A stretch of 39,637 bases of DNA from contig JAZUBJ010000054.1 of NCBI GenBank assembly GCA_045638445.1, positions 1 through 39,637 on the forward strand. Reading direction: 5' to 3'. Shown here one piece after another: positions 1-39,637 of this stretch. Under the pieces are notes generated by a model, which was given only the letters and a program-made list of their open reading frames with translations, did not search any database and had not been told where the DNA came from. How positions within the stretch are numbered: the stretch's first letter is position 1; the number at the start of each line of letters is the position of its first letter. Both the position numbers and the translations under genes were made by a program. Source of the DNA: Bacilli bacterium (lineage in GTDB: Bacteria; Bacillota_I; Bacilli_A; RF39; UBA660).

Positions 1-699
1 TAATGTATCACCTTGTAAATAGAAAATATATTGTATCTCTTTATTTGATATAGCTTTTTTAGCATCAGCATAAGATTTATCAAGAGATGTAGTATCTGTT
101 TCATCAATAGAAATAACATTTATATTATATTTTTCTAAATATTTAAGAACATTATTAGTAGTAAGAATAGTATTATAATTACCATTTTTTCCAATATCAT
201 ATAATTTAACATCAAGTTCACTTACTTTTTCATTTAAAACTTTATATTTTTCTTCAATGTCTTCTTTTATATAAACATTATCATTATAATCAATTAAACT
301 AGATTTAATATTGCTACAAAGCATTAAATAGTTTGAAGGATTTAACCATAAACCAGAAATATTAGTTGTAATAGCCATACCTTTAGTGGCATCTATTAAT
401 TGAATATTTTCATTTCTATTAAGAAGGTCTCTTGCTAAATATGCTTCACCAGCAAGTCCAGAATAAATAAATGTTTCACCCTCAGAATAAATATCTTTTT
501 TCTTTTCAGTAACTTCATAAGTTCTATCAGACCCCATAGGGTAAACACTAGAAACATTTGCATAATCTCCATATAGCATTTGAGTAGCATATTCAATTGG
601 ATATTCTGTTGTATATAAATAAGTATCAGAAAAATCATACTCAAAATCACAACCACATAATAATAAACAACTTAAAATAACTAACAATATTTTTTTCAT
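1..699 (-). CDS. Lipoprotein, PsaA/TroA/ZnuA-like (cluster A-I) ABC-transporter substrate-binding protein; 3' end lies beyond the window edge
   Basis: Not in the supplied ORF track because it stays open to the window edge. My minus-strand translation from ATG 699-697 reads [97 protein letters not shown]. It has a lipobox (LLLCGC) and is colinear with PsaA-type SBPs as I remember them. The start overlaps the yidD stop (TAATG). Confidence 0.6.
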   Translation of the reverse strand, partial: MKKILLVILSCLLLCGCDFEYDFSDTYLYTTEYPIEYATQMLYGDYANVSSVYPMGSDRTYEVTEKKKDIYSEGETFIYSGLAGEAYLARDLLNRNENIQLIDATKGMAITTNISGLWLNPSNYLMLCSNIKSSLIDYNDNVYIKEDIEEKYKVLNEKVSELDVKLYDIGKNGNYNTILTTNNVLKYLEKYNINVISIDETDTTSLDKSYADAKKAISNKEIQYIFYLQGDTL

Positions 700-911
700 T
701 AATCCTCCTTAATAACAGGGTCATATCCAAAATCGCCAAAAGGATGACATCTAAGTATTCTTTTAATGCCTTTAAATATTCCCTTAAGTCCATATATTTC
801 TAAACATTGTTTCATATACTCACTACATGTCGGAGTAAATCTACAAGCTCCATGACATTGAAGTGGAGTTATCTGATATAACTCAATTAATTTAATTAAT
901 ATCTTTTTCAT
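699..911 (-). CDS. yidD: Membrane protein insertion efficiency factor YidD
   Basis: 70 aa. YidD Cys/His pattern: [43 protein letters not shown]. Confidence 0.85.
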
Positions 912-1012
912 AATACAATTATATAATAATTAGGAAAAAAAATAAATATTAAAAATCAACAATGTATGTTATACTAAATATGTATGATTTAAAACTTGAA
1001 AAAGGTGATAGA

Positions 1013-1660
1013 ATGAAAAATATATTTAAAAAATATGGAATAATTATAAATAATGAAGAATTACTACTAACAGCATTAACTCATTCAAGTTACTCAAATG
1101 AACATGAAGGAACTTGTTATGAAAGATTAGAGTATCTAGGAGATGCAACACTAGAAATAGTATGTAGTGATTATTTATATAATAATACAGAAGAATCAGA
1201 AGGAGAAATGAGTCGATTAAGAAGACTATATGTATGTGAAAATGCGCTTTATGAATATTCAAAAGAATTAGATTATGCAAAACATATTAGACTAGGAAAT
1301 GGAATAACAGAAGCAAATAAAACAATAATAGCAGACGTATTTGAAGCATTAATTGCTGTAGTTTACTTAGAAAGTGGACTTGATGCAGTTAAAAAGATTT
1401 TTAATGAACTAATAGTACCATACATAAAAAGAAAAGATGATTTTTTAATGGACTATAAAAGTTTATTACAAGAAAGTGTACAAACTGTTAAAAAAAGCGT
1501 TACATATAATTTAGTAGAAGAAAGTGGACCTGCACATCACAAAGTATTTAAATCTCAAGTAATAATTGATGATTTAGTTTATGGAGAAGGAATCGGTTTT
1601 ACTAAAAAAGAGGCAGAACAAAACGCTGCTAAAGATGCATATATTAAAAGGGCTTCATAA
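1013..1660 (+). CDS. rnc: Ribonuclease III
   Basis: The track ORF starts at 962. I prefer ATG 1013, which has a GGTGA SD just upstream, and the 17 upstream codons are not RNase III-like. RNase III signature ERLEYLGDATLE. C-terminal dsRBD (GPAHHKVF..GFTKKEAEQNAAKDA). Classic rnc-smc synteny. Confidence 0.9.
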   Translation: MKNIFKKYGIIINNEELLLTALTHSSYSNEHEGTCYERLEYLGDATLEIVCSDYLYNNTEESEGEMSRLRRLYVCENALYEYSKELDYAKHIRLGNGITEANKTIIADVFEALIAVVYLESGLDAVKKIFNELIVPYIKRKDDFLMDYKSLLQESVQTVKKSVTYNLVEESGPAHHKVFKSQVIIDDLVYGEGIGFTKKEAEQNAAKDAYIKRAS

Positions 1661-1699
1661 AATGCCTTTTTTAAATAAACAAATAGTAGGTGATAATTA

Positions 1700-4630
1700 A
1701 TGTATATAAAAGAAATAAAAATATATGGATTTAAAAGTTTTGCGGAAAAACTAACTATAGAACTAGATCCAACATTCACAGGAATAGTAGGACCAAATGG
1801 TTCAGGAAAAAGTAATATAGTTGATGCAATAAAATGGGTACTTGGTGAACAAAGTGTAAAATCACTTCGTGGAAGTAATAATATGACTGATGTAATATTT
1901 ACAGGTTCATCTTCACGACCAGCATCTAATTTTGCAAGTGTATGTATTGTATTTGATAACACAGATAGAACATTAAATATAGATTACTCAGAAGTATCAG
2001 TAAAAAGAACAGTATATAAAACTGGTGAAAATGAATACTATATAAATAATGAAAAATGTAGACTTAAAGATATAACAAACTTGTTTTTAGATTCAAGAAG
2101 TAGTAAAGAATCATTTAATATTGTCCCACAAAATAAAATAGATCAAATATTAAGTGAAAAACCAGAAGAAAGAAGAGTAATTTTTGAAGATGCAGCAGGA
2201 GTTTTGAAATACAAAAAAAGAAAAGAAGAAAGTCTTGCAAAATTATCAAAAAATCATGATAACATAGATAGAATAAATTTAATAATAAATGAAAATGAAG
2301 AAAATCTAATTCCACTTGAACAATCTGCGAAAAAAGCAAGAGAATATAAAACAGCACTTGAAGAATTAGAAAGTGTAGAAATAGCACTTCTTGCAAAAGA
2401 TATTACAACGTATAGTAGTGAACTAGATACACTAAATTCAGACAAATTATTAAAAGAAGAAGAATTGTCAAAATTAAGTAGTACATCAACAACAGATAAC
2501 ACAGAAATAGAAAAAGTAAAAACAAAAATACTAAATGTAGATGAAAAAATAAAAACAATTAGTAATGAAATATTTAAAATAAATGAAAATCTTTTAGAAT
2601 TAAGCAACAAAAAAACACTTATGACTGAAAGAATAAAATATGATAAAGAATCAAATACAGTAAAAAATAATTTAGTAAATTTAAAAGAAAAACAAGCTGT
2701 ATTAAATAATGAAATAGCAGCAATTAAAATAGATATTGATAATTTTATTCAAAATAGTAAAGTATTAAGCGAAAAATTAAGCTCAAAAACAAATGATTAT
2801 AATTTAATGAATAGAGAAAAAGAAAAGTTAAATTATGAATTAAATCTAAAAAGAAAAGAACTTGCTGATATTAAAAATAAAATTGATATTATTGAAACAA
2901 ATCTTTCAAATATGAATAAAATTCCATATGCAGTAAGAAGTATAATAGACAATCCAACATTAAGAGGTATTCATAATATATTAGCAAATGTAGTAGAAAC
3001 AAAAAGTGAATATGCAACAATGTTAGAAGTGTCTCTTGGAGCAAGTGCAAATAATATTATTGCTGAAGATGAGTCATGCGTAAAAGAAGCGATAGAATAC
3101 TTAAAAAGGCATAATAAAGGAAGAGCAACATTTTTCCCATTAAATGTAATAAAACCAAAAAGTATAGATCCAGAAACACTAAGAAATATTCAAAATATAA
3201 TAGGATTTGTAGGTATTGCAAGCGATTTAGTAACATATGACTCAAAATATTACAATATTGTAATGAATCAACTTGGAAATATCATAGTATGTGAAAATAT
3301 TCAAACTGCAATTCAAGTAAGTAAAAAAATAAATCACAGATATAGAGTAGTTAGTATAGATGGAGAAATAATTCATGTCGGTGGAGTAATGACCGGAGGA
3401 AGTTTAAAATCAAATAATAATTATATATCTGATAAATACGAATTAGAAAAACTAAAAGGTAATATTGAAAAAGTATTTAATGAAACAAAAGTTATTGAAA
3501 ATAAACTAGAAAACACAGAAAAAGAATTAAATATATTAAAAGATAATGTATATTCAATAAACATAGAAGTAATAAAAAACACAGAAATTATTAATAATAA
3601 AAAATCACTTCTTGAATCAAATACTCATGAATTAGAATTAGTTAATAATGAAATAAATAACTTAAGTGAAAATAAATTAGATCAGGAACTAGACAAAGTT
3701 ATAAATGATTACTATGATTTAGAACAAAAGAAAACTGAACTAGAAAAAAATCTAGAAATATCTAATAAAGAAAAAATGGATTTAAATTCTACATTAGGCG
3801 AACTTGAGTTATCAGTTAAGAAAATGAATTCTAAATTTAATGAATTAACTTCTCAAATAAATTCACTTGAAATAAAAATAACAAAACTAAACATAAACTT
3901 AGACTCATGTTTAGCAAGATTGAGTGAAGACTATAGTTTAGGTTACGAAAGAGCACGTAAAGAATATATACTTGAAATAGATGAAAACATCGCACGTGAA
4001 AAAGTAAATACTTTAAGAAGAAAAATAAAATCATTAGGAGAAGTAAACTTGGGTTCTATTGAAGAATATGAACGTGTATATAAAAGAGTAACATTCTTAA
4101 CAAAACAAAGAGAAGACTTACTTAAAAGTGAAGAAGATTTACTTACTATTATTGATGATATGGACAAAAGTATGGAAGAAAAATTTGTTGAATCATTTAA
4201 TAATATTAATAAAGAATTTTCAAATGTATTTAGAACTTTATTTAAAGGTGGAAGTGCTCATTTGGAAATGACAGATCCAAGTAATGTTTTAGAAACAGGA
4301 ATTGATATTATAGCTGTACCACCAGGAAAAACAAAAAAACCACTAAGTTTATTATCAGGTGGAGAAAGAACAATGACAGCAATAAGTTTATTATTCTCAA
4401 TAATGAATTTAGAACATGTTCCATTTGTAATATTAGACGAGGTAGAAAGTGCACTTGATGAAAATAATGCAACAGTTTTCGGAGAATATTTGCATAATTA
4501 TAAAAATAAAACCCAATTACTTGTAATAACACATAAAAAGAAAACAATGGAATTCCTTGATAAATTATATGGAATTACAATGCAAGAAAGTGGTGTTAGT
4601 AAAATAGTAAGCGTAAAATTAGATGATTAA
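1700..4630 (+). CDS. smc: Chromosome segregation protein SMC
   Basis: 976 aa. Walker A GPNGSGKSN, long Lys/Glu-rich coiled coils, a central hinge, signature LSGGERTMTAISL, Walker B ILDEVESALD. GGTGA SD. Confidence 0.9.
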   Translation: MYIKEIKIYGFKSFAEKLTIELDPTFTGIVGPNGSGKSNIVDAIKWVLGEQSVKSLRGSNNMTDVIFTGSSSRPASNFASVCIVFDNTDRTLNIDYSEVSVKRTVYKTGENEYYINNEKCRLKDITNLFLDSRSSKESFNIVPQNKIDQILSEKPEERRVIFEDAAGVLKYKKRKEESLAKLSKNHDNIDRINLIINENEENLIPLEQSAKKAREYKTALEELESVEIALLAKDITTYSSELDTLNSDKLLKEEELSKLSSTSTTDNTEIEKVKTKILNVDEKIKTISNEIFKINENLLELSNKKTLMTERIKYDKESNTVKNNLVNLKEKQAVLNNEIAAIKIDIDNFIQNSKVLSEKLSSKTNDYNLMNREKEKLNYELNLKRKELADIKNKIDIIETNLSNMNKIPYAVRSIIDNPTLRGIHNILANVVETKSEYATMLEVSLGASANNIIAEDESCVKEAIEYLKRHNKGRATFFPLNVIKPKSIDPETLRNIQNIIGFVGIASDLVTYDSKYYNIVMNQLGNIIVCENIQTAIQVSKKINHRYRVVSIDGEIIHVGGVMTGGSLKSNNNYISDKYELEKLKGNIEKVFNETKVIENKLENTEKELNILKDNVYSINIEVIKNTEIINNKKSLLESNTHELELVNNEINNLSENKLDQELDKVINDYYDLEQKKTELEKNLEISNKEKMDLNSTLGELELSVKKMNSKFNELTSQINSLEIKITKLNINLDSCLARLSEDYSLGYERARKEYILEIDENIAREKVNTLRRKIKSLGEVNLGSIEEYERVYKRVTFLTKQREDLLKSEEDLLTIIDDMDKSMEEKFVESFNNINKEFSNVFRTLFKGGSAHLEMTDPSNVLETGIDIIAVPPGKTKKPLSLLSGGERTMTAISLLFSIMNLEHVPFVILDEVESALDENNATVFGEYLHNYKNKTQLLVITHKKKTMEFLDKLYGITMQESGVSKIVSVKLDD

Positions 4631-4647
4631 ATAATCATCTTTTTTTT
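4621..4647 (+). terminator. Rho-independent terminator of smc
   Basis: agatgatt-aaat-aatcatct followed by T7. The hairpin overlaps the smc stop codon. Confidence 0.7.
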
Positions 4648-4659
4648 GTATAAGAATAG

Positions 4660-4668
4660 TGTTATAAT
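4660..4668 (+). promoter_or_regulatory. Extended -10 promoter (TGtTATAAT) for surface-protein cassette 1
   Basis: TGtTATAAT lies 18 nt upstream of ATG 4686. No good -35 at 17-nt spacing. Confidence 0.4.
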
Positions 4669-4685
4669 TTAAAATAGGTGATACT

Positions 4686-6368
4686 ATGAACAAAATAAAA
4701 AAACTAGTATTTTTAATGATATTAATGATACCATTATGTATTAGCGCAAAATCATATACATACGATAACGCGATAAATAAAGCAAATACTTATATTGATT
4801 CATTTGATGATTATAATGATTATATAAAAGTAGGTTCAATGCCATATGATTATTATGAAAATTCAGTAAAACATAGTATACGTTTTAAAAAAGGTGGATT
4901 CTTAAGTGAAGAAGAATTTAAAATGACTAATGTAACAAATCATTCATATTTAGCAACAGGACTTGAATATTGGACTCTTACACAATCAAGCAACAAAAGA
5001 AATTATGTTGTATCATACTCATTAAATGAGCTTGATATAAATAAAAAGGCAAATGTTAGAATAACAGAATATGTAAAAAATGAAACAAAAATAGAAGGTG
5101 CAGGAACTAAAAATAATCCATGGTATTTTCAAAAAGTAAAAAATATAAACCTATATTTACTTAATGAGAATCGTGGAGATTTAGGAGAAGATGACTGCAC
5201 AGATACAGATAAAAAAATAACATTGATACAAAATGGTACAGAAGACGTAGGATTTTATATATGTCCAAAAAAAGGATACAGATATTATAATTCGAGCTGT
5301 AAAGAATTTATTAAATCAGATAGTACCATAGATGATAAATTCGTTATTAATGGCAAATTTGATGATAATGTGATTTGTTCAATAGATATAATGTATGAAA
5401 CAGATAAAATAATAACACAATGTGAAAATTGTGATAAACAAAGTAAACCAAATGTATTTTATATAGCAAAAAATAGAGATAAATGGTTTACAGACGAATG
5501 GGGATTTAATGAAGTAACAAAATTAACTAGTTTACCTGAAAAAACCGGATATTTATTTCAAGGATATTATACTGAAGAAAATGGAAACGGAACACAAATA
5601 ATAGATAAATATGGAAATATCATAAGTACAAACATTCAAGAAAATATTCCAAGTGATTATAAAATATATGCAGATTGGACTCCAATTACATATACAGTAG
5701 TTTTTGATGCAAATGGTGGGTCAGGTACAATGAATTCAATTACATGTACATATGATTTACCATGTAATACACTAACAAATAATTTTACAAAAGATAATAG
5801 TTATTTTATGGGATGGACAAAAACTAAAGAAACAACATCATCAAATAGTGGAACATCACTTAACAAAATTAATTTTGAGAATGGTGGAAAGATAAATGAA
5901 AATCTTACAACAATAAATGGTTCTACTGTAACAATATATGCAAAATGGCTATCTTGCCAAACAGGTACATTAACAAATGATCCATCAAAAGGATTTGTAT
6001 GTTTGTCAAGTAGTCAAAAATATTCATATGACTGTAATTGTGATACTTGTACAAGCTATTATACATGTATGACATCTTCAGGAGGATGCGGAAGCTATTC
6101 AAGTTATTCATATAGCTGTCAAACAGGCTCTTATTCATGCTGCAAAGGAACATATGTAAGGCATGACGCTGTTTGTAGAGTATGGGGAACTTGCCCAACA
6201 TACGGAACATGTACAGGAACTCGTTATAATGACGCACCATGTTATGGAACATGTAGTGATTCTTATCCATGTAATTGTAGTACATGTTATGCATGTAATT
6301 CAGGATGGACAACATACTCAGGAAGTGGAACTTCATTAGTATGTTATAAAGGAACAATAATAAAATAG
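4686..6368 (+). CDS. Secreted surface protein: signal peptide, N-terminal region paralogous to the 15697 gene, Listeria/Bacteroides-type B-repeat (Flg_new-like), Cys/Ser/Thr/Tyr-rich tail
   Basis: Signal peptide MNKIKKLVFLMILMIPLCISA. B-repeat motif YTVVFDANGGSGTM..FMGWTKT..VTIYAKW. Colinear with the first ~440 aa of the 1640-aa ORF. The last 137 aa contain 20 Cys. Confidence 0.75.
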   Translation: MNKIKKLVFLMILMIPLCISAKSYTYDNAINKANTYIDSFDDYNDYIKVGSMPYDYYENSVKHSIRFKKGGFLSEEEFKMTNVTNHSYLATGLEYWTLTQSSNKRNYVVSYSLNELDINKKANVRITEYVKNETKIEGAGTKNNPWYFQKVKNINLYLLNENRGDLGEDDCTDTDKKITLIQNGTEDVGFYICPKKGYRYYNSSCKEFIKSDSTIDDKFVINGKFDDNVICSIDIMYETDKIITQCENCDKQSKPNVFYIAKNRDKWFTDEWGFNEVTKLTSLPEKTGYLFQGYYTEENGNGTQIIDKYGNIISTNIQENIPSDYKIYADWTPITYTVVFDANGGSGTMNSITCTYDLPCNTLTNNFTKDNSYFMGWTKTKETTSSNSGTSLNKINFENGGKINENLTTINGSTVTIYAKWLSCQTGTLTNDPSKGFVCLSSSQKYSYDCNCDTCTSYYTCMTSSGGCGSYSSYSYSCQTGSYSCCKGTYVRHDAVCRVWGTCPTYGTCTGTRYNDAPCYGTCSDSYPCNCSTCYACNSGWTTYSGSGTSLVCYKGTIIK

Positions 6369-6376
6369 GAGGAAAT

Positions 6377-6823
6377 ATGACAAAAGGAAATTTTATAATT
6401 ATAATAGTTATATCTATAGTAATTTCAGTAGTAATGTTTTTCTCAGGATTCATAATTGGAAAAACAGTAAATAAAGAAAAGAAATGTGTTACAAATAACA
6501 ATAATCAATTAGTTGCAACAAAAAACGATGATAGAGAACAAATAGCACAATTAACTCAAGAACAAACAAGTATTTATGATTTATTTAACAAATATGGAAA
6601 AGAAATCTATAATAATAACAAATATAATAATTTATCAAAAGATGGAAAAACACCATATGCATCATTATTAGATTTGCAAAAATTAGGATATGATGTATCA
6701 AAAATTGAAAACATTTGTGAAAGTCATTCTCCAGCAATATATTTTGATATCTATAATGAATTTGCAGTTTCTTATGAAGAAGAGCCACTTCAAATAATAC
6801 TAGATTGTTACAAAATAAAATAA
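6377..6823 (+). CDS. N-terminally anchored single-pass membrane protein of unknown function, translationally coupled to the 4686 gene
   Basis: TM segment FIIIIVISIVISVVMFFSGFIIG. The upstream TAG stop is embedded in the SD (TAGGAGGaaatATG). Confidence 0.65.
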   Translation: MTKGNFIIIIVISIVISVVMFFSGFIIGKTVNKEKKCVTNNNNQLVATKNDDREQIAQLTQEQTSIYDLFNKYGKEIYNNNKYNNLSKDGKTPYASLLDLQKLGYDVSKIENICESHSPAIYFDIYNEFAVSYEEEPLQIILDCYKIK

Positions 6824-6850
6824 AATGCACAAAAGTGCATTTTTATTTTT
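6823..6850 (+). terminator. Rho-independent terminator
   Basis: aaatgcac-aaaa-gtgcattt followed by a T-rich tract. Confidence 0.7.
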
Positions 6851-6910
6851 AATTATTAGTAGAAAATTATAATTAAATTTGATATAATAAAAACATAATA
6901 GGTGAATAAT

Positions 6911-7588
6911 ATGGAAGATAAGAAACCAGAAAATAAAAAACCAATTATTATTATAATAGCTCTTGTTATTATAATTATATTATCATTAGTGATTATATTA
7001 ATTACTAAAAAGGATGATGAAAAACCAAATATTCCAGCAGATAATATAACAAATAAATCAGAAATAACAAAAAATATTCACAAACTTGACGAAAAAAATT
7101 ATTTAGTCGAAATAAAAAATAATAAAAGTAATTTGGTAAATCTAGATGTTTCAGTATATACATATAATGAAAACAAAGAAATACTAAATTCAACTAGTAA
7201 AACTATTGAATATTTAGAAATAGGTAATTCATCATATATAGAAATAGAATATGATGAAAATGAAAATAACGAATATGAAATAGTGATAGAAAAAGAAGAA
7301 GAAAGTGATTCTAGTAAATCATTTACAAAACAAATGGAATTTAATCATGAACAATTAGAAAATAATATTAAATTCACATTAAAAAATAATTCTAAAGTTG
7401 ATGTAGAAAAAATAATATTTGAAATTGTATATTATAAAGACAATAAAATTATAAAATACAATACAGTAGGATATAATAATTTATTATCAGAACAAATGAT
7501 AGGAGATATATTATATACACCACAAGATGAAAATGGTAATGAAATAGATTTTGATAAATATGAAATAACATTTATGGCTTACAACTAA
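6911..7588 (+). CDS. N-terminally anchored membrane protein with two beta-rich modules; same family as the 20629 ORF
   Basis: The track start is GTG 6902. ATG 6911 fits the GGTGA SD better. TM IIIIIALVIIIILSLVIILI, then a KKDDEKPNIP linker. The module FTLKNNSKVDVEKIIFEIVYY resembles KFTNNSGKDIEFGTINFYF of the 20629 ORF. An extended -10 (TGaTATAAT) sits at 6880-6888. Confidence 0.6.
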   Translation: MEDKKPENKKPIIIIIALVIIIILSLVIILITKKDDEKPNIPADNITNKSEITKNIHKLDEKNYLVEIKNNKSNLVNLDVSVYTYNENKEILNSTSKTIEYLEIGNSSYIEIEYDENENNEYEIVIEKEEESDSSKSFTKQMEFNHEQLENNIKFTLKNNSKVDVEKIIFEIVYYKDNKIIKYNTVGYNNLLSEQMIGDILYTPQDENGNEIDFDKYEITFMAYN

Positions 7589-7595
7589 AATGTTA

Positions 7596-7624
7596 TTGAT
7601 TGGTAAACTAATTTATGTTAAAAT
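7596..7624 (+). promoter_or_regulatory. Sigma-A type promoter for sepF-divIVA
   Basis: TTGATT, 17-nt spacer, TGtTAAAAT. Confidence 0.5.
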
Positions 7625-7653
7625 ATTTTAGTAGTACAAACTAAGGAGGATAT

Positions 7654-8043
7654 ATGAGTTTAATAAAATTAACAAATCTTTTTCCAATTGAAGTTGATGA
7701 GGAGACAGAAAGTTCAAATGAAACAGAAACAATAAAAAGTAACACAAAAGAAATGAAAAACAAAACTATTCTTGTAGAACCAAGAGCTTTTTCAGAAGCA
7801 CAACAAATTGCTGATTACTTAAAAGCAAAAAATCAAGTTGTAGTTAATTTTAAAAGAGTTACAACAGATGTTTCAAAAAGAATTATGGATTTCTTAAACG
7901 GAATAGTGTATGCTATTGATGGTACTATGCAAAAATTAGGTCCTGGTATTGTACTATGCGCACCAAAAGGATTTGAAATTGAAGGTAGCATTTCTGATGA
8001 TGATACTAAAAAAGGAAGCAAAAAAGACACTCAAGAATGGTAA
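7654..8043 (+). CDS. sepF: Cell division protein SepF
   Basis: AGGAGG SD. C-terminal SepF core VEPRAFSEAQQIADYLKAKNQVVVNFKRV..RIMDFLNGIVYAIDG. Confidence 0.85.
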   Translation: MSLIKLTNLFPIEVDEETESSNETETIKSNTKEMKNKTILVEPRAFSEAQQIADYLKAKNQVVVNFKRVTTDVSKRIMDFLNGIVYAIDGTMQKLGPGIVLCAPKGFEIEGSISDDDTKKGSKKDTQEW

Positions 8044-8074
8044 TAATGGTATTTATATAAAATAGAGGTGAGGC

Positions 8075-8524
8075 ATGAAAAAATTTGAAACAGTTTTTCG
8101 TGGTTATGATAAAGCACAAGTTCAACTGTTTTTAGACGATGTAATTAAAAACTATGAACTCTTACTTGAAAAAAGTAAAAAAACAGAAGCGGAAAATTTA
8201 AAATTAAAAACAGAAAATGAATATTATAAAAAAATAGAAGATACAATGAATAGAGCAATTTATAATGCTGAAAATATGGGTGACCAAATAAAATCATCCG
8301 CAAGAAAAGAAGCAGAATCATTAATGGTTGAAGCAAGACATAATGCAAATAGAATTATAAATGATGCACTATTAAAAGCTGAAAAAGCACAAAATCATGC
8401 TGACCAATTAAAAAGAAATACCAATATGTTGAAAAGACGCTTAAGACAAATTATAGAAAACCAATTAGCTGTTATCGAAGAAATGGATAATGTTGATTTT
8501 AGCGGAGTAGATGATAAATATTAA
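8075..8524 (+). CDS. divIVA: DivIVA-domain protein
   Basis: N-terminal FRGYDKAQVQLFLDDV motif followed by coiled coil. sepF-divIVA synteny. Confidence 0.8.
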   Translation: MKKFETVFRGYDKAQVQLFLDDVIKNYELLLEKSKKTEAENLKLKTENEYYKKIEDTMNRAIYNAENMGDQIKSSARKEAESLMVEARHNANRIINDALLKAEKAQNHADQLKRNTNMLKRRLRQIIENQLAVIEEMDNVDFSGVDDKY

Positions 8525-8536
8525 TCTACTCTTTTT
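8505..8536 (+). terminator. Rho-independent terminator
   Basis: gagtagat-(11-nt loop)-atctactc followed by T5. It overlaps the divIVA stop. Confidence 0.6.
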
Positions 8537-8578
8537 CTTTGGTTCTAAATTTGCTAAAATATTCATATAAGGAGAGAC

Positions 8579-11467
8579 ATGAAATATATACCATTAAATA
8601 TAAAAACTGAATACGATTTAATGAATAGTCTAATAAAAATAGATGAACTCATTTTATATGCAAAAAACAATAATATAAATACACTAGGTATAACAGATAC
8701 AGAAATGTTCGGAAGTTTTGAATTCATAACAAAATGTCAAAAAAATAATATAAAACCAATAATTGGAACTGAACTAAATATAAATGAAATTAATTTCTTT
8801 TTGTATGCCCAAAATTACAACGGATTCAAATCATTATGTAAAATTATAAGCAAAAAGAATTTAGAAGAATTAAATTTAGATTATATATTTAAAATGACAG
8901 ATGACATTATTTGTGTATGCGATTATAAAGACTATGAAACATTTAAAAATAAGTTTACATATACTTTTATAAAATATAAAAATGATATTGAAAAAACAAA
9001 TGCTCTTCTCATAACAAACGATATAGTTTATTTTAATGAAATAAGATACTATGAAAAAAATGATATGTATTATTTTAAATATTTAAAATATATTGAAGAA
9101 CAAAAAACAATAGATGAAAATATTGATATAAAAGAAACATATTTTGAAGAAATAACAGATAACTTTGATATAACAAGTACAATAAAATTTAGCAATTTAA
9201 TTAATTTAGAATTTCCAAAAAGTACACTACATATACCAGTTTATAAAGAAAATTCAAAAGAATTTTTAAGAGCATTAGCTAAAAAAGGATTAGAAAAAAG
9301 ATTAAATAACAATGTACCTGATCATTATAAAAAAAGATTAACATATGAACTTGATGTAATTGAAAAAATGAATTATGTTGATTATTTTTTAATTGTTTAT
9401 GATTTTATACTATTTTCTAAAAAGAATAATATATTAGTGGGTCCAGGAAGAGGAAGCGGAGCAGCTTCACTTGTAAATTACTCACTTGGAATTATAAATA
9501 TAGATCCATTAAAATACGATTTAATTTTTGAAAGATTTTTAAACCCAGACAGAATAACTATGCCAGATATAGATATAGATTTTGATAGTTTAAAAAGAGA
9601 AGAAGTAATAGAATATGTAACAAATAAATATGGAATAAATAATACAGCAAGAATAATATCATTTAACACACTATTACCAAAACAAGTAATAAGAGATGTA
9701 TCAAAAGTATTAAATATGAATACTGTACTTGTAGATAAAATATGTAAAACAATTAAAGATGAAAAAGACTTTAATTTACTAAAAGAAAATAAAGAATTTA
9801 TAAATATAATAAACAGAAATAACGAATCAAAAGAATTAATAAAAATATGTAATAAATTATGTGGAATTAAAAAAAATACAAGTATACATGCAGCAGGAGT
9901 AGTAATTAGTGATATTCCATTATATAATCTAATGCCATTATATAAAAGTAATGATGTAATACTAACAGGATATGATAAAGATCATATTGAAGAATTAGGC
10001 CTTTTAAAAATGGATTTTTTATCTATCAAAAATTTAAATACAATATCTAATATTTTAGAAGAAATAAAAAATGATAATATAAATTTAAACATAGATAATA
10101 TTGATCTAAATGATAAAAAAACACTAGATTTATTTAAAAATGGATATACAAACGGAATATTTCAATTCGAAAGCGACGGCATGAAATCATTTCTTAAAAA
10201 ATTAGAAGTAGATAATTTTAATACACTAGTAGACGCAATCGCACTTTATAGACCAGGACCAAGAGAAATGATTGATGAATACATATTAAGAAAAAAAGGT
10301 AAAAAGAAAATAACTTATTTAATTCCTGAATTAGAAAGTATATTAAAAAGTACATATGGAATAATCATATATCAAGAACAAGTACTAGAAATACTAAGAA
10401 AAATCGGTAATTATACATACGCAGAAGCAGATTTAATAAGAAGAGCAATGTCAAAAAAGAAAGCAGATATTATTGAACAAACAAAATCAAAATTCACCTC
10501 TTCAGTTATGTCAAAAGGATATACAGAATCAGTTTCACTAGAGTTATTTGAATTAATATTAAAATTCTCATCATATGGCTTTAATAAATCACACTCAGTA
10601 GTTTATTCACTTGTAGCTTTTCAAATGGCTTATTTAAAAATAAATTATACAAAATATTTTATGAAAAATTTATTAAATATGAATAAATCAAATAATAAAA
10701 TTAAAGAATATATAGATGAAGCAAAACTATTAGGAATAGAATTTTCATTAATAGATATAAATAATTCATGTAAAGAATTTGTAATAAAAAATAATAAACT
10801 AGTATTCCCATTTAGTTTAATTAAATCAATTGGAATAAATGTATCAAACGAAATAGAAGAAGAAAGAAACAAAAAGAAATTTGATTCATTTTATGATTTT
10901 GTAATAAGATGTTATGGAAAAGGTATAAATAAAAAAGTAATTGTTTCATTAATAGAATGCGGTTCATTTAATCAATTTAATATAAATAAAAAAACATATA
11001 TACAAAATATAGATGAAATAATTAATTATGCTGATTTATGTAAAGATTTAAGTATAACACTAATCGAAAAACCAGTTTTTGAAGAAATAGATGATTTTAC
11101 AGACAAAGAACAAATAGCAAATGAAATCAAAAACTATGGATTTTATTTATCATTTCATCCAGTAACAAAATATAGTAGAGAAAACTTAATTACATTAAAT
11201 AACATAAATAACTATTTTAATAGGACTGTTACATCTATATTGTATGTAGAAGATGCTAAAACAATAAAAACAAAAAATAACGAAAAAATGTCATTTGTAA
11301 AATTTTCAGATGAATATTCTCAAATTGAAGGAATACTATTCCCAAATGAATATAAAAAAATAGGAGAACTAGAAGCAAATAGTGTATATAAAGTAATAGG
11401 TAAAATAGAGAAAAGAAATAACACTCTTCAATTTATTATATATAGCACAACAAACTTAGATAATTAA
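8579..11467 (+). CDS. dnaE: DNA polymerase III alpha subunit, DnaE type
   Basis: 962 aa. Motifs GPGRGSGAASLVNYSLGI, IHAAGVVI, LKMDFL, GIFQFES, ALYRPGP, FNKSHS. No exonuclease insertion. Confidence 0.9.
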   Translation: MKYIPLNIKTEYDLMNSLIKIDELILYAKNNNINTLGITDTEMFGSFEFITKCQKNNIKPIIGTELNINEINFFLYAQNYNGFKSLCKIISKKNLEELNLDYIFKMTDDIICVCDYKDYETFKNKFTYTFIKYKNDIEKTNALLITNDIVYFNEIRYYEKNDMYYFKYLKYIEEQKTIDENIDIKETYFEEITDNFDITSTIKFSNLINLEFPKSTLHIPVYKENSKEFLRALAKKGLEKRLNNNVPDHYKKRLTYELDVIEKMNYVDYFLIVYDFILFSKKNNILVGPGRGSGAASLVNYSLGIINIDPLKYDLIFERFLNPDRITMPDIDIDFDSLKREEVIEYVTNKYGINNTARIISFNTLLPKQVIRDVSKVLNMNTVLVDKICKTIKDEKDFNLLKENKEFINIINRNNESKELIKICNKLCGIKKNTSIHAAGVVISDIPLYNLMPLYKSNDVILTGYDKDHIEELGLLKMDFLSIKNLNTISNILEEIKNDNINLNIDNIDLNDKKTLDLFKNGYTNGIFQFESDGMKSFLKKLEVDNFNTLVDAIALYRPGPREMIDEYILRKKGKKKITYLIPELESILKSTYGIIIYQEQVLEILRKIGNYTYAEADLIRRAMSKKKADIIEQTKSKFTSSVMSKGYTESVSLELFELILKFSSYGFNKSHSVVYSLVAFQMAYLKINYTKYFMKNLLNMNKSNNKIKEYIDEAKLLGIEFSLIDINNSCKEFVIKNNKLVFPFSLIKSIGINVSNEIEEERNKKKFDSFYDFVIRCYGKGINKKVIVSLIECGSFNQFNINKKTYIQNIDEIINYADLCKDLSITLIEKPVFEEIDDFTDKEQIANEIKNYGFYLSFHPVTKYSRENLITLNNINNYFNRTVTSILYVEDAKTIKTKNNEKMSFVKFSDEYSQIEGILFPNEYKKIGELEANSVYKVIGKIEKRNNTLQFIIYSTTNLDN

Positions 11468-11520
11468 TTGAATTAGATAATAAAAAATGATATTATATTA
11501 TAGTAAGATAGGTGAGTAAC

Positions 11521-14142
11521 ATGAGTAGTCTAAATGATAAGAAAAGAGAAAATAAAATAAAAGAACTTTTAAAAACAACAAACGCTCTTAGATTAAGTTA
11601 TGAAAGTATAACTCATTCAAAAAAACAAAAAAAGATAAGACTATTTAGAAGTAATGAATTAAAAATATTAACTGAAGAAGAATTTGAATTTTTAAAAAGA
11701 ACAGATTCATTCAAAAGAAGATTAAGAGACGGAGAGACTATAAATGACATAATGCCAGAAGCACTAGCATTATGTAGAGAAGCAACAAAAAGAAGACTAG
11801 GAATGTTTCACTATGATGTACAAATTGAAGCTGCAATAGCAATGCACGATAACACAATTATAGAAATGAAAACTGGTGAAGGAAAAACACTGGTACAAAT
11901 ATTAAGTGCTTATTTAAGTGCATTAGAAGCAACTTCGTCATTAGATCCAAATGAACATAAACAAGTACATATAATCACAGCAAACGATTATTTAGCAGAA
12001 AGAGACTATGAAGATAACAAAAAAGTATTTGAACTACTTGGATTATCATGCGGATATGCAATGAGTCAAGGGCAAACAAAAGGAAATCCAAAGCTACTTG
12101 ATAAAAAAAGAGAAGCTTATAAATCAGATATAATATTTGCAACTGCACCAACAATAGCATTCGATTATTTAGAGGATAATCATGCATTAAACGCAGATAA
12201 AAGGTTTATGAAAAAACCACTATTTAAAGCAATTGTAGACGAAGCAGATGATATATTACTAGATCAAGCAACTAGACCGCTAATATTAAGTAAAAGAGTA
12301 CAAGAAAACGAAAAACATAAATATAACGATTTAGAAATTTATGATTGGGCAGTAAGATTTATAAATGGTGAAAAAGGTTATAGAAGAAAACCTATTACAG
12401 TTAAAGTATTTAATCAATATGAAAAAAATAAACATGATTCATATACAGAAGATTGTGCAATATATTTAGATAATCAATTTGTTGATATGCAAAATATAAC
12501 ACAAGAAATATACGGAGATAATCCAGATTTAACAGATCCAAATGTAGCAGAAGAATTATTCTTTAAAAGTCAAGCTGTTATTCAATGCTTACTTGCAGAA
12601 TACTATTTCAAAGAAGGTAAACAATACCAAATATTTGAAGATAAAACTGCTGAAGATGACGAATATACATATATGAAAATTATGTTAACAGATGCTTCAA
12701 CTGGTAGAAGTTTAGAACAAACAAAATATCAAAATGGAATACACGAAGCCATAGAAGCAACTGTGTCATATAAATTAGAACAAAAAAATAAAAAAGATAA
12801 GACAAAATATAAATTAAGATTCTCAAACAAAAACAAACCTGTAGCAAAAGTAACATATCCAGATTTCTTAAGTATATATGAAAACGGGGTATCAGGAATG
12901 ACTGGTACTGCTGATAAAGATGAATTTATGGAGGTATATCAACTAGATACATATTTTGTACCAACAAGAAAACCAAATATCAGAAAAGATGAACCAGATG
13001 AACTTTATGCAACAGAAAAAGATAAATTTAATGCTATTTTAAGAGAAGTATTAGAATGTCAAAGAACAATGCAACCAGTTTTAATAGGAACAACAAACGT
13101 AGAAGAAAGTGATAGACTATGCAAAGTTTTATATGAATATGGTATAAGATTTCAAAGACTAGATGCTGTAAATAAAGACAACGAAAAAGGTATAAAAGAA
13201 ACAGCAGGTTTACTAGGTACAGTAACAATTGCAACAAATATGGCAGGAAGAGGAATAGATATAAAATTAGGACCTGGTGTTGAAGAAGTTGGAGGATTAT
13301 ACGTAATCGGTTCATCAAAAAACAAAAATCAAAGAATTGACAACCAATTAAAAGGACGTGCATCAAGACAAGGAGAACCAGGAAAAACAAAATACTTTAT
13401 GTCACTTGATGATGAATTAGTAAGATTGAGATATGGCAAAAAAGGACTAGAAAGTCTAAAAAAACAATACGAAGGTATAACAGGGCAAATAACAGATAAA
13501 CTTACGTTAAAACTTGTAAACGATTGTCAAAGTAATGATGAAAGTAGAGTAAAAGAACAAAGAAAACATACTGAAGAACTAGAAGCAAAAGTATATACAA
13601 AACACAAAAAAATAATTTATGATCAAAGAGTTAAAATACTAACATCATCAGATAAAGAATTGATTGAAATTATAAATAAAATGATAGTTTCATACACAAA
13701 TTCATTATTTGAACAAAAATCATCATATGATCAAATTTTAGCAAAACTAGGCCATTTAATAAAAATAGAAGAATGTTATGACGAAAAAGAAGAAATATTC
13801 AAAAATAATATTATAAATAGTTTAAATAGACAATTTTCATATTCATCACAATTAAAAACTGAAAAGTATTTACAAGTAACTAGAAGAAAAATGTTAAAAA
13901 TAATTGATGACTATTGGATTTCTCATATAGAAAAATTACAAAGTAATTGGGATAATGCAACATATTATGCATATTCTAATGTGAATCCTATGGATATATA
14001 TGAAAGAGAATCAATGATGGATTTACAAAATATGACATATTACATACAAAATGAAATGCTAACCTACGCATTAAAACCAGAGTTAGCATATGGAGTATAT
14101 GAGGTAAAAGAAAATATAGAAGAAAAAGGAGCAATATTATGA
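11521..14142 (+). CDS. secA: Preprotein translocase ATPase SecA (divergent; no C-terminal zinc-finger tail)
   Basis: Walker A MKTGEGKTL, VDEADDILLDQATRPLILS, GMTGTA, TNMAGRGIDIKLG, GRASRQGEPG. I moved the start from GTG 11512 to ATG 11521, which has a GGTGA SD. Confidence 0.85.
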   Translation: MSSLNDKKRENKIKELLKTTNALRLSYESITHSKKQKKIRLFRSNELKILTEEEFEFLKRTDSFKRRLRDGETINDIMPEALALCREATKRRLGMFHYDVQIEAAIAMHDNTIIEMKTGEGKTLVQILSAYLSALEATSSLDPNEHKQVHIITANDYLAERDYEDNKKVFELLGLSCGYAMSQGQTKGNPKLLDKKREAYKSDIIFATAPTIAFDYLEDNHALNADKRFMKKPLFKAIVDEADDILLDQATRPLILSKRVQENEKHKYNDLEIYDWAVRFINGEKGYRRKPITVKVFNQYEKNKHDSYTEDCAIYLDNQFVDMQNITQEIYGDNPDLTDPNVAEELFFKSQAVIQCLLAEYYFKEGKQYQIFEDKTAEDDEYTYMKIMLTDASTGRSLEQTKYQNGIHEAIEATVSYKLEQKNKKDKTKYKLRFSNKNKPVAKVTYPDFLSIYENGVSGMTGTADKDEFMEVYQLDTYFVPTRKPNIRKDEPDELYATEKDKFNAILREVLECQRTMQPVLIGTTNVEESDRLCKVLYEYGIRFQRLDAVNKDNEKGIKETAGLLGTVTIATNMAGRGIDIKLGPGVEEVGGLYVIGSSKNKNQRIDNQLKGRASRQGEPGKTKYFMSLDDELVRLRYGKKGLESLKKQYEGITGQITDKLTLKLVNDCQSNDESRVKEQRKHTEELEAKVYTKHKKIIYDQRVKILTSSDKELIEIINKMIVSYTNSLFEQKSSYDQILAKLGHLIKIEECYDEKEEIFKNNIINSLNRQFSYSSQLKTEKYLQVTRRKMLKIIDDYWISHIEKLQSNWDNATYYAYSNVNPMDIYERESMMDLQNMTYYIQNEMLTYALKPELAYGVYEVKENIEEKGAIL

Positions 14143-14624
14143 AAGTGTTATTAACTTTATTAAAAGCAATAATTGCAATATATTTAGTTGCAATATTACT
14201 TCTAACAGCATTTTTTTTAACATATAAAGAATTATATAATAATCCTTTTCCTCTTTTATTTGATTATTCTTACTATAAAGTTGAAACAGAAGAATATACT
14301 CCTGATTATGAAAAGAATGACTTTATTATTGTCAAAAAAAGCGACGAAGTATCTCAAGGAGACTATGTTGTTTATGTAGAAAAAAAAGATATTGTAAGAT
14401 TTAGAAAAGTCGTATCAAAAAATGGAGCGCTAGTAACATTAAAAAATCCAAATTCAAAAGATGATGAGGTTACAATAGATAGAAAAGATATCATAGCAGT
14501 AAGTACTTATCATAGTGATTTTTTAAGTTTATTATTAACGTGGTTAACAGAACCAGTTGTAGTAATTGCAATATTTGTAGTAGCAGTATTATTACCAGAA
14601 GTTCAATACAGAGATTATGATTAG
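14139..14624 (+). CDS. Membrane protein with SipW/Sec11-type signal-peptidase-like topology and sequence but without the catalytic Ser/His
   Basis: ATGA overlap with secA. N- and C-terminal TM helices. The core YYKVETEEYTPDYEKNDFIIVKK..GDYVVYV..VRFRKV aligns by eye with the remembered SipW motifs VLSGSMEPT..GD(V/I)I..THR(I/V)V. Confidence 0.55.
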   Translation: MKVLLTLLKAIIAIYLVAILLLTAFFLTYKELYNNPFPLLFDYSYYKVETEEYTPDYEKNDFIIVKKSDEVSQGDYVVYVEKKDIVRFRKVVSKNGALVTLKNPNSKDDEVTIDRKDIIAVSTYHSDFLSLLLTWLTEPVVVIAIFVVAVLLPEVQYRDYD

Positions 14625-14685
14625 AAATATACTATTATATATTAAAAAAATATGATATATTAATATTAAGATAGGAGAATAAAAT

Positions 14686-15609
14686 ATGAGTAAAATAGTA
14701 ATTGCTTTTGGAGGAAACGCATTAGGAAATAATCCAAAAGAACAACAAGCCCTAATTAAAAAAGCTGTTAAAAATGTTGTACCTTTAGTAAAAGAAGGAC
14801 ATCAAATTATAATAGGACATGGAAATGGTCCACAAGTTGGAGTAATTAATCTAGCATTTGAAGATTCTTATGCAAATGAAGATATCCCATATATGCCATT
14901 TCCAGAATGTACAGCAATGAGCCAAGGATACATTGGTTATCATTTACAAAAAGGACTAAGAGATGTTTTAGAAGAAGAAGGGTTATATAAAAAAATTGTT
15001 ACAATTGTAACACAAGTTGTAGTTGATAAAACTGACCCATCATTTAAAAATCCAACAAAACCTGTAGGTCCATTCTATTCAAAGAAAATGGCAGAAAAAT
15101 TAATGGCAGAAAGTGGAGAAAAATATATTGAAGATTCAGGACGTGGATACAGAAAAGTAGTAGCAAGCCCAAAACCACTTGAAATTGTTGAAATCGAAAC
15201 AATAAGAGATTTAATAAAAACAGATCATATTGTTATTGCAGGTGGAGGTGGAGGAGTTCCAATCTACAAACAAAATGAAGCAAAAGGAGCAAATGCAGTT
15301 ATAGATAAAGATTTAGTAAGTTCACTAATGGCAAGAGAATTAAACGCAGATGCATTAATAATACTTACTAACGTAAAACAAGCAGAACTTCGCTATGGTA
15401 CACCAGAAGCAGAAAAAGTAGGAAGCATTTCATTAGATGTTGCAAAACAATATATAGAAGAAGGACATTTTGCAAAAGGAAGTATGTTACCTAAAATTCA
15501 AGCTGCAATTAACTTTGTAGAAGCAACTGGAAAAAGAGCAGTTATTACTTCATTAAACAATTTAGAAAATGCATTAAATGGAATAAATGTAACAGAAATT
15601 CACAAGTAA
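14686..15609 (+). CDS. arcC: Carbamate kinase
   Basis: 307 aa. IAFGGNALG..GHGNGPQVG and the overall length fit carbamate kinase. No arcA/arcB in the window. Confidence 0.85.
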   Translation: MSKIVIAFGGNALGNNPKEQQALIKKAVKNVVPLVKEGHQIIIGHGNGPQVGVINLAFEDSYANEDIPYMPFPECTAMSQGYIGYHLQKGLRDVLEEEGLYKKIVTIVTQVVVDKTDPSFKNPTKPVGPFYSKKMAEKLMAESGEKYIEDSGRGYRKVVASPKPLEIVEIETIRDLIKTDHIVIAGGGGGVPIYKQNEAKGANAVIDKDLVSSLMARELNADALIILTNVKQAELRYGTPEAEKVGSISLDVAKQYIEEGHFAKGSMLPKIQAAINFVEATGKRAVITSLNNLENALNGINVTEIHK

Positions 15610-15627
15610 TTATATTACTTGTTTTTT
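15602..15627 (+). terminator. Rho-independent terminator of arcC
   Basis: acaagtaa-ttata-ttacttgt followed by T5. It overlaps the stop codon. Confidence 0.7.
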
Positions 15628-15696
15628 CTTGTAAAAAAATATAATAAATGTTGATGTTACCAGTAACAATATGATATTATTAAAATAGGTGATAAT

Positions 15697-18600
15697 ATGA
15701 AAAAAATTAGCAAAATAATAGTACTAGTTATTACTTTTATGTTTTTAAGTTGTAACATTAAGGCATTAAATTATTCAAATGCGGTATCAAAAGCAGAAAA
15801 CTATTTAAATAGTATATATGAATATAAAACAACATATCACAGGTATTTAATACCAATACCAGAAGATAAGGTAACAAAGTTTTATACCGAGTTAGAACAA
15901 AACGGTGAAAATTTTAAATACGGAGGATTGTTAAGCGAATATGAATTCTTAATAACAGAAAAACATAGAGGTAACAAATATTCATATTTATATGAAAGTG
16001 ATGACTTTTGGACACTATCAAACGGAAATAGAGAAAATACAAAAAAAGTAATATCAAATAACGTAAATAACGTTGATATACACGAAGAATCACCCGGAGT
16101 AAAAGTAACAGAATTTGTAGATGATAGTACAATGATTATGGGTGCAGGAGCATATGATGATCCTTGGGTTTTTATACCTAAATATCAAGTTACTATAAAA
16201 ACTAATGATAAAAATAAAGGAATGTTAATTGACCCAACAGTATCACCACAAACAGAAACAGAGGAAGTTACAATAACATTATCAAGAAATTCAACTGCAT
16301 TCCTGAATGTAAAAGCAAAAGAAGGATATCAATATCTTGGTAATACATGTGGATACATAATAAATGACATTGATATAAGAAATTCTAACAATGTAACACA
16401 AGGTCAATTAAAAATATATGAAGTATCAAGAGATTTTGAATGTAAAATAAACTTTGGTGAAAAACCATTTGAAGTATTAATCGAAACAGATGGTAATTCA
16501 TCAAATAACACTAATTTAAATAAAATATATATTCTTCCAAAAAAATCATGGTATAGTGACGAACAAGCACAACATCAAATTTCAAAAATAAATAATGTTC
16601 CTAAAAAAACAGGTTTTAAAACAGAAGGATTATATTTAGAAAATAATGGTGAATTATTACCAAATAATACATGCCAAGGCATAAAATATATATCTAGTGA
16701 CGGAACATTAAAAGACGTTAATGAAATAACAAGAGCTATGATAGCAAATAACGTTACACTTTATCCATGCTATATACCAAATCAATATACTGTTAAATAC
16801 GATTGTAATGGTGGAACTGGAGAATTACAACCAACAACACATTACTACAATGTTGCAGCAGATTTAAGAGAAAACGCATGTACAAGAGAAGGATATAAAT
16901 TTTTAGGATGGAACACTGAACCAAATGGAAGCGGAGCATCATACTCAACAGGTTCACAAACAACTCCAGTAGCATCAGAAGGAACAGTAACACTTTATGC
17001 AGAATGGGAAAAATTAATAAAATATACAGCAAAAATACACTTAAATGGAGCAAGCAGTGTAAGTAAAGAAGAAATATATTGTTATACAGATGATGCAACA
17101 AAAGGTTGTGATATAACATTACCAACAATAACACCTGCATCAGGATTTACTGTATTGGGATTTAATACAATACAAAACGCAACTTCATCAACTAAAGATC
17201 CATCTACAACTGTAAATTTAAAAAGCGATACAAATTTCTATGCTATTACAAAATCAACATCTCCATATACTATAACATTTAATACAAACGGTTCTAGTGA
17301 TATTACTTCATCAATAGATTGCTATAGATATAATGGAAATTCAACTTGTAAAGTGGTAGCACCAAATGCAACTCCAAAAGATGGATATACGCTAATAGGA
17401 TTAAATACAGATGCAAATGCAACAACAAGTTCATGGAATATAGGAACTGAAAAAGAATTTACATCTTCTGCAACATATAATGTAATTCAAAGTAAAGAAA
17501 TACAAGCAACATTTGAAAAAAATGGAGCTTCAACAATAACTGCAACAACTGTAAAATGTAAAATATATAATGCACAACAAGATTGTACAATAAAAACACC
17601 AGGGATAACACCAATAACTGGCTTTAGTACAGTTGGATGGAACACATCTTCAAGTGCAACAGAAAGTGAAGTTGGACAAAATGCAAATGTATCAATCAAA
17701 AGTAATAAAAAATATTATGCAATAACTAAAAAAGAAATAAAAGCAACATTTATAGCAAATGGAGCTTCATCAATTGGTTCATCAATCAAAACATGTGAAG
17801 TGTATAACGGATCAACATCAGGTTGTAAAATAACAGCACCTACAATAACTGCATCAAGTGGTTTCAGTGTGGTAGGATGGAATATTTCATCATCTGCAAC
17901 AACAAGTACACTTGACCCAGGCGTTGAAATAACAATAAAAAATGATGTAACATATTATGCAATTACTAATAAAACAATTAAAGTAACATTTAATACAAAT
18001 GGAGCTTCATCAATTGGTTCATCAAGCGAAACATGTAAAGTGTATAACGGATCAACATCAGGTTGTAAAATAAAAGCACCTACAATAACTGCATCAAGTG
18101 GTTTCAGTGTGGTAGGATGGAACACAGCATCAAATGAAACAACAAGTACATTAAATGTAAATGCTGAAACAACTGTAACAGAAAATAAAACTTATTATGC
18201 AATAACTAAAAAAGGAATAACAGCAACATTCGTAGCAAATGGAGCTAGTTCTATCGGTTATAACAATAAAACATGTTATGCATATAATGGTTCTACAAAT
18301 GGATGTAAAGTGACATCACCATCAATTACACCAGTAAGTGGATTTACTGCAGTAGGATGGAATACTGATGAAGATGCAACAACAAGTATTTTAAATGTTA
18401 ATACAGATGTAACAATTAAAAATAACGTTACATATAACGCAATAACAACCAAAACAATAACAGTAACATTTAATAAGAATGGAGCAAGTGATATAGCATA
18501 CACAAGCAAACAATGTGTATTGAAAAAAGGAGATACTTCAACTGGATGCGTAGTTAGAACACCAGCAATTACTCCAGCATCAGGATTTACTACAGTTGGA

Positions 18601-20619
18601 TGGGGTACAAGTGCAAGCGCAATAAAAGGTACATCACCAAACTCTGATGTAACAGTAACAGCAGATAAAAATTATTACGCAGTAACTAGAAAAACACTAA
18701 CCGCAACATTTGTTTCAAACGGAGCAAGTTCAATTTCATCAACAAGTGCAAGTTGTCTGATATATAATGGCTCTACTTCTGGTTGTAGTGTATCAACACC
18801 TACTATAACACCAAAAACAGGATTTACAGTATTAGGATGGGCGAATGTATCAAGTTCACAAGCTGCTTCAACTCAAACAGCATCTGTTAATCAAAATGCA
18901 ACTACTACAATAAAAGCTGATACAACATTCTATGCAATTACACAATCAAGTACAGAAATTACAGTTACATTTAAACAAAACGGAACTGGAACATCTGATA
19001 CAACAAGAAAATGTCGCATTTATAATTCACAAACATCATGTAGTGTAACATCTCCAGCAATAACAGCATCAAGTGGATATACAGCATTAGGATGGAACAC
19101 ATCTTCAACTGCAACGGCAAGTTCGTGGACACAAAATACTGCAAAAAGTTTTAGTGCAAATGCAACATATTATGCAATACAAAGTAAGCAAGTAACAGTT
19201 ACATTTAAAGCAAATGGATCTTCAACAACAGAGACAACAAGAACTTGTAATATAACAGGATCAAATACTACATGTAGCGTTACTACACCAGCTATAACAC
19301 CTGCATCAGGATTTACAGCTGTAGGATGGAACACATCTTCAAGTGCAACAGCAAGCGCAGTAAATCAAAATTCATCACTTAGTGTTAGTGCAAACGCAAC
19401 ATATTATGCAATAACAAAATCAACAGCTGCAATATCAGTAACATTTAAACAAAATGGTTCTTCTACTGCAGACTCAACAAAAACATGTTATAGATATAAT
19501 GGAGCAGGAAGTTGTAATATAACATCTCCAGCTATAACACCTGCATCAGGATTTGCTGCTGTAGGATGGAATACATCTTCAAGTGCAACATCAAGTGGAT
19601 TAAATACTAGTACAGCAAAAGCATTTAGTGCAAATGCTACATATTATGCAATAACAAAATCAACAAGTGCAATATCAGTAACATTTAATATAGGAAGTAC
19701 AAGTACAACTACATCAACAAAAACATGTTATAGATATAATGGTGCATCAAGTTGTACAATTCAAACACCTGCAATAACACCAAAAAGCGGTTATACACAA
19801 AATGGTTGGGGAACAAGTTCATCATCATCAACTGCATCATATAACGCTAGTACAAATTATTCGTTCAGTGCAGGAACAACACTATACGCACTTCAAAAGA
19901 AAACAATAACAATAACATTTAACAAAAATACTGCATCATCTGTTAGTCCAACAAGTAGAACATGCACAATGTATAACTCATCAACAACTTGTTCAGTTCA
20001 AATGGCAACAATAACAGCAGGGTCAGGTAAAACAGCGGTAGGTTGGGGAACAAGTTCAAGTTCAACATCATCAAGTTATACACCAGGTTCTTCATATAGT
20101 TTCAGTGCTTCAACAACATTGTATGCAATAACAAAAGCAAATACACAAACATATACATTTAACTTTAAAAAATCTTCATCACATAGTTTTTATAGTTATA
20201 GTAGTACAACAAAATCATGTAGTGGTGCAGGAAGTTGTACAGTTTCAGCACCATCATTTAGTACGGGAAGAAATAATAAATATGGAAATCCATCATTAAA
20301 ACCATGTTGGGCAATTGGAGATGGATATGGATGCTATTATTGGCCTGGGGAATATATGTCATCATCAGAATCAACAACATGGTATACAGCAGTTGATTTT
20401 GATAATTACTATTATTCAATTTCGGATAACGGAGTTAATGCAAGATCATGTGCTAGTACATCATGTGGAATTGTAGACGGATTAAATAATGGACACACAT
20501 TTAGACCAACAAGCTACAAATATGCATCAGGAAGTGGATGTGATAATAGCATTTGGTACTATGGATACTCAGAAGAAGAAGGTTGGTGGGGATACATATG
20601 TTCATATTACGTAAATTAG
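15697..20619 (+). CDS. Giant secreted surface protein: signal peptide, N-terminal region paralogous to the 4686 gene, 13-14 tandem ~80-aa Cys-pair B-repeat-like modules, SH3b-like C-terminus
   Basis: Signal peptide MKKISKIIVLVITFMFLSCNIKA. Canonical B-repeat YTVKYDCNGGTGEL..GYKFLGWNTEPNGSG..VTLYAEW. Derived repeats follow the pattern I.VTF..NGASS......C..YNGSTSGC.I..P.ITP.SGF..VGWNTSSSAT...YYAITK. The C-terminus GVNARSCASTSCGIVDGLNNGHTF..GWWGYICSYYV resembles a bacterial SH3 domain. No LPXTG. Confidence 0.85.
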   Translation: MKKISKIIVLVITFMFLSCNIKALNYSNAVSKAENYLNSIYEYKTTYHRYLIPIPEDKVTKFYTELEQNGENFKYGGLLSEYEFLITEKHRGNKYSYLYESDDFWTLSNGNRENTKKVISNNVNNVDIHEESPGVKVTEFVDDSTMIMGAGAYDDPWVFIPKYQVTIKTNDKNKGMLIDPTVSPQTETEEVTITLSRNSTAFLNVKAKEGYQYLGNTCGYIINDIDIRNSNNVTQGQLKIYEVSRDFECKINFGEKPFEVLIETDGNSSNNTNLNKIYILPKKSWYSDEQAQHQISKINNVPKKTGFKTEGLYLENNGELLPNNTCQGIKYISSDGTLKDVNEITRAMIANNVTLYPCYIPNQYTVKYDCNGGTGELQPTTHYYNVAADLRENACTREGYKFLGWNTEPNGSGASYSTGSQTTPVASEGTVTLYAEWEKLIKYTAKIHLNGASSVSKEEIYCYTDDATKGCDITLPTITPASGFTVLGFNTIQNATSSTKDPSTTVNLKSDTNFYAITKSTSPYTITFNTNGSSDITSSIDCYRYNGNSTCKVVAPNATPKDGYTLIGLNTDANATTSSWNIGTEKEFTSSATYNVIQSKEIQATFEKNGASTITATTVKCKIYNAQQDCTIKTPGITPITGFSTVGWNTSSSATESEVGQNANVSIKSNKKYYAITKKEIKATFIANGASSIGSSIKTCEVYNGSTSGCKITAPTITASSGFSVVGWNISSSATTSTLDPGVEITIKNDVTYYAITNKTIKVTFNTNGASSIGSSSETCKVYNGSTSGCKIKAPTITASSGFSVVGWNTASNETTSTLNVNAETTVTENKTYYAITKKGITATFVANGASSIGYNNKTCYAYNGSTNGCKVTSPSITPVSGFTAVGWNTDEDATTSILNVNTDVTIKNNVTYNAITTKTITVTFNKNGASDIAYTSKQCVLKKGDTSTGCVVRTPAITPASGFTTVGWGTSASAIKGTSPNSDVTVTADKNYYAVTRKTLTATFVSNGASSISSTSASCLIYNGSTSGCSVSTPTITPKTGFTVLGWANVSSSQAASTQTASVNQNATTTIKADTTFYAITQSSTEITVTFKQNGTGTSDTTRKCRIYNSQTSCSVTSPAITASSGYTALGWNTSSTATASSWTQNTAKSFSANATYYAIQSKQVTVTFKANGSSTTETTRTCNITGSNTTCSVTTPAITPASGFTAVGWNTSSSATASAVNQNSSLSVSANATYYAITKSTAAISVTFKQNGSSTADSTKTCYRYNGAGSCNITSPAITPASGFAAVGWNTSSSATSSGLNTSTAKAFSANATYYAITKSTSAISVTFNIGSTSTTTSTKTCYRYNGASSCTIQTPAITPKSGYTQNGWGTSSSSSTASYNASTNYSFSAGTTLYALQKKTITITFNKNTASSVSPTSRTCTMYNSSTTCSVQMATITAGSGKTAVGWGTSSSSTSSSYTPGSSYSFSASTTLYAITKANTQTYTFNFKKSSSHSFYSYSSTTKSCSGAGSCTVSAPSFSTGRNNKYGNPSLKPCWAIGDGYGCYYWPGEYMSSSESTTWYTAVDFDNYYYSISDNGVNARSCASTSCGIVDGLNNGHTFRPTSYKYASGSGCDNSIWYYGYSEEEGWWGYICSYYVN
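17017..20150 (+). repeat. In-frame tandem repeat array, unit ~234-261 bp (mostly exactly 240 bp), 13 clear copies plus one degenerate copy
   Basis: ggagc(t/a) recurs in register every 240 nt at 17761, 18001, 18241, 18481 and 18721. 17761-17880 and 18001-18120 differ at only 4 of 120 positions. Confidence 0.85.
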
Positions 20620-20628
20620 GAGGCGCTA

Positions 20629-21195
20629 ATGAAAAAAGATAACAATAAAAATATATTTATAATAATTGGAATAATAGCTTTAGTTATAGTACTAGGAATT
20701 GTCCTAGTACTAGTAATTAAAAAAGAAGAACCAAAACCAATTGAAAAACCAAAAGAAGAACCATACAAACAATGTGAAGAATTAAAAGATGAGAAATATC
20801 GTGATATATCTAATTGGAACCATAATGAATTAAATTATGACATGGATAAAGAAGGAAATAGGACAAATAATAGTGCTAAAATAAAAGAACTTCACCAATT
20901 AGATGGTGGATACAATATTTCAGAAATGACAATTGTTTCTAAAAAATGTAGTGAAACAAAAGCTGAATTAAAAGCAAAATTTACAAATAACAGTGGCAAA
21001 GACATTGAGTTCGGAACTATAAACTTCTATTTTAAAACATCAGAAGATGCTGAAAAAGAAGTGAATGTATCATTAGATGTAAGAGATTTAAAAAATGGAG
21101 AAACAAAAGAATTAGAAACTTCATTTAGATTCAGAATTATTGATGCATACGACTATAGAGCAGTGTTTGCAGACAGTTCACAAATGGAAGGTTAA
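20629..21195 (+). CDS. N-terminally anchored membrane protein with a beta-rich module, coupled to the giant surface protein
   Basis: The upstream TAG stop is embedded in the SD (TAGGAGGcgctaATG). TM IFIIIGIIALVIVLGIVLVLVI, Pro/Lys linker EEPKPIEKPKEEP, module KFTNNSGKDIEFGTINFYF. Confidence 0.65.
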   Translation: MKKDNNKNIFIIIGIIALVIVLGIVLVLVIKKEEPKPIEKPKEEPYKQCEELKDEKYRDISNWNHNELNYDMDKEGNRTNNSAKIKELHQLDGGYNISEMTIVSKKCSETKAELKAKFTNNSGKDIEFGTINFYFKTSEDAEKEVNVSLDVRDLKNGETKELETSFRFRIIDAYDYRAVFADSSQMEG

Positions 21196-21198
21196 TTT

Positions 21199-21221
21199 AA
21201 AGACGATTAATTCGTCTTTTT
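21199..21221 (+). terminator. Rho-independent terminator
   Basis: aaagacga-ttaat-tcgtcttt followed by Ts. Confidence 0.65.
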
Positions 21222-21233
21222 ATTTGTATCTCA

Positions 21234-21262
21234 TTGACAAAAATCAAATAAAATAATATAAT
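21234..21262 (+). promoter_or_regulatory. Consensus sigma-A promoter of the aspS leader
   Basis: TTGACA (21234-21239), 17-nt spacer, TATAAT (21257-21262). Confidence 0.7.
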
Positions 21263-21270
21263 CTACTCGT

Positions 21271-21483
21271 AAGCAATGAAGAGGAAAGTAGAAAATTACT
21301 TAACTGCATAGAGAACTAATGGTTGGTGGAAATTAGTGATTAGTAATATTTCGAAAAAAGAAAAGTGACAAACCTTAGAGCTTAATCGCACTTCTGCGTT
21401 AAAGAGTAAAGATAGAATTATAAAGATCTATGAAGTAAGATGGCACAGCGTACAAACACGCTCTTACGAATAGATCTTTTTTT
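21271..21483 (+). promoter_or_regulatory. T-box riboswitch leader, probable Asp (GAC) specifier
   Basis: Stem I base/GA motif AGCAATGAAGAGGAAAGTA. AGAGA at 21310-21314. GGTTGGTGGAA at 21321-21331. GAC at 21367-21369, followed by A, on the 3' side of Stem I. Antiterminator GTAAGA-[TGGCACA]-GCG..CGC-TCTTAC at 21435-21467. Terminator stem AAGATCTAT/ATAGATCTT plus a T-tract. Followed by aspS. Confidence 0.8.
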
Positions 21484-21503
21484 ATTTAGAAAGGGATGTA
21501 AAA

Positions 21504-23249
21504 ATGGCAAACAAATACAGAAACATATACTGTGGAGAAGTAACAAAAGAATATGTTGGAAAAGAAATAAGACTAGCTGGATGGATTGAAAACGTAAGAA
21601 ACCTTGGAAGTTTAGTTTTCATAACACTAAGAGATGAAAAAGGAGTAGTACAATTAATTTCAAATGATGTAGAAAAATACTCATCATTAAACCGTGAGTC
21701 AACTGCAACTGTAACAGGAACTGTTGAATTAAGAACAGAAGATATGATTAACAAAAATATGAAAACTGGAGAAGTAGAAGTTCATATTAAATCATTAGAA
21801 GTTTTAGGAGATGTATTTAAAACACTTCCATTTGAAGTAAAAAGTTCTAAAACATCTACAGAAGAAACTAGACTTAAATATAGATATCTAGATTTAAGAA
21901 ATAAAGAAGTACATGACAATATCTTATTTAGAACACAAGTTATTGATTATATAAGAGAAATTATGAAAGGAATGGATTTCACTGAAATTCAAACTCCAAT
22001 CTTAACTGCATCAAGTCCAGAAGGAGCAAGAGATTTCATTATTCCATCAAGAAAATTTAAAGGAAGATTCTATGCTTTACCACAAGCACCGCAAATCTTT
22101 AAACAATTACTTATGTGTAGTGGATTTAATAAATATTTCCAAATAGCACCATGTTTTAGAGATGAAGATGCAAGAAGCGACAGATTATATGGAGACTTCT
22201 ATCAACTTGATATGGAAATGTCATTTGCAACTCAAGAAGACGTATTTGAAGTAGGACAAAAAGTATATTATGAAATATTCAAAAAATTCGGTACTAAAGA
22301 AGTATCAGAAGTACCATTTAGAAGAATACCATATAGGGAATCTATGGAAAAATATGGTTCAGATAAACCGGATTTAAGAATTAAATTTGAAATAGAAAAT
22401 ATTACAGAATTACTTTCTAAAAATGAAACACCTGTATTCAAAGATAAAGAAGTAAAATGCTTTAAAGTTGATTCATGTGATAAATCAAATTCATGGTATA
22501 AAAAACTTGATGAAGAATACAAATCACTTGGAGCTTCTGCTTTAGGATTTGTAAAAATTAATGAGAATAAAGAATTAGTAGGATCATTTGCAAAATTATT
22601 AAGTGACGAAGAAAAAGCAAACTTAACAGAAAGATTCAATTTAGAAGAAAATAACGTATTATTTATAATATGTGGTACAAAAGGAGAAAAATTCTCAAAA
22701 ATTTGCGGTAACTTAAGATTAAAAATAGCAAATGAATTAGATTTAGTAGATAAATCAAAATATGAATTCTGTATTATTGTTGATTTCCCAATGTATGAAT
22801 GGAATGAAGAAGAAAACAAATATGACTTCACACACAATCCATTTAGTATGCCAAATGGTGGAATGGAAGCACTAGAAAATAAAAAACCAGACGAAGTACT
22901 AGCATGTCAATATGACTTTGTATGTAATGGTTTAGAAATGGCGTCAGGTGGAGAAAGAAATTATAATCCAGTATTACTTAAAAAAGCATTTGCAATAGCT
23001 GGATACGATGAAAGCGTAGTAGAAAGTAAATTCCCATCATTATATCAAGCATTCCAATATGGAGCTCCACCACATGCAGGAATGGCTCCTGGAATTGATA
23101 GAATTTTAATGACATTAAAAGATGAAGAAAACATAAGAGAAATGGTAGCATTCCCATTAGCAGCAAACGGAAGCGATGCATTAATGGGATGTCCAAACGA
23201 AGTGTTTGAACATCAACTAAGAGAAACACATATTAAAGTAAGAGACTAA
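21504..23249 (+). CDS. aspS: Aspartyl-tRNA synthetase (bacterial type)
   Basis: 581 aa. N-terminal OB fold, FYQLDMEMSF, GLEMASGGER, GAPPHAGMAPGIDRILM (class II motif 3). Confidence 0.92.
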   Translation: MANKYRNIYCGEVTKEYVGKEIRLAGWIENVRNLGSLVFITLRDEKGVVQLISNDVEKYSSLNRESTATVTGTVELRTEDMINKNMKTGEVEVHIKSLEVLGDVFKTLPFEVKSSKTSTEETRLKYRYLDLRNKEVHDNILFRTQVIDYIREIMKGMDFTEIQTPILTASSPEGARDFIIPSRKFKGRFYALPQAPQIFKQLLMCSGFNKYFQIAPCFRDEDARSDRLYGDFYQLDMEMSFATQEDVFEVGQKVYYEIFKKFGTKEVSEVPFRRIPYRESMEKYGSDKPDLRIKFEIENITELLSKNETPVFKDKEVKCFKVDSCDKSNSWYKKLDEEYKSLGASALGFVKINENKELVGSFAKLLSDEEKANLTERFNLEENNVLFIICGTKGEKFSKICGNLRLKIANELDLVDKSKYEFCIIVDFPMYEWNEEENKYDFTHNPFSMPNGGMEALENKKPDEVLACQYDFVCNGLEMASGGERNYNPVLLKKAFAIAGYDESVVESKFPSLYQAFQYGAPPHAGMAPGIDRILMTLKDEENIREMVAFPLAANGSDALMGCPNEVFEHQLRETHIKVRD

Positions 23250-23255
23250 TGGTGT

Positions 23256-23822
23256 ATGATGCAGTTAAAATATGTAGAAGATTTAACGCTAAGAGATAAT
23301 TACATAATTCTAACAAACAAATCACAAGAAATTATGAATAGAAATTATCAACTAAGCATCAATACATTAACAGAAGATGATATTATAAGTGGAATGAGTT
23401 ATCAATTTTTAGATACATTAGATTTAAAAATATATAATATAATATCAAAAATAGATAGATTAAAACAAAATATAGATTCAAAAGAATTAGCATTTAATTT
23501 AGTATATGAAATACTTGAAGATTCAAAAATATTTTCAATAAGTGAAGGAACATTAGAAAGCATAATAAACCAAATGAATAAAAGTAGTTATGCTTTCTAT
23601 CCATATAACACATTTGATGAATTTGTAAAATGTAATGATTTAAAATTTTACATAGCAAAAGATCAATTGAATATATTAATTGATGATGAAAATACAACAA
23701 TATTCGAAAAAATAATAATAATATATGAAAAATTCAGAGACAAAGAATACATGTATTTAGATGAATTTATAATCTATCTAATTAAAAGATTAAATATAAT
23801 AAAAAAGGAAGTGAAAAAATGA
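23256..23822 (+). CDS. Hypothetical cytoplasmic protein, embedded between aspS and lysS
   Basis: 188-aa ORF, 6 nt after the aspS stop. Its TGA overlaps the lysS ATG. I recognise no motif. The start could be 23256 or 23259. Confidence 0.5.
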   Translation: MMQLKYVEDLTLRDNYIILTNKSQEIMNRNYQLSINTLTEDDIISGMSYQFLDTLDLKIYNIISKIDRLKQNIDSKELAFNLVYEILEDSKIFSISEGTLESIINQMNKSSYAFYPYNTFDEFVKCNDLKFYIAKDQLNILIDDENTTIFEKIIIIYEKFRDKEYMYLDEFIIYLIKRLNIIKKEVKK

Positions 23823-25291
23823 ACGAATTAAGTGAACAAGAAATAGTAAGAAGAAATAAATTAGAAGCAATAAGCGAAGTGTGTAATCCATATCCAGAAA
23901 GATTTGAAAGAACACATAGACTACATGAAGCAAAAGAATTAGAAGATGGAACTAAAAATGTAAGTATTGCAGGAAGAATAGGTTTCATGAGAAAAATGGG
24001 GAAACTTAGCTTCGTAAAAATTCGTGATCTTGAAGGAAATATGCAACTTGAAATTAAAGTAGATATTGTAGGAGAAGATAAATACGAATTCTTCAAAAAA
24101 CAAATAGATGTAGGGGATTTCATAGGAGCAACTGGAGAAATATTTACAACACAAACAGGAGAAAAAACATTAAGAGTAGAAAGTTTTGAATTTTTAGGTA
24201 AAGCATTAAAACCACTACCAGAAAAATTCCATGGACTTACTGATATTGAAGCAAAATATAGACAAAGATATGTAGACTTAATAATGAATGAAGACTCAAG
24301 ACGCGTATTCTTAGGAAGAAGTAAATTATACTCATTTATCCATAAGTATTTAGGAGAAAATGGATTCTTACAAGTAGAAACTCCAATTTTACAAAATGCT
24401 GTATGTGGAGCAAGCGCTAAACCATTTTATACTCATCATAACGCGCTTGATATGGATTGTAATTTAAGAATTGCACCAGAAACATATTTAAAACAATGTA
24501 TAGCTGCAGGATTTGATAAAGTATATGAAGTAGCAAGATGTTTTAGAAATGAAGGAATGGATACAGAACACTTACAAGAATTCACTCAAGTAGAATGGTA
24601 TGCTTCATACTGGAATTTCGAAGATAACATTAAATTCTATACTGGATTTATTAAAAATTTATTAATTGAATTAACAGGTTCACCAGTAGTAACTTATCAA
24701 GGAACAACACTAGATTTTGGTAAAGAAAATTGGAATAGAATAAACTATGTAGAAAAATTAACAGAAATATTAGGATTTGATTTCCTAAGTATAACTGAAC
24801 CACAAGAATTAAAAGATAAAATAGTAGAAAAAGGTATATTTACATATGAAGATTTAGAAGATTATAAATCACTAAGTCAAATAATTGATTTTACATACAA
24901 AAAAACAATTCGTGCTCATATAGTTGAACCAACTATTATTTATAATTATCCAGCAGTTTTAATTCCACTAGCAAGACGTAATGATAAAGATAATAGAATT
25001 ATTGATGTATTCCAAGTATTAGCAGCAGGAACAGAACTTTGTAAAGCATATTCAGAACTTGTAGATCCAAAAATTCAAAGAGAAAATTTTGAAGAACAAC
25101 TTAAAGCCAAAGAACAAGGCGACGATGAAACTATGGAACTTGATGAACAATTTCTTGGAGCTATGGAACAAGGTATGCCTCCAATAAGTGGTCTTGGATT
25201 CGGTATTGATAGATTAATGATGATAATCTATGATATGCCATCAATTAGAGATGTAGTTTTATTCCCACAAATGAAAGATAAGAAAAACTAA
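23819..25291 (+). CDS. lysS: Lysyl-tRNA synthetase, class II
   Basis: 490 aa. FRNEGMDTEHLQEFTQVEWY and GMPPISGLGFGIDRLMM. Confidence 0.92.
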   Translation: MNELSEQEIVRRNKLEAISEVCNPYPERFERTHRLHEAKELEDGTKNVSIAGRIGFMRKMGKLSFVKIRDLEGNMQLEIKVDIVGEDKYEFFKKQIDVGDFIGATGEIFTTQTGEKTLRVESFEFLGKALKPLPEKFHGLTDIEAKYRQRYVDLIMNEDSRRVFLGRSKLYSFIHKYLGENGFLQVETPILQNAVCGASAKPFYTHHNALDMDCNLRIAPETYLKQCIAAGFDKVYEVARCFRNEGMDTEHLQEFTQVEWYASYWNFEDNIKFYTGFIKNLLIELTGSPVVTYQGTTLDFGKENWNRINYVEKLTEILGFDFLSITEPQELKDKIVEKGIFTYEDLEDYKSLSQIIDFTYKKTIRAHIVEPTIIYNYPAVLIPLARRNDKDNRIIDVFQVLAAGTELCKAYSELVDPKIQRENFEEQLKAKEQGDDETMELDEQFLGAMEQGMPPISGLGFGIDRLMMIIYDMPSIRDVVLFPQMKDKKN

Positions 25292-25314
25292 GATATCGAA
25301 AGATATCTTTTTTT
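25290..25314 (+). terminator. Rho-independent terminator of lysS
   Basis: agatatc-gaaa-gatatct followed by T6. An extended -10 (TGaTATAAT, 25314-25322) follows directly. Confidence 0.7.
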
Positions 25315-25337
25315 GATATAATAAAATAGGTGATAAA

Positions 25338-25658
25338 ATGAAAAAGTACATACAAAACTATATTAAAGAAACAGAAAATAAATTAAAAAAAGAAATAATA
25401 AGAAAAGATTTAGAAGAACTTAAAGATAAAATTACTTTCTTTTCACACGAAAGAATAGTTCATATGTTTATAATGTTATTTTGTATTTTAATTTTACTTA
25501 TATTTGTAATATTAACTCTTCAAAATATTAAATTTCTATTAATTACAGTAATATTAATGATATTAAATATTTTTTATATAATGCATTACTATTTTTTAGA
25601 AAATTCAGTTCAATATTTATACAAACTTTACGACAAAATGAATGACAAACTAAAATAA
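25338..25658 (+). CDS. Small two-TM membrane protein, unknown function
   Basis: 106 aa, GGTGA SD. Hydrophobic segments MFIMLFCILILLIFVILTL and LLITVILMILNIFYIM. Confidence 0.5.
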   Translation: MKKYIQNYIKETENKLKKEIIRKDLEELKDKITFFSHERIVHMFIMLFCILILLIFVILTLQNIKFLLITVILMILNIFYIMHYYFLENSVQYLYKLYDKMNDKLK

Positions 25659-25691
25659 AATATGTATAATATTTTTAAGTGAGGTAAAGAA

Positions 25692-28600
25692 GTGATAGAT
25701 GCTAAATTAGAAAGACTATTTAATACAATAAACTTTAATAAAGATTATTATTTATATTTTAAAAATGCTTCTGTAAAAGAAGTTCTTTTGCTTAAAAAAA
25801 TAAATAGAATGACACTTGTAATAGAAATAGATAATTTAATACCATTAGATGTATTTAAAGAATTATTTCAAAAAGCAAGCACATTAAAAGGAGCAGATTC
25901 TGTAAAATTTAAATTTATTGTAAAAAATAATACATTGTATTTTAATGATTACTTTAACTATTACTTTGATATAACAATAAAAAAATCACCTATGTTAAAT
26001 TGCATAGACAAAGACAAAATAAAAATAGATGGAAGTAAAATTCATTTTGATGTATTAAACACAGCAGAAAAAAATAAAATAGAAGAAATAAGCGATAAAA
26101 TTATTGAATTTATGTCAGATATGGGATTTGATAATACAGAAGTAAGCGTAACAATAAATGAAGAAGAAAGAAAAAAATTCATTGAAGAAATAGAACATAT
26201 CCAAGAAGTTAAAATAAATAAACAAACAAGTAAAGTAATAAAAGGAAAGAGCGTTCTTGGTGACTTAAGTGATATTAAAAACTTAACAACAGATCAAAGA
26301 AATGTTGCAATACTTGCAGAAGTATTCGGAGTAGACTCAAATACGACACAAAGTGGATGGTTCATTATAACATTAAAATTAACTGATTACACAGATAGTA
26401 TGATAGGAAAAATGTTTACAAAAGATGAAGGTGAATATAATAAATTACTATCAGAAATAAAACCAGGTAAATGGTATAAAATGAAAGGTAGTGTTTCATT
26501 TAATACAAGAAGTAATGACTATGAATTTAGCATTAACGATGTAGAAAACTATGAGAAAAAAGTAGAAAAAATTGTAGATGATGCACCGGTTAAGAGAGTA
26601 GAATTACATGCTCATACTATGATGAGTCAAATGGATGGACTTACTAAACTTGATTTAGGAAAACATACATGCGAATTAATAAGTAGAACAATAGATATGG
26701 GGTATAAAGCTGTAGCAATAACTGATCATAACGGATGTCAAGCATTTCCAATTTGTTATAGTTTAATAAAAGGATATAATAAAAAACAAGAAGATCCAGA
26801 AAAGAAATTTAAAGGATTATTTGGAACAGAATTAACATTAGTTGATGACACAATTAGAATAGTTGTAAGACCAGATGAAACGAAACTTGAAGGAACTGAA
26901 TTTGTAGTATACGATACAGAAACTACAGGGTTTAATGCAGCAAACGGAGATCAAATGATTGAAATCGGAGCTGTTAAAATCAAAGATGGAATGATTACTG
27001 ATAGATTTGACGAATTTATAAATCCAGGAAGAAAGTTACCAGATAAAATTGTTGAACTAACTCAAATAACAGACGAAATGTTATCATCAGCAGAAGATGA
27101 AAAAACAGTAACAAAAAAATTCCTAGACTGGGTAGGAAATGCACCAATGGTAGCACATAATGCAAAATTTGATATTAGTTTTATTGAAATGGCAATGAAA
27201 AAATATGATCTTGGAGAATTTACAAATACAGTAATTGATACATTAGAATTATCACGTGCATTAGATCAAGGTTTTGCACGTCATAGTCTTTCAGCACTTG
27301 TTAAAAGATATAATGTTCCATTCGATGAAGACGCTCACCATAGAGCAGACTACGATGCAGAAGGAACAGCATTAGTTTTTCATAAAATGATGAATAAATT
27401 AATTCAACAAAACTATGAAAAAATATCTGACTTAGAAAGACTAATTTCAAAAGATGAAATACATAAATTCGGAAGAACTTATCACTTTAATGCAATCGCA
27501 TTAAATAGAGAAGGACTTAAAAATTTATTTAAAATAATATCACTTGCAAATACAACTTATTTATATAAAACACCACGTATCTTAAGAAGTAAATTAAATG
27601 AATTAAGAGAAGGATTGATTATAGGAAGTGGATGTTATGAATCAGAAGTATTTATAGAAGCAAGAAGTAAAGATGGAGAAGAATTAACAAATATAATAAA
27701 TTTCTATGATTATATAGAAGTTCAACCGCCAGAAGTATATGATCATTTACTTCAAACTGGTGATTTTGCAAACATTTTTGAACTTAAAAATCATATAAAG
27801 AAAATTGTCGAAGCAACAGAAGATGCAGGAAAAATAATTGTTGCAACGGGAGACGTTCATCACTTTACAAGAGACGACAAAATATATAGAGAAATAATTG
27901 TTAATCAAAAAGTACCAGGCGGAGGAAGACATCCACTTGCTAAAAATAACATAACATCAATACCATCTCAACACTTTAGAACAACAAATGAAATGTTAGA
28001 AGACTTTGACTTCCTAGGAAAAGAAAAAGCATATGAAATAGTTGTAACAAACACAAATAAAGTTGCTGATATGGTAGAAGAAATAGAAGTAATTATAGAT
28101 ACTCACGGAGTACCATTCTCACCAAGAGTTAGAAGTGATGATGGACAAAGTTACTTAGACTGTCCAAGAGTAGTTACAGACTTAGTTTATGAAAAAGCGT
28201 CCTCTATGTATGGAGACGTACTTCCACAAAATATAGAAGAACGTATTGCAAAAGAACTATACGGAGATGCTGTATATAAATATTGGAATGAAAAACTAAA
28301 AGAAGAAAATCCAAATATAACAGAAGAAGACTTAGTAAATGAAACATTTAAAAATCTTCACTCAACAATATTAGAAGGATTTGATAAAGTAAAAGAATTA
28401 TTAAGTGAATATGTTAAAAAGAACTGGAAAGAAGAAGACGGAGAAATGGATGAAAAATCTATTTCTAAAAAAGTTAAAAAAACACTTGGAGGTATCATTG
28501 GAGGAGGATTCGACCCAATATACCTAATCGCGCAAAGATTAGTTAAACACTCAAACGATGATGGATTCATAGTAGGATCGAGAGGTTCTGTAGGAAGTAG

Positions 28601-30305
28601 TTTCGTAGCAACACTAATGGGTATTACAGAAGTAAATCCACTTCCAGCTCACTATAGATGTACTGAATGCAGACATAGTGAATTTGAAGATGAAAATGGC
28701 TCTTCTCTAGGAGCAACTTATTCAAGTGGATTTGATTTACCGGATAAAGAATGTCCAAACTGCAAAATAAAAATGAAAAAAGATGGACAAGACATGCCAT
28801 TCGCAACATTCTTAGGATTTAATGCAGACAAAGTACCAGATATAGACCTTAATTTCTCAGACTTAAACCAAGCAAGCGCACACGAATATACAAAAGTATT
28901 ATTCGGAGTAGATAACGTTTATAGAGCAGGAACAATAGGTACAGTAGCAGAAAAAACAGCATATGGATTTGTACGAGGCTATTTCGAAGACAAAGGAATA
29001 TTTGATAAACGTTCTTGCGAAATCGAAAGACTTGCTGCAGGATGTACAGGCGTAAAAAGAACAACAGGACAACATCCAGGAGGGATCGTTGTTGTACCAG
29101 ACTATATGGACGTTTCAGAATTTACTCCATTCCAATTCCCAGCAGATGATGCAACTTCACCATGGAGAACAACACACTTTGATTATCACTCAATTGAAGA
29201 AGATTTATTAAAACTAGATATATTAGGCCACTCAGACCCAACACAATTAAGATTAATACAAGATTTAAGTGGAACAAACGTATTAGATGTGCCACTAGAT
29301 GATAAAGATACAATGAGTATATTCTCAAGTACAGATGTTTTAGGAGTAACAAACGAACAAATAATGTGTCCAACAGGTACACTAGGAATTCCAGAATTTG
29401 GAACAAACTTCACAATAAGTATGGTTAATGAAACTAAACCAACAACATTTGCAGAACTTGTAAAAATATCAGGTCTATCTCACGGAACTGACGTATGGCT
29501 TGGAAATGCAAGAGACTTATGTACACCAGATGAAGATGGTAACATAAAAGTACCTTTCAAAGAAGTAATCGGGTGTAGAGATGATATAATGGTATACTTA
29601 ATGTATAAAGGATTGCCACCAATCAAAGCATTTAAAATAATGGAATTCGTACGTAAAGGAAAAGCATCAAAAGAACCAGCAGCCTGGGCAGAACATGCTG
29701 CTACAATGGAAGAATATGGAATAGAAGATTGGTACATTGAATCATGTAGAAAAATCAAATACATGTTCCCAAAAGCACACGCAGCAGCATATGTAACAAG
29801 TGCATTTAGAATTGCATGGTATAAAGTACATTTACCACAATATTTCTATGCGTCATGGTTCTCAACAAAAGCAACAGACTTTGATATAGAAGCAATGATA
29901 AAAGGATATGATGCAATAAAAGACAGAATAGTTGAAATTAACAATAAAGGATTCGAAGCATCAAATAAAGAAGCAGGAATATCAGAATGCCTAAAAGTTG
30001 CACTTGAAATGTCAGCTCGTGGATTAAAAATAACTAATTTTGATTTATATAAATCAAAAGGATTAACTTTTGGAGTAGAAGACGATCATACATTAATCCC
30101 ACCATTTATAACAATAGATGGACTAGGAGAAACAGTTGCTAAAAATATAGAATCTGAAGCACAAAAACATCCATTTATAAGTGTAGAAGATTTCCAAAAT
30201 AGATGTAAAGTATCGCAAACATTAATTGACAAAATGAGAAATTTAGGAGTATTCAAAGGAATGCCAGAAAGTTCTCAACTATCATTATTTGATTTCGAGG
30301 TGTAA
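25692..30305 (+). CDS. polC: DNA polymerase III, PolC type
   Basis: 1537 aa. GTG start with a GAGGT SD. DEDDh exonuclease insertion ([26 protein letters not shown]). Zn finger [41 protein letters not shown]. QLSLF clamp motif near the C-terminus. Confidence 0.92.
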   Translation: [1537 protein letters not shown]

Positions 30306-30307
30306 TC

Positions 30308-31057
30308 ATGAAAATAGTAGTACTATCAAGTAGTTCAAAAGGAAATTCAACATACATTGAACTAAATAACGTAAAATTTCTAATAGATGCAGGCCTTGGA
30401 TTCAATGATATAAAAGAAAAATTATATGAAATTGGAGTATCACCTGATGAATTAAACTTTATAATTGTTACTCATGCACACTCAGATCACGTAAGAAGTA
30501 TTCACTCATTTAATAGAGTCTATAATACAAAAATATATATTGGTTCCTCTACATATGAAGAATATAGTAAAAAAGAACTGATTAAAAATTACGAGTTTTT
30601 AGATGAACTAGATGAAATTGAAGGATTAAAATTCACAAAAATACCAATTTCACACGATAAAAGCGGTTATGGATTTGTATTTGAATACAATAATAAATCT
30701 GTTTGTTATATGGCAGATACAGGAATGATACACTTTAAATTCCATAAATATATGAAAAATAAAACAGTATATGTATTTGAAAGTAATCATGACGTATTTA
30801 TGGAAATGAATGGTACAAAAGATGAACTAACTAAATTAAGAAATATTGGAGATGAAGGCCACCTTTCAAATGAAGATTGTGCAATGTATTTAAATAAACT
30901 TATCGGAAATAATACAACTGATATAATATTAATTCATATAAGTGAACACGACAACTTACCAGAAAAAGCATATGAAGTTAATAGAACTAGTATTATAGAT
31001 GATATAAAAATACATATGTCATACCCAAATAAAATAAGTGATATCATAGAAATATAA
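30308..31057 (+). CDS. MBL-fold metallo-hydrolase, YycJ/WalJ-like
   Basis: HAHSDH (HxHxDH). The N-terminus MKIVVLSSSSKGNSTYIE..FLIDAGL..IIVTHAHSDH is colinear with B. subtilis YycJ as I remember it. It starts 2 nt after the polC stop. Confidence 0.75.
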   Translation: MKIVVLSSSSKGNSTYIELNNVKFLIDAGLGFNDIKEKLYEIGVSPDELNFIIVTHAHSDHVRSIHSFNRVYNTKIYIGSSTYEEYSKKELIKNYEFLDELDEIEGLKFTKIPISHDKSGYGFVFEYNNKSVCYMADTGMIHFKFHKYMKNKTVYVFESNHDVFMEMNGTKDELTKLRNIGDEGHLSNEDCAMYLNKLIGNNTTDIILIHISEHDNLPEKAYEVNRTSIIDDIKIHMSYPNKISDIIEI

Positions 31058-31078
31058 GCATACGAAAGTATGCTTTTT
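31056..31078 (+). terminator. Rho-independent terminator
   Basis: aagcatac-gaaa-gtatgctt followed by Ts. Confidence 0.7.
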
Positions 31079-31088
31079 ATATACAAAA

Positions 31089-31117
31089 TTGACAAAAACG
31101 AACATTTGTTATATAAT
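31089..31117 (+). promoter_or_regulatory. Consensus sigma-A promoter of paralog module 1
   Basis: TTGACA, 17-nt spacer, TATAAT. AGAGGGG SD at 31134-31140. Confidence 0.7.
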
Positions 31118-31146
31118 ATAAAACAATTTAAAAAGAGGGGATAAAT

Positions 31147-31794
31147 ATGGATAGAGAAAAATTAATAGAATATTTAGAACAAAATAATTTATTAGAAGTA
31201 TTACAAAGACAAATGCATTATATAAACTTTCCAAGATATAGAAAAGTAGTAGGAAAAAGTTTATATTTGGATTATTTAGAAAAAATTGATATGCATTATA
31301 ATACAGTATATTATATAGATGGATATGATTTCTTTAAAGAAGAAGATAATCACATAATGTTTGATGAGTATCATTATTTACAAGCAAAAGAAAAATCACC
31401 AATTGAATGTTATACAGAAAAGAAAATTAATATGATAGAACTTAAACGTTTAATAAGAACATTACCAGAAAATAAATTAATGATATTATTAAGAAAACTA
31501 AATTTACCAAAAAGTACTTTAGAAAAAATAATTGGAGCATTTGTAGATATAAATGAAGATAAAACGGTAAATGTAGAAAAAAATAAAAGTGATATACAAG
31601 TTATAACAAAAAGTATTAACGATATCCAAGTAGGTCTTTTAACAATAATTTCAGTAATGGGTGACGAGATAACAAAAGCTGATATGCAAAATGTAGATAG
31701 AATTATAAAAAAAGCAACAGCTCACTTATCAAAATTAAATCAAGAGATAATTGAAAAAGAATATGAAAAACCAAGTTCATTAAAATTAAAATAA
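31147..31794 (+). CDS. Uncharacterised paralog family member 1 (LxLK-tail protein)
   Basis: 215 aa. Aligns with the four downstream ORFs (LIEYLEQNNL, YDEYHY, SPI, LIRTLPENKLMILLRKL). Ends SSLKLK. Confidence 0.7.
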   Translation: MDREKLIEYLEQNNLLEVLQRQMHYINFPRYRKVVGKSLYLDYLEKIDMHYNTVYYIDGYDFFKEEDNHIMFDEYHYLQAKEKSPIECYTEKKINMIELKRLIRTLPENKLMILLRKLNLPKSTLEKIIGAFVDINEDKTVNVEKNKSDIQVITKSINDIQVGLLTIISVMGDEITKADMQNVDRIIKKATAHLSKLNQEIIEKEYEKPSSLKLK

Positions 31795-31806
31795 TAAGGA
31801 GAAATT

Positions 31807-32442
31807 ATGAATATTGAAAATATAATAAGCTATTTAGAAGAAAATAATTTAATTGAGAATTTATCAAAAAAAATGTATTATATGCATTTTAGTAATTTCA
31901 GAAAAGTCCTAGGAAAAAGTGCATCAGCAGACTGGTTAGAAAGAGTAGAATTGTTTTATACTACTAAATACTATTTAAACGGACGAGAATTTTTTAAAGA
32001 AGAATTAAGCACAATATATGATGAATGGGATTATATAGGAACAATAAGTACATCACCAATACAAACGTATACAAAAAAACCATTCACAAAAAGAGGATTA
32101 GTAGAATTATTAAAAAAATTGCCAAAAGAAAAAATTGAATTATTAATGAGATCTTTAAATATAGAAGAACAAGAAATACAAAGATTACTTAATCAAACAA
32201 AAGAAACTAATAATCAATCAAAAGAAAAAATAAAAAAAGAAAAAGAAATAGCAGAACTTTTAAAAAGTATTGTTGACATGCAAATAGCACTTGGTACAAT
32301 GGTACATATAATGGGTTCTCAATTAACAAGAAGTGATATACAAAATGTAAGTTCAATAACAAAAAAAGCAAAAGAATATTTGAACACTCTTAAAGAAGAG
32401 TCAAAAGATTTAGAAGAACAAACAACATTAACACTTAAATAG
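31807..32442 (+). CDS. Uncharacterised paralog family member 2
   Basis: 211 aa, AAGGAG SD. IISYLEENNL, YDEWDY, SPI, LLKKLPKEKIELLMRSL. Ends TLTLK. Confidence 0.7.
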   Translation: MNIENIISYLEENNLIENLSKKMYYMHFSNFRKVLGKSASADWLERVELFYTTKYYLNGREFFKEELSTIYDEWDYIGTISTSPIQTYTKKPFTKRGLVELLKKLPKEKIELLMRSLNIEEQEIQRLLNQTKETNNQSKEKIKKEKEIAELLKSIVDMQIALGTMVHIMGSQLTRSDIQNVSSITKKAKEYLNTLKEESKDLEEQTTLTLK

Positions 32443-32450
32443 GTGAATTT

Positions 32451-33284
32451 ATGGAAATGAGAAAAAGAATAGTAGAACAATTAGAAAAAGAAGGATTAAT
32501 AGAAATTCTAAGAGAAGAGATTTATTATAAAAACAACATTGTAAATAAAAAAATAAAAGGTCCTAGTGGATATCACGGAGGATTCGATAGAATTGATTTA
32601 GATTATGATGAAACATATTATATGGGAAGAACAGTATTATTTAAAGAAAGAAAAAACTATGACTATGATGAATGGAATTTTGTGTTGCTACCAGATAAAT
32701 CACCAGTATTAACAGGTGAAATAATGAAACCGACTGAATATCAAATCAAACAATTATTACTTAAATTACCAGAAGACCAATTAGTAAATGTAATTTTAAA
32801 AGCAAAATCAATTCAAGAAATTAGAAGATATCAATTATCAGAAGAAATAATAAGCTATTTAGAAAATAATGGATTAACAACAATAGTATTAAATAATATG
32901 TGTTATATAAATAAACCAGAAAGAAAAAGAAAGTTAAGAAAAAGTAAAAAAGCAGAAGAATGGACAAATCTTCATGAAGTCGAATTAACTTATAGAAAGC
33001 ATTATTTATTATGTGATAACGATCCAAATGAAAGCAATATACTACATGTTGAAGAATTGAAACTTGAATATGATGAAGCAGATTATACATATGCTACAGG
33101 AAAACGTCCATTAAGTGAAGATGCGTTTCCTCTAACAAAAAATGAATTATTAGCATTAATTAAAAGATTACCATATAACGAATTACAATTATTAATGAAA
33201 AAAGTAAATAAAATAGTATCAGGAATAAATTCAAATAGACAACATGGTAATTTAAATCAAATACCAAAATTAATATTAAAATAA
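32451..33284 (+). CDS. Uncharacterised paralog family member 3 (two tandem N-modules, no helical hairpin)
   Basis: 277 aa. The module occurs twice (IVEQLEKEGL..YDEWNF..SPV..LLLKLPEDQL and IISYLENNGL..YDEADY..RPL..LIKRLPYNEL). Ends KLILK. Confidence 0.7.
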   Translation: MEMRKRIVEQLEKEGLIEILREEIYYKNNIVNKKIKGPSGYHGGFDRIDLDYDETYYMGRTVLFKERKNYDYDEWNFVLLPDKSPVLTGEIMKPTEYQIKQLLLKLPEDQLVNVILKAKSIQEIRRYQLSEEIISYLENNGLTTIVLNNMCYINKPERKRKLRKSKKAEEWTNLHEVELTYRKHYLLCDNDPNESNILHVEELKLEYDEADYTYATGKRPLSEDAFPLTKNELLALIKRLPYNELQLLMKKVNKIVSGINSNRQHGNLNQIPKLILK

Positions 33285-33287
33285 ATA

Positions 33288-33311
33288 AAACATGTACTAT
33301 ACATGTTTTTT
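33288..33311 (+). terminator. Rho-independent terminator of module 1
   Basis: aaacatgta-cta-tacatgttt followed by Ts. Identical to the terminator at 34779. Confidence 0.75.
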
Positions 33312-33354
33312 ATTTGAAATTTAACAACAAAATAAAATGCAAAGTAAACAAAAC

Positions 33355-33383
33355 TTGACATTTTGTTAGAATTATGATATAAT
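33355..33383 (+). promoter_or_regulatory. Consensus sigma-A promoter of paralog module 2
   Basis: TTGACA, 17-nt spacer, (TGa)TATAAT. AGAGGGG SD at 33396-33402. Confidence 0.7.
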
Positions 33384-33408
33384 ACACAGCAATTAAGAGG
33401 GGTATAAA

Positions 33409-34101
33409 ATGAAAATAATTGATAAAAAAACAAATAGTATTATAAGTGACACAGAAAATAACAAACAGTTTGCATCAAAATTAATGGATTATATTTTAGC
33501 AAATAATCTACAAGATTATGTAATAGAACATTTATATATTAAAAACGAATTAGTTAGTAAAGAAGCTTTTGCAAGAAGCTATTCTGTTCCATGGTTAAAA
33601 TGTTATAGAATAGAATATTTGGTAAATTACTACTTTGATGATGTATTATTATCAAAAAATCCTGAGCATCTATCTTATGATGAACATGATTATTTAAATG
33701 AATTAGATAAGCCAGTTAACTTTAATTCTAAACAAAAAATAATTAAACCTATGCTATTATTAACACTTCAACAAATGAATTATTCAGCATTGTTGTATAT
33801 AGGAAGTAAACTAGGTTTGACAAGCAGTGATATGTCTAAAATGGTAGATGAAGCACAATATGATAAAAGAAACGAAGAAAGAATTAATGAAATGAATAGA
33901 AGAGTAAATCAAATAAATTTATTAAGACAATATATGCAAAACATTAAAGAAGGTCTTTCTATGATCGAAGCATCTATGGGAAGAGAATGTGAAAAAGAAT
34001 TTGCGATGTTAGGTGAATTATCAGAAGATGTAGAAAAATATATTTCAAATTTAGAAGATGAAATTCAATTTGAACAAAATTTATCATTAAGTTTAAAATA
34101 A
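33409..34101 (+). CDS. Uncharacterised paralog family member 4
   Basis: 230 aa. LMDYILANNL, YDEHDY, KPV, LLYIGSKLGLTSSDMSKMV. Ends LSLSLK. Confidence 0.7.
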   Translation: MKIIDKKTNSIISDTENNKQFASKLMDYILANNLQDYVIEHLYIKNELVSKEAFARSYSVPWLKCYRIEYLVNYYFDDVLLSKNPEHLSYDEHDYLNELDKPVNFNSKQKIIKPMLLLTLQQMNYSALLYIGSKLGLTSSDMSKMVDEAQYDKRNEERINEMNRRVNQINLLRQYMQNIKEGLSMIEASMGRECEKEFAMLGELSEDVEKYISNLEDEIQFEQNLSLSLK

Positions 34102-34118
34102 AGGAGAATAAAAAGAAT

Positions 34119-34775
34119 TTGAAAAATGAAATAAACAAACAATTTGCAATTAAATTACTAAAATATATTGAAGAAAATAATTTAAAAAATCACATATTAG
34201 GTAATTTTAATTATATGAATGATTTCCATAGCGAATACGTGATAGGAGAAAGCTTTGGATGTGATTGGATGAATCGTTGTGCAATTGATTATTCTGTTAA
34301 ATATTATTATGGCGATACTTTTTTATATGAAAAAGAAGAACAAATATCATATGATGAATTTGATTATATAGGGACAAATCAAAAACCAATTCAATTTGAT
34401 ATTAAAATTAAAATACCAGAATATTTATTATTAAGAGAATTAGAAAAATTAGATATGTCATCATTAACAATTATTGCAAGTGAAATAGGGTTATCTAGTA
34501 TTGAAATACAAAAAATGATAATTGAAATCGAATTGGAAGAAATCAATTCAGAACAATTAAAAGAAATCAATAAAAAAATATCTCAAATTACTGCTTTAAG
34601 AAATCGTTTACAAAGTATTAAAGATGAACTTTTATTAATAGGAAATAATAATGGTAGAAAATTTGATGAGGAAGTATTAAAAATATCTGTATTAACTAAA
34701 GAATTTGAAGAATATATCAATAAATTAGAAAATGAAATTGAAGAAGAAAAACAATCGATTTTAAGATTAAAATAA
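34119..34775 (+). CDS. Uncharacterised paralog family member 5
   Basis: 218 aa. Only TTG 34119 keeps the conserved N-terminal helix (LLKYIEENNL) in frame. AAGGAG SD 12 nt upstream. YDEFDY, KPI, LTIIASEIGLSSIEIQKMI. Ends ILRLK. Confidence 0.6.
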   Translation: MKNEINKQFAIKLLKYIEENNLKNHILGNFNYMNDFHSEYVIGESFGCDWMNRCAIDYSVKYYYGDTFLYEKEEQISYDEFDYIGTNQKPIQFDIKIKIPEYLLLRELEKLDMSSLTIIASEIGLSSIEIQKMIIEIELEEINSEQLKEINKKISQITALRNRLQSIKDELLLIGNNNGRKFDEEVLKISVLTKEFEEYINKLENEIEEEKQSILRLK

Positions 34776-34778
34776 ATT

Positions 34779-34802
34779 AAACATGTACTATACATGTTTT
34801 TT
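34779..34802 (+). terminator. Rho-independent terminator of module 2
   Basis: aaacatgta-cta-tacatgttt followed by Ts. Confidence 0.75.
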
Positions 34803-34811
34803 ATTTGAAAA

Positions 34812-34841
34812 TTGGACAAATACGTGTAAACTTGATACAAT
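34812..34841 (+). promoter_or_regulatory. Probable promoter of the alr operon
   Basis: TTGGAC, 18-nt spacer, (TGa)TACAAT. Confidence 0.45.
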
Positions 34842-34856
34842 TAACATGGTGATATT

Positions 34857-36059
34857 ATGTATAGAAAAACGAGAATTGAAGTTAATTTAGATAATATTAG
34901 TTATAATGTAAAAAATATAGTAGAAAAATTTAGTGAATATCAATACCACATAGCCATGGTAAAAGCAAATGCTTATGGACATGGAATGTATGTAATAAAT
35001 GAAATGATAAAATCTGGTATTAATTATTTTGCAGTTTCCTCATTAGAAGAAGCAATGCAAATAAGAAGATACAATAAAGAAATACCAGTACTTTGCACAG
35101 AAATAATAGATTTAGATTGTATTGACGTAGCAATTAATAATAATATTACACTTACTATACATGATTATGATTATATCGAACAAATTTCTAAATTAAAAAA
35201 AGAAGTAATAATACATATAAAAATAGATACAGGTATGCATAGAATAGGAGTATCTACTAAAAAAGAATTTAATCAAATAGTAGAATTAATTAAAAAGAAC
35301 AAAAATATTAAATTAGAAGGACTTTATACTCACTTTGCAACACCTGGAGTAACAGATAAATTTTATGATAATCAAATTAAAGAATTTAAAAATATTACTA
35401 AAGATATAGATTTAAAAGAAATTCCAATTATTCATATGAGTAGTAGTTTTATAAGTTTATCACATCCAAAGATTGAATTTTGTAATGCTATAAGAATTGG
35501 AACTATACTTTATGGATACGATATATCACTTAAATCAATGAATAATAGTCCAAAAAATATGCTTAAAAAAGCAAGGAATAAATATTTAATTAAAAAGAAT
35601 AATATTAGTGAATGTATATATGATAATAAAATAGAATTAAAAAAATGTTTTGAATTAAAAACTAATATTATGCAAATAAAAAAACTAAAAAAGGGTGATA
35701 AAGTAGGATACGGTATACTTTATACAGCACCACATGATACATATATAGCAACTATTCCAATTGGATATGATGATGGAATAGGAACAAATCACGAAGGAAG
35801 ACAAGTATCAATTAATAACAAAAAATATAATGTTGTTGGTGAAATATCAATGTGTATGATGAATATAGAAGTAGACTCGACTGTTAAATTAACAGATGAA
35901 GTTACAATAGTAGGAGATGGTTTAACTATTTATAATATAGCATCTTCATCAAATACAACATTTCATAATACTCTAGTAAATTTAGGAAAAACATTACCAA
36001 GAGTTTATAAGAAAAACAACAAAATTGTACACGAAGAAAATTTCTATAAGGAGGCCTAA
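34857..36059 (+). CDS. alr: Alanine racemase
   Basis: PLP-lysine motif AMVKANAYGHG, plus THFA, KVGYGILYTA, IPIGYDDG. GGTGA SD. Confidence 0.85.
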   Translation: MYRKTRIEVNLDNISYNVKNIVEKFSEYQYHIAMVKANAYGHGMYVINEMIKSGINYFAVSSLEEAMQIRRYNKEIPVLCTEIIDLDCIDVAINNNITLTIHDYDYIEQISKLKKEVIIHIKIDTGMHRIGVSTKKEFNQIVELIKKNKNIKLEGLYTHFATPGVTDKFYDNQIKEFKNITKDIDLKEIPIIHMSSSFISLSHPKIEFCNAIRIGTILYGYDISLKSMNNSPKNMLKKARNKYLIKKNNISECIYDNKIELKKCFELKTNIMQIKKLKKGDKVGYGILYTAPHDTYIATIPIGYDDGIGTNHEGRQVSINNKKYNVVGEISMCMMNIEVDSTVKLTDEVTIVGDGLTIYNIASSSNTTFHNTLVNLGKTLPRVYKKNNKIVHEENFYKEA

Positions 36060-36062
36060 CAA

Positions 36063-37082
36063 ATGGGTGTAAGTAAAATGATGATAGCAAAAGTAAAAGC
36101 TATCGATACAGAAAAATTAAATAAACTAGCAAGCGAAATCGGACAAAGAAATAATAAAAGTAAAACATATGTTAAACTTGATATGATTTATAATTTCCTA
36201 AGATATGGAATTGGTTATACTGATTATCTAAAAGGAGACTATATAAATCTAACAGCTAAACAAAAGAAAACATTTCTTACAACAAAATCTTATTACAAAT
36301 TATTAAAATATTTAAACAAAGAACAATATATTTCATGTATGAGTGATAAACTAGTCTTTAATAAAATATTTAAAGACTTCTTAAAAAGAGACTTTATCGA
36401 TTTAAGAACAACAACATTAGAAGAATTTAAATCATTTTTAAAAGGAAAAAAACATGTATTTGCAAAACCTCCTGTTAATTTTGGTGGTCATGGAATTGAA
36501 AAAATAAAAGTAAAAGATATTGAAGATGTTGAAAAATTATATAAATCACTTAAGAAAAAGAAATTAAATCTTATTGAAGAAGAAATAGTTCAACACAAAG
36601 AACTTAATAAACTAAATCCATATGCAGTGAATTCATTTAGAATTGTAACACTTGTAAAAGATGGTAAAGCACATATTATCGCAAATGCAATGAGAATTAA
36701 TTTAGATGATGCAATAGCTATAGGATGCTCAGATGCATACATGAGACTTGGAGAAGATGGTAAAATTACAAGTAGAGTAGTAGATGATATAGCAAACGTT
36801 TACGAAGAACATCCAATTGCAAAAATAAAATTTGATACTGTTAAAGTCCCATTTGTAAAAGAAGCATATGAAATGGCACTTGAAGCAGCACTTGTAGTAC
36901 CAGAAGTAAGATATGTAGGATGGGATATTGCAATTACTGATAATGGGCCTGTTATAATGGAAGGAAATGAATATCCAAGTTATGGTCTTGTACAATATTA
37001 TCTATTTAATGATGAACATGAAGGACATCTTGCAGCAATAGAAAAAATATTGGGAGATGAGATGAAAAATATAAAACTATGA
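36063..37082 (+). CDS. ATP-grasp family protein (not Ddl-like; resembles the sugar-transfer-associated ATP-grasp group)
   Basis: 339 aa. AGGAGG SD inside the alr 3' end. VFAKPPVNFGGHGIEKI, NLIEEEIVQH, NSFRIVTLV, VGWDIAITDNGPVIMEGNEYPSYG resemble ATP-grasp nucleotide-binding and catalytic strands. The subfamily assignment is from memory only. Confidence 0.6.
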   Translation: MGVSKMMIAKVKAIDTEKLNKLASEIGQRNNKSKTYVKLDMIYNFLRYGIGYTDYLKGDYINLTAKQKKTFLTTKSYYKLLKYLNKEQYISCMSDKLVFNKIFKDFLKRDFIDLRTTTLEEFKSFLKGKKHVFAKPPVNFGGHGIEKIKVKDIEDVEKLYKSLKKKKLNLIEEEIVQHKELNKLNPYAVNSFRIVTLVKDGKAHIIANAMRINLDDAIAIGCSDAYMRLGEDGKITSRVVDDIANVYEEHPIAKIKFDTVKVPFVKEAYEMALEAALVVPEVRYVGWDIAITDNGPVIMEGNEYPSYGLVQYYLFNDEHEGHLAAIEKILGDEMKNIKL

Positions 37083-38713
37083 AAAAAAAGGGATTAAAGA
37101 AAAATACATTTATTCAAGGAACACTAATTGCTTCAATATCAATGATATTTATAAAAGTAATAGGAGCAATTTATGTAGTTCCCTTTTATGCAATAATAGG
37201 TGAATCTGGTGGAACACTTTATAGTTACGCATATAGTATTTATAATTTATTTTTAAATATAAGTACAGCAGGTGTTCCAATTGCGATGAGTATGATCATA
37301 AGCGAATACTTAACATTAAATATGTATGATGCAAAAGAAAGAGCATACAAAATAGGTAAAAAAATGATATTTGCTCTATCATTTATAGCATTTATTATCG
37401 TATTTTTAGGATCTAGTTTACTCGCAAAATTTATTTTATCTGATGTAACAGGAGGACACACAATAAAAGAAGTTTCTCTTGTTATAAAAGCAATAGCGCC
37501 ATGTTTACTTATAATACCATTCTTAAGTGTATTAAGAGGTTATATGCAAGGACACAAATTTATAAGCCCAACATCATTTGCTCAAGTAATTGAACAAGTA
37601 GTAAGAATACTAATTGTAATATTTGGAGCGTTAATTGCAAAACAATTCTTCAGTGAAATTTCTCCAGTAGTAGCAATCGCACTGACAGGAACCTTCTTCG
37701 GAGGATTAATATCATACTTATATTTAAGAAAGAAAGTAAAAGATAATAAAAAAGAATTTCCATTATCCGAAAAAAGAGATGGTGTAAAAGATAAAACAAT
37801 TGCAAAAAAAATACTAGCTTATTGTTTACCAATCGTATTAATTTCAATTACAGATAATATATATACTTTAGTAGATATTAAATTGATAATAAAAGGATTA
37901 AACATGATAGGGTATGACGCAATGAGTGCAGAAATTATAAGTGGAGTTGTATCAACTTGGGCACCAAAAATTTGTTCAATAATCATGACAATTTCACTAG
38001 CACTAACAACAAATATTATTCCTCACGTAACATCAAATTTTATAAAAAAAGATTACAAAGGAGTTAATTATAGGGTAAATCAAGCAATGTCTACTATATT
38101 AATAATAACTGTACCTATGTCACTATTATTATTTATGTTGTCAAATGAAGCTTATTACTTATTTTATGGATCAAGTAACTACGGTTCTTTAATATTAAAA
38201 GCATCAGCTATAAGTCATACATTTTTAGGAATTTGGACAGTATTATCCTCATCCCTTCAAGGAATGCAAAAATTCAAAGTTATATATAAAAACTCATTTA
38301 TTGGAATAATTACAAACGCACTTTTAGATATACCTTTAATACTATTATTTAATAAAATTGGTGTTTCTCCATATATAGCAACAGTAGTAGCAACATCAAT
38401 TGGTTACACAACATCAATTATCTTATCATTAAGATACTTAAAGAAAACAATGAAGTTTGAATACGACAAAACATTCGATATATTGAAAAAAATCATATTA
38501 CCATGCATATGTATGATTTTACCAATAATAGTAGGTAAACAATTAATAACATATAATATAACAACACTAACTTCATTTATAACACTTGGTATATATGGAT
38601 TAATGGGTATGCTAATTTATTTATTCATGACATATAAAAATAATTCGTTACAAGAAGTATTAGGTGAAGACTTAATAAATAATGTATTAAAAAAACTACA
38701 TTTAAAAAAATAG
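37079..38713 (+). CDS. MOP-superfamily flippase (MurJ/YtgP/SpoVB-like)
   Basis: 544 aa, many hydrophobic helices. The N-terminus FIQGTLIASISMIFIKVIGAIYVVPFYAIIG is typical of this family. ATGA overlap with the ATP-grasp gene. Confidence 0.7.
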   Translation: MKKKGLKKNTFIQGTLIASISMIFIKVIGAIYVVPFYAIIGESGGTLYSYAYSIYNLFLNISTAGVPIAMSMIISEYLTLNMYDAKERAYKIGKKMIFALSFIAFIIVFLGSSLLAKFILSDVTGGHTIKEVSLVIKAIAPCLLIIPFLSVLRGYMQGHKFISPTSFAQVIEQVVRILIVIFGALIAKQFFSEISPVVAIALTGTFFGGLISYLYLRKKVKDNKKEFPLSEKRDGVKDKTIAKKILAYCLPIVLISITDNIYTLVDIKLIIKGLNMIGYDAMSAEIISGVVSTWAPKICSIIMTISLALTTNIIPHVTSNFIKKDYKGVNYRVNQAMSTILIITVPMSLLLFMLSNEAYYLFYGSSNYGSLILKASAISHTFLGIWTVLSSSLQGMQKFKVIYKNSFIGIITNALLDIPLILLFNKIGVSPYIATVVATSIGYTTSIILSLRYLKKTMKFEYDKTFDILKKIILPCICMILPIIVGKQLITYNITTLTSFITLGIYGLMGMLIYLFMTYKNNSLQEVLGEDLINNVLKKLHLKK

Positions 38714-38732
38714 ATGCTTAATGCATCTTTTT
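38712..38732 (+). terminator. Rho-independent terminator
   Basis: agatgc-ttaat-gcatct followed by Ts. An extended -10 (TGaTATAAT, 38748-38756) follows. Confidence 0.6.
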
Positions 38733-38776
38733 ATTTTATGAAAAAATTGATATAATTTTATGAGAGGAAGTGAAAC

Positions 38777-39301
38777 ATGATAGAGAATATAATACCAGAC
38801 ATTTACCAAAAAAGTATTTATTATATAAATTTTGATAAACTATACAAAAAAGGAATTCGTTGTATTATTTTTGATTTGGATAATACACTAACCCCAGCTC
38901 ATATAAACAAACCAACTAAAAGACAAAAAAGGTTAATAGATGAGTTAAGAGATAAAGGATTTAAAATAATAATTATGTCAAATGCTCCAAAACATAGAAT
39001 TGAACCATTTAAGTCATATTTAAATGTTGATGCATGTGCATTTTCTTTGAAACCAAGAAAAAACAAATATGAAAAAATAATGGAAAAATTTAAATATAAA
39101 CATACAGAAGTAGCAGCAATAGGTGATCAACTATTAACTGATATATACGGAGCAAACAAATTAGACTTAACAAGTATACTTGTAAATCCACTTACAGATA
39201 AAGATAGCAGTATAACATTTATAAATAGAGTAATCGAAAAATTTATATATGATTATTTAGATAAAAAAGAACTATTTACAAAGGGGAAATATTATGAATA
39301 A
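38777..39301 (+). CDS. yqeG: YqeG-family HAD-IIIA phosphatase
   Basis: HAD motif I IIFDLDNTL. Also IIMSNAP and IGDQLLTDI. yqeG-yqeH synteny. Confidence 0.8.
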   Translation: MIENIIPDIYQKSIYYINFDKLYKKGIRCIIFDLDNTLTPAHINKPTKRQKRLIDELRDKGFKIIIMSNAPKHRIEPFKSYLNVDACAFSLKPRKNKYEKIMEKFKYKHTEVAAIGDQLLTDIYGANKLDLTSILVNPLTDKDSSITFINRVIEKFIYDYLDKKELFTKGKYYE

Positions 39302-39637
39302 AAAATGTAATGGTTGTGGAAGTGTTCTTCAAACAGAAAAAATTGGAGAAGAAGGATTTGTAAAAGCTAGTGTTTATAACAAGTCAGAATACTGTGAAAG
39401 ATGTTTTAAAATTATACATTATGGTGAATACAGTGTACTAGATAAAAAAATAGATACAGAAGGTATTATAAATAATATAAATAGTGATAAAAACTCAAGT
39501 GTAGCATTTTTAGTAGATTCACTAAATATAAATGATAAAATCAAAAAATATATCAAAAAATTTAAAAATAACAAATATATTTTAATTACTAAAACACATG
39601 TACTTCCTAAAAGTTTAAAAGAAAAAAAGATAATTTC
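39294..39637 (+). CDS. yqeH: Ribosome biogenesis GTPase YqeH (N-terminal part; runs off the window)
   Basis: Not in the track (open-ended). My translation is MNKKCNGCGSVLQTEKIGEEGFVK..CERCFKIIHYGE. It has the N-terminal Zn-ribbon typical of YqeH. 8-nt overlap with yqeG. AGGGG SD. Confidence 0.8.
   Translation, partial: MNKKCNGCGSVLQTEKIGEEGFVKASVYNKSEYCERCFKIIHYGEYSVLDKKIDTEGIINNINSDKNSSVAFLVDSLNINDKIKKYIKKFKNNKYILITKTHVLPKSLKEKKII

Follow-up and report, generated by a model that had tools for sequence, protein, structure and literature searches.

Five consecutive forward-strand genes (31147-34775), here called p1 to p5, are true paralogs with a homology far beyond chance, and the protein family that they represent is real and new. 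The family is modular: one alpha/beta N-domain (two in p3) is followed in some members by a coiled-coil hairpin, then by an acidic disordered linker and a nearly invariant C-terminal [L/I]x[L/M]K. As a tentative explanation, possible and still short of probable, we propose by analogy with SspB that the array might encode cytoplasmic binding modules, in a set that varies from strain to strain, all tethered to a shared partner by the same docking peptide. The genes lie in a window (the whole 39,637-nucleotide stretch of DNA analyzed here) from an uncultured and widespread gut Bacilli lineage; the host is most closely related to MAGs obtained from human, ruminant and rabbit guts.

The genes of the array and the search for relatives

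The five open reading frames had been delimited in the original prediction with coordinates and lengths that proved correct throughout:

31147-31794, + strand, p1: 215 aa; N-domain, three short helices, coiled-coil hairpin, tail SLKLK
31807-32442, + strand, p2: 211 aa; architecture as p1, tail TLTLK
32451-33284, + strand, p3: 277 aa; two tandem N-domains, no hairpin, tail KLILK
33409-34101, + strand, p4: 230 aa; N-terminal extension and full architecture, tail SLSLK, pI 5.0
34119-34775, + strand, p5: 218 aa; TTG start, full architecture, tail ILRLK, pI 4.8

Their mutual homology, also part of that prediction, is supported by BLASTP E-values from 1e-44 to 1e-4, computed for a nominal database of 1e8 residues. 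The pairs p1-p2 (38% identity, E 1e-44) and p4-p5 (36% identity, E 1e-38) are followed by weaker ones (p2-p5, E 2e-15; p1-p3, 2e-9; p1-p5, 1e-7), and identity among the protein bodies is 23-38%. A GAGGGG ribosome-binding site precedes the ATG of p1, and the p5 ortholog in L094 has an ATG start two codons upstream of the TTG of p5. Orthologs were found for p1 (P0001-P0005, P0037), p2 (P0015 and L001 2017-2652) and p3 (P0006-P0013), as well as relatives of p4 (P0021, P0023, P0027 and L094 12277-12969) and of p5 (P0016, P0017, P0020). The array proteins have no Sec signal peptide, and p1-p5 contain no TM-like segment (top Kyte-Doolittle 19-residue mean of 1.31), as had been expected.

The view that the family stands outside named families was upheld. 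None of the array proteins has a significant match in Pfam, NCBIfam, PHROG, PADLOC or PDB sequences, Foldseek against PDB and BFVD gave no significant structural match, and no confident HMM or structural match to a known family was found. The best PADLOC hit, PbeC (E 0.0017, 14.8 bits), covers the coiled-coil region only and was not counted as a match. The best Foldseek neighbors, LptE-like and VirB8/NTF2-like proteins, likewise have two helices packed on a long curved antiparallel sheet, but they are periplasmic or membrane-associated; these neighbors are non-significant (E 0.07 to 1, TM-scores <=0.3, probabilities <=0.57) and do not indicate a shared fold. Phage or plasmid homologs were detected neither in PHROGs and an IMG/VR scan nor by tblastn against INPHARED and PLSDB. 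When 1.84 billion representative proteins were scanned exhaustively with HMMER, 21 clusters were returned, 20 of which are real members or fragments; NCBI annotates family members as hypothetical proteins. Across these database scans, no relatives are detectable outside one bacterial genus.

Modular architecture and predicted structure

The AlphaFold2 model of p1 consists of two N-terminal helices, three long strands and three short helices (96-132), followed by a helical hairpin (139-171/176-206) with its turn at MG. It agrees with the order of elements read earlier from the sequence (helix, aromatic block, short helices, hairpin with MG turn). The N-domain fold is confidently predicted despite a very shallow alignment (pLDDT 85-94 for residues 1-120), the hairpin has a lower confidence, and residues 207-215 (pLDDT below 50) form a disordered tail. 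A disordered tail after a confidently modeled N-domain is what a linear motif carried on a flexible leash would look like.

In p3 the N-domain is duplicated in tandem (residues 1-124 and 125-277), the hairpin is absent and the tail is kept (model pLDDT 82, pTM 0.69; pLDDT 54-59 for the last 20 residues). p3 does not carry the complete set of shared elements that had been read in all five paralogs. The aromatic block and YDExDY, taken at that time for family-wide elements, are missing from part of the wider family. Altogether the tail is borne by three architectures, namely N-domain only (131-157 aa, in L087 and L088), N-N (p3) and N plus hairpin.

Organization of the locus and variation between strains

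The array is composed of two units, p1-p2-p3 and p4-p5, each of which starts from a promoter that matches the sigma-70 consensus perfectly and ends in a hairpin terminator. The promoters had been predicted, and both are 12/12 sites; the terminators come in addition to them.

31056..31075, + strand: hairpin terminator of the upstream MBL-fold gene, 8-bp stem then T run; left boundary of the array
31089..31117, + strand: promoter P1 for p1-p2-p3; TTGACA, 17-nt spacer, TATAAT; 12/12
33270..33322, + strand: 53-nt direct repeat, copy 1; last codons of p3, stop and hairpin terminator; cassette boundary
33355..33383, + strand: promoter P2 for p4-p5; TTGACA-17-TATAAT, 12/12, extended -10 TG
34761..34813, + strand: 53-nt direct repeat, copy 2; end of p5 and hairpin terminator (about 34779-34806); right boundary
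34813-34841: alr promoter-like site, directly after repeat copy 2

The terminator at the left boundary has a folding energy of -10 kcal/mol (z -5.3), and that of repeat copy 1, a 9-bp palindromic hairpin at about 33287-33314, one of -8.6 kcal/mol (z -3.5). The two copies of the repeat (family D4) are 94% identical, L001 contains a single copy, and cassette swaps between strains occur at this repeated terminator.

The position of the array is constant, always between the MBL-fold gene and alr. Its neighbors are polC, the MBL-fold gene, alr, an ATP-grasp gene and murJ, both in the window and in every syntenic contig. Relatives whose PolC is 76-80% identical have the MBL gene and alr side by side or with unrelated inserts between them; the direct adjacency of the two genes in close relatives bears out the idea that the array is an insertion. 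The slot is an accessory-gene hotspot, and since it holds unrelated genes in relatives, a functional link of the array to polC or alr is not supported.

Strains carry 2 to 5 array genes of at least 8 paralog types, with recombination between paralogs. For one and the same strain pair, dN/dS of p1-p3 is 0.30-0.50, versus 0.02-0.09 for polC, the MBL gene, alr, the ATP-grasp gene and murJ. Array orthologs are intact in >15 metagenome contigs and pervasive frameshifts are absent from relatives; truncated, frameshifted or tail-less copies occur in L098 (117 aa), L088 (179 aa) and L095 (a p4 remnant).

The C-terminal tail

The terminal LxLK that had been noticed in the five paralogs is indeed present in 5/5. 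In the wider family, 24 of the 26 listed sequences have a C-terminal K with L or M at -2, and 23 of the 26 have L/I at -4; the background rate of [LIVM]x[LM]K in ORFs of the host lineage is 0.0022 per residue position. The tail leucines are encoded by different synonymous codons (TTA, CTT, CTA; in p2, which ends on the stop codon TAG, the second Leu is CTT), which indicates selection on the peptide and not on the DNA. Because the tail is found on three architectures, it is independent of the hairpin. Tail-less members are one L088 protein (179 aa) and the distant P0030 type.

In L095 the same slot contains a gene for a 412-aa protein with an unrelated body, which ends in EQNLSLRLK (p4 ends in EQNLSLSLK). 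A tail of this type is absent from 13/13 examined of its 28 homologs from elsewhere, and the p4 remnant lies just upstream of the 412-aa gene; the tail could be a by-product of gene insertion into the p4 3' end. Among about 1,000 ORFs of related genomes, the motif occurs in 7 independent non-family cases, versus 2.3 expected, with RuvA and a NUDIX protein among the carriers, and on this sequence count it does not seem to be clearly used by other proteins. A beta-clamp-binding motif (terminal QL[SD]LF or QLxLxL type) was considered for the tails and rejected on sequence comparison, as they read LxLK-COOH; PolC of the same window has a canonical QLSLF near its C-terminus.

Proposed mechanism and alternative explanations

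From these features we infer that the tail may be a docking motif. The fast-evolving alpha/beta N-domain, for which no fold relative is detectable, would be the specificity part, presented as a probable dimer through the coiled-coil hairpin in p1, p2, p4 and p5 and as a covalent tandem pair in p3. The acidic disordered linker would join this body to the terminal [L/I]-x-[L/M]-K-COOH, which would dock all paralogs onto one putative common partner encoded elsewhere. The likeliest role would be to bring different ligands, possibly foreign phage or competitor proteins, to a shared machine, which could be, e.g., an AAA+ unfoldase/protease; against this, ClpX, ClpC and secretion ATPases are not encoded in the window. 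The earlier suggestion of adaptors that share one docking tail is consistent with this anatomy of invariant tail, variable bodies and three architectures.

The tail of E. coli SspB is ...LRVVK. SspB is built from a native domain, a disordered C-terminal region and a short ClpX-binding end segment (PMC9963277). The array proteins resemble it in having a folded binding domain, a disordered linker (tail pLDDT below 50 in p1) and a very short conserved C-terminal peptide of hydrophobic residues and Lys. SspB is dimeric, and the modeled coiled-coil hairpin or tandem N-domain would suggest a two-fold presentation here as well. However, the family resembles neither SspB nor any known adaptor in sequence or fold (SspB gave no match in Pfam or NCBIfam and is not among the Foldseek PDB matches), and the hydrophobic spacing in the tail differs. 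Moreover, SspB is a single conserved gene, whereas this family comprises several paralogs, varies between strains and occurs in one genus only.

Tandem orphan immunity arrays are known, e.g., EsaG/DUF600 downstream of EsaD in Staphylococcus, and the array could be an antitoxin-like one of this kind, in which each paralog neutralizes a different competitor-delivered polymorphic toxin, the tail is structural or incidental, and the genes persist although no toxin is linked to them, as tandem immunity-gene islands do. We consider this doubtful. The genes are indeed tandem, small, cytoplasmic, fast-evolving (dN/dS 0.30-0.50) and free of enzymatic motifs, they vary in copy number between strains (2-5 genes) at a chromosomal hotspot, their promoters are strong and constitutive-looking, and in L084 a distance of 3 kb separates the distant relative P0030 from a weak LXG-like ORF (21.9 bits; Pfam cutoff 26.5). 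But toxin, LXG, Rhs and T7SS genes do not adjoin the array in the window or in about 15 syntenic contigs, and Imm*, SUKH/SMI1 and DUF600 models gave only sub-threshold noise (Pfam, E up to 1). The N / N-N / N-plus-hairpin modularity and the invariant C-terminal tetrapeptide have no known counterpart in the immunity families, and immunity has no known need for such a tetrapeptide across paralogs only 23% identical, so this explanation leaves the best-conserved feature unaccounted for. It is unlikely that the proteins are exported effectors whose variable N-domains act extracellularly, with [L/I]xLK, alone or with the hairpin, as a non-Sec secretion signal for a T7SS-like, T4SS-like or ABC-type exporter. 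Conserved termini around a variable middle, the missing Sec signal peptide and the strain-variable, fast-evolving character of the family would fit export, and the hairpin with its conserved small-residue turn ([M/L/I/N]G) recalls the type VIIb substrates WXG100/LXG. Yet the hairpin is optional, lies C-terminal to a globular domain and is missing in N-only members, p1-p5 do not match the WXG100 and LXG Pfam models, and p4 and p5 are ordinary acidic soluble proteins. Secretion-system genes are absent from the window and the syntenic contigs, including T7SS genes (EssC, ess, esx) from the 39.6-kb window, and we know of no secretion signal of [L/I]xLK form.

The position of the motif at the extreme C-terminus, exposed and disordered, would also suit a degron by which unstable regulators or antitoxin-like factors are turned over by an AAA+ protease, and the strong promoters would fit a high synthesis offset by turnover. 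This is quite unlikely, given that the ssrA-type (LAA) and MuA-type (basic-hydrophobic) classes of C-terminal degrons are not known to have a Leu-Lys end, that a toxin partner is not adjacent, and that the same instability in 2 to 5 diverged paralogs would be unexplained. It is highly improbable that the proteins are regulators whose three short helices (about 96-132) serve as a helix-turn-helix for DNA binding, or DNA-binding adaptors as the original prediction had it. AlphaFold2 does place three short helices at this segment, an IAxxLGLS-like string occurs in p4 and p5, and the best scores were a sub-threshold PHROG transcriptional regulator (E 0.067) and PcfF (E 0.12); but no HTH model is significant in Pfam, NCBIfam or PHROG, the net charge of the segment in p2, p4 and p5 is about 0 to -4 (neutral to acidic), and the whole proteins p4 and p5 have a pI of 4.8-5.0. 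Furthermore, the third short helix is absent from both p3 halves and from N-only members, and no repeated operator-like sites were seen in a repeat search of the DNA. We would give equally little credence to functionless or decaying lineage-specific ORFs kept by drift in a recombination hotspot: the very narrow distribution and the damaged copies in L098, L088 and L095 are what decay would produce, but a dN/dS well below 1, intact orthologs in many independent samples, perfect promoters, the N-domain confidently folded by AlphaFold2 from so shallow an alignment and the invariant tail argue against it.

Significance

The accessory biology of the host is essentially uncharted, and nowhere is the otherwise core replication/cell-wall neighborhood more variable than at the array locus. 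Should the genes be ordinary orphan immunity genes, the value would be smaller, consisting in a new family of immunity proteins and a well-defined hotspot whose cassettes are bounded by terminators. If the tail is a docking peptide, its partner would reveal the hub together with a specificity set that differs between strains, a pattern typical of conflict with phages or competitors. A bolder version, which we regard as rather improbable, is that [L/I]x[L/M]K-COOH might be a previously unrecorded, portable docking/sorting signal in cell-walled genome-reduced gut Bacilli, with the array proteins as new-fold adaptors that route proteins to one hub. If true, strain-specific adaptors would route (possibly foreign) proteins to a protease, unfoldase or exporter, and the array would represent a new kind of cytoplasmic repertoire-based defense or quality-control system.

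The five genes and their relatives

Between the gene for an MBL-fold protein and alr, five consecutive ORFs were found exactly where the original prediction had placed them, and BLASTP shows them to be homologous well beyond chance:

31147-31794, + strand: p1, ORF of 215 aa
31807-32442, + strand: p2, ORF of 211 aa
32451-33284, + strand: p3, ORF of 277 aa
33409-34101, + strand: p4, ORF of 230 aa
34119-34775, + strand: p5, ORF of 218 aa with a TTG start

With the database size fixed at 1e8 residues, E values were 1e-44 (p1-p2), 1e-38 (p4-p5), 2e-15 (p2-p5), 2e-9 (p1-p3) and 1e-7 (p1-p5), and in the multiple alignment the paralogs are 23-38% identical to p1. They form the subgroups p1/p2 and p4/p5, with p3 as a special case. 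No hydrophobic segment was detected in p1-p5 (highest 19-residue Kyte-Doolittle mean 1.31), and their pI ranges from 4.8 to 8.2. The TTG start of p5 (34119) lies 12 nt 3' of a GGAG; at this place the ortholog on the related metagenome contig L094 has ATG-AAT-ATG, and translation of the window copy may be less efficient.

The family had been proposed to be an unrecognised one, and this was borne out in every test run, covering sequence libraries, the PDB, Foldseek, and genome, phage and plasmid sets. Pfam, NCBIfam, PHROGs and PADLOC gave sub-threshold matches only, mostly to the coiled-coil region, and the profile search of PDB sequences reached a best E of 0.093. Foldseek comparison of the p1 and p3 models with the PDB, and of p1 with BFVD, returned nothing with E <= 1e-3 and TM-scores of at most about 0.3; LptE-like and VirB8-like neighbours were rejected because their TM-scores were at most 0.3. 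A word-indexed search of 5.8 billion proteins yielded 14 relatives. When 1.84 billion cluster representatives were scanned exhaustively with a HMMER profile, 21 had E <= 1e-3, one being coiled-coil noise and several being fragments. Two named members (MBQ7790476.1, MBQ7790474.1) are labelled "hypothetical protein [Bacilli bacterium]" at NCBI. The GTDB species representatives contained no relative, and a phage or plasmid origin was rejected since IMG/VR, the INPHARED phages and the PLSDB plasmids were all without matches. Thus, p1-p5 constitute a new protein family, whose predicted structure appears to be a new fold as far as Foldseek against the PDB and BFVD can tell.

Transcription signals

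A scan of 5 kb detected only two perfect TTGACA-17-TATAAT sites, one per intergenic gap, both followed by good Shine-Dalgarno sequences. The signals around the array are:

31056-31075: AT-rich hairpin with U run, after the upstream MBL-fold gene
31089-31117, + strand: promoter before p1, 12/12 TTGACA-17-TATAAT
about 33287-33314: AT-rich hairpin with U run, after p3
33355-33383, + strand: promoter before p4, 12/12 TTGACA-17-TATAAT
about 34779-34806: AT-rich hairpin with U run, after p5
34813-34841: promoter-like site of alr, 3' of the p5 hairpin

The three hairpins fold with -7.4 to -10 kcal/mol (z-scores -2.8 to -5.3). Since each gap contains a promoter and hairpins follow the MBL gene, p3 and p5, the array is predicted to consist of two autonomous operons, p1-p2-p3 and p4-p5.

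Domain architecture and the C-terminal tail

In the AlphaFold2 model of p1, built on an alignment of only 8 sequences, the N-domain is confidently modelled (pLDDT 85-94, residues 1-120), with two helices, three long antiparallel strands (23-37, 45-57, 60-73) and three short helices (96-132). It is followed by a helical hairpin of lower confidence (139-171/176-206), which turns exactly at the conserved MG, and by a disordered tail (residues 207-215, pLDDT below 50). The p3 protein is the N-domain duplicated in tandem (residues 1-124 and 125-277); it has the same tail and no hairpin, as shown by the alignment, by the match of each half to p2 and by the model (pLDDT 82, pTM 0.69). Related strains also encode members of 131-157 aa that comprise the N-domain only and end in LILK, LSLK or ILK. 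Because these short members keep the tail, N-domain and tail are the constant parts of the family and the hairpin is optional.

Among the family sequences listed, 24 of 26 end in K. In these, position -2 is occupied by L (23) or M (1) and position -4 by L (22), I (1) or P (1). The residues ahead of the tail form an acidic stretch of low complexity. A chance origin of the common tail is excluded, since in ORFs of this lineage [LIVM]x[LM]K has a frequency of only 0.0022 per residue position. The tail is not kept merely as DNA of a terminator repeat: p1, p2 and p4 have it with no terminator or repeat behind them, and its Leu codons differ synonymously (TTA vs CTT in p2; CTT/CTA on contig L095). 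No clear enrichment of the signal was seen on other ORFs of related genomes. A clamp-binding role was considered because polC adjoins; it was rejected, as the tail is a different motif and the surroundings of polC are a hotspot with unrelated genes in relatives.

Distant relatives of p1-p5 (P0030 type) are tail-less and end in PPTKK:

L084 10001-10654: P0030-type gene
L092 8259-8888: P0030-type gene
L093 857-1510: P0030-type gene

They keep the same two neighbours, namely a Cys-rich membrane ORF of 242-245 aa on the upstream side and, on the opposite strand, an ORF of 135 aa. The wider surroundings differ (on L092, LptF/G and LolA genes at 36% GC). This arrangement could be a mobile module. 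On L084 (4499-7172), some 3 kb upstream of the P0030-type gene, an ORF of 196 aa lies between a 564-aa ORF and a coiled-coil ORF of 127 aa and matches LXG at 21.9 bits, short of the cutoff of 26.5. This hints that T7SS-type substrates may occur in these bacteria; as a lead to the array it was rejected, since the score is too low, the distance is 3 kb and the gene nearby is only a distant tail-less relative.

The chromosomal site

The window is core chromosome, with genes for SMC, SepF, DivIVA, DnaE, SecA, AspRS, a second class II aaRS, PolC, the MBL-fold protein, Alr, an ATP-grasp protein and a MurJ-like flippase at a GC content of about 25%. Rfam and tRNA scans of the window gave nothing, and it has no integrase or tRNA landmark. 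A 1640-aa ORF (15697-20619), in a region of higher GC (0.30-0.34 against about 0.25), carries four Listeria-Bacteroides (Flg_new) repeats, and a 560-aa ORF (4686-6368) matches this repeat more weakly; both are probably surface proteins. The larger ORF is preceded by secA, the gene of an S24-like peptidase and an ORF of 307 aa. Two conserved ORFs (23256-23822, 188 aa; 25338-25658, 106 aa) match no Pfam family and occur on L094 as well; they are situated between the genes of the two class II aminoacyl-tRNA synthetases and ahead of polC.

The closest PolC proteins (76-80% identity) come from gut MAGs labelled Bacilli, Tenericutes/Mycoplasmatota, Erysipelotrichaceae or "Clostridium sp. CAG:524", whose lineage we take to be RF39-type. 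An HMM scan of polC-flanking loci found a family member within 8 kb of polC in none of 80 relatives. The MBL gene directly adjoins alr in four array-free relatives (L007, L008, L015, L019), and in three others an unrelated HExxH-like ORF of 341-365 aa fills the junction (L010 13632-14729, L011 13762-14787, L021 6554-7579); it has a HELFHM motif and no Pfam family, and on L010 a small 83-aa ORF precedes it. The polC/MBL junction of relatives holds other unrelated genes. What this junction and the position just downstream of the MBL gene contain varies (L007 13119-14219, L019 12621-13700, L005 12685-13506, L009 13424-14464): a repeat protein with a membrane anchor, an ORF of 273 aa, or a pilin-like ORF that has a methylation-type leader at its N-terminus. 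All family-carrying contigs (L001, L087-L090, L094-L101) have the array in the MBL/alr slot, and their MBL protein is 78-94% identical to that of the window, whereas array-free relatives reach 70% or less. Therefore, the family is limited to about one genus, and its site is an accessory-gene hotspot. The adjacency to polC and alr carries no functional message.

Strain variation and selection

The set of array genes varies among close strains. In the window and L094, p1-p2-p3 are followed by p4-p5, and L001 has p1-p2, a sixth type and p3 with one terminator copy. L087 carries two short forms, L088 members of 131, 179 and 224 aa, and L089 members of 202 and 218 aa followed directly by the murJ-like gene; at this site (L089 2759-2977), alr and the ATP-grasp gene are absent from their usual place. 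On L098 (1402-1755), a p2/p3 hybrid is joined in the paralogous TKNEL...L(I/L)xRL segments, with the p3 tail out of frame and a 117-aa ORF left; it reflects recombination between paralogs or, possibly, an assembly error.

The p4-p5 cassette is swappable and bounded by a 53-nt direct repeat, which also flanks the alternative cassette on L095:

33270-33322 and 34761-34813: 53-nt direct repeat (last codons, stop codon and palindromic terminator), copies 94% identical
33270-33322 and 34761-34813, L095 4118-4152 and 7809-7843: near-identical copies of the palindromic terminator AAACATGTACTATACATGTTTTTTATTTGAAA

In the window and L094 this slot is occupied by p4-p5, and in L001 it is empty; L095 and L096, which keep p1-p2-p3, have here a DUF805 protein, an ORF of 529 aa with a membrane anchor, a remnant of p4 and an ORF of 412 aa. 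Such a pattern suggests that cassettes are exchanged through recombination at the duplicated terminators.

The last of these ORFs belongs to a different, uncharacterised family with no Pfam match:

L095 6565-7803: 412-aa ORF, 28 other homologs found

Its N-terminal region of about 300 aa is conserved, with a FPRSLQ motif, and its C-terminus is highly variable, a polymorphic-C-terminus architecture. The L095 copy ends in EQNLSLRLK and p4 in EQNLSLSLK, with two Leu codons differing synonymously; none of 13 homologs examined, of the 28, ends in LxLK. As the 3' remnant of p4 lies immediately upstream, the simplest history is an insertion into a p4-type gene that retained its last nine codons in frame. 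This would fit a portable, selected tail as well as an accident of recombination and is suggestive only. The 412-aa family was dismissed as a functional clue, its homologs being tail-less and in unrelated chromosomal context (P0064 is flanked by the genes for a GH25 lysozyme and a MYG1 exonuclease).

When the window is compared with L001, p1, p2 and p3 have dN/dS values of 0.42, 0.50 and 0.30, and the values of the flanking genes (polC, MBL gene, alr, ATP-grasp gene, murJ) are 0.02-0.09. The array genes are thus under purifying selection, and therefore real genes, at values several-fold to more than ten-fold above those of their neighbours.

Possible function

The tail is common to fast-diverging paralogs and to three architectures. 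Hence, this disordered, terminal, invariant tetrapeptide would be a linear docking motif for one common partner, which is the most strongly indicated part of the mechanism. The N-domain would be the variable part that carries specificity, and the hairpin, or the covalent duplication in p3, might present it in two copies. Such a design of variable domain, leash and docking peptide resembles the tethering adaptor SspB, which combines a native domain with a disordered C-terminal region and a short segment for binding to the N-domain of ClpX (PMC9963277).

As to the function of the array, which we infer from here on, the tail design, the strain-variable content and the elevated dN/dS combined make a set of different adaptors or neutralisers, directed at diverse and possibly foreign ligands, our best, still tentative, guess. 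An orphan immunity array is unlikely, there being no neighbouring toxin gene, and effectors exported by means of a C-terminal signal are distinctly unlikely, there being no neighbouring secretion gene. Very unlikely, too, are unstable factors for which the tail serves as a degron. The helix-turn-helix suggested in the original prediction found no support: none of the HTH models matches, in p2, p4 and p5 the segment ranges from neutral to acidic, and its third helix is absent from p3 and the short forms, which makes HTH regulators hardly credible. ORFs without function are just as improbable in view of the purifying selection.

Lineage-restricted orphan expansions are common. Under the adaptor or neutraliser reading, we infer that the organisational logic of this one is familiar, namely a tandem, strain-variable accessory array whose proteins have a variable domain tethered by a leash that ends in a docking peptide, and its invariant tail and terminator-bounded cassette slot make the array unusually easy to approach by experiment.
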